This document shows, piece after piece, positions 1-58,805 of a stretch of 58,805 nt of DNA. Below the pieces are notes generated by a model. The model was given only the letters and a program-made list of their open reading frames with translations. It ran no database searches and was not told where the DNA came from. Numbering within the stretch: the stretch's first letter is position 1; the number at the start of each line of letters is the position of its first letter. The position numbers were made by a program, and so were the translations under genes. The stretch is from Syntrophomonas sp. UBA5288 (GTDB lineage: Bacteria; Bacillota; Syntrophomonadia; Syntrophomonadales; Syntrophomonadaceae), in NCBI GenBank assembly GCA_002408445.1, contig DHSK01000062.1:15689-74493 (forward strand), written 5' to 3'.

Positions 1-8477: not shown

Positions 8478-9686
8478 CTAACCGACCTTTTCCAGGCCGG
8501 TTGCTTGCCTTAACTGAATTACCTTATCACTTCTCTCCCAGGGAAGTTCTATATCTGTTCGGCCAAAATGCCCGTACGAAGCTGTTTGTTGATAAATTGG
8601 ATGCTGCAAATCGAGTTCCTTGATTATCCCGGCGGGGCGAAGATCAAAATACCGGTTGATCAATGCAATTAGTTCTTTATTGCCGATTTTGCCGGTTCCA
8701 AAAGTATCAACATAGATAGATACCGGACGAGCTACCCCGATGGCATAAGCAATTTGTATTTCCACCCGGTCGGCCAGACCGGCGGCCACAATATTTTTAG
8801 CAACATATCTGGCCGCATAAGCTCCGGAACGGTCAACCTTGGTAGCATCTTTACCGGATAATGCACCGCCCCCATGACGGGTAAAACCTCCGTAAGTATC
8901 CACAATGATTTTCCGTCCTGTCAAACCGGCATCGCCCTGCGGACCACCGACTACAAATCTGCCGGTGGGGTTTATAAAATATCGGGTTTTACTATCCAAA
9001 AGAGTATTGGGGATAACCGGTTTAATTATTTGTTCAATGACATCTTTATTGATGGTTGCCAGATCAACCTCGGGATCATGCTGGGTAGAAATGACAATAG
9101 TATCAACTCTAACCGGTTGGCCGTTTTCGTATTCCACTGTGACCTGACTCTTTCCGTCAGGTCTTAGATAAGAGAGCAAGTTATTTTTTCTGGCATCAGC
9201 CAACCGCCTGGTTAAGCGATGTGCCAGCACAATAGGTAAGGGTAAATATTCCGGTGTTTCATTGGTGGCATAACCAAAAACCACCCCCTGATCTCCTGCT
9301 CCGATCAGATCAAGTTCGTCATCCTGGGACTGACCCGTTCTGATTTCTATTGATTTATCAACCCCTTGGGCAATGTCTGGCGACTGTTCGTCAATAGTCG
9401 TTATAACTGCGCAGGTATCTCCATCAAAGCCATATTTCGCATGTGTGTATCCAATCTTTTTAATGGTTTCTCTTACGATTTTGGGAATATCGATGTACGC
9501 ATTAGTGCTTATTTCCCCGGCAACAACGACTAAACCCGTCGTTACCAATGCTTCCACCGCAACGCGGCCCTCCGGATCTTTAGTTAAAATAGCATCCAAT
9601 ATGCTGTCGGAAATCTGATCAGCCAGTTTATCAGGGTGACCTTCGGTGACTGATTCCGACGTAAACAAATACCTTTCCTGACTCAT
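8478..9686 (-). CDS. metK: S-adenosylmethionine synthetase
   Basis: [23 protein letters not shown], and the conserved C-terminal ASYGHFGR. Confidence 0.97.
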
Positions 9687-9747
9687 TTCTTTTTCCTCCC
9701 TTTGAATTTTAAAAATAAAGGTAACATTCTAAAACAACCAGCTACTG

Positions 9748-9793
9748 GTAAAAAAGAAGACCAAGTTGCATTTTTCACAACGCAACTTGGTCT
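9748..9793 (-). terminator. Intrinsic terminator inside the metK 5' leader (attenuator)
   Basis: On the minus strand: AGACCAAGTTGCG-ttgtgaaaaa-TGCAACTTGGTCT, followed by TCTTTTTT. It lies between the predicted promoter and the metK start. Confidence 0.6.
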
Positions 9794-9859
9794 CCAGTAT
9801 GTCTGGTCAACCGGTTATGTAATTCCTACTTAACCAATATAATTACTAGGTTATCTGTA

Positions 9860-9887
9860 AGTATAATACATCATAATTGTTTGTCAA
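9860..9887 (-). promoter_or_regulatory. SigA-type promoter for metK
   Basis: Minus strand TTGACA-16 nt-TATACT (the complement appears as tgtcaa at 9882-9887 and agtata at 9860-9865). Confidence 0.5.
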
Positions 9888-9913
9888 CACTTTTATTAAT
9901 AATTATTTCAACA

Positions 9914-9963
9914 ACCAAAAAGGCGTCTATTACCGGTTATATAAAAATACGGTAATAGACGCC
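9914..9963 (-). terminator. Intrinsic terminator of tcdA
   Basis: 14-bp perfect stem GGCGTCTATTACCG / CGGTAATAGACGCC, followed on the minus strand by TTTTTGG. Confidence 0.75.
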
Positions 9964-9985
9964 GGGAAAATTATTTAACAGCTTG

Positions 9986-10762
9986 CTATGATACCGGATT
10001 ATGGGGTGGAACATTAGAAATCAGATCTTTTACTACCTCACCTGCTATTATTAAACCTGCCACTGAAGGTACAAATGATATACTGCCGGGAATTTGGCGG
10101 CGGATGGTACAAGATCTGGTCGTACCTTTAGGACAAATACAATGTAATCTACAACTGGTCGCTTCGGTTTCCAGTGGTCTTAACGGTTCCTCTTTGGAAT
10201 AAACCACTTTCAACTCACTAATCCCCCTATTCCTTAGTTCTTTTCTCATAACCTTGGCCAGGGGACAAACAGATGTCTCATAAATATCTGCTACCTCAAA
10301 TTTTGTCGGATCCAGTTTGTTGCCAGCCCCCATGCAGCTTATTATGGGAATTCCCATTAGCTTTGCATTTATAACCAGGTCTATCTTGGCGGAAACCGTA
10401 TCAATTGCATCTATAATATAGTCATAATCGGGTCTAATTAATTCGGCGGCCTTGTCCGGCATATAGAAGGTCTGGTGGGTGACTACTTCTGTCCGGGGAT
10501 TAATATCCAAAATCCTGTCCCGCATAACCTCAACTTTTGGTTTACCCACGGTTTTTCGGGTAGCATGAAGCTGCCTGTTTATATTGGTTAAGCAAATGCA
10601 GTCATCATCAATCAGCACTAGCTTACCAACTCCAGCCCTTACCAGTCCTTCCACAGCGAAAGCTCCTACTCCCCCGATGCCGAAAACCGCAACTTTACTA
10701 CGGGCCAGCTTTTGGAGTGCTTCATTTCCTATAAGTAATTCGGTCCTTGAAAATTCGTTCAT
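9986..10762 (-). CDS. tcdA: tRNA threonylcarbamoyladenosine dehydratase (ThiF-family, TcdA/CsdL-like)
   Basis: MNEFSRTELLIG..., GIGGVGAFAVEGLVRAGVG, NINRQ. The start is placed at the ATG preceded by GAGGAGG; the ORF-track start at 10783 is seven codons upstream. Confidence 0.8.
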   Translation of the reverse strand: MNEFSRTELLIGNEALQKLARSKVAVFGIGGVGAFAVEGLVRAGVGKLVLIDDDCICLTNINRQLHATRKTVGKPKVEVMRDRILDINPRTEVVTHQTFYMPDKAAELIRPDYDYIIDAIDTVSAKIDLVINAKLMGIPIISCMGAGNKLDPTKFEVADIYETSVCPLAKVMRKELRNRGISELKVVYSKEEPLRPLETEATSCRLHCICPKGTTRSCTIRRQIPGSISFVPSVAGLIIAGEVVKDLISNVPPHNPVS

Positions 10763-10953
10763 TTTTCCTCCTCGAACTTGCATTAGTAATTCTTTAATAA
10801 AATATAAAGCTTTGAACTGCTATTTACAACTTGCTGAGAATAACTAAAACTTTAGCGCTATTTAACAATCTTCATAAAATCCACATATATTACAGCTATT
10901 ATTCAGGGAAGTCAACAGGAGTTACCAAAAGTTATTACCAAGGGGTTGATTAA

Positions 10954-11787
10954 ATGGAAAGGGTACTTTTCCAGCTGGGACCAGTGTCAATTTATACTTT
11001 CAGCGTCAGTATCGCGGTTGGGGTATTGGCAGCTTATTGGTTGACTCATAAAGAAACCCAAAGGATTAAAATGGATGATAACTCCATTGACAATCTTTTT
11101 ATAATCTTATTAATAGCCGGCATTTTGGGAGCACGTATTTTCTATATTTTGTTTTATAATCCAGCCTTTTATTGGCAGCATCCTTTCGAGGTTATCAAAA
11201 TAAATGAGGGAGGCCTTTCTATACATGGGGGTATCCTGGGTGCAGTTGCTGCAGGCCTTTGGTATACCAGGCGGCTTAAGATTCCTTTCTGGCCGGTTGC
11301 CGACCTGCTGGCTCCGGCTGTCATATTAGCCCAGGGGATAGCCCGGGTGGGATGTGATGTTTATGGCCGGGTTATGTCTCAGGCATGGCCATGGGGAATT
11401 AATTTACAGGGCCAATTAGTTCATCCGGTTCAGATATATGAAACCATATTGGATCTGACCTTGTTTATATTCCTGTGGGGAAAGCGGGATAGGCAAAAAT
11501 ATTCCGGGCAGATTTTTGTATTTTACCTGGCTGGTTATGCCGGCATTAGATTGGTTCTGGAGTTTTTTAGAACCAACCCCGTAATCATCTGGAATATTAC
11601 CCCGGCTCATCTGACCGGCATACTATTTATATTGCTGGCTATAGGACTGGACCTATGGCTTTCCCGAGTTAAGCCGGTGCCGAAAACGGAAACGCAAATG
11701 GAGAGATTCTGGGTCAGCGCCAAAGTCTGGAAGGCAGTGATAGCCCTGACAGCTGTATGTATAACAGTTTTCTATATTATCAGATAA
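10954..11787 (+). CDS. lgt: Prolipoprotein diacylglyceryl transferase
   Basis: GGLSIHGGILG and GIARVGC motifs in a polytopic membrane protein. Confidence 0.9.
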   Translation: MERVLFQLGPVSIYTFSVSIAVGVLAAYWLTHKETQRIKMDDNSIDNLFIILLIAGILGARIFYILFYNPAFYWQHPFEVIKINEGGLSIHGGILGAVAAGLWYTRRLKIPFWPVADLLAPAVILAQGIARVGCDVYGRVMSQAWPWGINLQGQLVHPVQIYETILDLTLFIFLWGKRDRQKYSGQIFVFYLAGYAGIRLVLEFFRTNPVIIWNITPAHLTGILFILLAIGLDLWLSRVKPVPKTETQMERFWVSAKVWKAVIALTAVCITVFYIIR

Positions 11788-11882
11788 CCGCGCTGCAGTC
11801 CTGGAACTGAGTCTGTTTCTTCATAAAATCTTCACAAATTAATGACACCATAAGCTTATAAGATAAGGGAGTGAGTTAATTC

Positions 11883-13310
11883 TTGAAAGAAAGACTTGCA
11901 TGTAAAACACTTATGATTAGCAATATGACCTGCAGCAGCTGTGAAATGCGAATCGAAAACAAACTTGGCAAGATGGATGGTATTGTTAACATAAGAGCTC
12001 AATTCAGCACATCCCGGGTGGATGTTACTTATGATGCCAATATCGTTGGGCTTGATGCCATTATTCAAGCCATAGAAAAGCTAGGCTATTCGGTTATGAA
12101 TAAACCGGCCGCCAGCCAAGCTGGCAATAAGTCCAATGATAAGTTTACTATTAACCAGCTATTGGGAATAGGGATAATTGTGTTGGCGTTCTACGTGATA
12201 ATCAATAATACTGTGGGGTTTAACTTCATACCCGACATCAATCAAAACATGGGTTATGGGATACTGTTTATTATTGGTTTGATTACTTCGCTGCATTGTA
12301 TGGCTATGTGTGGCGGAATAAACCTTCCCCAATGTATATCCTATAAAATTGATCCGGACAACTTAACCAGAGTGGCAAAACTCAAACCAAGTCTTATGTA
12401 TAATTCCGGCAGGGTAATATCTTACACGCTGATTGGTGGTATGGCAGGTGCTTTAGGCTCGGCAGTAAGTTTTTCCGGTACGGCCAAAGGAACGGTAGCT
12501 ATTATTTCTGGTATATTCATGGTAATAATGGGACTGAACATGTTAAACATGTTTCCCTGGCTGCGCAGATTTAATCCCAAAATGCCCAGGATATTTGGCA
12601 ATAGAATATTAAATAATAATGGTAGGCATGGTCCCTTTTATATTGGCCTGTTAAACGGTTTAATGCCCTGCGGACCCTTACAGGCTATGCAGTTATATGC
12701 TTTAGGAACCGGCAGCTTTTTCGCAGGTGCCTTATCCATGTTTGTGTTTAGCGTGGGCACGGTGCCTTTAATGTTTGGTTTCGGAGCTATCAGTTCATTT
12801 TTAAGCAGCAAGTTTACTCACCGGATGATGAAAGCCAGTGCTGTCCTGGTTATGGTATTAGGGGTCATCATGGTAAGCAGAGGCTTAAGCTTATCTGGTA
12901 TTGCCTATGCGAAACCATCTATTGCAGACTCTGCTGCTTCCGGCAGTGTAGCCAAAATTGCAGGTAATGTGCAGGTGGTCAGCACCAGCTTGGACGGAGG
13001 CAGGTATAAACCAATAATTGTACAAAAGGGTATTCCTGTGCAATGGACCATAAAAGCGCAAGACCAGGATATAAACGGATGCAATGAAACCATGGTGATT
13101 CCTATGTATAATGTAGAGAAACAACTAGTCAGTGGTGACAATGTAATAGAATTTACTCCCGACCGGGAAGGAAGCATTCCCTACACTTGTTGGATGGGAA
13201 TGATCAGTAGTAATATTCAGGTAGTTGACGATATCAGCCAGGTTTCGCAAAGTGATATCAGCAAATTTTCCCAAGGTTCAGCCGGAGCCGGTCCCTCATG
13301 TTGCCAATGA
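11883..13310 (+). CDS. Heavy-metal-associated (HMA) domain fused to a DsbD/TauE-like polytopic membrane domain and a C-terminal soluble beta-rich domain
   Basis: N-terminal MTCSSCEMRIE HMA motif. Multiple TM helices carry CMAMCGG and MPCGP motifs. The C-terminus ends in PSCCQ. TTG start (an alternative ATG lies 10 codons in). It sits directly upstream of copA. Confidence 0.6.
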   Translation: MKERLACKTLMISNMTCSSCEMRIENKLGKMDGIVNIRAQFSTSRVDVTYDANIVGLDAIIQAIEKLGYSVMNKPAASQAGNKSNDKFTINQLLGIGIIVLAFYVIINNTVGFNFIPDINQNMGYGILFIIGLITSLHCMAMCGGINLPQCISYKIDPDNLTRVAKLKPSLMYNSGRVISYTLIGGMAGALGSAVSFSGTAKGTVAIISGIFMVIMGLNMLNMFPWLRRFNPKMPRIFGNRILNNNGRHGPFYIGLLNGLMPCGPLQAMQLYALGTGSFFAGALSMFVFSVGTVPLMFGFGAISSFLSSKFTHRMMKASAVLVMVLGVIMVSRGLSLSGIAYAKPSIADSAASGSVAKIAGNVQVVSTSLDGGRYKPIIVQKGIPVQWTIKAQDQDINGCNETMVIPMYNVEKQLVSGDNVIEFTPDREGSIPYTCWMGMISSNIQVVDDISQVSQSDISKFSQGSAGAGPSCCQ

Positions 13311-13342
13311 TAGCAACCCATCTTAAATAGGAGGTAATCACC

Positions 13343-16087
13343 ATGATGCGCAAGGAATCAATAAAAATATCAGGTATGAGCTGTGCAGCCTGCGCTAACA
13401 GGATAGAAAAGGGATTAAACAAGCTTGAGGGAGTTAACCAGGCCAATGTAAATCTGGCGGTGGAAAAAGCCACCGTTGACTTTGATGATAGGCTTACTAA
13501 TCCGGATAAATTTGAAGAAATTATAAAAAAGCTGGGTTATGGGGTCATTAAAGAGACTCCGGCCGGGGAAAACCAGGTGGAACTTAAGATTACCGGTATG
13601 TCCTGTGCAGCCTGTTCCGCCAAAATTGAGAAGAGCCTTAACAAAATGGACGGGGTTGACCAGGCCGCAGTTAACCTGACCACCGAACGGGCCCGTGTAA
13701 AATACGACGTTTCCCGGGTTAAGGTATCCGAAATGATCAGGACTATCCAGGCTTTAGGTTATGAGGCGGAAAAGGCCGAGGATATTAGCCGCGATCAGGA
13801 GCAGGAACAGAGGCAGAAGGAAATTAGGCAACTCAGAATGACGCTGATTATCTCCGCCGTATTGAGTGCACCTTTGCTGCTGGCTATGATTTTAAGCGTA
13901 TTCCACGTTGAAAAATCGTGGATAGCCGTGCTGCACAATCCGTATTTCCAGTTGGCCATTGCTACCCCCATACAGTTTGGAATTGGTTATCGATTCTATA
14001 AACATGCTTATTTTGCCCTGAGGTCCAAAAGCGCCAACATGGATGTTTTGATTGCCATGGGAACCTCAGCCGCGTATTTCTTTAGTGTATACAACTTGTT
14101 CTTTGAGCAGGTTCCGGCCGGTATGATGAAAGACCTTTATTTTGAGGCCGCCGCCATTATCATAACGCTCATACTGTTGGGTAAATATCTGGAAGCAGTA
14201 GCCAAGGGAAGAACTTCCGAGGCTATTAAAAAGCTCATGAGTTTGCAGGCTAAAACCGCCCGGGTAATTAGGAAGGGAGTAGAGGAGGACATTCCTATTG
14301 AGGAAGTTGAACTGGGAGATATAGTTGTGGTAAGGCCGGGTGAGAAAGTGCCGGTCGACGGCAGAATCACGGAAGGGAACTCCGCCCTGGATGAAGCCAT
14401 GCTTACCGGAGAGAGCCTGCCGGTTGATAAAAAGTCGGGTGACTCAGTATTTGGTGCTACTATAAATAAGTTTGGTACTTTTAAATTCGAGGTTACCAAA
14501 GTGGGCAGGGATACTGCCCTGTCGCAAATCATCAGAATGGTGGAAGAAGCCCAGGGCTCTAAAGCACCCATACAGAAAATTGCCGATCAGGTGGCAGGAG
14601 TATTTGTACCGGCGGTACTGGTAATTGCTTTGGTAACATTTTTAGCCTGGTTCCTGACCGGTGCGGGCATAAACAAAGCATTGATCAGCGCGGTGGCCGT
14701 TCTGGTTATAGCCTGTCCGTGTGCACTGGGATTAGCTACACCGACGGCTATTATGGTGGGAACGGGAAAAGGTGCTGAAAGTGGCATTCTTATCAAAGGC
14801 GGGGAGCACCTGGAGATGGCATATAAGTTAAACGCGGTAGTGCTTGATAAGACCGGAACCATTACCAGAGGGGAACCGGAGGTAACTGATGTATTGTCGT
14901 TAAATAGCTTGACCGAGGACGAGATTCTTAAGACAGCAGCCATAAGTGAGAAAAGTTCTGAACATCCTCTGGGAGTTGCCATATATGAAAGAGGTAAAAA
15001 GAAATGGGAAAGTTTGCCGGACCCCGATAAATTTGAGGCTATTCCCGGCAGAGGAATAATGGCCGTAGTTGATGACAGAGAAATTTATATCGGCACCAGA
15101 AAATTAATGAATGAAAAATCTATTGCTACGGGCAATATAGAAGCAACTATTGCCCGGCTGGAAGATGAAGGTAAAACCGCCATGCTCATGGCGACAGACA
15201 ATAACCTGGAAGCGGTACTGGCGGTTGCCGATACCTTAAAAGAAAATTCCCGGGAAGCCATAGCGGACTTGCAGCAAATGGGTATTGAGGTTTATATGAT
15301 AACCGGCGACAATCAAAGGACTGCGAATGCTATTGCCAAACAGGTGGGTATCACCAATGTCCTGGCCGAAGTCCTGCCGGAAAACAAGGCCGAAGAGGTA
15401 GAAAAACTTAAGGCGCAGGGTAAAATTGTGGCTATGGTGGGAGATGGAATTAACGATGCTCCCGCCCTGGCGACGGCAGATATCGGTATGGCTATAGGAA
15501 CCGGAACCGATATTGCCATGGAAGCTGCGGATATTACCTTAATGCGGGGTGATTTAAGGACTATTGCTGCTGCCATAAGGCTTTCCCGCAAGACTATAAA
15601 TAAAATTAAGCAAAATTTGTTTTGGGCTTTTATTTACAATATTATAGGTATTCCATTTGCAGCTTTAGGCTACTTAAGCCCGATAATAGCCGGTGCTGCT
15701 ATGGCATTTAGTTCTGTTTCCGTTGTTACCAATTCTTTAAGTTTGAAGCGCTATAATCCGAGTAAGAGCGATTTTAGGTTTAATGGTGCCAGAGAATGGG
15801 AAAACCAGAAATGGATTTCTAATAAATCTGAAGCAGTGTGTGAAAAACCATATTCGCAAAAAGGAGATGTAATGATGAGCAGTGAAACCAAGGTATTAAA
15901 TGTAGAAGGAATGTCTTGCAGCCATTGTGTCCATTCAGTAAAAACCGCGCTAGGTTCTCTAAACGGAGTAAGCAAGGTGGATGTGGATCTGGCCGGTAAA
16001 AAGGTAACTGTGGTCTATGATAAAGACCAGGTTCAGTTAAAAGCTATAACGGACTCCATTGAAAACGCCGGCTATGATGTAGTTTAA
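13343..16087 (+). CDS. copA: Copper-translocating P1B-type ATPase with two N-terminal HMA domains and an extra in-frame C-terminal CopZ-like HMA domain
   Basis: GMSCAAC twice, CPC ([12 protein letters not shown]), [13 protein letters not shown]. The C-terminal 70 aa carry GMSCSHC. Confidence 0.92.
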
Positions 16088-16153
16088 TTCCAATTACCCC
16101 CATGCCCGGAGGACACAACCATGTATGGAAATTAAGAATTATGAATTAATATA

Positions 16154-16178
16154 GAGAAGCTGACGCTTCTCATTATTC
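16154..16178 (+). terminator. Possible terminator after copA
   Basis: GAGAAGC-tgac-GCTTCTC followed by ATTATT. A second hairpin, GGGTGAGC/GCTCACCC, lies at 16193-16215. Confidence 0.4.
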
Positions 16179-16253
16179 CAAGAAAGGATTAAGGGTGAGC
16201 TTTACCGGCTCACCCTAATATCCCAAGCTTATATTTCCTGGGGAGATTATTTT

Positions 16254-16955
16254 ATGAATAAACATATTAAATCGATTCTGGTAGTTGATGATGAGGCCAA
16301 AATTGTTGAAGTAATCAAGTCATATCTGGAAGCCGGCGGTTATCAAGTTTATACAGCATCAGACGGCCAAGGTGCTCTGGACATATTTGATAATATTCAG
16401 CCTTCCCTGATTATATTAGATTTAATGCTGCCTGATATAAGCGGGGAAGAGATTTGCCGCCGTTTGCGTACCAAGTCGCGGGTACCGATCATCATGCTCA
16501 CAGCCAAAATTGAAGAAGAGGATATACTTACCGGCCTTGATATAGGTGCTGATGACTATGTAACCAAACCCTTCAGTCCTCGTCAATTGGTAGCCCGCGT
16601 TGCGGCTTTATTGAGAAGAGCCGAGGAAGGCGCGATCCCCCTGGTCCGGGTAATATCTTTTTTTAACAGCGATTTGGTAATAGACTTTCAAAGCTATGAA
16701 GTTAAAAAAAACGGAAAAATAGTAAACCTGACCCCCAACGAATTCAAAATGCTGGGTGCCTTGCTAAAATATCCGCAAAAGGTATTTACCCGGGAGGAAT
16801 TAATTAATATTGTTATAGGTGAAGATTTCGAAGGGTATGATCGAATTATTGATACCCATATTAAAAATTTGCGGCAAAAAATTGAAACCGATTCGAAAAA
16901 TCCTATCTATATTTTAACTGTGCACGGCATCGGTTACAAATTTGGCGGTGAGTGA
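16254..16955 (+). CDS. OmpR-family response regulator
   Basis: Receiver domain (VVDDE, ILDLMLPD, KP) plus a winged-helix C-terminus (VHGIGYKF). Confidence 0.9.
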   Translation: MNKHIKSILVVDDEAKIVEVIKSYLEAGGYQVYTASDGQGALDIFDNIQPSLIILDLMLPDISGEEICRRLRTKSRVPIIMLTAKIEEEDILTGLDIGADDYVTKPFSPRQLVARVAALLRRAEEGAIPLVRVISFFNSDLVIDFQSYEVKKNGKIVNLTPNEFKMLGALLKYPQKVFTREELINIVIGEDFEGYDRIIDTHIKNLRQKIETDSKNPIYILTVHGIGYKFGGE

Positions 16956-18381
16956 CCTGAAAAAATATAAATTGCGAACCAGACTATCCCTAGCCTATAT
17001 TTTTCTAGCGTTATTTTTGGTAGCTCTTATCAGTATTCTTTCCAATGTGTTTTTGGAAAAACACTTCCAGGATTATATTATTAAACAACAAGCAACCAAA
17101 AATATGGATATTGCCAGCTTGATAAGTCAGCAATACAACGATGCGGATAATAGCTGGAGAAAAACGGTAGTGGAAAATATTGGAATTAATGCTCTGGAGC
17201 AGGGTTTGATCGTGAAAGTCAAAGACAAGCCAGGGAATATAATTTGGGATGCTACAGTTCACAACAGCGGACTTTGCAACCAGATGATTACTCATATGTC
17301 ACAAAATATGGCCAGCCGATACCCCCGTTTTGCCGGCGGATATAAAGTTAACAGCTACCCGCTGAAACATGGTGCAAAATTGGTAGGTAATGTGGAAATT
17401 GGATATTACGGGCCTTTTTATTACAATGACAATGATCTGGCGTTTATTAATGCCCTCAATAAAATACTGGGCATGGCGGCAACCTTTTCCTTATTATTGG
17501 CATTGCTATTGGGGGCATTGACCGCTAAACGATTCAGTGCACCAATATCTAGTGCAGTTGAAGCAGCCCGTGATATTAGCCGAGGTCATTATAACCACCG
17601 GATTACGGATATATCCAACACTACCGAGATAGATGAGCTTACCTCCACAGTTAATGACCTGGCCGAAGGCCTGGGCAAGCAGGAAAAACTGAGACGGCGC
17701 CTGACTGCTAACGTAGCCCATGAGCTGAGGACTCCGCTGGCTACCCTGCAGAGTCATATGGAAGCTATGATTGATGGTATATGGGAGCCTGACAGCTCCA
17801 GACTAAAAAGCTGTCATGAAGAGATCATGAGACTTAACAGACTGGTGGGAGATTTAGAGAACCTGGCCCGCTATGAAAGCGAAGATCCGGTTATTAGAAG
17901 AGAAAACTTTGATCTTTCTGAATTAACCCGGCACATTATAAAAAATTATGAGGCGGAATTTGCCAATAAGGATATTGTCCTTGATTTTCAGGGAGGAGTT
18001 AGTCCGGTACATGCGGATCGTGACAAGATAAGTCAGGTGATCGTCAATTTGCTGTCTAATGCCTTGAAGTATACAGCGGCGGGGGGAAGTGTGATAATAA
18101 CCGTGGCTCATGATCAGGCCCAGGCAATTCTAAAAATAAGGGATAGAGGTATAGGTATATCATCTGAAGATCTGGAACATATCTTTGAACGCCTTTACCG
18201 GGTTGATAAATCACGTTCCCGCGAAAGCGGTGGTTCCGGAATTGGGCTGGCTATTGTCAAAGCCATCATTGATGCCCATGGAGGAAGGATAAGTGTCAGC
18301 AGCATTATTAATAAAGGGACAGAATTTACCATAACCTTGCCGGATTCGCATCAACTACCGGCAAGTATTTCGGAGAATTAA
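16942..18381 (+). CDS. Membrane sensor histidine kinase (HAMP-HisKA-HATPase), partner of the OmpR regulator. It may be metal-responsive, judging from context only.
   Basis: H-box AHELRTPL, N-box NLLSNALKY, G-boxes DRGIGI and GGSGIGLAIV. Two TM segments. Confidence 0.9.
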   Translation: MAVSDLKKYKLRTRLSLAYIFLALFLVALISILSNVFLEKHFQDYIIKQQATKNMDIASLISQQYNDADNSWRKTVVENIGINALEQGLIVKVKDKPGNIIWDATVHNSGLCNQMITHMSQNMASRYPRFAGGYKVNSYPLKHGAKLVGNVEIGYYGPFYYNDNDLAFINALNKILGMAATFSLLLALLLGALTAKRFSAPISSAVEAARDISRGHYNHRITDISNTTEIDELTSTVNDLAEGLGKQEKLRRRLTANVAHELRTPLATLQSHMEAMIDGIWEPDSSRLKSCHEEIMRLNRLVGDLENLARYESEDPVIRRENFDLSELTRHIIKNYEAEFANKDIVLDFQGGVSPVHADRDKISQVIVNLLSNALKYTAAGGSVIITVAHDQAQAILKIRDRGIGISSEDLEHIFERLYRVDKSRSRESGGSGIGLAIVKAIIDAHGGRISVSSIINKGTEFTITLPDSHQLPASISEN

Positions 18382-18437
18382 ATAATCCCAAGGCTCCCGG
18401 TAACTTTGGATAATATTTAGGAGTTAAAAAATGTCTA

Positions 18438-18472
18438 AAGGCTGCATCCAACAGAGGGCAGCCTTTTGGTTT
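18438..18472. terminator. Bidirectional hairpin terminator between the kinase gene and the yitT remnant
   Basis: AAAGGCTGC-11-nt loop-GCAGCCTTT, followed by TGGTTT. Confidence 0.65.
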
Positions 18473-18515
18473 GACCAACATATTTTGCCTGGCAATAGGC
18501 CGAAAGCCGGTCAGT

Positions 18516-18845
18516 TCATCCCCTATGCCCCTTTTTACTATATACCCCACCCATAACCTCGTGTAAATCACTGATGGTAACAAAGGCTTTTTCATCGATT
18601 TCATCTATTATTGATTTTAACTCGGCAATCTCAAATCTCGATATGAGAGAATACAACACAGGCTTTGATTCACCTGAGTAGCCACCTTTTCCTTTGAGAA
18701 AGGTTACTCCTAATCCTAAACGCTCCATTAAAACGTCTGCAATTTCTTCAGATTTATCAGAAATAATCTTAACTTCTTTAGTATCATTCAGACCCTGGAC
18801 AATCAGGTCTATAGTTTTGAAGGCTATAAAATATGCGATTAAAAG
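18516..18845 (-). pseudogene. 5'-truncated YitT-family (DUF2179) membrane protein gene. Only about the C-terminal 110 codons remain.
   Basis: YFIAFKTIDLIVQGLNDTKEVKIISDKSEEIADVLMERLG...VTISDLHEVMGG aligns with the C-terminal third of B. subtilis YitT-type proteins. The N-terminal ORF residues MLCYLLQEENWLL are read from the antisense of the intron fragment. Confidence 0.7.
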
Positions 18846-19261
18846 CCAGTTTTCTTCCTGCAATAAGTAACAAAGCAAAGAAACATATATGGCAGGAAAT
18901 CAAAGGTTGGAGGCTGCTATGGATGACAAATAAGGAATTAACGGAAATAGCAGAGAAATACAATCCTGTGATAGGGGGCTGGCTTAATTATTATGGAAAA
19001 TACGGAAGAGCAGAATTATCCAAAGTATTAGACAGCGTCAATCGACATCTATGCCATTGGATAAGAAGGAAATACAAAAGATACAAACATAAACCGTACC
19101 AAGCCAGATGCCTCTTGAAAAAGATCAGTTTGGGAAACCGAGATCTATTTGCACATTGGAAAGTAGGAATATTACCATCGGCTGGATAATAGGAGCCGTA
19201 TGACATGAGAGTGTCACGTACGGTTCTGTGAGAGGCCGAGGGTGAAACTCCCTCGGTCTAC
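18846..19261 (+). mobile_element. 3' fragment of a group II intron: the C-terminal maturase (X/GIIM) remnant plus ribozyme domains V and VI
   Basis: Maturase motif NPVIGGWLNYYGKYG...HWIRRKY. Canonical 34-nt domain V GAGCCGTATGACATGAGAGTGTCACGTACGGTTC (19193-19226). A domain VI hairpin CCGAGGG/CCCTCGG ends ...GGTCTAC. Confidence 0.8.
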
Positions 19262-20247
19262 TCGACTTCGCAACAAGCAACCGGAAGTAAGCTATGAATT
19301 TATCAAGGAACACAGCTCCGTGTTTCCGGTTGAGAAGATGTGCCAAGTTCTAGAAGTATCGCGGAGCGGCTATTATGATTGGAAAGACAGACTCCCAAGC
19401 AAACGGGAGCTTGAGAACCAAAAAATACTTAAAATTGCCCGAAAAAGTTACGATGAATGTCTTGGTATGTGTGGTCTGGACAAAATTCTTGCTGATGTAA
19501 GGGAAAAGTTTCCCAACTGTAGCCGTAAGAGGCTTTATGAAATTCAGAAGAAGAACCAGCTATATGCTAAACGCAAAAGGAAATTCAAAGCCACAACGAA
19601 TTCGAATCATAAGCTTCCAGTAGCAGAAAACATTTTAAAGCAGAACTTTACGACTGATAGACCGGCTGCCGTATGGGTAACGGATATCAGCTACGTATAC
19701 ACCTATGAAGGCTGGCTGTACCTGGCTACCGTAAAGGATATATTCACCAAGGAAATAGTGGGCTGGGCAACAGACAACAACATGAGAACTGAGCTTTGTA
19801 TCAAAGCCCTAGAAAATGCTGTAAGAAGGCATAACCCGCCCAGGGGAGCCATTCACCATTCCGATAGAGGCGTGCAATACTGCAGTAAAGAATACCAGGC
19901 GACTCTAAAGAAATATGGTATGATTTGCAGCATGAGCCGGAAGGGCAACTGCTATGATAATGCCTGTGCGGAGACATTTTTCAGCACGATTAAATGTGAG
20001 ATGCTTTACCATAAACGCTATATAACAAGGGAGCAGGCTCGCCAGGACATATTCTGGTATATAGAAGTATTCTACAATCGTAAAAGGCGGCACCAAGCCC
20101 TGGGATACATATCTCCAGCTGCTTTTAAACAAAGATACTTGGCGCAAAAAGCGGCTTAATAAAATTGGAAATATAAGATCTTGAGCAATACTGTGAATTA
20201 GTGAGAAAACCTAACTCTAGACTGGCTGTTTTATCGGGAAAACCTCA
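19262..20247 (+). mobile_element. IS3-family insertion sequence remnant. OrfB (DDE/rve transposase) is intact, but orfA and the left end are missing.
   Basis: The ORF 19242-20159 contains [20 protein letters not shown] (HTH_21) and the rve core (WVTDISYV...HHSDRGVQY...[11 protein letters not shown]). Its GTG start lies inside intron domain VI, so it is not a native start. The candidate right end ...GGGAAAACCTCA (TG/CA type) sits near 20247. Confidence 0.75.
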
Positions 20248-20498
20248 TATTGTTGCAATTAATTTTTCAGAAGCAAGATGTTCTCTGGTTGTTATATTTA
20301 ATTTTACCAAAACAGATTTACTACTTTAAATTGAGTAATATTTTCTGGGGAACGGCAATCCTTGGGGGCAAGGCTTTTACGCTTAACAATAATGACGGAT
20401 AGCTTTTAAAAATGTAGTAATAGTTTATACTATGGGATATATGGCTGCCCGGGCAGAAGCCGGGAAAAATTTATCTTTTTTATAAGTGAGGCAAAATT

Positions 20499-21365
20499 AT
20501 GAGCAAACTTGCGGGATCCGGTTGCAAAACAATGGTATCAGCTGAGGAGAGAGCACTGCTGCCAGATATTGAACGAAGTATTATTAAAAAATATAGAAAA
20601 CCAATATGGTCAAAATTCATTAAAGCCATCAAGGATTTTAACCTGATTTCCGATGGGGACAAAATCGCGGTGGCTATTTCCGGCGGTAAAGACAGTACCT
20701 TGATGGCTAAATTGTTTCAAGAACTGCAGCGCCATGGTAATAACAATTTCGAATTGCAATTTATTGTGATGGATCCAGGATATCATGAAGATATAAAAAA
20801 ATTGCTGATTAGTAATTGCGAATACTTAAAAATACCTATTCATCTCTTTGAATCCAATATTTTTAAAATCGTAGACGATATTGCCCAGGATTATCCCTGC
20901 TATATGTGCGCTAAGATGCGCCGGGGTGCTTTATATTCCCAAGCCCGGGAATTAGGATGCAATAAATTGGCCTTGGGACATCATTTTAATGATGTTGTTG
21001 AAACCACTCTTTTAAATATGTTTTATGCCGGCTGCTTTAAAACCATGCTGCCCAAGTTAAAATCAAGCCATTTTCAGGGCTTGGAGCTGATTCGACCGCT
21101 TTATTATGTGGAGGAGAAATATATTGAGAATTTCACGCAGGAAAGCGGAATTTGGCCTTTAAATTGTGCCTGTATGGTGGCAGCCGAAAAGACCGGTAAT
21201 AAGCGCTACGAGATTAAAGACTTAATTCAGGAGTTAAAGAAAAAGTATAAAAATATTGATAAACTGATTATGAAAGCAACGCAAAACGTGAATATGGATT
21301 GTATTTTAGGCTGGCAAAAGGAAGGGAAAAAATATTCCTACCTGGATTATTATGATGAAGAATAA
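20499..21365 (+). CDS. PP-loop ATPase of the TtcA/TilS type (tRNA thiolation family)
   Basis: SGGKDS PP-loop, and Cys motifs PCYMCAKMRR and CACM. Confidence 0.75.
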   Translation: MSKLAGSGCKTMVSAEERALLPDIERSIIKKYRKPIWSKFIKAIKDFNLISDGDKIAVAISGGKDSTLMAKLFQELQRHGNNNFELQFIVMDPGYHEDIKKLLISNCEYLKIPIHLFESNIFKIVDDIAQDYPCYMCAKMRRGALYSQARELGCNKLALGHHFNDVVETTLLNMFYAGCFKTMLPKLKSSHFQGLELIRPLYYVEEKYIENFTQESGIWPLNCACMVAAEKTGNKRYEIKDLIQELKKKYKNIDKLIMKATQNVNMDCILGWQKEGKKYSYLDYYDEE

Positions 21366-21462
21366 CCCGGTGCAATCCGCGGCTGCAGGCGTATTTTATC
21401 CCTTACCGCTACCGCCATGATCTGGTGGAGTTTAAAAGCCCCGCGATACTGACAGAAAAAAT

Positions 21463-21506
21463 AAAGGGATCGACGACTTTTGAGTAAGTCATCGATCCCT
21501 TTTTGC
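21463..21506. terminator. Bidirectional terminator between convergent ttcA-like and SLH genes
   Basis: AAAGGGATCGACGAC-loop-GTCATCGATCCCTTT, flanked by A-rich and T-rich runs. Confidence 0.7.
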
Positions 21507-21553
21507 CTGGTAGTCCGTGGGTTTGGTTTAACCGGGGGAGCAGAGGATAGACT

Positions 21554-23998
21554 TTATCCTCGTAGCATGATTAATTTATAAATAACGGTTGCTGCTTCCG
21601 CCCGGGTTGCATTACCCTGCGGTTTGTAATCGCCTTCCGGATATCCGCCCATGATACCGGAGGATACGATCTTGTTAACAGCGTCTACAGCCCAGGGACT
21701 GATCAGCTTACTGTCTGTAAAGGACACCCCCGCGTTCATTCCCGGAAGAGCTAAGCTGGTGTTGGTGCTGAAATTATCCAGCATGATCGCCATCTGCTCT
21801 CTGGTTATCTTTTCATTCGGAGCAAAAGTGGTTTCGTCCATGCCTTTTACAATTCCTGTTTCAAAACCCCAGTTGACGTAGTTATAATACCATTCCGCAG
21901 CGGGGACGTCAGCAAAACCAGCCGGCGTCGCCTGAGTTACGTCCAAGCCAGAGAGGGTCTTGGCCAGCATGGTCAGGAATTGGGCTCGGGTGAGAGAATC
22001 ATCCGGTAAATAGTAATTATTGCCCATCCCGTTTACAATTCCTCTTGCCGCCAGTTTCCCGATATAGTCTCTGGCCCAATGTGTCGCCGTATCCGCAAAG
22101 TCAATGCTGGCGGCGCCGACCTGAACGGGTATGGTCTGTTGTACGCCATTATATTCTACATAGATATTGCCGGATATTCCGGATTGATTCGTCGCTTGAA
22201 AAAGCCCGTTGGCATCGATCGTACCGATGGCAGGATCGCAGGTCCAGGTAAACAGGCTGTCCTTGCTGGCAATCGGAGCATATCCGAAATTCGCCGTTAC
22301 ATTGATATCGAAGGATTTCCCCGGATCAATCGTCATATTCTGCACATTGGCCGTAAAGGTTATATTGTTTTGAATATCGACCTGGGCCGTTGTATGAAGA
22401 TCTCCGCTGGCCGCTTCAATCACAGCCGTTCCGGTGACGTTTCCGGCGGTAAAGAGACCGTTCTGGGTTACGGAATTGCCCGTATTGGTATCAACCCGGT
22501 ATGCTACTCCATTTCTCAGCGCAACCGGCTCATATTTGCCGTTGGACGCGTAGGTTGTCAGTTGAATATCTGCCCCCGGCATGGCCAGAGGCTGACTGGG
22601 ATAAGTATGTAAATGCTCCGCGCTGGAATTTCCGCTCTGATTATATACCAGCAGCAGACCATTGCTGGTTTTTCTCTGGTTTTTACCGGAAGGAGAATTC
22701 TTGGCAACTGCCGTGAAATCGATTCCTCCTTTTCGCACGGCCATGACCGAAGAGCCGCCTCCATCCATATTCACCACCGTGCTGCAGCCCAGAGCAACCA
22801 GGTGCTTAGCTGTATCCGTCAGTCCCAGGCCGGCTGAAAAACCAGGCTGTCTGCCGTCAAGCACATACAGCATGAGGGAGCCGTCCGGTTTTATACCGAT
22901 AATGGTTCGAGGATTTAAGTTTGTTCCGCCGGTAATAAATTGACCTTGATCATAAAGCACGTAGTATACGCCTAGTGCTTCCCGGCTTTGGGCCAAATTT
23001 CCGCCGCCCCAATCATTTACGGAAATCTCTACCGTACTTCCGGGAATCAACTGAGCCAGTGGAACCGCATAAGCTGAATCCCCGGCGGCTGAAAGCACCA
23101 GCTGATTGTCACCGATGGGCGTATTGTAATTACCGTTTCTGACTTCGGCCACGGTTGCCGTTATTGTACCCCCTACTGTCAGTTCCGTATTTTCCGGTGA
23201 GCCCGCATCCAATATTACTTCCACAGAATTTTCGGAGGTTTGGGTGGTGTAGGAGTATTGGCGGTTATACAGGTGCAAAGCCTTGGCTGAGCCGTGGGGA
23301 ACGTTGAAATAGCCAATATCCGCAGTATATGGCGTCGGTACGTAAATCGTCTGTTGCTCAGTAGCAGGTTCTTCCGACTGAACCGAATCTTCCGCCTGGA
23401 TCTCATCTGTGGTTTGGGTTTCATTTGTTTGGACTGAATCTTCCGGCTGAGTCGGATCTGTTGGTTGGACCGGATCTGTAACCGGAGTTGTAATAATGGT
23501 GGGAACGTTGATAGTTCCCTTCAGGCTATAGCCCAGATTTACCTTTTCCAAAGAAGCGGTGCCGTTTTCGTTGAAGGATATCACATATTCCGGAGCATAT
23601 CCGGAGGTTTTGATCTTACCGTTATGAATGGTCAGCCCCTTTGGTGTTCCGGAGGCAGTGTCATAAAGATCTCCATTGATACCCGCTACGACCTTGTAAC
23701 CCTGGCTTTCCAGGGTGTTGATCATGGTATTCATCGTATAGGTTCCGGTCACTTCACCTTCAAATACATAAGGCTTTAAATCCGTGCCCTGGGTATCCGC
23801 GTTGACAAAATACGCCCTTTCAATACCGTTGACACTATGTCCCCCCAGTTGTTCGTGATAACTGGCGTTATCATAAATTTCCGATTGGGTCTCAGAATAG
23901 ACATATTCTATACCTTGCTGATATGTAAATCCGGTTAAAAATGTCCCCGCCAGCATGGTAAATGCCAGGATAACTGCTTTGAATTTTCTACGGTTCAT
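21554..23998 (-). CDS. Large cell-wall-anchored protein: signal peptide, phosphodiester-glycosidase-like domain, Ig-like repeats and three C-terminal SLH domains
   Basis: N-terminal signal MNRRKFKAVILAFTMLAG. Low-complexity P/T/Q/E linker. C-terminal SLH repeats (FADTATHWARDYI..., FADVPAAEWYYNYV..., FTDSKLISPWAVDAVN...). Confidence 0.8.
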   Translation of the reverse strand: MNRRKFKAVILAFTMLAGTFLTGFTYQQGIEYVYSETQSEIYDNASYHEQLGGHSVNGIERAYFVNADTQGTDLKPYVFEGEVTGTYTMNTMINTLESQGYKVVAGINGDLYDTASGTPKGLTIHNGKIKTSGYAPEYVISFNENGTASLEKVNLGYSLKGTINVPTIITTPVTDPVQPTDPTQPEDSVQTNETQTTDEIQAEDSVQSEEPATEQQTIYVPTPYTADIGYFNVPHGSAKALHLYNRQYSYTTQTSENSVEVILDAGSPENTELTVGGTITATVAEVRNGNYNTPIGDNQLVLSAAGDSAYAVPLAQLIPGSTVEISVNDWGGGNLAQSREALGVYYVLYDQGQFITGGTNLNPRTIIGIKPDGSLMLYVLDGRQPGFSAGLGLTDTAKHLVALGCSTVVNMDGGGSSVMAVRKGGIDFTAVAKNSPSGKNQRKTSNGLLLVYNQSGNSSAEHLHTYPSQPLAMPGADIQLTTYASNGKYEPVALRNGVAYRVDTNTGNSVTQNGLFTAGNVTGTAVIEAASGDLHTTAQVDIQNNITFTANVQNMTIDPGKSFDINVTANFGYAPIASKDSLFTWTCDPAIGTIDANGLFQATNQSGISGNIYVEYNGVQQTIPVQVGAASIDFADTATHWARDYIGKLAARGIVNGMGNNYYLPDDSLTRAQFLTMLAKTLSGLDVTQATPAGFADVPAAEWYYNYVNWGFETGIVKGMDETTFAPNEKITREQMAIMLDNFSTNTSLALPGMNAGVSFTDSKLISPWAVDAVNKIVSSGIMGGYPEGDYKPQGNATRAEAATVIYKLIMLRG

Positions 23999-24649
23999 AA
24001 TACGACATCCTCCATAATTTTCATACTATTTTAGTACTTTGGTCTAATTTCCATTCTATCACCGGCATTCCAAGCTTTTCAAGCTGCAATTACGCTTACT
24101 TGAGGACAGCAGATTGGCCTGGGCGGATTCTGCATCGTACCGCTGGATTTGCTGGTCATTTTGGCAGCAAAAAGGTTCGGAACCAGCAAATGGCAGTAAA
24201 GCGCTTTTTTCCTTTACTTGACAAGGGTAGTAAAACCGGCATAGTTACATTAGAAATAGAATTGCTATGGTTAATTATATCAATTGGAGTGATGTTTAAA
24301 TGACGATACCAGAATAGGGAGCAAAGAAAGGCCAAAAGAGGATAAACCTATATTCCTTTCCATTGGTTATTCCTGACCTTTTGGGGTCATATATTTTGTG
24401 AAAGTATAGGTGCTATTTATTTACATGCCACTCCGATTTTTGAAACTCTCGCAATTCCACATCGAGTATGTCTTGAGTGTCTTAACAAAAGCTACTGCAA
24501 TAGTGTCTTTGTGTACATTCCCACATATGGTATATTACATAATAGGCTAATTCTTCCTTTAGCTTGTAGCTCTGTACGGCTTAGTATAACCTACATTTCA
24601 CCATTTGAGTGGCTGCCCCTTCCATTATGTCTTGTTAGCGAAAGGATTG

Positions 24650-25768
24650 CTATTGCCATGTGCCACAACCATCTAAAGGCAAAATTATAGATTCACCAGT
24701 CAGCTCTTTTGATTCAGTGATATTGCCCGCTTTGTAGGCTGATATCTTGTGCTGTTTTTTATCCAGACGGATTTCACCTATGCACTGGTCATCCTTAAGT
24801 GCCCAGACTCTCTCTTCATCACGGTTGGTAAATGAAACTAAAAGAAGCCCTTGATATGATCTATAGCGAGGTGATACATTATCTGGATTATCACTATTAT
24901 CATCTTTCGGAAATGAATTGTACAGATCATTAATCGGTTTATAGTCTGATAGTTTGATATATTGGGAATCAAGATCCACTACCATGGCTATATTACAGCC
25001 AGAATTTATAAACACCCGATTTCCTGTTTTAACTTCTCTTGCACCAGCCCCTGCAATGAAGCTGCAACTACTTCCGTAAACTTCTTTCCAGTCCACCTTA
25101 TCACCCTGAACCGTGGCTAGAAGCAATTTGCCGATTGCTTCCTGTGAGGAAAGATTCTGCTGATCATATGCGACTAATAGGGTATAGTTACTTGGAGTTC
25201 CAAATATCATTATTGGTAAAAAACCACCGATATTAATAATATTCGCGGGAACATTGATGGATTTTCTACTGGCAGTATTACCATCGCGAGTTTCCACTAC
25301 GATATTGCTATTACCCTGCGAAGGTTCTTCAATATAACTAATCATTATGGTATCGCTTCCAGGGACCTTATACACAACCTGCTGGCAAAATGTTTCTGGG
25401 GGAGTTGTAAGATTTATGACATTATACCCGTTGAATCCTGTTGCAAGGTTGTCAGGGTGCGCCATCGATACCAGAACCGTTTTGTTCCCATCCCAAATCA
25501 AATGCAAATTTAACGAATCTAATTCGTCCGTACCTAAGTTCGCAATAGCGTTAGTGCCGACCACAACGGATCCTTTTTTTATATCCCAGGAAAGGCTATA
25601 TAGATTCAAAGATCCCTGGTCATTAACACTGCAATACAATAAAGGAATACCGGTGACTGCACTTTTACTAATGTCGTCCGTGGGTAAGTCCTTTCTACAA
25701 GCAGTTATTAAAAATGACAAAAGAATAAAAACCATCAAAATGGCAATAGAAAAACGTCTAACCAACAT
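24650..25768 (-). CDS. Hypothetical lipoprotein
   Basis: Signal peptide with lipobox LITAC. No recognisable catalytic motif. Confidence 0.6.
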   Translation of the reverse strand: MLVRRFSIAILMVFILLSFLITACRKDLPTDDISKSAVTGIPLLYCSVNDQGSLNLYSLSWDIKKGSVVVGTNAIANLGTDELDSLNLHLIWDGNKTVLVSMAHPDNLATGFNGYNVINLTTPPETFCQQVVYKVPGSDTIMISYIEEPSQGNSNIVVETRDGNTASRKSINVPANIINIGGFLPIMIFGTPSNYTLLVAYDQQNLSSQEAIGKLLLATVQGDKVDWKEVYGSSCSFIAGAGAREVKTGNRVFINSGCNIAMVVDLDSQYIKLSDYKPINDLYNSFPKDDNSDNPDNVSPRYRSYQGLLLVSFTNRDEERVWALKDDQCIGEIRLDKKQHKISAYKAGNITESKELTGESIILPLDGCGTWQ

Positions 25769-26015
25769 GATAATCCTCCCTTAAAAACAAAAGATACTCA
25801 AACAGCCTAAATTGATACTTGATTGTTCCAAAGACAAATAAACTGCGGGTAAGTTTCTTGGGCATTAACCGATAAAGCATCTAGCTTTGTTTTACTTAGT
25901 TTTAATCCCGAACAAATGGTTAGAAGAAATACACCCTGTTTATGGTAGGAAAACCATGAAAAAGAACTGACCTAGCAAGCTTTTTGTAGCCTGCTAGGTT
26001 TTTGATTTTATACAA

Positions 26016-27149
26016 TTATGCTACCTGGGGCACTTGGTAGTAATCCATAGTGTCATAATAAGGGACCCAATATTTATCGTTGGTATGGGCATTAGCAAGC
26101 CGACTTTGTCCATCGTTATACACCATTAATTCTACATGTTCTTTTCCGTGCACCTTCATTGGATAACCAGCAACGCAAGTATTAGCTGTAGCCGAATAAA
26201 TATATCCCTTATTTAACATATAACTAATTAGGGTATTAGCTTGGATCCATGAAAGACTGCCAGGACACCAGGTACTATCTGTCGGAATGCCACCCGTGTA
26301 AAGGCATTGGGATACATAATTAGCGCAATCATTACAATTATAATAAGTGTATTGAGAGTTATAGTGTGAAGCATCTTGTGTTGTTGAACTGCCTGATTTA
26401 CAAACTTTAGTTGTATTAGAAGAATAACCATAGTCACGAGCCTCTAGTCTATCGTAAATGAAAGGTACGACAGCAGTTGGGGCGATATTATCATTCTGAC
26501 TCTTGGTTTGCAGCTCCTGAACCTGGGCCTTTAAACCATCATAGCCATTCTTCTCGGCTTCGTCCGGTGTGGTTATATTTGATAGTGTATAGGGTATCCA
26601 TTCTCTCGCTTCATTCATAACATAAAATGCCACCGACTCTTTGCTTAGTTTCCCGTTACTGTCTATAGATCCTTCTGCTTTTATGAGGTTATTATAAGGC
26701 AATGGAGTTGTAATGTATGTTTGGAGGTCTGATTTCCACATGGCTATATCTTTGTTAATTGAATTCAAGGATTGCCCCGATATCTTATTATCTGCCACAT
26801 ACTGTAACTTTCCTTTCATTATGGGAACGTCTTCCGGGGATGAGTAATCTAATAGATGAGTCGCATGAATGTCAAATATAGCTGATACTTTAGAATCGGA
26901 GTTTTCTATCGACTGTAAAGTGATTGTGGAATCTACCAGTTTCCAATGTCTTGCTACCATTTCTTGTTTTAATAAATCATTTACCTGACTCTGCATTTGG
27001 TCGCTTAAATCCGAGTTAGATATACTGGCATCGCTTTTGGTAAACCCAGCTAAAAAAGATAATGTCAAAACCATCATTAGTGCCACGAAACCTGCAAAAG
27101 GTTTGTGCTTTCTTACTGACTTACTCATTTTTTTCTCCTTTCTTTCCAA
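26016..27149 (-). CDS. Secreted protein with a C-terminal Cys-rich putative amidase (Amidase_6/NlpC-like) domain
   Basis: Signal/TM segment FAGFVALMMVLTLSFLAG. C-terminal NCNDCANYVSQCLYTGGIP resembles the DCxNFVSQ catalytic-Cys motif of the putative amidase domain. Confidence 0.6.
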   Translation of the reverse strand: MERKEKKMSKSVRKHKPFAGFVALMMVLTLSFLAGFTKSDASISNSDLSDQMQSQVNDLLKQEMVARHWKLVDSTITLQSIENSDSKVSAIFDIHATHLLDYSSPEDVPIMKGKLQYVADNKISGQSLNSINKDIAMWKSDLQTYITTPLPYNNLIKAEGSIDSNGKLSKESVAFYVMNEAREWIPYTLSNITTPDEAEKNGYDGLKAQVQELQTKSQNDNIAPTAVVPFIYDRLEARDYGYSSNTTKVCKSGSSTTQDASHYNSQYTYYNCNDCANYVSQCLYTGGIPTDSTWCPGSLSWIQANTLISYMLNKGYIYSATANTCVAGYPMKVHGKEHVELMVYNDGQSRLANAHTNDKYWVPYYDTMDYYQVPQVA

Positions 27150-27193
27150 TAAAGGTCAAGCTTCTTCACCAAATATCCTACCCGCATAAGAAA

Positions 27194-27571
27194 TCATTTT
27201 TTATACTTAATTCGGAAAAGAATGATACATAATACTAACCATGTTATGGTGAAGATTACAGCCGCTGCCAAGCAATAGTAACAGAACGAAGGTGCAAAGA
27301 GATATTGAACGATTTGTAAACAAATAGAAACCCCTGCACAGATGCTGGTGATTAAGAAAGAAAGTATATATCTTTCCCGAGCTATAAATACAGCTAAAAT
27401 ACCGGACGTAAATGCACCACTTATTGCTATGAATACTCCTGCGTACGGGATTCCTATCCAAGCATCATTACTGCACGGAAAGCACTGTGCAGACGATTCA
27501 TATTTGACCCATGCAGTAAATATTAGTAATACGACATTTCCCAATGGAAGAAGTGAAGCATTAGGATACAA
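27194..27571 (-). CDS. Small 4-TM membrane protein with two CxxC motifs, possibly a VKOR/DsbB-like thiol oxidoreductase
   Basis: Loop motif QCFPC after TM1 and FCYYC at the start of TM4. TTG start preceded by GAGGTGAGG. Confidence 0.45.
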   Translation of the reverse strand: MYPNASLLPLGNVVLLIFTAWVKYESSAQCFPCSNDAWIGIPYAGVFIAISGAFTSGILAVFIARERYILSFLITSICAGVSICLQIVQYLFAPSFCYYCLAAAVIFTITWLVLCIILFRIKYKK

Positions 27572-28313
27572 TTACCTCACCTCGTTAAAAAGTTCTCACT
27601 GAAAACAGTTCCCTGTAAAGTCCTGTTTATTAAAGGTATCTTTTATTTTTGAAATTTAATCACCTTTTCGGAATAATTGCTATTTCTTACTCTTCCCCCT
27701 CCCTTTTAAAAATCTTAAAATGACATGTTTAGCATAATGGGTACATATATGGAGTTTCGAACTAAATGTCCGGTACTCTAGCGTGTAGCATATCATTCAC
27801 CTCCTTTACAGAGATATCTCAATAAAGTGATAATTATATAAGAATTACCATTCATTAGTATAAAATTGCGGTATTTATTAATGACCATCTTGGCCACCGC
27901 ATCTATATTCAATATTAACCATGAAAATTTTTCCTCTGCTTATTACATTCCATTTCTCTGCTGAAATCACACCTTTTATTTAAAAAATTTTTAGATGTTC
28001 TTGTAAAACAATGGTAGAGAAGGCCTATATACATCATTCTTTTATTTAAGAAACGGTATTTCAAAAAGGATGATACGACCAGCTAATAAGCAGGCTTTCG
28101 ATTGCAGCAGGAATAATCATGAGCAATTTTTTCAACTTCGCCTATTGATACTGGTGAATTTAGCATTCAATTTTGTACCAGAAGATCCGGATGTACGATA
28201 AGCATCTCCGTCACTGGTAATTTACGATATAATTAATCTGAAGATCATTACTTTCTTGGTAATTATTTGCTCGTTTTTATAGAAATTGTCGTTGGAAAGA
28301 GGAGGGAGGAACG

Positions 28314-28868
28314 ATGGCAAAGGATTATAAACATGAAGGAGACTTTTACGAAAATCTATGCAATCAATACTTTGAGCGGATTTATTCTTATTGCAAAAGG
28401 CTGGTCAAGGGTCAGGAGCAATTTATGGATTTTGTAGAGGATTGCACGCAAAATACATTTTTAGAGGCCCGTAAACAGATCTCCCGTTTAAGGGACCATC
28501 CCAACGTAGAAGGCTGGTTGTATACTACAGCGCGGAATTTGATCAACCGTTCTTATCGGAGCATGTATATAAAAAAAAAGCATGAGGTAATGATGGATGA
28601 GAATATCACCGGCAATTTAATGGAATTCGATCATGATTCGGAAGAACTTTTTAATAGCAGCGTGGATGGGGACAGGCTGTGCGCTGACATATTGGGTCAA
28701 CTCAACGCCCATGAATCTGATTTATATAAAGATTACTATAAAGACAACATGTCGATCTCAGAGCTCGCTAGAAAATACGATGTCTCAGCCACCGCCATAA
28801 CTACAAGGATTTACCGGTTAAAAAAAAAGATCAAAAATCTCGTCTACGATCATTTTAAAGAAAACTGA
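28314..28868 (+). CDS. Sigma-70-family (ECF-like) RNA polymerase sigma factor
   Basis: Region 2-like FVEDCTQNTFLEA and region 4 HTH MSISELARKYDVSATAITTRIYRLKKK. Strong SD GAGGAGGGAGG. Confidence 0.8.
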   Translation: MAKDYKHEGDFYENLCNQYFERIYSYCKRLVKGQEQFMDFVEDCTQNTFLEARKQISRLRDHPNVEGWLYTTARNLINRSYRSMYIKKKHEVMMDENITGNLMEFDHDSEELFNSSVDGDRLCADILGQLNAHESDLYKDYYKDNMSISELARKYDVSATAITTRIYRLKKKIKNLVYDHFKEN

Positions 28869-28935
28869 AAAGATTTTTAAAAAATATGTGATTTTCTATG
28901 GTTTGTGGAATGTCATAAGTAGAAGGGAGAAAATT

Positions 28936-29820
28936 ATGGACAAAAGATCAACGGAACCCATCCCTCCCAACACCAATAGCGATAAGGAGATTTTTAAAAA
29001 GATCCTTTCCGAAAAGGAGCGTGATGCAGATGTAAGAGACAGAATGTATGCCATTTTATATGAAGCATCATCAGCCGATGAGGCAACCATGGATACCGAT
29101 TTAATCGATGAGTGCGTAGGAACCCTCGATCTGATTGAAGGTCATGAAGAGCACCTGGACCCAGAGAAAATAAAGGCCATGCGGCATAAGGTTGACCAAA
29201 AATATGAAGACTGGCTGAAAGTTCAACGCAAACGCAGATTAAAGAAACTGTTGGCCCAAAGCGCCGCCGGTTTCATTCTGGTTTTCTTTATGTCCTCTGC
29301 GGTGGCCGGCGCAATGGGGTACAATCTGATACAGATCGTAGCCGATTGGGGAAAAGAAACGTTTCATTTATCGGCGCAAAATCAGCCCAATGTACAGGAT
29401 AATGATCGCAATATTGCCGACAAAAAAAATTATGGCAATATCGAAGAGGTTTTACAAGACATTGCTGCAAAACCGTTATTGCCAGGGTGGGTTCCTGACG
29501 GGTTTGCCTTTAAGTATGCCGAAAAATTTGTCCGTTTGGACAACACCAATGTCGTGTTATATTACGAAAATAGTGCTCATAAAACCATTGTTTTTGATTT
29601 TGAGATCTATACTGATCAAGCGTCAGCAGATGCGTCTTTTGAAAAAGATGATAACATAGTTGAGGTTTACGAGAAAAACAACATACCGCATTACATCTTT
29701 CAAAACATTGACCGGGTACAAGCGGTATGGATCAGTTCAAACGTTATATACAATGTAAGCGGCGATGTTTCGGCAGACGAAATGAAAAAGATTATAGATT
29801 CCATGAATGGAGGTTCTTGA
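28936..29820 (+). CDS. Putative membrane anti-sigma factor (single TM, DUF4367-like C-terminal domain)
   Basis: It lies immediately downstream of the sigma gene. Central TM AAGFILVFFMSSAVAGAMG. The start is placed at the ATG after AAGGGAG; the ORF track starts at 28888. Confidence 0.6.
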   Translation: MDKRSTEPIPPNTNSDKEIFKKILSEKERDADVRDRMYAILYEASSADEATMDTDLIDECVGTLDLIEGHEEHLDPEKIKAMRHKVDQKYEDWLKVQRKRRLKKLLAQSAAGFILVFFMSSAVAGAMGYNLIQIVADWGKETFHLSAQNQPNVQDNDRNIADKKNYGNIEEVLQDIAAKPLLPGWVPDGFAFKYAEKFVRLDNTNVVLYYENSAHKTIVFDFEIYTDQASADASFEKDDNIVEVYEKNNIPHYIFQNIDRVQAVWISSNVIYNVSGDVSADEMKKIIDSMNGGS

Positions 29821-29821
29821 C

Positions 29822-30256
29822 ATGTTGAAAAAGAAAATGATTGTGATGGTTTTGGCCGGTATACTATGTATACTGGCTTCTCCCCTGGCCGTTTATGCCA
29901 GTGAGGATGATGCTCAACCTCCCAGAGCCAGTGAATACATCCGTTCTACAAGTGTTGAAATAGTTCCGCAAGGAAACGGAACTCTTTTGTTGAAAAACAA
30001 GCTGGGCGCGACAACTATCGTTGATAAACTGGGCATCATAACCTTGGAAATTCAAAAAAAGGTAGGCGGTTACTGGCAGTCCATCGATACCCTGGTAACC
30101 GACGACTATGACTACAATACCGGTACATATATTTATGACTGCTATTATTATGGAACACCGGGGACGGAATACCGAAGCTATGTTGAATTTTATGTGAAAA
30201 ATGACGGAGGTTCAGAAACCAAAATTGTTACTTCTACTCCTAAAGTTGCAAACTAA
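29822..30256 (+). CDS. Small secreted protein of unknown function
   Basis: Signal peptide MLKKKMIVMVLAGILCILASPLAVYA. GGAGG lies 8 nt upstream of this ATG. Confidence 0.55.
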   Translation: MLKKKMIVMVLAGILCILASPLAVYASEDDAQPPRASEYIRSTSVEIVPQGNGTLLLKNKLGATTIVDKLGIITLEIQKKVGGYWQSIDTLVTDDYDYNTGTYIYDCYYYGTPGTEYRSYVEFYVKNDGGSETKIVTSTPKVAN

Positions 30257-30293
30257 GGTGTGGAATGGACAGTAAATAGCATTAACCATGATG

Positions 30294-30335
30294 GCGGTGC
30301 TGCTTGTCACCTTAGGCAGCACCGCTTGCCTTTTT
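30294..30335 (+). terminator. Intrinsic terminator of the sigma/anti-sigma operon
   Basis: GCGGTGCTGC-12-nt loop-GCAGCACCGC, followed by TTGCCTTTTT. Confidence 0.7.
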
Positions 30336-30336
30336 C

Positions 30337-30417
30337 AGCATATTTGAAAGTAATGTTAAGGGCTTGCCGCCGTGAGCGGTACTTCGCACCCTTAACATTC
30401 TCTTTCTAAGATATGCT
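30337..30417. repeat. Long imperfect inverted repeat (arms of about 27 nt, with a nested small hairpin in the loop)
   Basis: AGCATATTTGAAAGTAATGTTAAGGG ... CCCTTAACATTCTCTTTCTAAGATATGCT. The perfect core is AATGTTAAGGG/CCCTTAACATT, and the loop holds CCGC-cgtga-GCGG. Confidence 0.6.
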
Positions 30418-30485
30418 ATCTCCAAAGCAGGTGACAGAGAATTGATAATCCTCTAAACTTTGGGGTTCATAAGGGGAAAATCCCC

Positions 30486-31520
30486 TTATAAATCCATAGA
30501 CGGCCTTTTATCTTTTTCCGGCTCCCGGCCCCGCCCTGTCACGTCCAATATTTTGTCTACGTTGGCCTTAATAACATCGTATTGCTTCACCTGTTTTTTC
30601 AGCTTGCCGTATTCTCCGTACAGCGTTTCTTCCTCTTTGGCAAGCCGTTCATATTCCACTTGCAGCGCCGCCACATTCGGGAGTTTGCTATTTCCGGACT
30701 GTATTTTCTTTAATGCGTTGGTAGAGGCTTCATGCAGTATCAGGCTGCTTTCATGCATCCGTTTGAAGTGCTCCTTATTTCGCGCCCTGCGGTATCTGTC
30801 ATAGACGGGTTTTGTCTGCTGATAGGTGGTAATATTTTTGATAAGCAGCGCCATGTCGGACAGCCGTTTTTCCACGCCTTTTAACGTGGCGGTGTTCACT
30901 TCTGCTATTTTTACCTGTAGCTGCCCATATTGCAGGATATTGTTTTCAGTCAAGAAATTCAGCGTTTTTGCCGTCTGTTTCAGATTGTGGATTTTCGCCC
31001 ACTGTTCGTAGCCCCTGCTCTCCTGTACCTTGATGCTGTTCTGAATGTCGATGATAAGGTTAATGTCTTTGCATTCAGCTTTGGCGGTACGGATACGCTT
31101 TCCCTGTATGCGCTCTGTTATGGCTTCCTCTGTGTAATCCTCGCCGAGGGTTTTTAGTCGGGTAAAACGTTCCTGCCCTGGCGCACGACAGGAAATGTAT
31201 TTGCTGCGCTTTATCTCATAGCCTGCAGGTTGAAGTCGCTGCAAAAAATCCTCAAAATCTGCCGCTTGCGGAATAATAGCATCCACGGCGGTTCTCAATT
31301 TGCTTTTCCAACTGCCCCCGGCTCTGTAGGCGGCGTACTCGGCATAGCTCCGGCCATGCTCTTTGGCCGGACGTGTGCGCCGCTGCCCGCTTTCAGCGTC
31401 GGTATATTTGATAAATCCCTTACCCTTTTCCCGGACTGGCCTGACAAGGGACAGGCCGTTTTCTCTGCATATCCTGTCGCTTGCGTTGCGTATCTGATAA
31501 TAGCTTTTCTTGAGCGCCAT
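30486..31520 (-). pseudogene. 5'-truncated relaxase/mobilization protein gene (C-terminal part only)
   Basis: It starts at ...YYQIRNASDRICRENGLSLV, a segment that in MobA/VirD2-type relaxases follows the catalytic HxDxxHxH domain. That domain is absent from the ORF and from the upstream DNA. The C-terminus is a coiled coil. Confidence 0.65.
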
Positions 31521-31629
31521 GACAACCTAACTAGTTATTTCCTATAAAAGGCCTGCCCTTACTAAAAGAAAAAGGGGTAGGTCTTTCTATCTCTAAGGGA
31601 GACGAAAAAATTGAATAATAGGCCAAAAT

Positions 31630-31672
31630 AGGGCTGTCTCAGGATACCCTCTGAGACAGCCCTTATTTTTTT
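31630..31672. terminator. Strong hairpin terminator
   Basis: AGGGCTGTCTCAG-8-nt loop-CTGAGACAGCCCT, followed by TATTTTTTT. Confidence 0.75.
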
Positions 31673-32125
31673 GGAGTTACCCTGGATGTAATTTTGTGGT
31701 GAAAGTCAATTATAGGGAAACTGCTTTCAAGATAAGTTCAAAAACTCATTTAAATGAACGGACAGACCGGGACCTACTAAATTACTCAAATCATAAGCGA
31801 TCATCAAATGATATTTTATCAGCTTTAAATTCCCCGTCTCGGAAAGAATAATCCCAGTAGTAAAGCCAATTAGCGGTATCCTTATCCAAGGCCAAATTCT
31901 AACAAGAGAAGGAAACAGTTTAAATTTTATGAAATCATTCATGGGAACCTTTAAGCTCTACTTTCTTTCAATTGAATCGAAGGCCCATTTCCTCCCATTT
32001 GGCCCCTCTTCAGAAATTATTACAATTTTCACTGCATATCCCTGGGCATCCTGATAAAGAATAACTGTTTTGAGATAGCCTTCATCGAAATATATCACAG
32101 GCATTTTAGACCCAAGGATGCTTTT

Positions 32126-32523
32126 TTGGCTAATATTGAGGAAGAAGATAATAGCATTCAAGCATTGCAAATATCAAAATCAGAAATGGAAGCCCTATTA
32201 TCAAAACAAAAAAAGGCATTGGAACTTATAAATGATGCGTATGAAATGGGTGATTACAGTCGTGAGGAATGGCTGGAGAGAAAAAGAAAGAGAGAACTTG
32301 AGATTAACAAAATAACTGACGATATTTATGAGTGAATAAACGCATACATTCTAATCAGCAACTATCAAACACTGAACGGCTAAAAGCATTGTCCAACTTT
32401 TTTGACAATATTACCATTACGACGGAAAATGCAGGCCGGAATGACTTGTACCGTACCATCTTAGAGAGCATAATATGGTATAGAAATGGAGAAAATATTA
32501 GAATCAAAATCAATTTCAAGTAA
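32126..32523 (+). pseudogene. Remnant of a large serine recombinase gene: only the C-terminal coiled-coil and tail, split by a frameshift at about 32332
   Basis: LINDAYEMGDYSREEWLERKRKRELEINKI and RTILESIIWYRNGENIRIKINFK match the C-terminal pattern of large serine recombinases. No resolvase catalytic domain lies upstream. Confidence 0.6.
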
Positions 32524-32532
32524 GCATAAACT

Positions 32533-32566
32533 GGACGTATTTGCGATTGTAGATACGTCCTATTTT
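32533..32566 (+). terminator. Hairpin terminator after the recombinase remnant
   Basis: GGACGTAT-12-nt loop-ATACGTCC, followed by TATTTT. Confidence 0.55.
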
Positions 32567-32582
32567 GAAAGGGGGTGATCCT

Positions 32583-34636
32583 GTGGACAATCAAAAGAAA
32601 ATACCCAATAGGTTAATCAATGAAAAATCTCCCTATCTGCTGCAACACGCTAATAATCCAGTGGACTGGTGTCCCTGGGGAGAAGAAGCATTTGAGAAAG
32701 CAAGGCTGGAAGACAAGCCTGTTTTCCTATCTATTGGGTATAGCTGACCTGTCTACTATGATGAACTTGCCATTGGTGCCATGTCATGGCACACGAAAGC
32801 TTTGAGGATGAAGAGGTTGCCAAACTGTTAAATGATGATTACCTCTGTATAAAAGTTGACCGGGAAGAGCGTCCTGATATCGACCATATCTACATGTCGG
32901 TTTGCCAGGCCATGACCGGACAGGGGGGCTGGCCGCTTACCATCATTATGACTCCGGACCAGAAACCGTTTTTTGCCGCCACCTATTTGCCCAAAAAGAG
33001 TGGCCGCATGGTGGGATTGATGGAACTTCTGCCCCGGGTAGCACAGATGTGGCGGGAACAACGGGATCTAATTCTGAATTCCGGTGACAAGATCTATAAC
33101 TGGATGAAGGATGCACAGCAAACTGTCCAAGCCGGCGCTGTAACCGAAGAGTTGCTGCACCTGGCTTTCGAGTCTTTAGCAACGAACTTTGATCAGGACT
33201 ATGGCGGCTTTGGAAGTGCTCCCAAATTCCCCTCGCCCCATAATCTCATGTTCCTGCTTCGGTATAATTTATTAACTGAAGATGGAGAGGCCCTGACCAT
33301 GGTGCGGAAAACCCTGGAAAGTATGTATCGTGGCGGGATTTATGACCACATTGGTTTTGGCTTTGCCCGTTATTCTACCGATAAATGCTGGCTGGTTCCT
33401 CATTTTGAAAAGATGCTGTATGATAATGCCTTGCTGGCTATGGCTTATCTGGAGGCATTTCAAATAAGCGGGGAAGATTTATATAAGCAGGTGGCAGGGG
33501 AAATATTTACTTACGTGCTTAGGGACATGACTTCTCCTGAAGGCGGATTTTATTCGGCCGAAGATGCAGATTCGGAGGGTGAGGAGGGCAAGTTCTACCT
33601 CTGGCAGCTTGACGAAGTGAAAGAAATTCTGGGTGAGGAAGACGGCACCCGGTTTAGCCAGGCATATGATATAACTCCCGGGGGTAATTTCGAAGGGAAG
33701 AATATTCCCAACCTTATAGACCAGAGAACCTTCCATAATAAAGCTTCGTTTGAAAAGCTGCGGGAAAAACTTTTGGCTTACCGGGAAAAGAGAGTTCATC
33801 CCCATAAAGATGATAAAATTCTGACTTCCTGGAATGGTTTGATGATAGCCGCACTGGCTCTGGGAGCACGTATACTGCAAGATAACGATTACCTGCGAGC
33901 AGCCGAAAAAGCAGTTGCCTTTATCCTAAAACATCTCCGCAGAGATGATGGACGGCTCTTGGCCAGTTACAGAGATGGCGAAGCCCGCTATCCGGCTTAT
34001 GCGGGTGACTATGCCAATCTGATCTGGGGATTGCTGGAACTCTATCAAACTACCTTTAAAGCCGCCTATCTGAAGCTGGCTTTAGAGCTTAACGATGACC
34101 TCTTAAAATACTTCTGGGATACGGAGCAGGGTGGGGTGTTCCTGTATGGGGAGGATGCCGAACAGCTTGCGGCCAGACCCAAAGAATGGTTTGATGGTGC
34201 CATGCCTTCAGCCAACTCGGTAACGGCCTTAAACTTATTGCAACTGTCACGTTTAACCGGGGACCAGAAACTTGTCTCCCGGGCCCGGGCCCAAATTGAA
34301 ATCCAGGCCGGGGCAGCCCAGGAGATACCGTCAGGCCATACTTTTTATCTTATGGCGGTTGCCCTGTACCTGTCCCGACCCCAGGAAATAGTAATCGCAG
34401 GTAAAGACGGTGACGCAGATACTCTGAAAATGCTGAAGATATTGCATTCGGTTATGAATCCTTTTACTTTGGCGGCCTTCAAGGATATAGGGGATGATAA
34501 ACTGGATGCACTTATTCCGCATACGGTTGGAATGAAGATGGTGGACGGCAAGGCAAGTGCTTATATTTGTGAAGATTTTTCCTGCCGGCAGCCTATAAAT
34601 AATGTGGCGGAATTTCAAAAGGCCTTGAAAATATAG
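32583..34636 (+). pseudogene. yyaL: Thioredoxin-domain protein YyaL (DUF255 / N-acylglucosamine-epimerase-like), disrupted by a 20-nt insertion just before the CxxC motif
   Basis: The upstream ORF ends ...PVFLSIGYS* at 32747. The downstream frame reads [23 protein letters not shown] from 32762. The family consensus is the contiguous [20 protein letters not shown]. The probable start is GTG 32583, after AAAGGGGGTGA. Confidence 0.8.
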
Positions 34637-34786
34637 CCGCAGCATTTATACCTGCCGGTCTTGACCAGTTGATTAAAGTGCCGCAAAATTATAGAAAAAG
34701 TTGTGGAGGGCAATGTGGCCCTGGATCGAAAAAGGCGAATTTATGAGATCTTTAGTCCGACAGTTAACAGGAGGAGGGGATAAAGG

Positions 34787-35455
34787 GTGGCAGCAGGAAT
34801 CTTTGATATAATCGGTCCGGTGATGGTGGGACCATCCAGTTCGCATACAGCGGGAGCCGTTCGTTTGGGCAATATTGCCCGCCAGATCGGGCGGCAAAGT
34901 TTTGTGCAGGTGGATTTTTTCCTGCATGGCTCTTTTGCTCAGACCTATAAAGGGCATGGAACTGACCGGGCCCTTTTGGGAGGTATCCTGGGCTTTGCTC
35001 CGGATGATGAACGCATAAGGGATGTATTTAACTATGCCGCCAGGCAGAAGCTGGATTATCATTTTTATACCAGGGATCTGGGTGATGTGCATCCCAATAC
35101 GGTTAAGATAGTCCTTACGTATAAAATGGGAGAAAAGTGCAGTATCGTAGGCTCTTCCACCGGAGGCGGCAATATTCTGGTGACCATGATTGACGATATG
35201 GAAGTTGAGTTTACGGGCCAATATCCCACTATCATTACCCGCCACCTGGACCAGCCGGGCGTAGTGGCACGGGCCGCTACCAAGTTATCCGAGCATAACA
35301 TCAATATTGCCTTTTTGAAAGTTTTCCGGCAGGCGCGTGGCTCCGAAGCCTGTATGGTGATCGAGACGGACCAGGATATTAATAATTATGTAATAAACGA
35401 ACTGGAAGAAGTACCGGGAATCAACCGGGTAATCTTCCTGACTGCGCTAAGTTAA
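34787..35455 (+). CDS. sdaAB: L-serine dehydratase (iron-sulfur type), beta subunit with ACT domain
   Basis: FDIIGPVMVGPSSSHTAGA motif. GTG start after AGGAGGAGGGG. Confidence 0.9.
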   Translation: MAAGIFDIIGPVMVGPSSSHTAGAVRLGNIARQIGRQSFVQVDFFLHGSFAQTYKGHGTDRALLGGILGFAPDDERIRDVFNYAARQKLDYHFYTRDLGDVHPNTVKIVLTYKMGEKCSIVGSSTGGGNILVTMIDDMEVEFTGQYPTIITRHLDQPGVVARAATKLSEHNINIAFLKVFRQARGSEACMVIETDQDINNYVINELEEVPGINRVIFLTALS

Positions 35456-35476
35456 ACCGGAAAGGAGCTGGAAACG

Positions 35477-36349
35477 ATGTACCAGTTCAAACATGGCAGT
35501 GATTTATTGACGATATGTTCTGAACATGGCATAAATTTTGGTGAGGTAGTTCTGCGGGCCGAAGTTGAGGAAAATGATACTGATCAGCTTACGGTTCGGG
35601 CCAGAATGGAAAAGATGCTTTCCGACATGACTGAAGCAGTTGAGAAAGGGCTTAAGCCAGATGTTAAATCAATGGGCGGGCTTATCGGAGGAAACGCTCA
35701 TCGGCTGTTTACCGGCAGCAATAAGAAAAATGTCTGCGGTTCTACTCTGTTAAAAGCGGTGAGCTATGCTCTGGCCGTTACCGAGATAAATGCTTCCATG
35801 GGGCGTATTGTAGCCGCCCCCACTGCCGGCGCCAGCGGGATTTTACCGGGGTGTGTGCTGGCGGTGGAGGAAGAACTGGGGCTAACTGCTCAAGAGGCGG
35901 TAGAAGGTTTGTTGGTCGCAGCCGGTATCGGTCAAATAATTGCTGCCAATGCCACCTTGTCAGGAGCCGAAGGCGGGTGCCAGGCTGAATGTGGTTCCGC
36001 TTCGGCTATGGCCGCGGCGGCAGTAATCCACATGATGGGTGGTTCTCCGCAGATGTGTTTGGATGGTGCGGCTATGGCTCTTAAAGGCAGCCTGGGCCTG
36101 GTATGCGATCCTGTGGCAGGTCTGGTGGAAGTACCCTGTTCCAAACGTAATGCCACGGGGACTGCTATAGCCCTGGTATGCGCGGATATGGCTCTGGCCG
36201 GAATAACCAGCTTCATACCTTTCGATGAGATGGTGGAAGCTTTAAAACGGGTAGGCCATATGATGTCGGCGGACCTGCGTGAAACCGCCCGCGGCGGTTG
36301 TGCCATTACCCCGACGGCTTTGGCCTATACAGAATCAATTAAACGTTAA
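35477..36349 (+). CDS. sdaAA: L-serine dehydratase, alpha subunit
   Basis: GGCQAECGSASAMAAAA and VCDPVAGLVEVPC motifs. It is adjacent to sdaAB. Confidence 0.9.
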   Translation: MYQFKHGSDLLTICSEHGINFGEVVLRAEVEENDTDQLTVRARMEKMLSDMTEAVEKGLKPDVKSMGGLIGGNAHRLFTGSNKKNVCGSTLLKAVSYALAVTEINASMGRIVAAPTAGASGILPGCVLAVEEELGLTAQEAVEGLLVAAGIGQIIAANATLSGAEGGCQAECGSASAMAAAAVIHMMGGSPQMCLDGAAMALKGSLGLVCDPVAGLVEVPCSKRNATGTAIALVCADMALAGITSFIPFDEMVEALKRVGHMMSADLRETARGGCAITPTALAYTESIKR

Positions 36350-36537
36350 AAAATTAAAATAACAACCTTGATGCTAATCGTATCAGGTTGGACAATTTTT
36401 ATATTTTCAGTTGCTTCTTATGCCCTTAGGTAGGACCTTGGGGCATTTATTTGTATTGGAAACTTTTTCAGTTAATTAATGCGGCACAGACTGGGCAATA
36501 TATCTATTGGTAAACAAATTTTGCAGGAGGTTGGAAT

Positions 36538-37485
36538 GTGCCGTACAAAAAATATTTGATCTGTCTTATAGTTATAAGTTTTATATGTACGACGTGCCCC
36601 CGGGTCCAGGCGGCTGAAAAAAGTGTAAACGATATTATTACGATTGATCGTACCGATTATCCTGTACTGTGGCTGAATGAACCCTTTTTGCGTGGAGAAG
36701 CAGTTTGGATGCTGCAGGCTCGTCTCAAGGAAATAGGCTATGATATTAATCCCACCGGAGTATTTGCGGATGATACTTATGAATTGGTCAAACTTTACCA
36801 GGTAGCCAACGAACTGCCTGTTACCGGCGCAGTATCACAACCGGTCTGGGAAGAACTTATGTATGGTGAACAGGGAGAGGCCTGTCTGACCAGCAGCGGT
36901 CCGGCTGGAAATGTTATGATTGAAATTGATATAATCAAACATACGCTCACTTTATTCCAGGATGGGAAAGTGGTCAAGCAATATCCGGTGGGAGTAGGGA
37001 AGGGCAGTACTCCTTCACCACTGGGGGAATGGAAAGTAATACAAAAATCTTTGAATTGGGGTAATGGCTTCGGTACACGTTGGATGGGATTGAATGTTCC
37101 CTGGGGAATTTATGGCATCCACGGAACTAATAAACCATATTCAATAGGAGGCTCGATGTCCCACGGCTGTATTCGTATGCTGAATAGACATGTGGAAGAT
37201 TTGTACCCCCGGGTGCCCTGGGGTACACGGGTGCGAATAGTGGAAAATGGCAAAATGTACCCTCGCACTTTTAGGCCCCGTAAATTGAAAATCAAGTCCT
37301 ACGGTCAGGATGTGGTTTATGTGCAGAGCCAGCTCAAGGAATTAGGAATCGTTTTTGACAATGCAGATGGCCGTTTCGGTGCCATGACCGAGCTGGCGGT
37401 AAAATATTATCAAGCCTGGCATGATCTCCCGGTTACAGGTGAGGTCGACAACGACACCTATCGTTCGATGGGAATGATTAAATGA
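36538..37485 (+). CDS. L,D-transpeptidase (YkuD domain) flanked by two peptidoglycan-binding domains
   Basis: Catalytic motif IHGTNKPYSIGGSMSHGCIRM. PG_binding_1-like repeats at both ends (LQARLKEIGY..., VQSQLKELGI...). Signal peptide. Confidence 0.85.
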   Translation: MPYKKYLICLIVISFICTTCPRVQAAEKSVNDIITIDRTDYPVLWLNEPFLRGEAVWMLQARLKEIGYDINPTGVFADDTYELVKLYQVANELPVTGAVSQPVWEELMYGEQGEACLTSSGPAGNVMIEIDIIKHTLTLFQDGKVVKQYPVGVGKGSTPSPLGEWKVIQKSLNWGNGFGTRWMGLNVPWGIYGIHGTNKPYSIGGSMSHGCIRMLNRHVEDLYPRVPWGTRVRIVENGKMYPRTFRPRKLKIKSYGQDVVYVQSQLKELGIVFDNADGRFGAMTELAVKYYQAWHDLPVTGEVDNDTYRSMGMIK

Positions 37486-37504
37486 TGGAGCTTTCGTTTG
37501 AACC

Positions 37505-38221
37505 TTAAAAGTTCTTGATATCCAAGTCTACTTCTATTCCGGCCTCAATATTATTAATATGTTCAAGCATGTGCTGCCGTGCTTCCTGCGGTTTTCGCTC
37601 CAGGATGGAATGGTATATGGCGGTATGTTCCTCAATTATCTTGATCCCGTTTTGGGGCATGGCATAAAGGCGTTCACGATTAGTTCTGAACGTGTGGTGC
37701 ATCAAGTCGGCAACGGTATTCATCATTCTTAGTAAAATGGTATTTTGAGTAGCTTCGGCGATGGCAAAATGGAAACCCAGATCATATTCCACCGCTTGGG
37801 ACACACTGTCCGCCTGCTTCATTTTCTCCAGGCTCTCCCGAATATTTTTTAAATTATCTTCCGTAGCACGGACAGCCGCCAGCGCAGCCGATTCGGTTTC
37901 CAGAACTCTTCTAACTTCCATCAGCTGTTTACCGGGGTTGCGTTCCACCGCCAGGACCAGTGCCAGCGGCGGGAAAGTTTCGGAATTGCTGGTTTGCCTT
38001 ACGAAAGTTCCATCTCCCGGGCGCACATCCAATATGCCAAGTGCTTCGAGAGCGGTAAGGGCTTCGCGTACGGAGGCACGGCTAACTCCCAGTGATTCAG
38101 CCATTTCTCTTTCGGCCGGCAATTTTTCACCTGGTTTTAATTCTCCCCGTGCAATCATATCTTTTAACTGTTCAACTATTTCCTCATAGATTTTTTTAGT
38201 TTTAATCGGCTGAAAAACCAC
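37505..38221 (-). CDS. GntR-family transcriptional regulator, FadR/FCD subfamily
   Basis: N-terminal wHTH LPAEREMAESLGVSRASVREALTALE, with an all-helical FCD-like C-terminal domain. Confidence 0.88.
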   Translation of the reverse strand: MVFQPIKTKKIYEEIVEQLKDMIARGELKPGEKLPAEREMAESLGVSRASVREALTALEALGILDVRPGDGTFVRQTSNSETFPPLALVLAVERNPGKQLMEVRRVLETESAALAAVRATEDNLKNIRESLEKMKQADSVSQAVEYDLGFHFAIAEATQNTILLRMMNTVADLMHHTFRTNRERLYAMPQNGIKIIEEHTAIYHSILERKPQEARQHMLEHINNIEAGIEVDLDIKNF

Positions 38222-38259
38222 TCGACCATCACCTCGCCTGCTGATTCTATATTAACCCG

Positions 38260-38344
38260 CATGATTTGATATCACAATCATTTATGAAAATAGATATATC
38301 TCAAATCTGTAGCCTGCCCTACGGCCCCGACGTTAGGAGCGGGC
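38260..38344 (+). repeat. Copy A of a second intergenic repeat family (CATGATTTGATATCACANNCATTTATNAAAA...GTAGCNNGCCCTACNGCCC(C)GACGTTAGGAGCGGGC)
   Basis: It aligns with 57793-57863, apart from one roughly 16-nt indel. Its 5' core also matches 42016-42043 in inverted orientation. Confidence 0.65.
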
Positions 38345-38400
38345 CTCAGGGCTGGGTTTTCTCCATGTTATTTTCTACACCGGCCTGAAGGGCTATCGCC

Positions 38401-38526
38401 CTGTAGGCCACAACCACCAACGAAAATGCGTCATCCTGAGTGTTAACGAAGGATCCTTCCCTTGTTAATCATCATATCGGCAAGATTCTTCACTGCGTTC
38501 AGAATGACAAGAACAGTATTTTCGTA
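38401..38526 (-). repeat. Long-form palindromic MITE-like repeat, copy 2 (inverted relative to copies at 41726 and 54781)
   Basis: The reverse complement reads TACGAAAATACTGTTCTTGTCATTCTGAACGCAGTGAAGAATCTTGCCGATAT..GATTAACAAGGGAAGGATCCTTCGTTAACACTCAGGATGACGCATTTTC.., nearly identical to 54781-54905. It starts 3 nt after the porB stop codon. Confidence 0.85.
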
Positions 38527-38528
38527 CT

Positions 38529-39467
38529 CTAAATCGTAATTTTCGCCCGCTCCCGCATAAAGGCGATCTCGCGGTCGATATCGCCTTGAATTTCCTCAAT
38601 GCGCCGGGTAGCGTCGGGGCCTTGGAGCAGGCGGTTGAAGCGGCCCTGCTGCATTAAGTAGTCATCCACCGGGGCGGCGTCTTTTTTGCCGTTCATGATA
38701 AGCGAGCTGGGGCTATTGAAGCTGATCTTGCCCCTTTCCGCTTCCCATAAGAGCCAGGCGCCGCTGCGCACGGCCATACGGCTCATCTGCACGGTGTCGG
38801 GCATATCGAACTGCCAGCCTAAATAGCAGGGGGCCAGGATTTCGATATATTTCATACCCGGGGTGTTTTTAGCTTTTACTACCTTGTCGTACAGGTCGCC
38901 GGGGTAAGCCACGGTGGCGGTAGCCACGTAAGGAATATTGTGCTCCAGCATTAGCAAGGCCATGTTTTTCTTGGGCTGGCGCTTGCCGGTGGGGGTGGTG
39001 GTGGTGAAACTGCCGCGCGGGGTGGCACCACTGCGCTGTACGCCGGTGTTGCTATAGGCTTCGTTGTTATAGCAAAAGTGAATTATATTATCATTGCGCT
39101 CGGCTGCGGCGGAAAGCGCCTGAAAGCCGATGTCATAGGTGCCGCCATCGCCTACCCAACTGAATACGGTGGGCAGCTCGCCTTGCAGGCGGCCTTTTTC
39201 CTTCATTATTTCAATCGCGTGGGTAATACCGGAGGCCGAAGAGCCGGCGGTGGCAAAGCAAACATTTATGCAGGGCCAGTTATAGCCCAGCTTAGGGGTC
39301 ATACCCATGCTGGCTACCGAGCAGGAGGGGGTCAGCAGCATGATGGCGTTGGGGCCCAAAGCTTTGCCCACGATACGCAAGGCCATGGTGGCGGGGCATC
39401 CGCCGCAGGCTCCGTTGCCGCTTAAAACCTGCTCAATATCCGGTAATTGTTTTATACTGGTAGTCAT
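38529..39467 (-). CDS. 2-oxoacid:ferredoxin oxidoreductase, beta (TPP-binding) subunit
   Basis: GCGGCPATMALR Cys motif and GDGGTYDIG TPP motif. The start is placed at MTTSIKQ; the ORF track starts 13 codons upstream, at 39506. Confidence 0.85.
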   Translation of the reverse strand: MTTSIKQLPDIEQVLSGNGACGGCPATMALRIVGKALGPNAIMLLTPSCSVASMGMTPKLGYNWPCINVCFATAGSSASGITHAIEIMKEKGRLQGELPTVFSWVGDGGTYDIGFQALSAAAERNDNIIHFCYNNEAYSNTGVQRSGATPRGSFTTTTPTGKRQPKKNMALLMLEHNIPYVATATVAYPGDLYDKVVKAKNTPGMKYIEILAPCYLGWQFDMPDTVQMSRMAVRSGAWLLWEAERGKISFNSPSSLIMNGKKDAAPVDDYLMQQGRFNRLLQGPDATRRIEEIQGDIDREIAFMRERAKITI

Positions 39468-39498
39468 TATTATCCATTCCTTTCCTGGCCTATGCTTT

Positions 39499-40629
39499 TT
39501 ATTCATCCATCATGGCACGAATCTCGGCGGCCATGAAACGGCGGGTCAAATCGATGCCGCCAATGCCCATTACCCGGTTTTTAACCGTGATGTCATTGCG
39601 TCGGCCAAAGAGCACGCTTTTCAGCTCTGAAGCCAAAATACCGCCGGGGTGCCCGAAGTTATAATTGCGGTCTAGTACCATCACCTGCGCATTTTGCGGC
39701 AGTGCCTTGATGATATCCCCGGCGGGGAAAGGAAGATACAGGCGCGGTCTGAGCAGGCCGGCTTTGATGCCCTGTTCGCGCAGGATATCGACGGAAAGTC
39801 TTAATTCGGCCGCCATACTGTTGACCGCAAAAGCTACCACTTCGGCGTCTTCCAGCCGGTAAGTGTCGATGGTGTCGCCGTCCCACATACCGGTGATATC
39901 CTTATATTCCTGGGCCGCCTGCTTTACCAGCGGGATGGATGCCATGATATCGCTGGACAGCATCTGACGGAAAGGTGCGTATTCGGGTGCATTGGTCACA
40001 TTGCTGAAGGATGAAGGATGAGCCGGGTCGAGCCGCCATTCCGGTTCATGCGGGGGCAGAAAACGGTCGATATCGTCCTGGGGCGGCAGGGTAAGCGGCA
40101 TCAGACAATGGGAAATAGCAAAGCCGTCAAAGTTGACCATCACAGGGATATTGATCTGTTCGGCCACGCGGAAGGCCTGCAAAATGGTGTTGAACACTTC
40201 CTGATTGGAGGAACAGTGATATTGTATCCAGCCCGTGTCGCGCTGAGAAAATGAGTCCTGATGATCGGCCCACAGGGTCCAGGGGGCAAAAATGCCGCGG
40301 TTGACGTTGCAGATTACAACCGGTAAACGTCCACCGGCAGTCATATGTAGGACTTCGTGCATATACAGCAAGCCATTGGCCGAGGTAGCAGTGAAAACGC
40401 GGGCACCGGCAGCGGCAGCGGCTACGGCAGCGGCCATGGCGCTATGTTCACCTTCCACCGGAATGAAGCGGGCGTTCAGCTCGCCATCTTCGACCATGGC
40501 GGCCACCGCTTCCATAATACTGGTCTGAGGGGTAATGGGGTAGCCGGGTATTACGTCCACCCGGGCGCTTTTCACGGCCAGCGCGGCGGCATGGGCACCG
40601 GTATCCATTATAACCTGTGCTGCTTTCAT
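39499..40629 (-). CDS. 2-oxoacid:ferredoxin oxidoreductase, alpha subunit
   Basis: MKAAQVIMDTGAHAAALAVKSARVDVIPGYPITPQTS is the typical PorA/VorA N-terminus, with GGAGGAG upstream. The 68-codon N-terminal extension in the ORF track overlaps porD and is judged spurious. Confidence 0.85.
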   Translation of the reverse strand: MKAAQVIMDTGAHAAALAVKSARVDVIPGYPITPQTSIMEAVAAMVEDGELNARFIPVEGEHSAMAAAVAAAAAGARVFTATSANGLLYMHEVLHMTAGGRLPVVICNVNRGIFAPWTLWADHQDSFSQRDTGWIQYHCSSNQEVFNTILQAFRVAEQINIPVMVNFDGFAISHCLMPLTLPPQDDIDRFLPPHEPEWRLDPAHPSSFSNVTNAPEYAPFRQMLSSDIMASIPLVKQAAQEYKDITGMWDGDTIDTYRLEDAEVVAFAVNSMAAELRLSVDILREQGIKAGLLRPRLYLPFPAGDIIKALPQNAQVMVLDRNYNFGHPGGILASELKSVLFGRRNDITVKNRVMGIGGIDLTRRFMAAEIRAMMDE

Positions 40630-40633
40630 ACGG

Positions 40634-40891
40634 CTACTCCTCCTTTTCCATGCTGATCGCGCCGGTGGGGCATTCGGTGGCGCACACACCGCAGCCTTTG
40701 CAGTAGCGGTAATCAATTGTAATTTCCCTGCGGTCAATGACCGCTTCCGGACAATATACCCAGCAAAGCTGGCATTTGCTGCATATCTGAGTATCAATGA
40801 CCGGACGGTGTGCCCGCCAGGAACCGGTGTCACCGCCGGCTCCCTTCGTGGGCCAGGAAATGGGCCGGTAGGGTTTTGTAACTGATTTCAT
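40634..40891 (-). CDS. 2-oxoacid:ferredoxin oxidoreductase, delta subunit (2x[4Fe-4S] ferredoxin)
   Basis: CSKCQLCWVYCP and CKGCGVCATECP motifs in an 85-aa protein. Confidence 0.85.
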   Translation of the reverse strand: MKSVTKPYRPISWPTKGAGGDTGSWRAHRPVIDTQICSKCQLCWVYCPEAVIDRREITIDYRYCKGCGVCATECPTGAISMEKEE

Positions 40892-40971
40892 TTATTTACA
40901 TTCCTTTCGCTGATCTGCCAGATCGTATAAAAAGGTGAAGATCAAGGCGTTGAAATACGGACTGAAGCGTG

Positions 40972-41511
40972 CTATACGCTAATTTGGGCCACACTGTTAT
41001 AAGCCTTGCCGGCGGCGCCCAGATTGCGCTCGCTCTTTCCCGGCCATTTATTTAAGATAGTTTGTTCCATAACATTTTGCGGGATATTTAGCACCCGGCA
41101 CACCGCACCGAATAGTGGAATATTGATAAAGGGCCCGTCGGCGGAAAATAATCCGGCTTCGCGGGCGATGGCGTCGGCGTCCACCTGCCAGGTAGGGTGC
41201 TTCTCTACGGGTACGGCGTGGGGAGCATTGATTATCACGGTGCCGATCTCGTTAATGCCTTCATTGACCGCCGCTTCGGTGAGCTTTTCGCTCATCACTA
41301 CCACATAATCCGGCAGTTCACATTGACTGTGCACGTGGATAGTAGAGGGAGACATGCGCACTGCTGCCCGCACCGGCGCTCCGCGGCGTTCAACCCCGAA
41401 GAAAGGCAAGGCCTGTCCCTGCTCCCCATTTTCCAGTGCAGCCTGGGCTAACAGATGAGCCAGAGTAACGGAGCCCTGCCCGCCAAATCCGTTGATTCGT
41501 AGTTCTAACAT
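40972..41511 (-). CDS. 2-oxoacid:ferredoxin oxidoreductase, gamma subunit
   Basis: The N-terminus LRINGFGGQGSVTLAHLLA is typical of PorG/VorG. The start is placed at the ATG after GGAGG; the ORF track starts at 41532. Confidence 0.85.
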   Translation of the reverse strand: MLELRINGFGGQGSVTLAHLLAQAALENGEQGQALPFFGVERRGAPVRAAVRMSPSTIHVHSQCELPDYVVVMSEKLTEAAVNEGINEIGTVIINAPHAVPVEKHPTWQVDADAIAREAGLFSADGPFINIPLFGAVCRVLNIPQNVMEQTILNKWPGKSERNLGAAGKAYNSVAQISV

Positions 41512-41725
41512 AATGTTCCTCCATTCTTCCATGGTACTGCCAAAGGTGTATTTTATCAGCTATGGCTAAAAGCGCCTGTTACTGCAACCAATCGCTGCAG
41601 AAAACGCTCTCCTGTTAACCTGATGTCCTGATGGTCAGACCAATTTTTAATTAACATTATATTCTTAACTAAAGATAGAATTCCTTCCAAACCCAGAGAA
41701 AAATTTTAAATTTTGTCAATTAATT

Positions 41726-41831
41726 GGAAAATACTGTTGTTGTCATTCTGAACGCAGTGAAGAATCTTGCCGGTATTGACGATTAACAAGGGAAGGATCC
41801 TTCGTTAACACTCAGGATGACGCATTCTCAT
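41726..41831 (+). repeat. Long-form palindromic MITE-like repeat, copy 3
   Basis: GGAAAATACTGTTGTTGTCATTCTGAACGCAGTGAAGAATCTTGCCGGTATTGACGATTAACAAGGGAAGGATCCTTCGTTAACACTCAGGATGACGCATTCTCA. It is inverted relative to copy 2, on the other side of the por operon. Confidence 0.85.
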
Positions 41832-42015
41832 TGCTGGTTAATATGAAAATTCAACACAGAAGGACACAGATTAACTATGATTAACACAGATCCTAATAAT
41901 GACAAACTACGCAGAGCATAATAGGGGAACAAATGCAGGGGTGGGGTGTTAAAGTTAGCGCAGCACCGGTAAAGACAGTTCTAGTTGGTTCGCACATAAC
42001 TTACCTCTTATACTC

Positions 42016-42043
42016 ATTTCATAAATGATTGTGATTTCAATTT
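42016..42043 (-). repeat. Partial inverted copy (C) of the second repeat family core
   Basis: CATTTCATAAATGATTGTGATTTCAA matches the reverse complement of 38264-38289. The run TTCATAAATGATTGTGAT is identical over 18 nt. Confidence 0.5.
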
Positions 42044-42125
42044 TGGGGCACCCAGAAATCGATAAAATAGTATAGTATTTAACATAGCATTTAAGTTGGG
42101 AAAAGAATAGGGAATGAGGAGTATT

Positions 42126-42902
42126 ATGCAAGTACATATACTGGCCAGCGGTAGTACGGGCAATTCAGTTTTGCTGCAGCTGGGAGGCAAAAACATACTA
42201 ATTGATGCCGGCATTAGTGCCCGCCGCATAGAACAGGGCCTGGCCGGGGTGGGAGTTAAAGCGGGTGAGTTGGATGGTGTTTTAATTACCCATGAACATA
42301 TCGACCATATTAAAGGATTGGATGTATTCATCCGGCGGCATAAAATACCGGTTTATACCCGGCCGGGAACATGGGAAGGGATTCCCTGCCGGTCTAAACT
42401 GCCTCCCCAATGCTGCTGTGATATTTACGAGAATATTGACATAGGTCCGGTTCGAATTGAAACCTTTCCCATATCGCATGATGCCAGTGACCCGGTAGGC
42501 TTTTGTTTCTACTGGAGTAAAATCAAATGGACTCTGGCTACCGACCTGGGCGTTATTACCCCGGAAGTTAAGCAGGCCCTGGCTCATGCCAGCCTGGCAA
42601 TCTTGGAATCCAACCATGATATGGAGATGCTGCAGACCGGTCCTTACCCCTCTTTCTTAAAACAGCGCATTAAAGGGATCAAGGGCCATCTATCCAATCT
42701 GGATGCGGCCCGCCTGCTGGCTTATGCCGGTCAACAGGGGCCTATGCAGGTATTCCTGGCCCATCTGAGCAAGCAAAATAACACACCGTCATTAGCCGAA
42801 AGGACGGTTTCCGGGTTTCTAACTGAACAGGGTTATGAAGTGGGAAGGGATATAGTACTTAATCGCACCCATGCCGACCGAACCGCCAGTTGTATTTTCT
42901 AA
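42126..42902 (+). CDS. MBL-fold metallo-hydrolase (YycJ/WalJ-like)
   Basis: ASGSTGNS and HEHIDH motifs. The start is placed at the ATG after GAGGAG; the ORF track starts at 42114. Confidence 0.8.
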   Translation: MQVHILASGSTGNSVLLQLGGKNILIDAGISARRIEQGLAGVGVKAGELDGVLITHEHIDHIKGLDVFIRRHKIPVYTRPGTWEGIPCRSKLPPQCCCDIYENIDIGPVRIETFPISHDASDPVGFCFYWSKIKWTLATDLGVITPEVKQALAHASLAILESNHDMEMLQTGPYPSFLKQRIKGIKGHLSNLDAARLLAYAGQQGPMQVFLAHLSKQNNTPSLAERTVSGFLTEQGYEVGRDIVLNRTHADRTASCIF

Positions 42903-42928
42903 ATCGGGATTAGATAAAAAGTATGACA

Positions 42929-42987
42929 GAGGACGGTCCCTTTTTCATATCCGAGATATGACCAAAGGACCGTCCTCGTCTTATTTA
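42929..42987 (+). terminator. Possible terminator after the MBL hydrolase gene
   Basis: 11-bp stem GAGGACGGTCC/GGACCGTCCTC with a long 27-nt loop, followed by GTCTTATTTA. Confidence 0.5.
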
Positions 42988-43089
42988 TCGGTTATTCGCG
43001 CCCAAAATCCGGTCAAATACACAAAATAGCAGGAAACAGGAAAATGTTACAGAAATAGGTAAAGAAAATTATTTGGTGGAGCTGATCAA

Positions 43090-43569
43090 ATGTATCCCAT
43101 ACCCTGGTATGTGGCGTTATTAGTATCTGTACCCCAAACTTTTCTGATATTGCTGATAGGTTTTAAATTATATGATATTGACATGCCACTTCAGACTGGC
43201 CTCATGGTCTCGGTATTTATGGGTTTTCTCGCTTATATAGTACGGCTTTTTCCCATGCCGTTCGGACTTCATACCCTTATTCAAATTACTATGCTGGTTG
43301 TATTAATAAGCCTGATGACCAATATTAAGTGGTGGCAAGCGCTGATAGCAAATTTAACCGGCGTGATGATAACGGGAATATTTGAAAGCACCTTAATGCC
43401 CTTTTTCCTGATGTTGACCGGTAAAACCATTTCAGATTTTGAAGTTCAGCCCTGGCTTAATGTTTTATCTTTTCTGCCTCTGGCGCTACTCCTTATATTT
43501 TTTTACCTGGGTATGGCCAGGTATGACCTGGTGGTTTATCAATTCAAAGAGGATAAGTATGGTTTATGA
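43090..43569 (+). CDS. Polytopic membrane protein resembling the N-terminal sensor module of AgrC-type receptors
   Basis: 159 aa with about 5 TM helices and no soluble domain. Its stop overlaps (ATGA) the start of the downstream kinase gene. Confidence 0.5.
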   Translation: MYPIPWYVALLVSVPQTFLILLIGFKLYDIDMPLQTGLMVSVFMGFLAYIVRLFPMPFGLHTLIQITMLVVLISLMTNIKWWQALIANLTGVMITGIFESTLMPFFLMLTGKTISDFEVQPWLNVLSFLPLALLLIFFYLGMARYDLVVYQFKEDKYGL

Positions 43570-44438
43570 ATAAGAGCAGTTTGTTTGTGATTTTAACTAT
43601 ATTGATGGAAACCCTTTTCATTGCCGTTTTTAACCAGAAATTATTGATATCGAATGATTTACAAAGTTTAAAAAGCTACCTGCCTTTTGCCAATGTGGTG
43701 GCTGTAGTACTGGCGGTACTGGCTCTTTTTTCTATCAAGGAAATGGAAGGAAAAACCCGCCGTGAAACCGAGATGCAGGTTTTGAAGTCCAATCTTGCAC
43801 AGGTGGAGGATCTGTTAAATTCTTTGCAGTTGCAAAAACATGAACATACCAGGCATATTCAGACTTTGCAGGCTATGCTCTATCTGGGAGAAATAGAGAA
43901 GGCTACTGAATATATCGAAGGGATAAGTGAGAGCTATTGGCACGAAGTTGATATAGTACAGGTAGGGCACCCTGCCGTAACCGCCTTACTTAATAGTAAG
44001 AAACAGGTAGCGCAGAGCAGGGGAGTGGAGTTTGATTTTAGTGTAAAATGCAATCTGGCCGGTATGCGCATAAGTGCCTGGGACTTTTGCAGCATTCTGG
44101 GGAACCTGGTCGATAATGCTCTGGAAGCCGTAATAACCGAGCCGGATAGTAAGGTGGTAACGGTTGAAATAAAAGCAGAAGAGGAATTTTTTGCTATTTA
44201 CGTTTATAATACCGGACCCCGGATAACCAGATTACAGCAAAACAATCTGTTCAAACCCGGCTACACCACTAAAAAGTCGGATGGAAGAGGTTATGGATTA
44301 TATGTGGTTAAAAAGCTGGTAGACAGCTATGGTGGTACAATTGAGGTTATTTCTGATCGGCGTACCACGTTTATTATATATTTGCCTAAATCGGGGGGGA
44401 TGAAAATTGATAAAAAGTCTGTCCCAGCATGCAGCTGA
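43566..44438 (+). CDS. Sensor histidine kinase (2 TM, SpoOB-type helical H-box, GHKL ATPase), the putative AIP receptor kinase
   Basis: H-box LQKHEHTRHIQTLQAMLYLGEIEKATEYI, N-box LGNLVDNALEA, G-box GRGYGLYVV. Confidence 0.8.
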   Translation: MNKSSLFVILTILMETLFIAVFNQKLLISNDLQSLKSYLPFANVVAVVLAVLALFSIKEMEGKTRRETEMQVLKSNLAQVEDLLNSLQLQKHEHTRHIQTLQAMLYLGEIEKATEYIEGISESYWHEVDIVQVGHPAVTALLNSKKQVAQSRGVEFDFSVKCNLAGMRISAWDFCSILGNLVDNALEAVITEPDSKVVTVEIKAEEEFFAIYVYNTGPRITRLQQNNLFKPGYTTKKSDGRGYGLYVVKKLVDSYGGTIEVISDRRTTFIIYLPKSGGMKIDKKSVPACS

Positions 44439-45033
44439 TATTCTAACCGATGTATCGGAAACGGAATGGGAAAATGAGATACTAGCCTATGGTCTGGAAA
44501 TAATTATCGGCTGTCTGCTCAATTTGGTATTTATAATAATTGCGGCTGTTTGGCTGGATACGTTGTGGAGCACGATGTTATGTTTGATTTCCTATATTTC
44601 TTTTCGGCATCTGGGTGGTGGCGTACATCTGGAAACCTGGACGCGCTGTTTATGCACCGGTGTGATTTTAATGGTTGGATTAGGATGGATCGCAGACCAG
44701 GCTCTACCTTCATTAATAATAAAAGGGGTATTTCTTCTGGCGTTCAGCCTGGGAGGTTGGGCAACCTGCAAATGGGTGCCGGCAACCTGCAAAAAGGAGA
44801 TAAAAGATGAGAAGGTAAGAAAACAACAAAAAATAAGAACATTACAGGTATTGGGTTTATGGTTGGTGGCTTGCGTAGCGCTATTTTATTTGGGTTATAA
44901 CAAATTTGCCCTTGCTCTTAGTTTCGGAGTACTGGCAAGCTCATTTCTTATTACACCTGGGGGGTATTGGGTCATGCAGACCCTTGATAATATCCTTAAT
45001 TTAATTTTTAAAAGGAGGGTGTCACATGTTTAA
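44407..45033 (+). CDS. agrB: Accessory gene regulator B (AgrB) peptidase/processing membrane protein
   Basis: YGLEIIIG..., SFRHLGGGVHLETWTRCLC (conserved His/Cys region), and multiple TM helices. TTG start. Confidence 0.8.
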   Translation: MIKSLSQHAADILTDVSETEWENEILAYGLEIIIGCLLNLVFIIIAAVWLDTLWSTMLCLISYISFRHLGGGVHLETWTRCLCTGVILMVGLGWIADQALPSLIIKGVFLLAFSLGGWATCKWVPATCKKEIKDEKVRKQQKIRTLQVLGLWLVACVALFYLGYNKFALALSFGVLASSFLITPGGYWVMQTLDNILNLIFKRRVSHV

Positions 45034-45175
45034 GAGGTTCAGAGGTAGGGTAATGTCAGGTATGGTGTCGTTGGTTGCGCTGGTGGCGGTATCCGGCGGA
45101 GTGAGTCCATGTTGTTTTTTCATCATTCATGAACCCGAAATACCGGAAGCACTCAAAAACATGGCTAGGAGCTAA
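45026..45175 (+). CDS. agrD: AgrD-like autoinducing-peptide precursor (49 aa), absent from the supplied ORF track
   Basis: My translation is MFKRFRGRVMSGMVSLVALVAVSGGVSPCCFFIIHEPEIPEALKNMARS. The SD AAAGGAGGG ends 6 nt upstream of the ATG. The ATG overlaps the agrB stop, and the TAA overlaps the ATG of the LytTR regulator (TAATG). Cys plus a 4-residue ring candidate CFFII is followed by the acidic tail HEPEIPEAL. Confidence 0.7.
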   Translation: MFKRFRGRVMSGMVSLVALVAVSGGVSPCCFFIIHEPEIPEALKNMARS

Positions 45176-45909
45176 TGGCAAAAATATTATTACTTGAAGA
45201 TGAAGATTATACTCGTAAATTTCTGAAGAAACTAATCGAGCAAAGTGAACTGGTTGAGTGGGTATTTGACGCCGCCAGCGGCAGGGAAGCCCTTGACCTA
45301 TTTGCATTACATAAGCCTGATATTGCGATAATGGATATAGAACTTGGGGCAGATCAAGAGTTGAACGGGATTGAGGTGGCCAGGCAAATATACAGCCTGG
45401 CCCCCCAGACCTACTTTGTGTTTTTAACGGGATATTCCCGTTATGCTATCGATTCTTTTTGCGTCCATCCTTATGATTACATTTTAAAACCCGTAAAACA
45501 GAATAGAGTACGGGAAGTTATTGATATCCTGGCCGCTAAAGTCCAAATGCGTTTAAACGATGAAAAAATAGTAATTAAGCTTAAAAAAGAAACTCTGTTG
45601 TTACAGCCAGGAGACATTATTTTCGTTGAGAAGCGGGAACGTAATATTATATTACACACCAAATTCGGGGTTTATGAATTAAACCATACCCTGGGGGAAA
45701 TGAGTTCCATACTGGGTAACCGGTTTATTCGAGTTCATAAATCATTTATTGTGAATCCTGACAAAATCGCTTCTATTCAGGAAGTGAGTGAACGTTCCTA
45801 CGAAATTACATTTGATGATTATGCTGCAACCGCTCAGATGAGCCGTTATCGGTTCAACGAGTTATATGCCTATTTGACTATGCGTAAAAAGAAAAAAACA
45901 GAAAACTAA
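45175..45909 (+). CDS. LytTR-family response regulator (AgrA-like)
   Basis: Receiver domain (LLLEDE, IMDIEL, KP) and LytTR domain (FIRVHKSFIVN). Confidence 0.9.
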   Translation: MAKILLLEDEDYTRKFLKKLIEQSELVEWVFDAASGREALDLFALHKPDIAIMDIELGADQELNGIEVARQIYSLAPQTYFVFLTGYSRYAIDSFCVHPYDYILKPVKQNRVREVIDILAAKVQMRLNDEKIVIKLKKETLLLQPGDIIFVEKRERNIILHTKFGVYELNHTLGEMSSILGNRFIRVHKSFIVNPDKIASIQEVSERSYEITFDDYAATAQMSRYRFNELYAYLTMRKKKKTEN

Positions 45910-45989
45910 AAAAGGGAAAAACAGGAAACTAAAGAATAGTTTAAATAATAAAATAGTCCGGAATTTGTTTCTCACTGAGGGGGGCCAAT

Positions 45990-48296
45990 ATGAGTCAGGA
46001 TAATAATCTGGATTTAAACAGATTGCAGAATACTGACCTGAAGCCCGCAGTGCAGGTTTGGCTGGAGAGTCCTGGAGGTGAACAGCAATATTTCTTTGAT
46101 AATTCCATCACCTGCACGGCGATAATTCAGGAGAAAATAGTGGTTTATTGTTATCCCGAATTAATAACCAATTTAAGCGGGATGGCAAAAAACTATATAA
46201 ATAAAAATTACGAAGAGTTTGTTTATCCGGAAGACATTAAAAAAGTAGATCAATTCTTATATTTCATATATCAAAACAATAGTCCGAAAGATTTACTGCG
46301 TTTCCGGATCTGCGACTGGGAGGGTAACCCTGCATGGGTAGAAATAACCGGACAGCCGATTATCTACCATGGAAAGCCCTCTGCCCTGATAGTGGCAACC
46401 TCAATTACGAACAATATGCGGAAAATTCAGTTTCTGAAAGATTTGACCGAAATATATAGAAACTTTGCCGAACAATCGCCTGATGGCATTGTGGTGCGCC
46501 AGGGAAACCGAATCCTGTATGCTAACTCCAGAGCTGCCGAGCGAAGCGGATTTTCACGGGAAGAGATCAGACAAGTAGATGCATTTGCAGGAGTCGCGGA
46601 GGATGATGTGAATACTGCCCGGGAAATTGCGGCCAAATGGGATACAGGTCAGGCTACACCCTCCTTGGTGGAATTAAGGATGGTGGATGCTGACGGGGAA
46701 GTATTTACCTGCGAGGTGGCTTCTTCCTTTATTAACTATCATGGAGAACCTGCTGTACAGCATACCTTAAGGGATATTAGCTACCGCAAAAAAATACAAA
46801 AGGAATTGCAGTTGCAGGCCAACCTGTTGTCTAATGTCAATGATTGTATAGTTGTTACCGATTCGGATTATCAGATTATCTTCTGGAATCAGGGGGCCGA
46901 AAGGTTATTGGGCCGGAAAGAGGATGAGGTAATAGGACAGAAGCTGGGAACTGTTCTAAATGAAGACTCTTTCGTTGACCAGATTAAGAATGATTTACTT
47001 ATGAACGGGCATTGGGAGGGACAGCGAGAAATAAAGATGACGCCGGAAGGATGCAAAACACTGCAGCTATCGGTAACCACAATCAATGATGATTGTGATA
47101 ATACCAGTTTAGTGCTCATAGCCCGGGATATAACGGAATTGCTGGAATCCCAGCGCAGAGAACGTGAGGCCAATCAGGCCAAGAGCGAATTTTTGGCTCG
47201 CTTGAGCCACGAAATGCGTACCCCTTTGGTCGGAATAGTTGGTTATTGTGAATTATTAAGATCGGTAAGTGAAGGCCCTCCTAATCAGGAAGGTCTGGCT
47301 ACCATGGAATACTGTGCCAGACAGTTATTGGATCTGGCCAATAATATGCTGGATTTATCCAAAATTGAAGCACGCCAGGTGGAAATAAAACTGGAATCAG
47401 TCGATCTGTATAATTTAATCAATTATACCGTGAATTCTTTCTATCCCAATATTAGTGCCAATGTCGAGCTTTCCGTTCATATTTCTTCTTCTGTACCGAG
47501 AAATGTGATCGGTGACAATGCTAAAATCAAGCAAATTATTGCCAATCTACTGAGCAATGCTTTCAAATTCACCCGCCGGGGTTACGTAAAGGTCAAGGTG
47601 GACCTGGCTAATAGTTTTAAAGTGTCGGAGGGGATGTACCCGATAAGAATAGCGATTATCGATACTGGAATCGGAATTAAAGAGACGGATAGAATCAAAA
47701 TATTTGAACCATTTGTGCATGATGTGATTGCTGCGGATGGTGAAGATGGTACAGGTCTGGGGCTAGCCATTTGCAGGCAACTGGTCGAATTGATGGGGGG
47801 AAGTATATGGTGCAAAGCCAACCCTGAGGGGGGTTCGGAATTTGGCTTTGTTTTACCTCTTAAAGCGTCGGCGGCGCCACCGGCGCCGGTTGAATCCGGT
47901 CAAGCTATTACTAATATGCCTGTTCCGGACGGTTTGGAAGTTTTGCTGGCAGAAGATATTAGTGTCAACCGCAAGCTGATCACTCTTATGCTGGAAAAGC
48001 TCGGGTGTGAAGTAGTGGCAGTAAGTAATGGTGAACAATGTGTTAATATGCTGGACGAATATAAACCTGATATTATTCTGATGGATATGCAAATGCCGGT
48101 GATGGACGGATACAGTGCTACCCGAATTATAAAAGGAAGATCATCCCTGGCAGCTATCCCGGTAATTGCACTGACGGCCTACGCCATGACCGAGGATGTT
48201 GATAAATGCCAGGAAGCAGGCTGCGACTATTACCTGAGTAAGCCGTTTACCAATGAACAACTGGCCAGCGCTTTAAAGCAATGCTCGAATGTTTGA
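45990..48296 (+). CDS. Hybrid sensor histidine kinase (PAS repeats, HisKA, HATPase, C-terminal receiver)
   Basis: H-box SHEMRTPL, NLLSNAFKFT, GTGLGLAICRQLVELMGG, and the receiver segment ILMDMQMPVMDG...LSKPF. Confidence 0.9.
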   Translation: MSQDNNLDLNRLQNTDLKPAVQVWLESPGGEQQYFFDNSITCTAIIQEKIVVYCYPELITNLSGMAKNYINKNYEEFVYPEDIKKVDQFLYFIYQNNSPKDLLRFRICDWEGNPAWVEITGQPIIYHGKPSALIVATSITNNMRKIQFLKDLTEIYRNFAEQSPDGIVVRQGNRILYANSRAAERSGFSREEIRQVDAFAGVAEDDVNTAREIAAKWDTGQATPSLVELRMVDADGEVFTCEVASSFINYHGEPAVQHTLRDISYRKKIQKELQLQANLLSNVNDCIVVTDSDYQIIFWNQGAERLLGRKEDEVIGQKLGTVLNEDSFVDQIKNDLLMNGHWEGQREIKMTPEGCKTLQLSVTTINDDCDNTSLVLIARDITELLESQRREREANQAKSEFLARLSHEMRTPLVGIVGYCELLRSVSEGPPNQEGLATMEYCARQLLDLANNMLDLSKIEARQVEIKLESVDLYNLINYTVNSFYPNISANVELSVHISSSVPRNVIGDNAKIKQIIANLLSNAFKFTRRGYVKVKVDLANSFKVSEGMYPIRIAIIDTGIGIKETDRIKIFEPFVHDVIAADGEDGTGLGLAICRQLVELMGGSIWCKANPEGGSEFGFVLPLKASAAPPAPVESGQAITNMPVPDGLEVLLAEDISVNRKLITLMLEKLGCEVVAVSNGEQCVNMLDEYKPDIILMDMQMPVMDGYSATRIIKGRSSLAAIPVIALTAYAMTEDVDKCQEAGCDYYLSKPFTNEQLASALKQCSNV

Positions 48297-48364
48297 CAAA
48301 CAGAGCAGGATTGCATATTCTTAAGATGAACATATGTTCATAAATTTTGAGAGTAGGATGCAAC

Positions 48365-48733
48365 ATGCCCAGAAAACCGCGCTGCCGAAAAGTAGAATCA
48401 GAACCGGAAGTAAGATATTTTAAACCACAGGGAATACCTGTGGCCGATCTGGAAGAAGTTGTATTGAAAGTTGAAGAGTTGGAAGCGGTCAGGTTAAAAG
48501 ACCTGATGAACCTGGAACAGGAGGATTGCGCCCGGATGATGCGCGTATCCCGACCAACTTTTCAGCGTATCCTTGCCTCAGCCCATGCCGGTATTGCCGA
48601 TGCCTTGATAAATGGCAAGGCCCTGCGTATAGAGGGGGGCAATTACTGCCTGGGTGCAGGTTTCTGCCGTAAACAGGGCCGTCGCCTGAAACAAAACGAA
48701 ACCTGCGAGGTAATGTCTGAGAAAACAGAATAA
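48365..48733 (+). CDS. DUF134/UPF0251-family putative DNA-binding protein
   Basis: N-terminal MPRKPRCRKV....YFKPQGIP and an HTH-like MMRVSRPTFQRIL. Confidence 0.7.
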   Translation: MPRKPRCRKVESEPEVRYFKPQGIPVADLEEVVLKVEELEAVRLKDLMNLEQEDCARMMRVSRPTFQRILASAHAGIADALINGKALRIEGGNYCLGAGFCRKQGRRLKQNETCEVMSEKTE

Positions 48734-48743
48734 TAAAACAGAG

Positions 48744-48779
48744 GCCAGGCATGGGGACGGTTCTTATGCCTGGCTTTTG
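48744..48779 (+). terminator. Intrinsic terminator
   Basis: GCCAGGCAT-13-nt loop-ATGCCTGGC, followed by TTTTGC. Confidence 0.7.
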
Positions 48780-48993
48780 CCTACGGAGACCGGCGGTAAG
48801 GCATAGCCTACCGGTGAGTTTTACCATGGGGACATTTCCGGTTAGGGGTGTGGCCCCTTACCTTTGGCCTATTTTTATTTATTTTTATTATCTAACAGGA
48901 AAATACCATCATTTAATGGAATATATAAGCACTATGACAAAATTGGAAGATCTAATGGTTAAGGCATAATTATCGTATAGAGGAGGGTATAAT

Positions 48994-49473
48994 ATGGCTG
49001 ATGAGATTCAACTGGTGGTATTTAGGCTTAAAGGTGCCAACACCGTATGCGAATATGGTGTACCCATCACCAAGGTGCAGGAGATAATCCCCATGACTGC
49101 GCCGACCAGACTTCCGCAGGCCCCGGCTTTTGTAGAGGGAATTATAAACCTGCGCGGGAAAATAATACCAATAATCGATTTGAAGAAAAGATTTGAAATG
49201 GGTTCGTCGGAGGTTACTAATGAAACCCGAAGTGTGGTAGTAGAAGTCGAAGGTCATACAGTGGGTATTATAGTTGATGAAGTGAGTGAAGTTTTGCGCT
49301 TGTCGTTGGACAGCATTGAACCTGCCCCTACCATTATCGGTGGTATTACGGCTGAATACCTGACCGGGGTAGGTAAAGTCGATGATCGGCTCTTGATTTT
49401 ACTTGATATGGATAAGATACTGAACGAAGGAGAAAAAGCTGAACTGGTAGCGGCGGCACAGGAGGAAATTTAA
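48994..49473 (+). CDS. cheW: Chemotaxis coupling protein CheW
   Basis: LVVFRL....YGVPI..VQEI...........P....G.INLRG..IPIIDL pattern. Confidence 0.9.
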   Translation: MADEIQLVVFRLKGANTVCEYGVPITKVQEIIPMTAPTRLPQAPAFVEGIINLRGKIIPIIDLKKRFEMGSSEVTNETRSVVVEVEGHTVGIIVDEVSEVLRLSLDSIEPAPTIIGGITAEYLTGVGKVDDRLLILLDMDKILNEGEKAELVAAAQEEI

Positions 49474-49542
49474 GAACGGGAATCGGCCCTGGAATCTGGT
49501 CAGGTTTCAGGGCTTTTCTTGTTTATGAGGAAGGCGATTTTA

Positions 49543-49917
49543 TTGATAGGTATCGATATGGTTGATATTGAAAGATTAAAATTGGTTGTTACCCGGACTC
49601 CGCGCTTTTTGGAGCGGGTCTTTACTGCGAACGAATTGCAGTATTGTTACGGCAAATCCAATCCTTATCCCTCCCTGGCCGCCCGTTTTGCCGCCAAAGA
49701 AGCCTTCCGCAAATTGCATACCGATTTTATAAAAGGGGTACGTTTTCACGATGTTGAAGTTATAAATCAGGCGATGGGAAAACCTGAATTGCTGGTCCAT
49801 GGACAGGCGTTAAAACAATGCCGGGCCCATCAGATTAAGGAGTTGAGTATGAGCATTTCTCATACTCATCATCAGGCGATAGCGGTAGTCATCGCCACGG
49901 AAAGGATGGTTCCATGA
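49543..49917 (+). CDS. acpS: Holo-[acyl-carrier-protein] synthase
   Basis: IGIDMVDIERL N-terminus and SISHT motif. The start is placed at the TTG, 8 nt after GAGGAAGG. The ORF track starts at 49519, and ATG 49525 is an alternative. Confidence 0.85.
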   Translation: MIGIDMVDIERLKLVVTRTPRFLERVFTANELQYCYGKSNPYPSLAARFAAKEAFRKLHTDFIKGVRFHDVEVINQAMGKPELLVHGQALKQCRAHQIKELSMSISHTHHQAIAVVIATERMVP

Positions 49918-51464
49918 AACTGCTTAAAGCTGAAGAAATGAAGAGGATTGACAAAAAGGCCAGTACCGATTATGAGATACCGAGTCTCATCTTGATGGAG
50001 AATGCCGGCCTGCGCACAGTGGAAGTAATCGATGAGATGCTGGCCCCAACCGCCGGTAAAACGGTGGTGATAATAGCAGGAAAAGGTAACAACGGCGGTG
50101 ACGGCCTGGTGGTAGCCCGGCATCTCATAAATGCGGGAGCGACGGTAGATGTTTTTATGCTGGGAGAAGCAGACCGGATGACCCCCGATGCCGGCACCAA
50201 TTATCGGATTCTGGCCAAAATGACGGACCGGATTTATCCCCTATTTACGGAAGAACACTTGGACCGGCTGATGCTGTCATTGCTGGTCTGCGATATTATT
50301 GTGGATGCCATGTATGGTATTGGTTTTAAAGGGGTCCTGGGTGATTTCGATGCCCGGGTGGTGAAAATGATGAACTGGTGCAAAGCTCCGGTAGTGGCGG
50401 TAGATATCCCTTCCGGAGTGGAAGCCGATACCGGTAAAGTACACGGCGAGGCAGTTAAAGCCAGGCAGACGGTAACCTTTGCCCTGCCCAAAATAGGAAT
50501 GGTGGTGGAACCGGGTAAAGATTATGCCGGCACTTTGACCGTTGCCGATATATCCATTCCCCGGTCTTTACTGGAAAGCCCGGAACTTACGACCAATTTA
50601 ATTACTGAGGCCATGATTAAGCCTTATCTATATACCCGGGCTCCGGAAACGCACAAAGGTACTTATGGGCATGCTCTCATTATAGGCGGCTCACTGGGGA
50701 TGACCGGGGCAGTCAGAATGTCTTCCTTTGCCGCACTGCGCATTGGTGCGGGGCTGGTTACCGCTGCCGTACCGCTTTCGGCTTTGCCCATTGCTGCGGC
50801 CGATATGGAAGTAATGACTACTCCTTTAGCCGAAACAGAGAACTCTGCCATTGCCCTGGAGGCTTTACCGGTTATTGAGAATTTGCTGACTGCCGCCTCA
50901 GTTTGTACCATAGGACCGGGCATGTCCAGATATCCTGAAGCCGGCGCGGTGCTCCGTTTTGTGCTGGAGAAAGCAGGCAGTCCGGTAGTTATTGATGCCG
51001 ACGGCCTTAATGCACTGGGAGGGGAGGCCCATATTTTAAAAAATCGCCAGGTGCCGATAGTATTAACCCCTCATCCCGGCGAAATGGCCCGTTTGATCAA
51101 TCGGACCATAGAAGAGATTCAAGCCGATCGCATGCAAATAGCCCGTCAATTTGCGGTAGAATATGGTGTGTGTCTGGTGTTGAAGGGCAACAAGACGATT
51201 GTGGCCACACCCTCAGGCGAGGTCTTTGTAAATATTACGGGTAATCCTGGTATGGCCACAGCCGGCAGCGGAGATGTTTTAAGCGGTATGATTGCCGGAC
51301 TTATCGCTCAAGGCCTAAAGACCCGGGATGCAGCCATAACTGCCGTTTATTTGCATGGATTGGCGGGAGATTATGCCGCCGGGGAAAAAGGACAAAGAGG
51401 TATTGTAGCAGGTGATATACTAAATACTATCCCGTATATTTTAAAACAATTGGAGAATAATTAA
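49914..51464 (+). CDS. nnr: Bifunctional NAD(P)H-hydrate repair enzyme (epimerase plus ADP-dependent dehydratase, YjeF)
   Basis: N-terminal GKGNNGGDG, and C-terminal HKGTYGH....GGS..MTGA and GSGDVLSG motifs. Confidence 0.9.
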   Translation: MKLLKAEEMKRIDKKASTDYEIPSLILMENAGLRTVEVIDEMLAPTAGKTVVIIAGKGNNGGDGLVVARHLINAGATVDVFMLGEADRMTPDAGTNYRILAKMTDRIYPLFTEEHLDRLMLSLLVCDIIVDAMYGIGFKGVLGDFDARVVKMMNWCKAPVVAVDIPSGVEADTGKVHGEAVKARQTVTFALPKIGMVVEPGKDYAGTLTVADISIPRSLLESPELTTNLITEAMIKPYLYTRAPETHKGTYGHALIIGGSLGMTGAVRMSSFAALRIGAGLVTAAVPLSALPIAAADMEVMTTPLAETENSAIALEALPVIENLLTAASVCTIGPGMSRYPEAGAVLRFVLEKAGSPVVIDADGLNALGGEAHILKNRQVPIVLTPHPGEMARLINRTIEEIQADRMQIARQFAVEYGVCLVLKGNKTIVATPSGEVFVNITGNPGMATAGSGDVLSGMIAGLIAQGLKTRDAAITAVYLHGLAGDYAAGEKGQRGIVAGDILNTIPYILKQLENN

Positions 51465-51505
51465 CTGCAGACTGAACAGTACAAATTTGAACAGGAAGAG
51501 AGGTT

Positions 51506-51967
51506 ATGGAAATGCTGGCCAAAGATATTATGACCCGAGAGGTTATTACGGTTGGTCCGGAAGAAAAGGTAGAAAAAGTCGCCCAAATACTGGTGGAGCA
51601 CAAAATCAGCGGTATACCCGTGGTTGATGCCGATAAGCATGTTTTAGGCATAGTCACGGAAAAGGATTTGATGATAAAAGCCAGCGAACTGAAGGTGCCA
51701 TTCTATATTACTTTATTTGACAGTATTATTTTTCTGGATAACCCCATACGTTTTAATAATAACGTCAAGAAATATACTGCTTCCGAAGTCAGGGATGCCA
51801 TGACCAAAAGGGTGGTAGTAGCGGATGAAAATACTCCGGTCCCGGAAGTAGTTGAGTTAATGCAAAAAAAACGGATAAACCGTATTCCGATAGTGCGGCA
51901 TGACAAACTGGTAGGGATTATTACTCGTAACGACGTATTGAAATCGCTGGTGCAAGAGAATGGATAA
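51506..51967 (+). CDS. CBS-domain pair protein
   Basis: Two CBS repeats (IMTREVITV...ISGIPVVD and AMTKRVVVA...INRIPIV). Confidence 0.8.
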   Translation: MEMLAKDIMTREVITVGPEEKVEKVAQILVEHKISGIPVVDADKHVLGIVTEKDLMIKASELKVPFYITLFDSIIFLDNPIRFNNNVKKYTASEVRDAMTKRVVVADENTPVPEVVELMQKKRINRIPIVRHDKLVGIITRNDVLKSLVQENG

Positions 51968-53078
51968 TACAGCTAGAACTTGGGCAGAAATAGATTTAGC
52001 AGCCATAAAACATAACCTAACCAGCATCAAAGCATTGATCGGATCGCATACCAAGTTGATGGCAGTAGTAAAAGCCAATGCCTATGGGCATGGCATGGAA
52101 GAAGTGGCGCGGGCCGCACTGGAGGCCGGAACAGAGTTTTTCGGGGTAGCGTCGCTGGAAGAAGCAATGGCATTGCGCCATTGCGGTATAAATACTCCGG
52201 TACTGGTGTTGGGATATATACCCACCCGGTATGCTTCCCTGGTAATAGATAATAATATTAGTGCCGCCGTTTATGATCTAGAAACAGCCTTGGCATACTC
52301 TAAGGCAGCAGGTCCGAAAAAGGCCAAATTGCATATCAAACTTGACACCGGCATGGGCCGTATTGGGTTTATACCAGGAGAAGAAGCTGTTAGTGACATT
52401 GTAACCATCAGCCGTTTGCCGGGCATTGAACTGGAGGGCATTTTTACCCATTTTGCCGTAGCGGACAGGAAAGATAAGAGCTATACGCACCGGCAATTGG
52501 GTTTGTTCCAGGAGATGCTGGAGGAACTGGAAAATCGCGGGGTAAAGCCGGAACTAAAACACGTCGCCAACAGCGCGGCTATCATGGATATGCCGGAAAC
52601 CAGATTCGATATGGTTCGCAGTGGTATTATAACTTACGGTCTTTATCCTTCCAATGAGGTTAAACGCCAGAATCTTGATCTTATACCGGCTATGCGCATG
52701 AAAAGCCGGGTTACTATGGTTAAGACTCTGAAAAAGGGCGAAGCGGTCAGCTATGGCTGTACCTTTGTCAGTTCTTCCGATATGAAAATTGCCACGGTGG
52801 CAGCAGGCTATGCGGACGGCTACAGCCGTTCATTATCTAACCGGGCCTGGGCTGCTATCAAAGGACAGCGGGTACCATTAATCGGAACCGTCTGTATGGA
52901 TCAATGTATGTTTGACGTCAGCGAGGTCGACAATGTTAAAACAGGTGATGAGATAATTCTTTTCGGACGGCCTCAAGATGGTATTACAGTTGATGATTTA
53001 GCCGGTATCGCCCAAACTATTAATTATGAATTGGTCTGTTTAATAACCCCACGAGTACCGAGAATCTACACCTCGTAA
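51960..53078 (+). CDS. alr: Alanine racemase
   Basis: PLP-Lys motif AVVKANAYGHG and the C-terminal INYELVC. Confidence 0.92.
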   Translation: MDNTARTWAEIDLAAIKHNLTSIKALIGSHTKLMAVVKANAYGHGMEEVARAALEAGTEFFGVASLEEAMALRHCGINTPVLVLGYIPTRYASLVIDNNISAAVYDLETALAYSKAAGPKKAKLHIKLDTGMGRIGFIPGEEAVSDIVTISRLPGIELEGIFTHFAVADRKDKSYTHRQLGLFQEMLEELENRGVKPELKHVANSAAIMDMPETRFDMVRSGIITYGLYPSNEVKRQNLDLIPAMRMKSRVTMVKTLKKGEAVSYGCTFVSSSDMKIATVAAGYADGYSRSLSNRAWAAIKGQRVPLIGTVCMDQCMFDVSEVDNVKTGDEIILFGRPQDGITVDDLAGIAQTINYELVCLITPRVPRIYTS

Positions 53079-53169
53079 GGTCTTTTGTAATTATTGGATT
53101 TGCGAGTGCAACTGCAAGTTATTATAATTAGTTATGGAGTCTTATCTGTTGTTGCGGAGGTGCTCGTTT

Positions 53170-53439
53170 TTGCCAAATTCGAAACGAATTATAATTACTG
53201 TCCCTGAGAATTTACTTTCTGAGATGGATACCTTAACTACAGTGGAAAGTAAAAACCGCAGTGAAATAGTCAGAGAGGCTATCAGATTTTATCTTAGGGA
53301 GCGAAAAAAGAATTTGACCAGAGAACAAATGAAAAAAGGCTATTTGGAAATGGCTGAATTGAATTTAAATCTTGCCAGTGAACATTATGGGATAGAAGAA
53401 GAAGCCATCATTAACGGTATAGATAAATTGTTGGAGTGA
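53170..53439 (+). CDS. Ribbon-helix-helix antitoxin (EndoAI/MazE-type)
   Basis: KRIIITVPENLLSEMD...RSEIVREAIRFYL RHH motif. It lies immediately upstream of mazF. The start is placed at the TTG after GGAGG; the ORF track starts at 53134. Confidence 0.7.
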   Translation: MPNSKRIIITVPENLLSEMDTLTTVESKNRSEIVREAIRFYLRERKKNLTREQMKKGYLEMAELNLNLASEHYGIEEEAIINGIDKLLE

Positions 53440-53447
53440 TAAGATAG

Positions 53448-53798
53448 ATGATAAAAAGGGGCGAAATCTATTTTGCACAGCTTAATCCGGTGGTAGGGTC
53501 TGAACAGGGCGGAATTAGACCGGTACTTGTAGTGCAAAATGATATCGGCAATCAGTACAGTCCCACCACGATAGTACTGGCCATAACCTCTCAGATTAAT
53601 AAAGCCAAACTCCCTACCCATGTTGAACTTAAGGCAAAGACCTACGGTATGGAACGCGACTCGGTAGTACTGGCGGAACAGATCCGGACTATTGACAAGG
53701 CCAGATTAAAACAGAGACTGGCGGCCCTCGATGAAGAGACCATGCAGAAGGTGGATAAGGCCATAACGGTAAGCCTGGGATTATATGACATACCCTGA
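53448..53798 (+). CDS. mazF: MazF/PemK-family endoribonuclease toxin (EndoA-like)
   Basis: [34 protein letters not shown] closely resembles B. subtilis EndoA. 116 aa. Confidence 0.9.
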
Positions 53799-53915
53799 AA
53801 ATACATAATAACTAAACATTACATCACAAATACACCTGGGATTGGATATAATATTCCGATCCTTTTTTATTTGGGGACAATCATAATTTATAATTCAAGC
53901 CGTAACTATGCAAAT

Positions 53916-53971
53916 GTCATCCTGAGGAAAACCGAAGGATCTTAAGATTCTTCGCTAAGGCTCAGAATGAC
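53916..53971. repeat. Palindromic intergenic repeat, short form (copy 4)
   Basis: GTCATCCTGAGGAAAACCGAAGGATCTT / AAGATTCTTCGCTAAGGCTCAGAATGAC. Confidence 0.7.
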
Positions 53972-54089
53972 AAATGGGGTCTGGGGAATTATGCAAACTC
54001 TCAAATATGCGCTTTTTAATGGAGGCATAGTCGTTCAGACCCGGACCGGGCAAACGGGGACTTAAACCATTAGGAGGGGGTTGAGTTTT

Positions 54090-54779
54090 TTGAAAGTGTT
54101 GATTGGTATCACCGGCAGCCGTGACGATGACACGGGTTCAGTCTTCCTTAAAGATTATTATCTCAACGCGATCGGTGCAGCCGGGGGAATGCCTGTAATA
54201 TTGCCTCCCACGCGTGATGATGAACTTATTGAAAGCTATTTAACCCTTTGCGGGGGGGTACTTTTGTCGGGCGGTGGGGATATAGACCCGGCCTGGTGGG
54301 GGGGGGAACCACTTAAGGGATTGGGCAGGGTCAGCCTTTTACGTGATTATTTCGAGATCCGGCTTACCCGGCTGGCTTTAAGGCAAAATATCCCGGTACT
54401 GGGGATTTGCCGCGGCTGCCAGGTTATGAATGTAGCGGTAGGGGGGAGCCTTATCCAGGATCTGCCGGGTGGGTTTGAACATAATCAAAATGCCCCCCGG
54501 GACGTACCTATTCATGGTATATTAATTGATAACGGTTCCAGATTAGCGTCTATTATCGGAAAAGATAGAATAAGAGTAAATAGTTTTCACCACCAGGCGG
54601 TAAAACAGCTGGCTGATGGCTTGAAAATTACGGCCTGTGCTTCCGACGGTACGGTGGAGGCTCTGGAAGATCCCGGACAGGCTTTTTTTATCGGTGTACA
54701 GTGGCATCCCGAATGTTTAAATGATGAAGCCTCCGGTCAGTTGTTCAAATCCTTTGTCAGTGCGGCTAAGGGCATTTAA
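54090..54779 (+). CDS. Class-I glutamine amidotransferase / gamma-glutamyl hydrolase (peptidase C26, PuuD-like)
   Basis: Nucleophile motif GICRGCQ, plus FHHQ and QWHPE motifs. The start is ambiguous: TTG 54081 (ORF track), TTG 54090 or GTG 54096. Confidence 0.8.
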   Translation: MKVLIGITGSRDDDTGSVFLKDYYLNAIGAAGGMPVILPPTRDDELIESYLTLCGGVLLSGGGDIDPAWWGGEPLKGLGRVSLLRDYFEIRLTRLALRQNIPVLGICRGCQVMNVAVGGSLIQDLPGGFEHNQNAPRDVPIHGILIDNGSRLASIIGKDRIRVNSFHHQAVKQLADGLKITACASDGTVEALEDPGQAFFIGVQWHPECLNDEASGQLFKSFVSAAKGI

Positions 54780-54780
54780 T

Positions 54781-54905
54781 ACGAAAATACTGTTCTTGTC
54801 ATTCTGAACGCAGTGAAGAATCTTGCCGATATTAATGATTAACAAGGGAAGGATCCTTCGTTAACACTCAGGATGACGCATTTTCATAGGCGGTTGTGGC
54901 ATGCG
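54781..54905 (+). repeat. Long-form palindromic MITE-like repeat, copy 5
   Basis: It begins 1-2 nt after the stop codon of the amidotransferase gene. It is nearly identical to the reverse complement of 38401-38526 and to 41726-41831. Confidence 0.85.
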
Positions 54906-55035
54906 GCTATGGACGGTTAATTGGGTCTAAAGAGACAGCTGCGTCTCTCTGGGATATTATTTAATTGGGAAGCCGCTAACCGACCCCAAATAAAGCGACA
55001 TAACATATAGTGTATCAGGAGAGGAGATTTCGAAA

Positions 55036-56181
55036 GTGCTGGCGATAAAAGGCGGAAAAGTATTTACTATGGGCAGTCAAGGTATAATAGACCATGCTGT
55101 CATCCTGGTCGATAAAAAAATAATCAAGGCGGTAGGAAGTGATATTGCCATACCGGCTGATGCAACAGTCATAGATGCAACCGGCAAGTATGTTACTCCC
55201 GGCTTTATAGATGCCCATACCCATATAGGCCTGGAGGAGGAGATCTATGGTACAGTAGGCGATGACGTCAACGAAGCCAGTGATCCTTTGACACCTCAAT
55301 TACAGGCGGTTGATGGTATAAATTTTGCCGACCTGGCTTTTACCGATGCTTTAAAAGGGGGAGTTACCAGATCAATGTGTATGCCCGGGAGTGCTAACGT
55401 AATCGGCGGGCAGGCAGTTTTCTTAAAACATCTGGCTCCCACTTTAAGTGAAATGATTTACCACAATCCCTGGGGACTTAAGGCGGCCCTGGGGGAAAAT
55501 CCGAAACGGGTCTATACCAGGCAGAAGAAAACACCCCAGACCCGCATGGCCAATGCCAGTTTGATGCGGGAAGCATTGTACCGGGCTTCCCGGCTGGTCG
55601 ATAAGGATGATGACCAGGATACCTTAAAACAGCTTCCACTGATCATGGTACTCAAAGGGCAAATGCCCCTATTAGTGCATGTTCACCGGGCTGATGATAT
55701 TCTTACCGCCCTGCGCATTAAGGATGAGTTCCATATTGATATGATAATTCAGCATGGGACCGAGGCCTTTCTGGTAGCAGATGAATTGGAGAAGAGAGAT
55801 GTTCCGGTATTTTTAGGTCCCTTGCTGGTAAATCGGGCTAAGGTGGAAATGAAAGAAGTTTCTTTTAAAAATGCCCTGCGGTTGGAGCAAAGTGGAGTCC
55901 GGTTCAGTATAATTACCGACCATCCGGTGGTACCAATTGAACATTTACGTGTATGTGCCGCGCTTACGGTACGGGAAGGATTAGATGAATACGCGGCTCT
56001 GCAGGCTCTGACCTGCAGGCCGGCTGAGATGCTCCGGGTTGATCATGAAATTGGCTCGCTAAAACCGGGTCAAAGGGCCGATATAGTAATTTTTGACGGC
56101 CACCCCCTGGAATTTCGCTCAAAAGTGGATTGGGTGTTAGTGGATGGAGAAGTGTGGGGGGATGACAGTGAAAAAAGGTGA
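55036..56181 (+). CDS. Metal-dependent amidohydrolase (imidazolonepropionase-like superfamily)
   Basis: PGFIDAHTHIG metal-binding motif. GTG start. Confidence 0.8.
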   Translation: MLAIKGGKVFTMGSQGIIDHAVILVDKKIIKAVGSDIAIPADATVIDATGKYVTPGFIDAHTHIGLEEEIYGTVGDDVNEASDPLTPQLQAVDGINFADLAFTDALKGGVTRSMCMPGSANVIGGQAVFLKHLAPTLSEMIYHNPWGLKAALGENPKRVYTRQKKTPQTRMANASLMREALYRASRLVDKDDDQDTLKQLPLIMVLKGQMPLLVHVHRADDILTALRIKDEFHIDMIIQHGTEAFLVADELEKRDVPVFLGPLLVNRAKVEMKEVSFKNALRLEQSGVRFSIITDHPVVPIEHLRVCAALTVREGLDEYAALQALTCRPAEMLRVDHEIGSLKPGQRADIVIFDGHPLEFRSKVDWVLVDGEVWGDDSEKR

Positions 56182-56182
56182 T

Positions 56183-56359
56183 ATGTTTACCGTATATTTG
56201 GACGGAAACATGATGACCATATGCGTTTTAGGCTTTTATAACGAGGAATACACCGGTGAGGAAATGGTCATCCTGGCCGTAGTGAGCCAGGACAATATGG
56301 TTCACGTTCCTCTGGATGACCTGAACGGTCTCTTCCGTCCTCAAAAATATATTAACTAA
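56183..56359 (+). CDS. Small hypothetical protein (58 aa). Start uncertain.
   Basis: The ORF track gives 56144-56359, overlapping the amidohydrolase 3' end. The ATG at 56183 follows AAAGGTG. No recognisable motif. Confidence 0.3.
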   Translation: MFTVYLDGNMMTICVLGFYNEEYTGEEMVILAVVSQDNMVHVPLDDLNGLFRPQKYIN

Positions 56360-56447
56360 GTCCCATTCCAGTATTTACATCAAGGAATTTCCGCCGCTTT
56401 AAACGAATTAGTTATAGGTTTAAAAAAATGGTAAGGAGTTCCTTGAT

Positions 56448-57788
56448 GTGAGAAAAAAATGTATTTTACTAATTTTTACTTTAATGATCATGTTTTTACC
56501 ACCCGGTTCCGCTTTGGCTTATGAGAATGTAAATATAAGCATAAATGGCGAATCCCGTTCTTTCAGTCCTTCCGCACAGCTTGTCGGTGGACGCACCATG
56601 GTGCCTATTCGTTTTATTGTAGAGGACAAGGCTTTACAGGGGCAGGTTAGCTGGGAACCCACCGGCAGTAAAGTGATCATAGAATGCCAGGGCAAGACTT
56701 TTGAGTTTGCTATCGGCAGCCGCCGGGTGGTGGTTAACGGAGTGACATCTTCCATGGATGTGGCGCCATACATATACAATAACCGCACTTTTGTGCCCCT
56801 GCGCTTTATAGCAGAGAATTTGGGGGCAGTGGTAGGTTGGAGGGCTTCGTCCCGTCAGGTGACTATAAATTTTGACCAGCATGAAAGGGTATTTGCCTAT
56901 TATTATCGTAATTTTGACGAGCTGAAGAACAATGCCGGTTTATTCGATGATGTGGCTTTCAGATGGTTTGAGACCAACGGCAATGGTGACCTGTTTTATG
57001 AATATGATGACGATTATGCCGGAAGGCTGGCGTTTGCACACAGCCACGGTATTAAGTGCCATGCCAGTGTGGTGTTCATGGACAAGGCGGGGCTGCATCA
57101 ACTGCTGTCCAACCCCGCTAACCGTACCCGGCTGGTCAACAACCTGGTGACCCGGGTAAATAAGGACGGCTATGATGGGGTGAACATCGATTTTGAGTTT
57201 ATCCCGGCTGACGATGCCGGACTGTTTACCACATTTTTAGCGGAACTTAAGAGTGCACTGGGCGACAAAACCTTGTCGGCGGCGGTATTCGCCCGTACCA
57301 GTCAGGATAAATGGGCTACCGGTTATGATTACGATGGTATTGGCAAGGTGGCAGACCTGGTAGTAGTTATGGCTTATGACTACAGCTACACAACCAGTGC
57401 GGCGGGACCGGTTGCACCGCTATGGTGGGTCAGGGAGGTGACAGCCTATATGACTGCTCATATGCCGGCTGCTAAAATACTGCTTGGTATACCTACTTAT
57501 GGTTATGACTGGTCACCTGGTTTATCCACCAGCACGGTTACGCTGAGCAAGTTAAACAGTATTAAAGCCAAATATCAGGTAAATGAACGATTTGATACTG
57601 CCAGCATGAGCCCCTGTTATACTTATACTGACAGCAACGGTAACAGCCACCAGATATGGCTGGAAAACCAGCGGAGTCTGCAGGAAAAATGGAATGTGGC
57701 GGTAGAAAATGATCTGGCCGGAATATCTTTCTGGAGGATAGGGAACGGATTTACCGATTTGTATAATGTGATAGAAACTAATAATTAG
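56448..57788 (+). CDS. Secreted glycoside hydrolase family 18 protein (YaaH/YdhD-like) with N-terminal copper-amine-oxidase-N-type stalk repeats
   Basis: Signal peptide. GRTMVPIRFI and NRTFVPLRFIAENLGA repeats. GH18 catalytic motif YDGVNIDFE. Confidence 0.85.
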   Translation: MRKKCILLIFTLMIMFLPPGSALAYENVNISINGESRSFSPSAQLVGGRTMVPIRFIVEDKALQGQVSWEPTGSKVIIECQGKTFEFAIGSRRVVVNGVTSSMDVAPYIYNNRTFVPLRFIAENLGAVVGWRASSRQVTINFDQHERVFAYYYRNFDELKNNAGLFDDVAFRWFETNGNGDLFYEYDDDYAGRLAFAHSHGIKCHASVVFMDKAGLHQLLSNPANRTRLVNNLVTRVNKDGYDGVNIDFEFIPADDAGLFTTFLAELKSALGDKTLSAAVFARTSQDKWATGYDYDGIGKVADLVVVMAYDYSYTTSAAGPVAPLWWVREVTAYMTAHMPAAKILLGIPTYGYDWSPGLSTSTVTLSKLNSIKAKYQVNERFDTASMSPCYTYTDSNGNSHQIWLENQRSLQEKWNVAVENDLAGISFWRIGNGFTDLYNVIETNN

Positions 57789-57792
57789 CAAG

Positions 57793-57890
57793 CCATGATT
57801 TGATATCACAGACATTTATAAAAACAACGTAGCAGGCCCTACAGCCCGACGTTAGGAGCGGGCTTCTTTTTGCAAGAGGCCCGCTTTTTG
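57793..57890 (+). repeat. Copy B of the second repeat family. It includes the terminator hairpins of the GH18 gene.
   Basis: CCATGATTTGATATCACAGACATTTATAAAAA...GTAGCAGGCCCTACAGCCCGACGTTAGGAGCGGGCTTCTTTTT. Hairpins AGCCCG/CGGGCT and GCGGGC/GCCCGC are each followed by a T-run. Confidence 0.65.
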
Positions 57891-58047
57891 TATGGGGGTT
57901 TCAATCCAAAGCTGTAATGTTAATATATAATAATAACAAACTAAATGATGGTTTGGGCAAATTATATTAGCATGATTAACCCGGCCAGGGCATGCTATTA
58001 TGGAGTTTTTTGTACAGAAAGATTAGAATTAGGCGGGAGGGGAGAGA

Positions 58048-58734
58048 ATGTTTACTGAACAGCCCGGTTTATTTGGTGAGGTTAGACCGAAACCGGTGGA
58101 TAAATTTCCGGAATGGCAGAAAACTGCTGAGCCGGCTGCGGTGTTTTTGCCGGGAGTAAAAGCAGAAGATGCATTTCCGGCTATTAATGATTATGCAGAT
58201 TTACAGAAGGAAGCCCTTAAATGCAACCGCTGCCGGCTGCGCAGTTCCTGTCAGCAGGTGGTTTTTGGCGATGGCCAACCGGATGCCAGATTAATGTTGA
58301 TCGGTGAAGGGCCCGGAAAGGACGAGGATGCCGCCGGGATTCCGTTCGTAGGACGGGCAGGCCAGCTTTTGGATAAGATCCTGCAGGCGGCTGAAATCAA
58401 GCGCCAGGAGGTCTACATCGGTAATGTGGTGAAATGCAGGCCGCCTGGCAACAGGCTTCCCAATCCGGACGAAGTAAAAGAGTGCCGGAACTATCTGGAG
58501 GCACAGATAAGGATCATTAAACCGCAGATGATAGTATGCCTGGGGGCTCTGGCCAGCCAGACGGTTATTGATCCCAAAGCGCGGATCGGGCAGGTCAGGG
58601 GCAAATGGTTTGCCCGCAATGATATAAAAATTATGGCAACCTATCACCCGGCGGCACTTTTGAGAAATGAAAGTTACAAGAGGCCGGTGTGGGAAGATTT
58701 TAAGCAGATACGGGATGCTTTGAAACTTTTATAG
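58048..58734 (+). CDS. Family 4 uracil-DNA glycosylase (Fe-S type)
   Basis: [21 protein letters not shown] and HPAALLR motifs. Confidence 0.9.
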
Positions 58735-58805
58735 GGCCTGAACCAGGCATGGTTTTGCCGGTAAACCTTATTTTAAAAGTCTGTGTCATTGCTATGAATA
58801 ACGTT

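Follow-up and report, generated by a model that had tools for sequence, protein, structure and literature searches.

An agr-type signalling operon with a proposed, apparently undescribed split receptor in Syntrophomonas sp. UBA5288

The agr system of Staphylococcus aureus, encoded by agrBDCA, consists of the peptidase/cyclase AgrB with a His/Cys catalytic dyad (His77/Cys84; PMC10482373), the signal precursor AgrD, the membrane histidine kinase AgrC, and a LytTR-type regulator, AgrA. Its AgrD is built of a leader, a five-residue ring, and an acidic, proline-containing tail, and its AgrC is a single chain modelled with six helices (PMC10482373). AgrA sites are paired as 9 bp + 12 bp + 9 bp, giving a period of 21 nt (PMC10482373). 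The kinase core and the regulator evolve more slowly than the processing enzyme, peptide, and sensor, and the agrB-agrD-agrC region is hypervariable in staphylococci (PMC10482373). Clostridial and listerial AgrDs, including those of Clostridium thermocellum (Clo1313_2818), Listeria monocytogenes, Ruminiclostridium cellulolyticum (Rc-AIP1), and C. acetobutylicum, share a cleavage boundary at which a nucleophile and four further residues precede Y/H-E-P-x-x-P; both Cys and Ser occur as the nucleophile in the AgrD family. Five-residue rings have been verified in C. thermocellum (S25-F29, followed by Y30...P35; LC-MS/MS, PMC5322536) and Listeria (CFMFV; PMC4916163), and six-residue rings are documented in C. 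acetobutylicum and R. cellulolyticum. All clostridial AIPs detected to date are tail-less, and the Cys-linked ones rearrange to lactams (PMC8251862). These systems have a single-chain AgrC or no linked receptor, and agrD of C. thermocellum is an orphan. Split histidine kinases, in which the functions of one kinase are distributed over two associating proteins, are represented by Hik36-Hik43 of Synechocystis and have been treated theoretically (PMC3591291); in the accessible part of these sources, none of these cases concerns an AgrC-type receptor or a break inside a membrane sensor.

The window analysed here is a stretch of 58,805 nucleotides from Syntrophomonas sp. UBA5288, a member of an uncultured Bacillota lineage, unlike the clostridial and listerial hosts, with a MetK at most 71% identical to that of any representative genome. 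It carries a complete agr-type cell-to-cell signalling operon that is ordinary in kind and includes a novel receptor variant. The features of the locus are as follows.

42929..42977, + strand: hairpin (23-nt arms) with a T-rich run behind it, found as an inverted repeat
42989..43018, + strand: CGGTTATTC and CGGTCAAAT, direct repeats spaced 21 nt start to start in a highly conserved non-coding block (42989-43065), a candidate LytTR regulator site
43090..43569, + strand: gene of a 159-aa membrane protein with five hydrophobic helices, matching the N-terminal part of ~445-aa kinases
43566..44438, + strand: histidine kinase gene (290 aa), the product having two membrane helices at its N terminus and DHp (SpoOB/CitA type) and GHKL ATPase domains (Pfam SPOB_a, HATPase_c, HATPase_c_5)
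44407..45033, + strand: agrB, 208 aa, TTG start (PF04647, 107.9 bits, cutoff 23)
45011..45019, + strand: Shine-Dalgarno sequence of agrD, AAAGGAGGG, read 6 nt ahead of the ATG, within the last part of agrB
45026..45175, + strand: agrD, 49-aa precursor with a basic hydrophobic leader (1-28), core, and tail (H35-S49), supported by TIGR04223, orthologues, dN/dS, and alignment with the AgrDs of ~35 related loci
45113..45127, + strand: agrD codons 30-34 (C-F-F-I-I), the predicted five-residue ring, from the AgrD alignment and the C. thermocellum spacing
45175..45909, + strand: AgrA-like response regulator of 244 aa, composed of receiver and LytTR domains (Pfam Response_reg 59.4 bits, LytTR 71.4 bits)
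45990..48296, + strand: PAS-PAS hybrid histidine kinase, 768 aa, from domain matches

The order of membrane protein, kinase, agrB, agrD, LytTR regulator, and PAS hybrid kinase given in a preliminary description of this DNA agrees with the sequence and the domain matches. The pair it listed as "sensor, kinase" stands in that order, but the two were not recognized there as halves of one split receptor. The core order is sensor-kinase-B-D-A, as opposed to B-D-C-A in S. aureus. AgrB has an H-x6-C dyad (H74, C81) spaced as in the staphylococcal enzyme, and should be a membrane peptidase/cyclase that removes the C-terminal tail of AgrD and closes the ring. The staphylococcal models all stay below their cutoffs for the proteins encoded here, including the AgrC (42.9 vs 500 bits) and AgrA (44.4 vs 400 bits) equivalogs. 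The hairpin, the stem of which is retained through compensatory changes in the orthologous loci L001 and L002, probably ends transcription of the MBL-fold gene upstream and marks the 5' limit of the operon; no intrinsic terminator was found inside the operon. The close orthologues of the locus, L001 and L002, include the PAS hybrid kinase, the distant loci L004-L009, L093, and L094 lack it, and the stretch between its gene and the regulator gene is poorly conserved. This hybrid kinase is probably a neighbour outside the core agr system.

The small ORF behind agrB is a true AgrD signal-peptide precursor. Its ATG (45026-45028) lies within the end of agrB, with an overlap of 8 nt (agrB stop TAA, 45031-45033), and its own TAA (45173-45175) shares one base with the ATG of the regulator (45175-45177; TAATG). 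The translation is MFKRFRGRVMSGMVSLVALVAVSGGVSPCCFFIIHEPEIPEALKNMARS. In the preliminary description, the start, ribosome-binding site, overlap, junction, and translation had been read correctly to the letter. The peptide matches NCBIfam TIGR04223 with an E-value of 1.9e-10 and 40.7 bits (cutoff 19), as do all 10 of the 10 neighbouring small ORFs of related loci, and AgrB with its His/Cys pair is adjacent, which bears out the proposed agr-type locus. Of the two AgrD models put forward for the check, TIGR04223 was thus positive, whereas the staphylococcal PF05931 was negative (12.8 vs 22.7 bits). Among the 617 window ORFs of at least 25 aa, only agrD itself was matched by an AgrD profile; since that profile had been built with this same AgrD among its sequences, the scan controls solely for false positives. 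Conservation of the small ORF, which had been suggested as a further check, was found: orthologues with 84% and 65% identity retain the reading frame, and dN/dS lies at 0.15-0.22 for the whole gene and at 0.05-0.10 for core plus tail, so agrD is conserved under purifying selection. The gene had been called unannotated, which was an artefact of an ORF track limited to 60 aa, because exactly this peptide is already called as a protein in NCBI, NCBI nr, IMG, ENA, and Logan; the identical peptide occurs in 102 blocks of a public collection.

The tail opens with His, in contrast to Tyr in clostridial and listerial AgrDs, and the CFFII ring sequence is new relative to the AIPs of these groups, though its predicted size equals that of the verified C. 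thermocellum and Listeria rings. The column five residues ahead of [Y/H]-E-P-x-x-P is Cys or Ser in 10/10 AgrDs of the initial locus set and in 22/25 of the survey, which makes 32/35 altogether. The three related AgrDs with Lys at this position mean that the five-residue rule is not universal. The column of C29 is variable (R, N, Y, and others), with Arg in the orthologue P0015. The alignment settles the predicted register on C30 as the ring nucleophile, CFFII as the ring, and cleavage between I34 and H35. The CFFII ring proposed earlier therefore stands, and the ambiguity seen in its two Cys residues is resolved, since only the second is conserved. The short N-terminal tail and the stable thiolactone that went with it are not established, given the clostridial products described above, in the light of which the signal would likely be tail-less and rearrange to a lactam. 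For a CFFII-containing cycle, the calculated [M+H]+ is 624.321 if tail-less, and 727.331, 824.383, 911.415, and 1010.484 for tails of one to four residues.

The most unusual feature of the locus is its receptor, which is divided into two polypeptides with 5 and 2 helices, as compared with the single chain of S. aureus. The break separates helix 5 from helix 6 of a polytopic membrane sensor, in a receptor for a quorum-sensing peptide. The kinase ATG overlaps the TGA of the sensor gene by 4 nt (ATGA), which is the commonest sensor/kinase junction in the other loci. No Pfam or NCBIfam family was matched by the 159-aa protein and 38 relatives. A phmmer search gave it 213 relatives, and among the top 150 about 25 are 439-483 aa long; it corresponds to residues 1-152 of natural ~445-aa kinases, while the 290-aa kinase is 42-47% identical to residues ~163-437 of these fused forms. 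The two genes are thus equivalent to natural single-chain fusions. The fusion P0018 is collinear with positions 2-395 of the 414 of the S. aureus AgrC model and scores 47.5 bits at full length, about 5 more than the window kinase alone (42.9). No significant sequence similarity was found between the sensor subunit and the AgrC sensor domain, and AgrC was not among the matches at E<=1e-6 of an artificial sensor-kinase concatenation. For the two chains joined into one, AlphaFold predicts 5+2 membrane helices with a mean pLDDT of 83.6, the five sensor helices being modelled at 84-96 and the confidence falling exactly at the junction; a fold search returned generic kinase cores only. Because the two chains meet in a cytoplasmic loop, the topology runs on unbroken and totals seven helices, one more than in the S. 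aureus AgrC model, which is a point against an AgrC-like receptor. A split AgrC-like receptor is nevertheless proposed, with the 159-aa protein as its sensor subunit, which would bind the ligand.

The kinase core has an invariant His92 (20 relatives) and matches SPOB_a with 33.1 bits (cutoff 28.1). Its best-scoring relatives in the DHp and ATPase core are the CitA/DcuS (HPK5-type) kinases: the DcuS/MalK model NF008298 gives 111.6 bits over residues 65-275, far under its family cutoff of 520, vs 42.9 bits for staphylococcal AgrC, which upholds the SpoOB/CitA-type H-box described earlier. Several such kinases are called "CitA" or "citrate/malate metabolism" kinases in public annotations; IMG labels a 98% identical protein AgrC. 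Unlike CitA/DcuS, the kinase lacks a periplasmic PAS/Cache sensor, having a single outside loop of only ~10-16 residues, and its partner is of the LytTR rather than the CitB/DcuR type. The true CitA-like kinases in the survey (L143-L174, ~555 aa) are without sensor module, agrB, and agrD. The best named kinase homologues, with 54-56% identity, belong to Peptococcaceae-type genera.

Among 34 related metagenome groups, 25 are split, with a 159-aa-type gene adjoining the short kinase, and four are fused. Both agrB and agrD are present in 21 of the 22 assessable split loci, and a LytTR regulator follows agrD in 14 of 19 assessable ones, so the split architecture is conserved together with agrBD. 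Ca. Syntrophocurvum alkaliphilum, Pelotomaculum schinkii, and Desulfofarcimen acetoxidans share the gene order of the window. In some loci, two sensor-type genes accompany one kinase. The sensor is the faster-diverging of the two receptor parts (73-79% identity to orthologues, against 87-88% for the kinase); likewise, the sensor, AgrB, and AgrD are 65-84% identical to their orthologues, against 81-89% for the kinase, regulator, and flanking genes, a pattern matching that of staphylococci.

Upstream of the sensor gene, the non-coding block is ~90% conserved relative to L001 and L002, where the proteins are 65-89% identical. Of 30 related loci, 10 have the pattern GGTY-N16-18-GGTY ahead of the sensor gene on this strand (0.68 expected; none of 1000 shuffles reached 10), compared with 0-2 loci for other spacings and two for the opposite strand. 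Within the window, the exact repeat pattern occurs once and is not significant by itself. The 21-nt-period repeat, enriched across these loci and equal in geometry to the AgrA sites, is a candidate autoregulation site to which the regulator may bind.

These features can be assembled into a pathway. A promoter just 3' of the two regulator boxes (42989-43018) would drive the operon, the five genes of which would be translationally coupled. AgrD would enter the membrane through its basic, hydrophobic leader, and AgrB (H74/C81) would recognize the HEPEIPEAL tail, cut after I34, and pass the acyl group to the C30 thiol, yielding the five-residue CFFII thiolactone, from which a further peptidase would take off the leader. 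If it is left without an exocyclic residue, the thiolactone should convert spontaneously to an all-amide cyclopeptide, as in clostridia. The extracellular peptide would be sensed by the two-subunit receptor, in which the 159-aa protein is proposed to confer ligand specificity; with the 290-aa kinase, it would form the seven-helix equivalent of single-chain AgrC-like kinases. The kinase would phosphorylate the LytTR regulator, which may bind the paired GGTY repeats and raise transcription of the operon in a positive feedback.

The role of the 159-aa protein is the point at which this pathway is most open to a different reading. There are well-known accessory membrane proteins that regulate intramembrane-sensing kinases, for example LiaF and BceAB, and the 159-aa protein could be a co-transcribed accessory for export, leader removal, immunity, or kinase modulation, with the two-helix kinase sensing alone or through the membrane. 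Such a role would agree with the absence of a recognizable family and of significant similarity to the AgrC sensor region, and with the loci that have two such genes for one kinase. It is nevertheless rather unlikely: natural fusions place the protein exactly N-terminal to the two helices of the kinase, the junction keeps the topology continuous, the two genes are translationally coupled, and the short outside loop of the kinase also speaks against it. In addition, the co-variation of the protein with AgrB and AgrD, against a conserved kinase, is what would be expected of a specificity part. The same co-variation, as the signature of a self-sensing circuit, bears on whether the cyclic peptide is a density signal at all. 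The C. thermocellum AIP is a growth inhibitor whose expression did not track cell density (PMC5322536); moreover, the receptor is kept in L093 and L104, which have lost agrB, and in L111 and L117, where agrBD is absent. The peptide might then act mainly as a growth inhibitor or in interspecies interference, with the two-component system serving another input. The retention of agrBD and of the regulator in most split loci and the LytTR-type repeats upstream make this improbable.

A different register of the ring, with C29 closing the six-residue CCFFII or cleavage after H35 giving CFFIIH, is suggested by the two adjacent Cys residues and by the six-residue rings of C. acetobutylicum and R. cellulolyticum. 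It, too, appears improbable, given that C29 is replaced by Arg in the nearest orthologue and by N, Y, and others in distant relatives, that H35 aligns with the Tyr opening the cleaved tail of the verified C. thermocellum product, and that the five-residue spacing is found in nearly all homologues compared. Finally, the ORF is short, and the related MAG L008 has a frameshifted sensor gene, as might be expected if agrD were a chance frame and the split of the receptor had arisen from a frameshift or an error of assembly. This possibility is negligible and already refuted by the AgrD HMM score above a curated cutoff, the purifying selection, the identical peptide in the public blocks, and the recurrence of the split in 25 independent groups and several finished genomes.

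The interpretation as a complete, autoregulated agr-type peptide quorum-sensing operon is thus preferred, with a probability of about 0.7. No published description of a split AgrC-type receptor was found in a literature search, and the split receptor appears to be a widespread, as yet undescribed variant of agr-type signalling.

The agr-type locus pointed out in the preliminary description is real, and its interpretation was essentially right. The agrD gene alone is routine, and the broader point is the receptor. The locus is an agr variant with a two-gene receptor, composed of a ligand-side subunit of an unnamed family and a CitA-like kinase core, and many anaerobic Bacillota have kept this variant.

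Features of the agr operon and its upstream region (window positions).
42929-42977: hairpin upstream of the operon, kept through compensatory changes
42989-43065: non-coding block after the hairpin, with conservation above that of the proteins
42989-43018: paired direct repeats CGGTTATTC-N12-CGGTCAAAT at the start of the conserved block
43090-43569, + strand: gene of a 159-aa polytopic membrane protein
43566-44438, + strand: gene of a 290-aa histidine kinase
44407-45033, + strand: agrB, stop codon TAA at 45031-45033
45011-45019, + strand: Shine-Dalgarno sequence of agrD, AAAGGAGGG, 6 nt 5' of the ATG
45026-45175, + strand: agrD small ORF, ATG at 45026 and TAA at 45173-45175
45175-45909, + strand: gene of a REC+LytTR regulator
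45990-48296, + strand: gene of a PAS hybrid kinase

The start codon, Shine-Dalgarno spacing and translation of the small ORF (MFKRFRGRVMSGMVSLVALVAVSGGVSPCCFFIIHEPEIPEALKNMARS) are all as originally claimed when checked against the window sequence, and the gene order around it agrees with the ORFs and domain searches. The agrD start overlaps the 3' end of agrB by 8 nt, and the last base of its TAA is shared with the ATG of the regulator gene. All gene junctions from the sensor to the regulator overlap, or nearly so, and no terminator-like site above chance was found in the operon interior, the lone + strand candidate, inside agrB, having been rejected as chance level only. This layout is consistent with a single transcript from the sensor gene to the regulator gene. 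A consensus promoter scan gave fewer matches than expected from shuffled sequences, none of them at the expected place. The label "unannotated" for agrD did not hold. The identical peptide has already been called as a protein in NCBI nr, IMG, ENA and Logan, and the label is therefore an effect of the 60-aa limit of the ORF list used at the time; the exact peptide is also present in 102 blocks of the metagenome collection. The PAS hybrid kinase gene is kept only in the closest relatives of the window locus, and probably stands outside the agr system. The operon is flanked by an MBL-fold hydrolase gene (42114-42902) and a DUF134 gene (48347-48733), both 86-89% identical between orthologous loci. 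The greater conservation of these flanking genes than of the agr specificity genes suggests that the operon may have diversified in place rather than arrived by recent insertion.

Two further features were observed elsewhere in the window. At 19191-19266 (+), Rfam RF00029 matches the 3' catalytic domains of a group II intron at 62.2 bits; no reverse-transcriptase ORF lies upstream, and an rve-family integrase gene (ORF 19242-20159) overlaps the match, which is probably an intron remnant beside an insertion sequence. A heavy-metal cluster at 11883-18381 (+) encodes a P-type ATPase that carries three HMA domains and an HMA-DsbD-like membrane protein, together with a response regulator and a HAMP histidine kinase.

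The agrD gene is an ordinary further member of a known family and is recognised by the standard model. As anticipated, its product matches TIGR04223 at 40.7 bits (cutoff 19, E 1.9e-10), with residues 10-45 aligned to profile positions 4-38 of 38. The staphylococcal AgrD model PF05931, proposed as a second check, did not recognise it, the match of 12.8 bits (gathering cutoff 22.7) being confined to the tail region, residues 29-44. The expected conservation of the small ORF was found in two loci of identical gene order, which carry diverged orthologues (84% and 65% identity). Codon comparison with these orthologues put dN/dS at 0.15-0.22 across agrD as a whole and at 0.05-0.10 within its core and tail, and the neighbouring genes are similar to agrD at 0.09-0.26. 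agrB adjoins agrD in the window, and likewise in 21 of the 22 related loci assessed. AgrB matches PF04647 over residues 20-182 (107.9 bits, gathering cutoff 23), and its H74 and C81, within the motif GGGVHLETWTRC, have the H-x6-C spacing of His77 and Cys84, the catalytic dyad of S. aureus AgrB (PMC10482373).

The two adjacent cysteines reported in AgrD are both present, but the ambiguity in ring register that they had seemed to create is settled by comparison with homologues. Of 35 related AgrDs, 32 have a Cys or Ser in the nucleophile column (22 of 25 in the part from the wider survey), and the AgrD orthologue P0015 reads ...GSRCLFIIHEPEVP, with Arg replacing the first Cys. The small ORFs adjacent to agrB in distant loci all match TIGR04223 (10/10), and these AgrDs align on [C/S]-x4-[Y/H]-E-P-x-x-P-x-x-L. 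The five-residue CFFII ring first proposed agrees with the related AgrDs, the window peptide reading C30-x4 and then H35-E-P-E-I-P40. The autoinducing peptide (AIP) of C. thermocellum is a five-residue lactone, S25-F29, as determined by LC-MS/MS, which is cut before Y30 and followed by the conserved Pro 35 (PMC5322536); the nucleophile-to-tail spacing of its AgrD is the same as that of the window AgrD. In Listeria, too, the AIP has a ring of five residues, CFMFV (PMC4916163). On the basis of the homologue column and these two rings, C30 is the predicted nucleophile, with predicted cleavage after I34 and a predicted CFFII ring. Clostridial AIPs detected to date are without an exocyclic tail, and the Cys-linked ones are rearranged to all-amide cyclopeptides (PMC8251862); whether the thiolactone is kept in the mature molecule depends on the site of leader removal. 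The calculated [M+H]+ is 624.3214 for cyclo-CFFII, and 727.3306, 824.3834, 911.4154 and 1010.4838 if one, two, three or four tail residues are retained. The CFFII ring offers a concrete, testable signal structure for an uncultured anaerobe that is common in metagenomes.

A different ring chemistry is implied for the AgrDs of three related loci, L121, L123 and L127. Where the ring nucleophile is expected, five residues before YEP, they have Lys (e.g., SSFKWFIIYEPELP), and Ser lies two residues further upstream, so that the product would be either a lactone of seven residues or a lactam linked through Lys, which would be without precedent.

Lys-type AgrD ORFs (approximate positions within each locus).
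L121, near 5410-5580
L123, 5245-5376
L127, 5362-5502

The receptor is encoded by two genes in different frames that overlap as ATGA, the 159-aa protein having five hydrophobic helices and the 290-aa kinase two. Neither Pfam nor NCBIfam recognises a family in the 159-aa protein and 38 relatives, a Pfam scan of the 39 sensor modules giving scattered chance matches only, and the relatives are publicly named "hypothetical protein" only. An exhaustive phmmer search with the 159-aa protein retrieved 213 relatives, most of them 150-170 aa long. About 25 of the best 150 of these 213 matches are long proteins of 439-483 aa, in which residues 1-152 match the 159-aa protein and residues ~163-437 match the window kinase at 42-47% identity, with SPOB_a and GHKL domains as in the window kinase. 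Since both halves are matched in single-chain kinases, the window gene pair equals one natural kinase divided between helices 5 and 6. One natural fusion is collinear with the S. aureus AgrC model over positions 2-395 of 414, at only 47.5 bits. The split form is no artefact of the window genome, since it also occurs in several MAGs, in both orthologous loci and in Ca. Syntrophocurvum alkaliphilum, Dehalobacterium formicoaceticum, Pelotomaculum schinkii and Desulfofarcimen acetoxidans.

The distribution of the two-gene receptor was surveyed in 80 metagenome loci retrieved by kinase alignment and analysed with purpose-built HMMs. Within the clade lie 47 of the 80 loci, which form 34 groups at 95% kinase identity; the receptor is split in 25 groups, fused in four, and cut or unclear in five. 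Among split loci, agrB and agrD are present in 21 of the 22 with enough downstream sequence, and a LytTR regulator in 14 of 19. In the remaining 33 loci the kinase is a CitA-like protein of ~555 aa, the regulator is of another kind, and sensor module, agrB and agrD are absent; these loci serve as a natural negative control. A scan with a tight sensor-module alignment found no relative of the sensor gene in the genome collection, from which the window genome or its near relatives appear to be missing or masked.

The window sensor and kinase, joined head to tail, were modelled with AlphaFold using an alignment of 26 natural fusions; a mixed MAFFT alignment of fusions, sensor modules and kinases had been set aside, as it stacked the modules onto the kinase half. 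The mean pLDDT of the joined pair is 83.6, with 84-96 in the five-helix part and ~60 exactly at the junction. Helix 7 continues directly into the DHp helix bearing the invariant His (kinase H92), and the sensor C-terminus and the kinase N-terminus would both be cytoplasmic, so that the topology would be continuous across the sensor/kinase break; the five-helix part would presumably pack against the two-helix part. A PDB fold search with the model returned generic kinase cytoplasmic cores only, with S. aureus AgrC at rank 33, and the match of the kinase to S. aureus AgrC spans the ATPase domain only. There is no full-length AgrC structure for comparison, and the peptide-binding part is still unknown even for S. 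aureus (PMC10482373).

Several aberrant relatives were also encountered. In L008, a locus of a Bacillota MAG, the sensor gene (5001-5500) ends prematurely after 121 aa, with the conserved PWLN motif continuing in another frame, which is a frameshift or sequencing error; the agrB of this locus (6345-6989) is missing from the public gene table. P0029, a 313-aa protein from the representative search, has the five-helix module and two kinase helices fused straight to a receiver domain, with kinase core, agrB and agrD absent, and appears to have arisen by deletion or by an assembly error. P0031 (1481 aa) was rejected as a spurious match, being a translated tandem repeat. In L111 (3458-5630) and L117 (3509-5597), a fused receptor is directly followed by a LytTR regulator without agrB or agrD, forming orphan receptor pairs.

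Public names within the kinase clade range over "CitA", "citrate/malate metabolism kinase", "GHKL domain protein" and "AgrC". The SpoOB/CitA-type H-box ascribed to the kinase was recovered by SPOB_a at 33.1 bits (cutoff 28.1), and its best NCBIfam match is the DcuS/MalK family NF008298, at 111.6 bits versus 42.9 for staphylococcal AgrC. The 111.6 bits, however, lie under the NF008298 cutoff of 520 and come solely from the DHp and ATPase portions (profile positions 311-525 of 529), and the kinase has no periplasmic PAS/Cache sensor domain. An identity as AgrC is favoured by the gene set with agrB and agrD and by the pairing with a LytTR regulator, but the 42.9 bits fall under the cutoff of 500 of the AgrC equivalog NF046015 (HPK10 class), for which the natural fusions score 43-64 bits, and polytopic sensor and kinase core are not in one polypeptide, fused relatives being a minority. 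By these membership tests the kinase lies outside both the AgrC equivalog and CitA/DcuS; it stands in agr context as a clade of its own. The nearest named homologues, at 54-56% identity, are from Peptococcaceae MAGs, Pelotomaculum and Desulfofarcimen, which agrees with, but does not prove, the Peptococcaceae-like origin suggested in the preliminary description. MetK gave no taxonomic placement, its identity to representative genomes reaching 71% at most, with the best matches in a mix of Bacillota families. The regulator matches Response_reg (59.4 bits) and LytTR (71.4 bits) and scores 44.4 bits with the AgrA equivalog NF046049, under the cutoff of 400, so it is of LytTR type, and NF046049 does not class it as an AgrA orthologue.

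Upstream of the operon, the hairpin probably terminates the preceding gene. The direct repeats that follow it have the period of about 21 nt expected of sites for such a regulator, and lie upstream of the regulator's own operon; a single copy of the exact pattern is present in the window, and this by itself is not significant. Among 30 related loci, 10 carry the relaxed pattern GGTY-N16-18-GGTY on the coding strand ahead of the sensor gene, versus 0.68 expected, a count reached by none of 1000 shuffles, while five other spacings gave 0-2 loci and the opposite strand two. A de novo 6-mer repeat search was not significant (top count 3-4 versus a shuffle maximum of 4), and among the repeat tests only this relaxed fixed-spacing pattern reached significance. 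The AgrA sites of the S. aureus P2 promoter are two 9-bp sites 12 bp apart (PMC10482373), the same arrangement as that of the window repeats. By this likeness and the GGTY count, the repeats at 42989-43018 are a candidate autoregulatory site of the LytTR regulator. A motif common to the upstream block and the spacer between the regulator and PAS kinase genes, CAGGAAAC, was dropped because the spacer shows little conservation and the 9-mer was found a single time, no more than chance would give. In L004, the locus of Ca. Syntrophocurvum alkaliphilum, a perfect 14-bp hairpin and the sensor gene are preceded at 4710-4770 by a tandem array of three direct repeats of 21 nt (AAAAATAAAAAAGTTGTACAA, spacing 20), which may represent another form of the regulator site.

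The components of the locus diverge at different rates. Compared with its two orthologues, the window locus shows identities of 73-79% for the sensor protein, 70-73% for AgrB and 65-84% for AgrD, against 87-88% for the kinase (88-95% in its two helices), 81-82% for the regulator and 86-89% for the flanking genes. In the L002 variant, CLFII stands in place of CFFII and the tail differs. Staphylococcal specificity groups are defined by a hypervariable agrB-agrD-agrC(sensor) region (PMC10482373), whose pattern the divergence of the window locus matches. The fast divergence of sensor, AgrB and AgrD relative to the conserved kinase suggests that the 159-aa subunit may carry the ligand specificity. 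Two distant loci, L006 (3213-7186) and L009 (1558-5575), each contain two diverged sensor genes (about 26-29% identical to each other), two agrB-agrD pairs and a single short kinase, with no regulator nearby, and this arrangement is kept between the two genomes with sensor modules 54-63% identical. Two sensors and two agrBD pairs with one kinase hint at a modular receptor, in which interchangeable ligand-specific five-helix subunits dock on a common two-helix kinase, a tentative proposal to which we would give perhaps three chances in ten.

Loss of AgrB was observed in two other loci. In L104 (5152-6810), an IS element encoding a 317-aa integrase-type transposase breaks agrB at profile position 103, and in L093 (4854-5867), from Desulfofarcimen acetoxidans, AgrB is reduced to its first 94 residues and sensor, kinase, agrD and regulator look intact. 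These loci may be "listeners" that no longer produce signal.

Split histidine kinases are known as a general concept, and clostridia have previously been shown to include agr loci that are incomplete or depart from the canonical gene order (PMC8748961). Full-text literature searches of limited coverage found no description of a split AgrC-type receptor and, in keeping with the preliminary description, no study of agr in these genera (e.g., Desulfotomaculum, Pelotomaculum).

The clade with the two-piece agr receptor includes Pelotomaculum, Desulfofarcimen, Desulfoscipio, Syntrophomonadaceae and relatives of Dehalobacterium, and the split arrangement appears widespread in syntrophic and sulfate-reducing Bacillota. 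If the modular proposal is true, one kinase could read two different autoinducing peptides, and specificity could evolve or be transferred horizontally with the phosphotransfer core untouched, which would be a previously undescribed way to build and diversify peptide quorum-sensing receptors. Recognition of the sensor/kinase pair would correct public annotations and would provide a natural system in which the peptide-binding part of an AgrC-type receptor could be sought. Through cultured carriers of the same locus, peptide signalling in syntrophic and sulfate-reducing communities would also become accessible to experiment.
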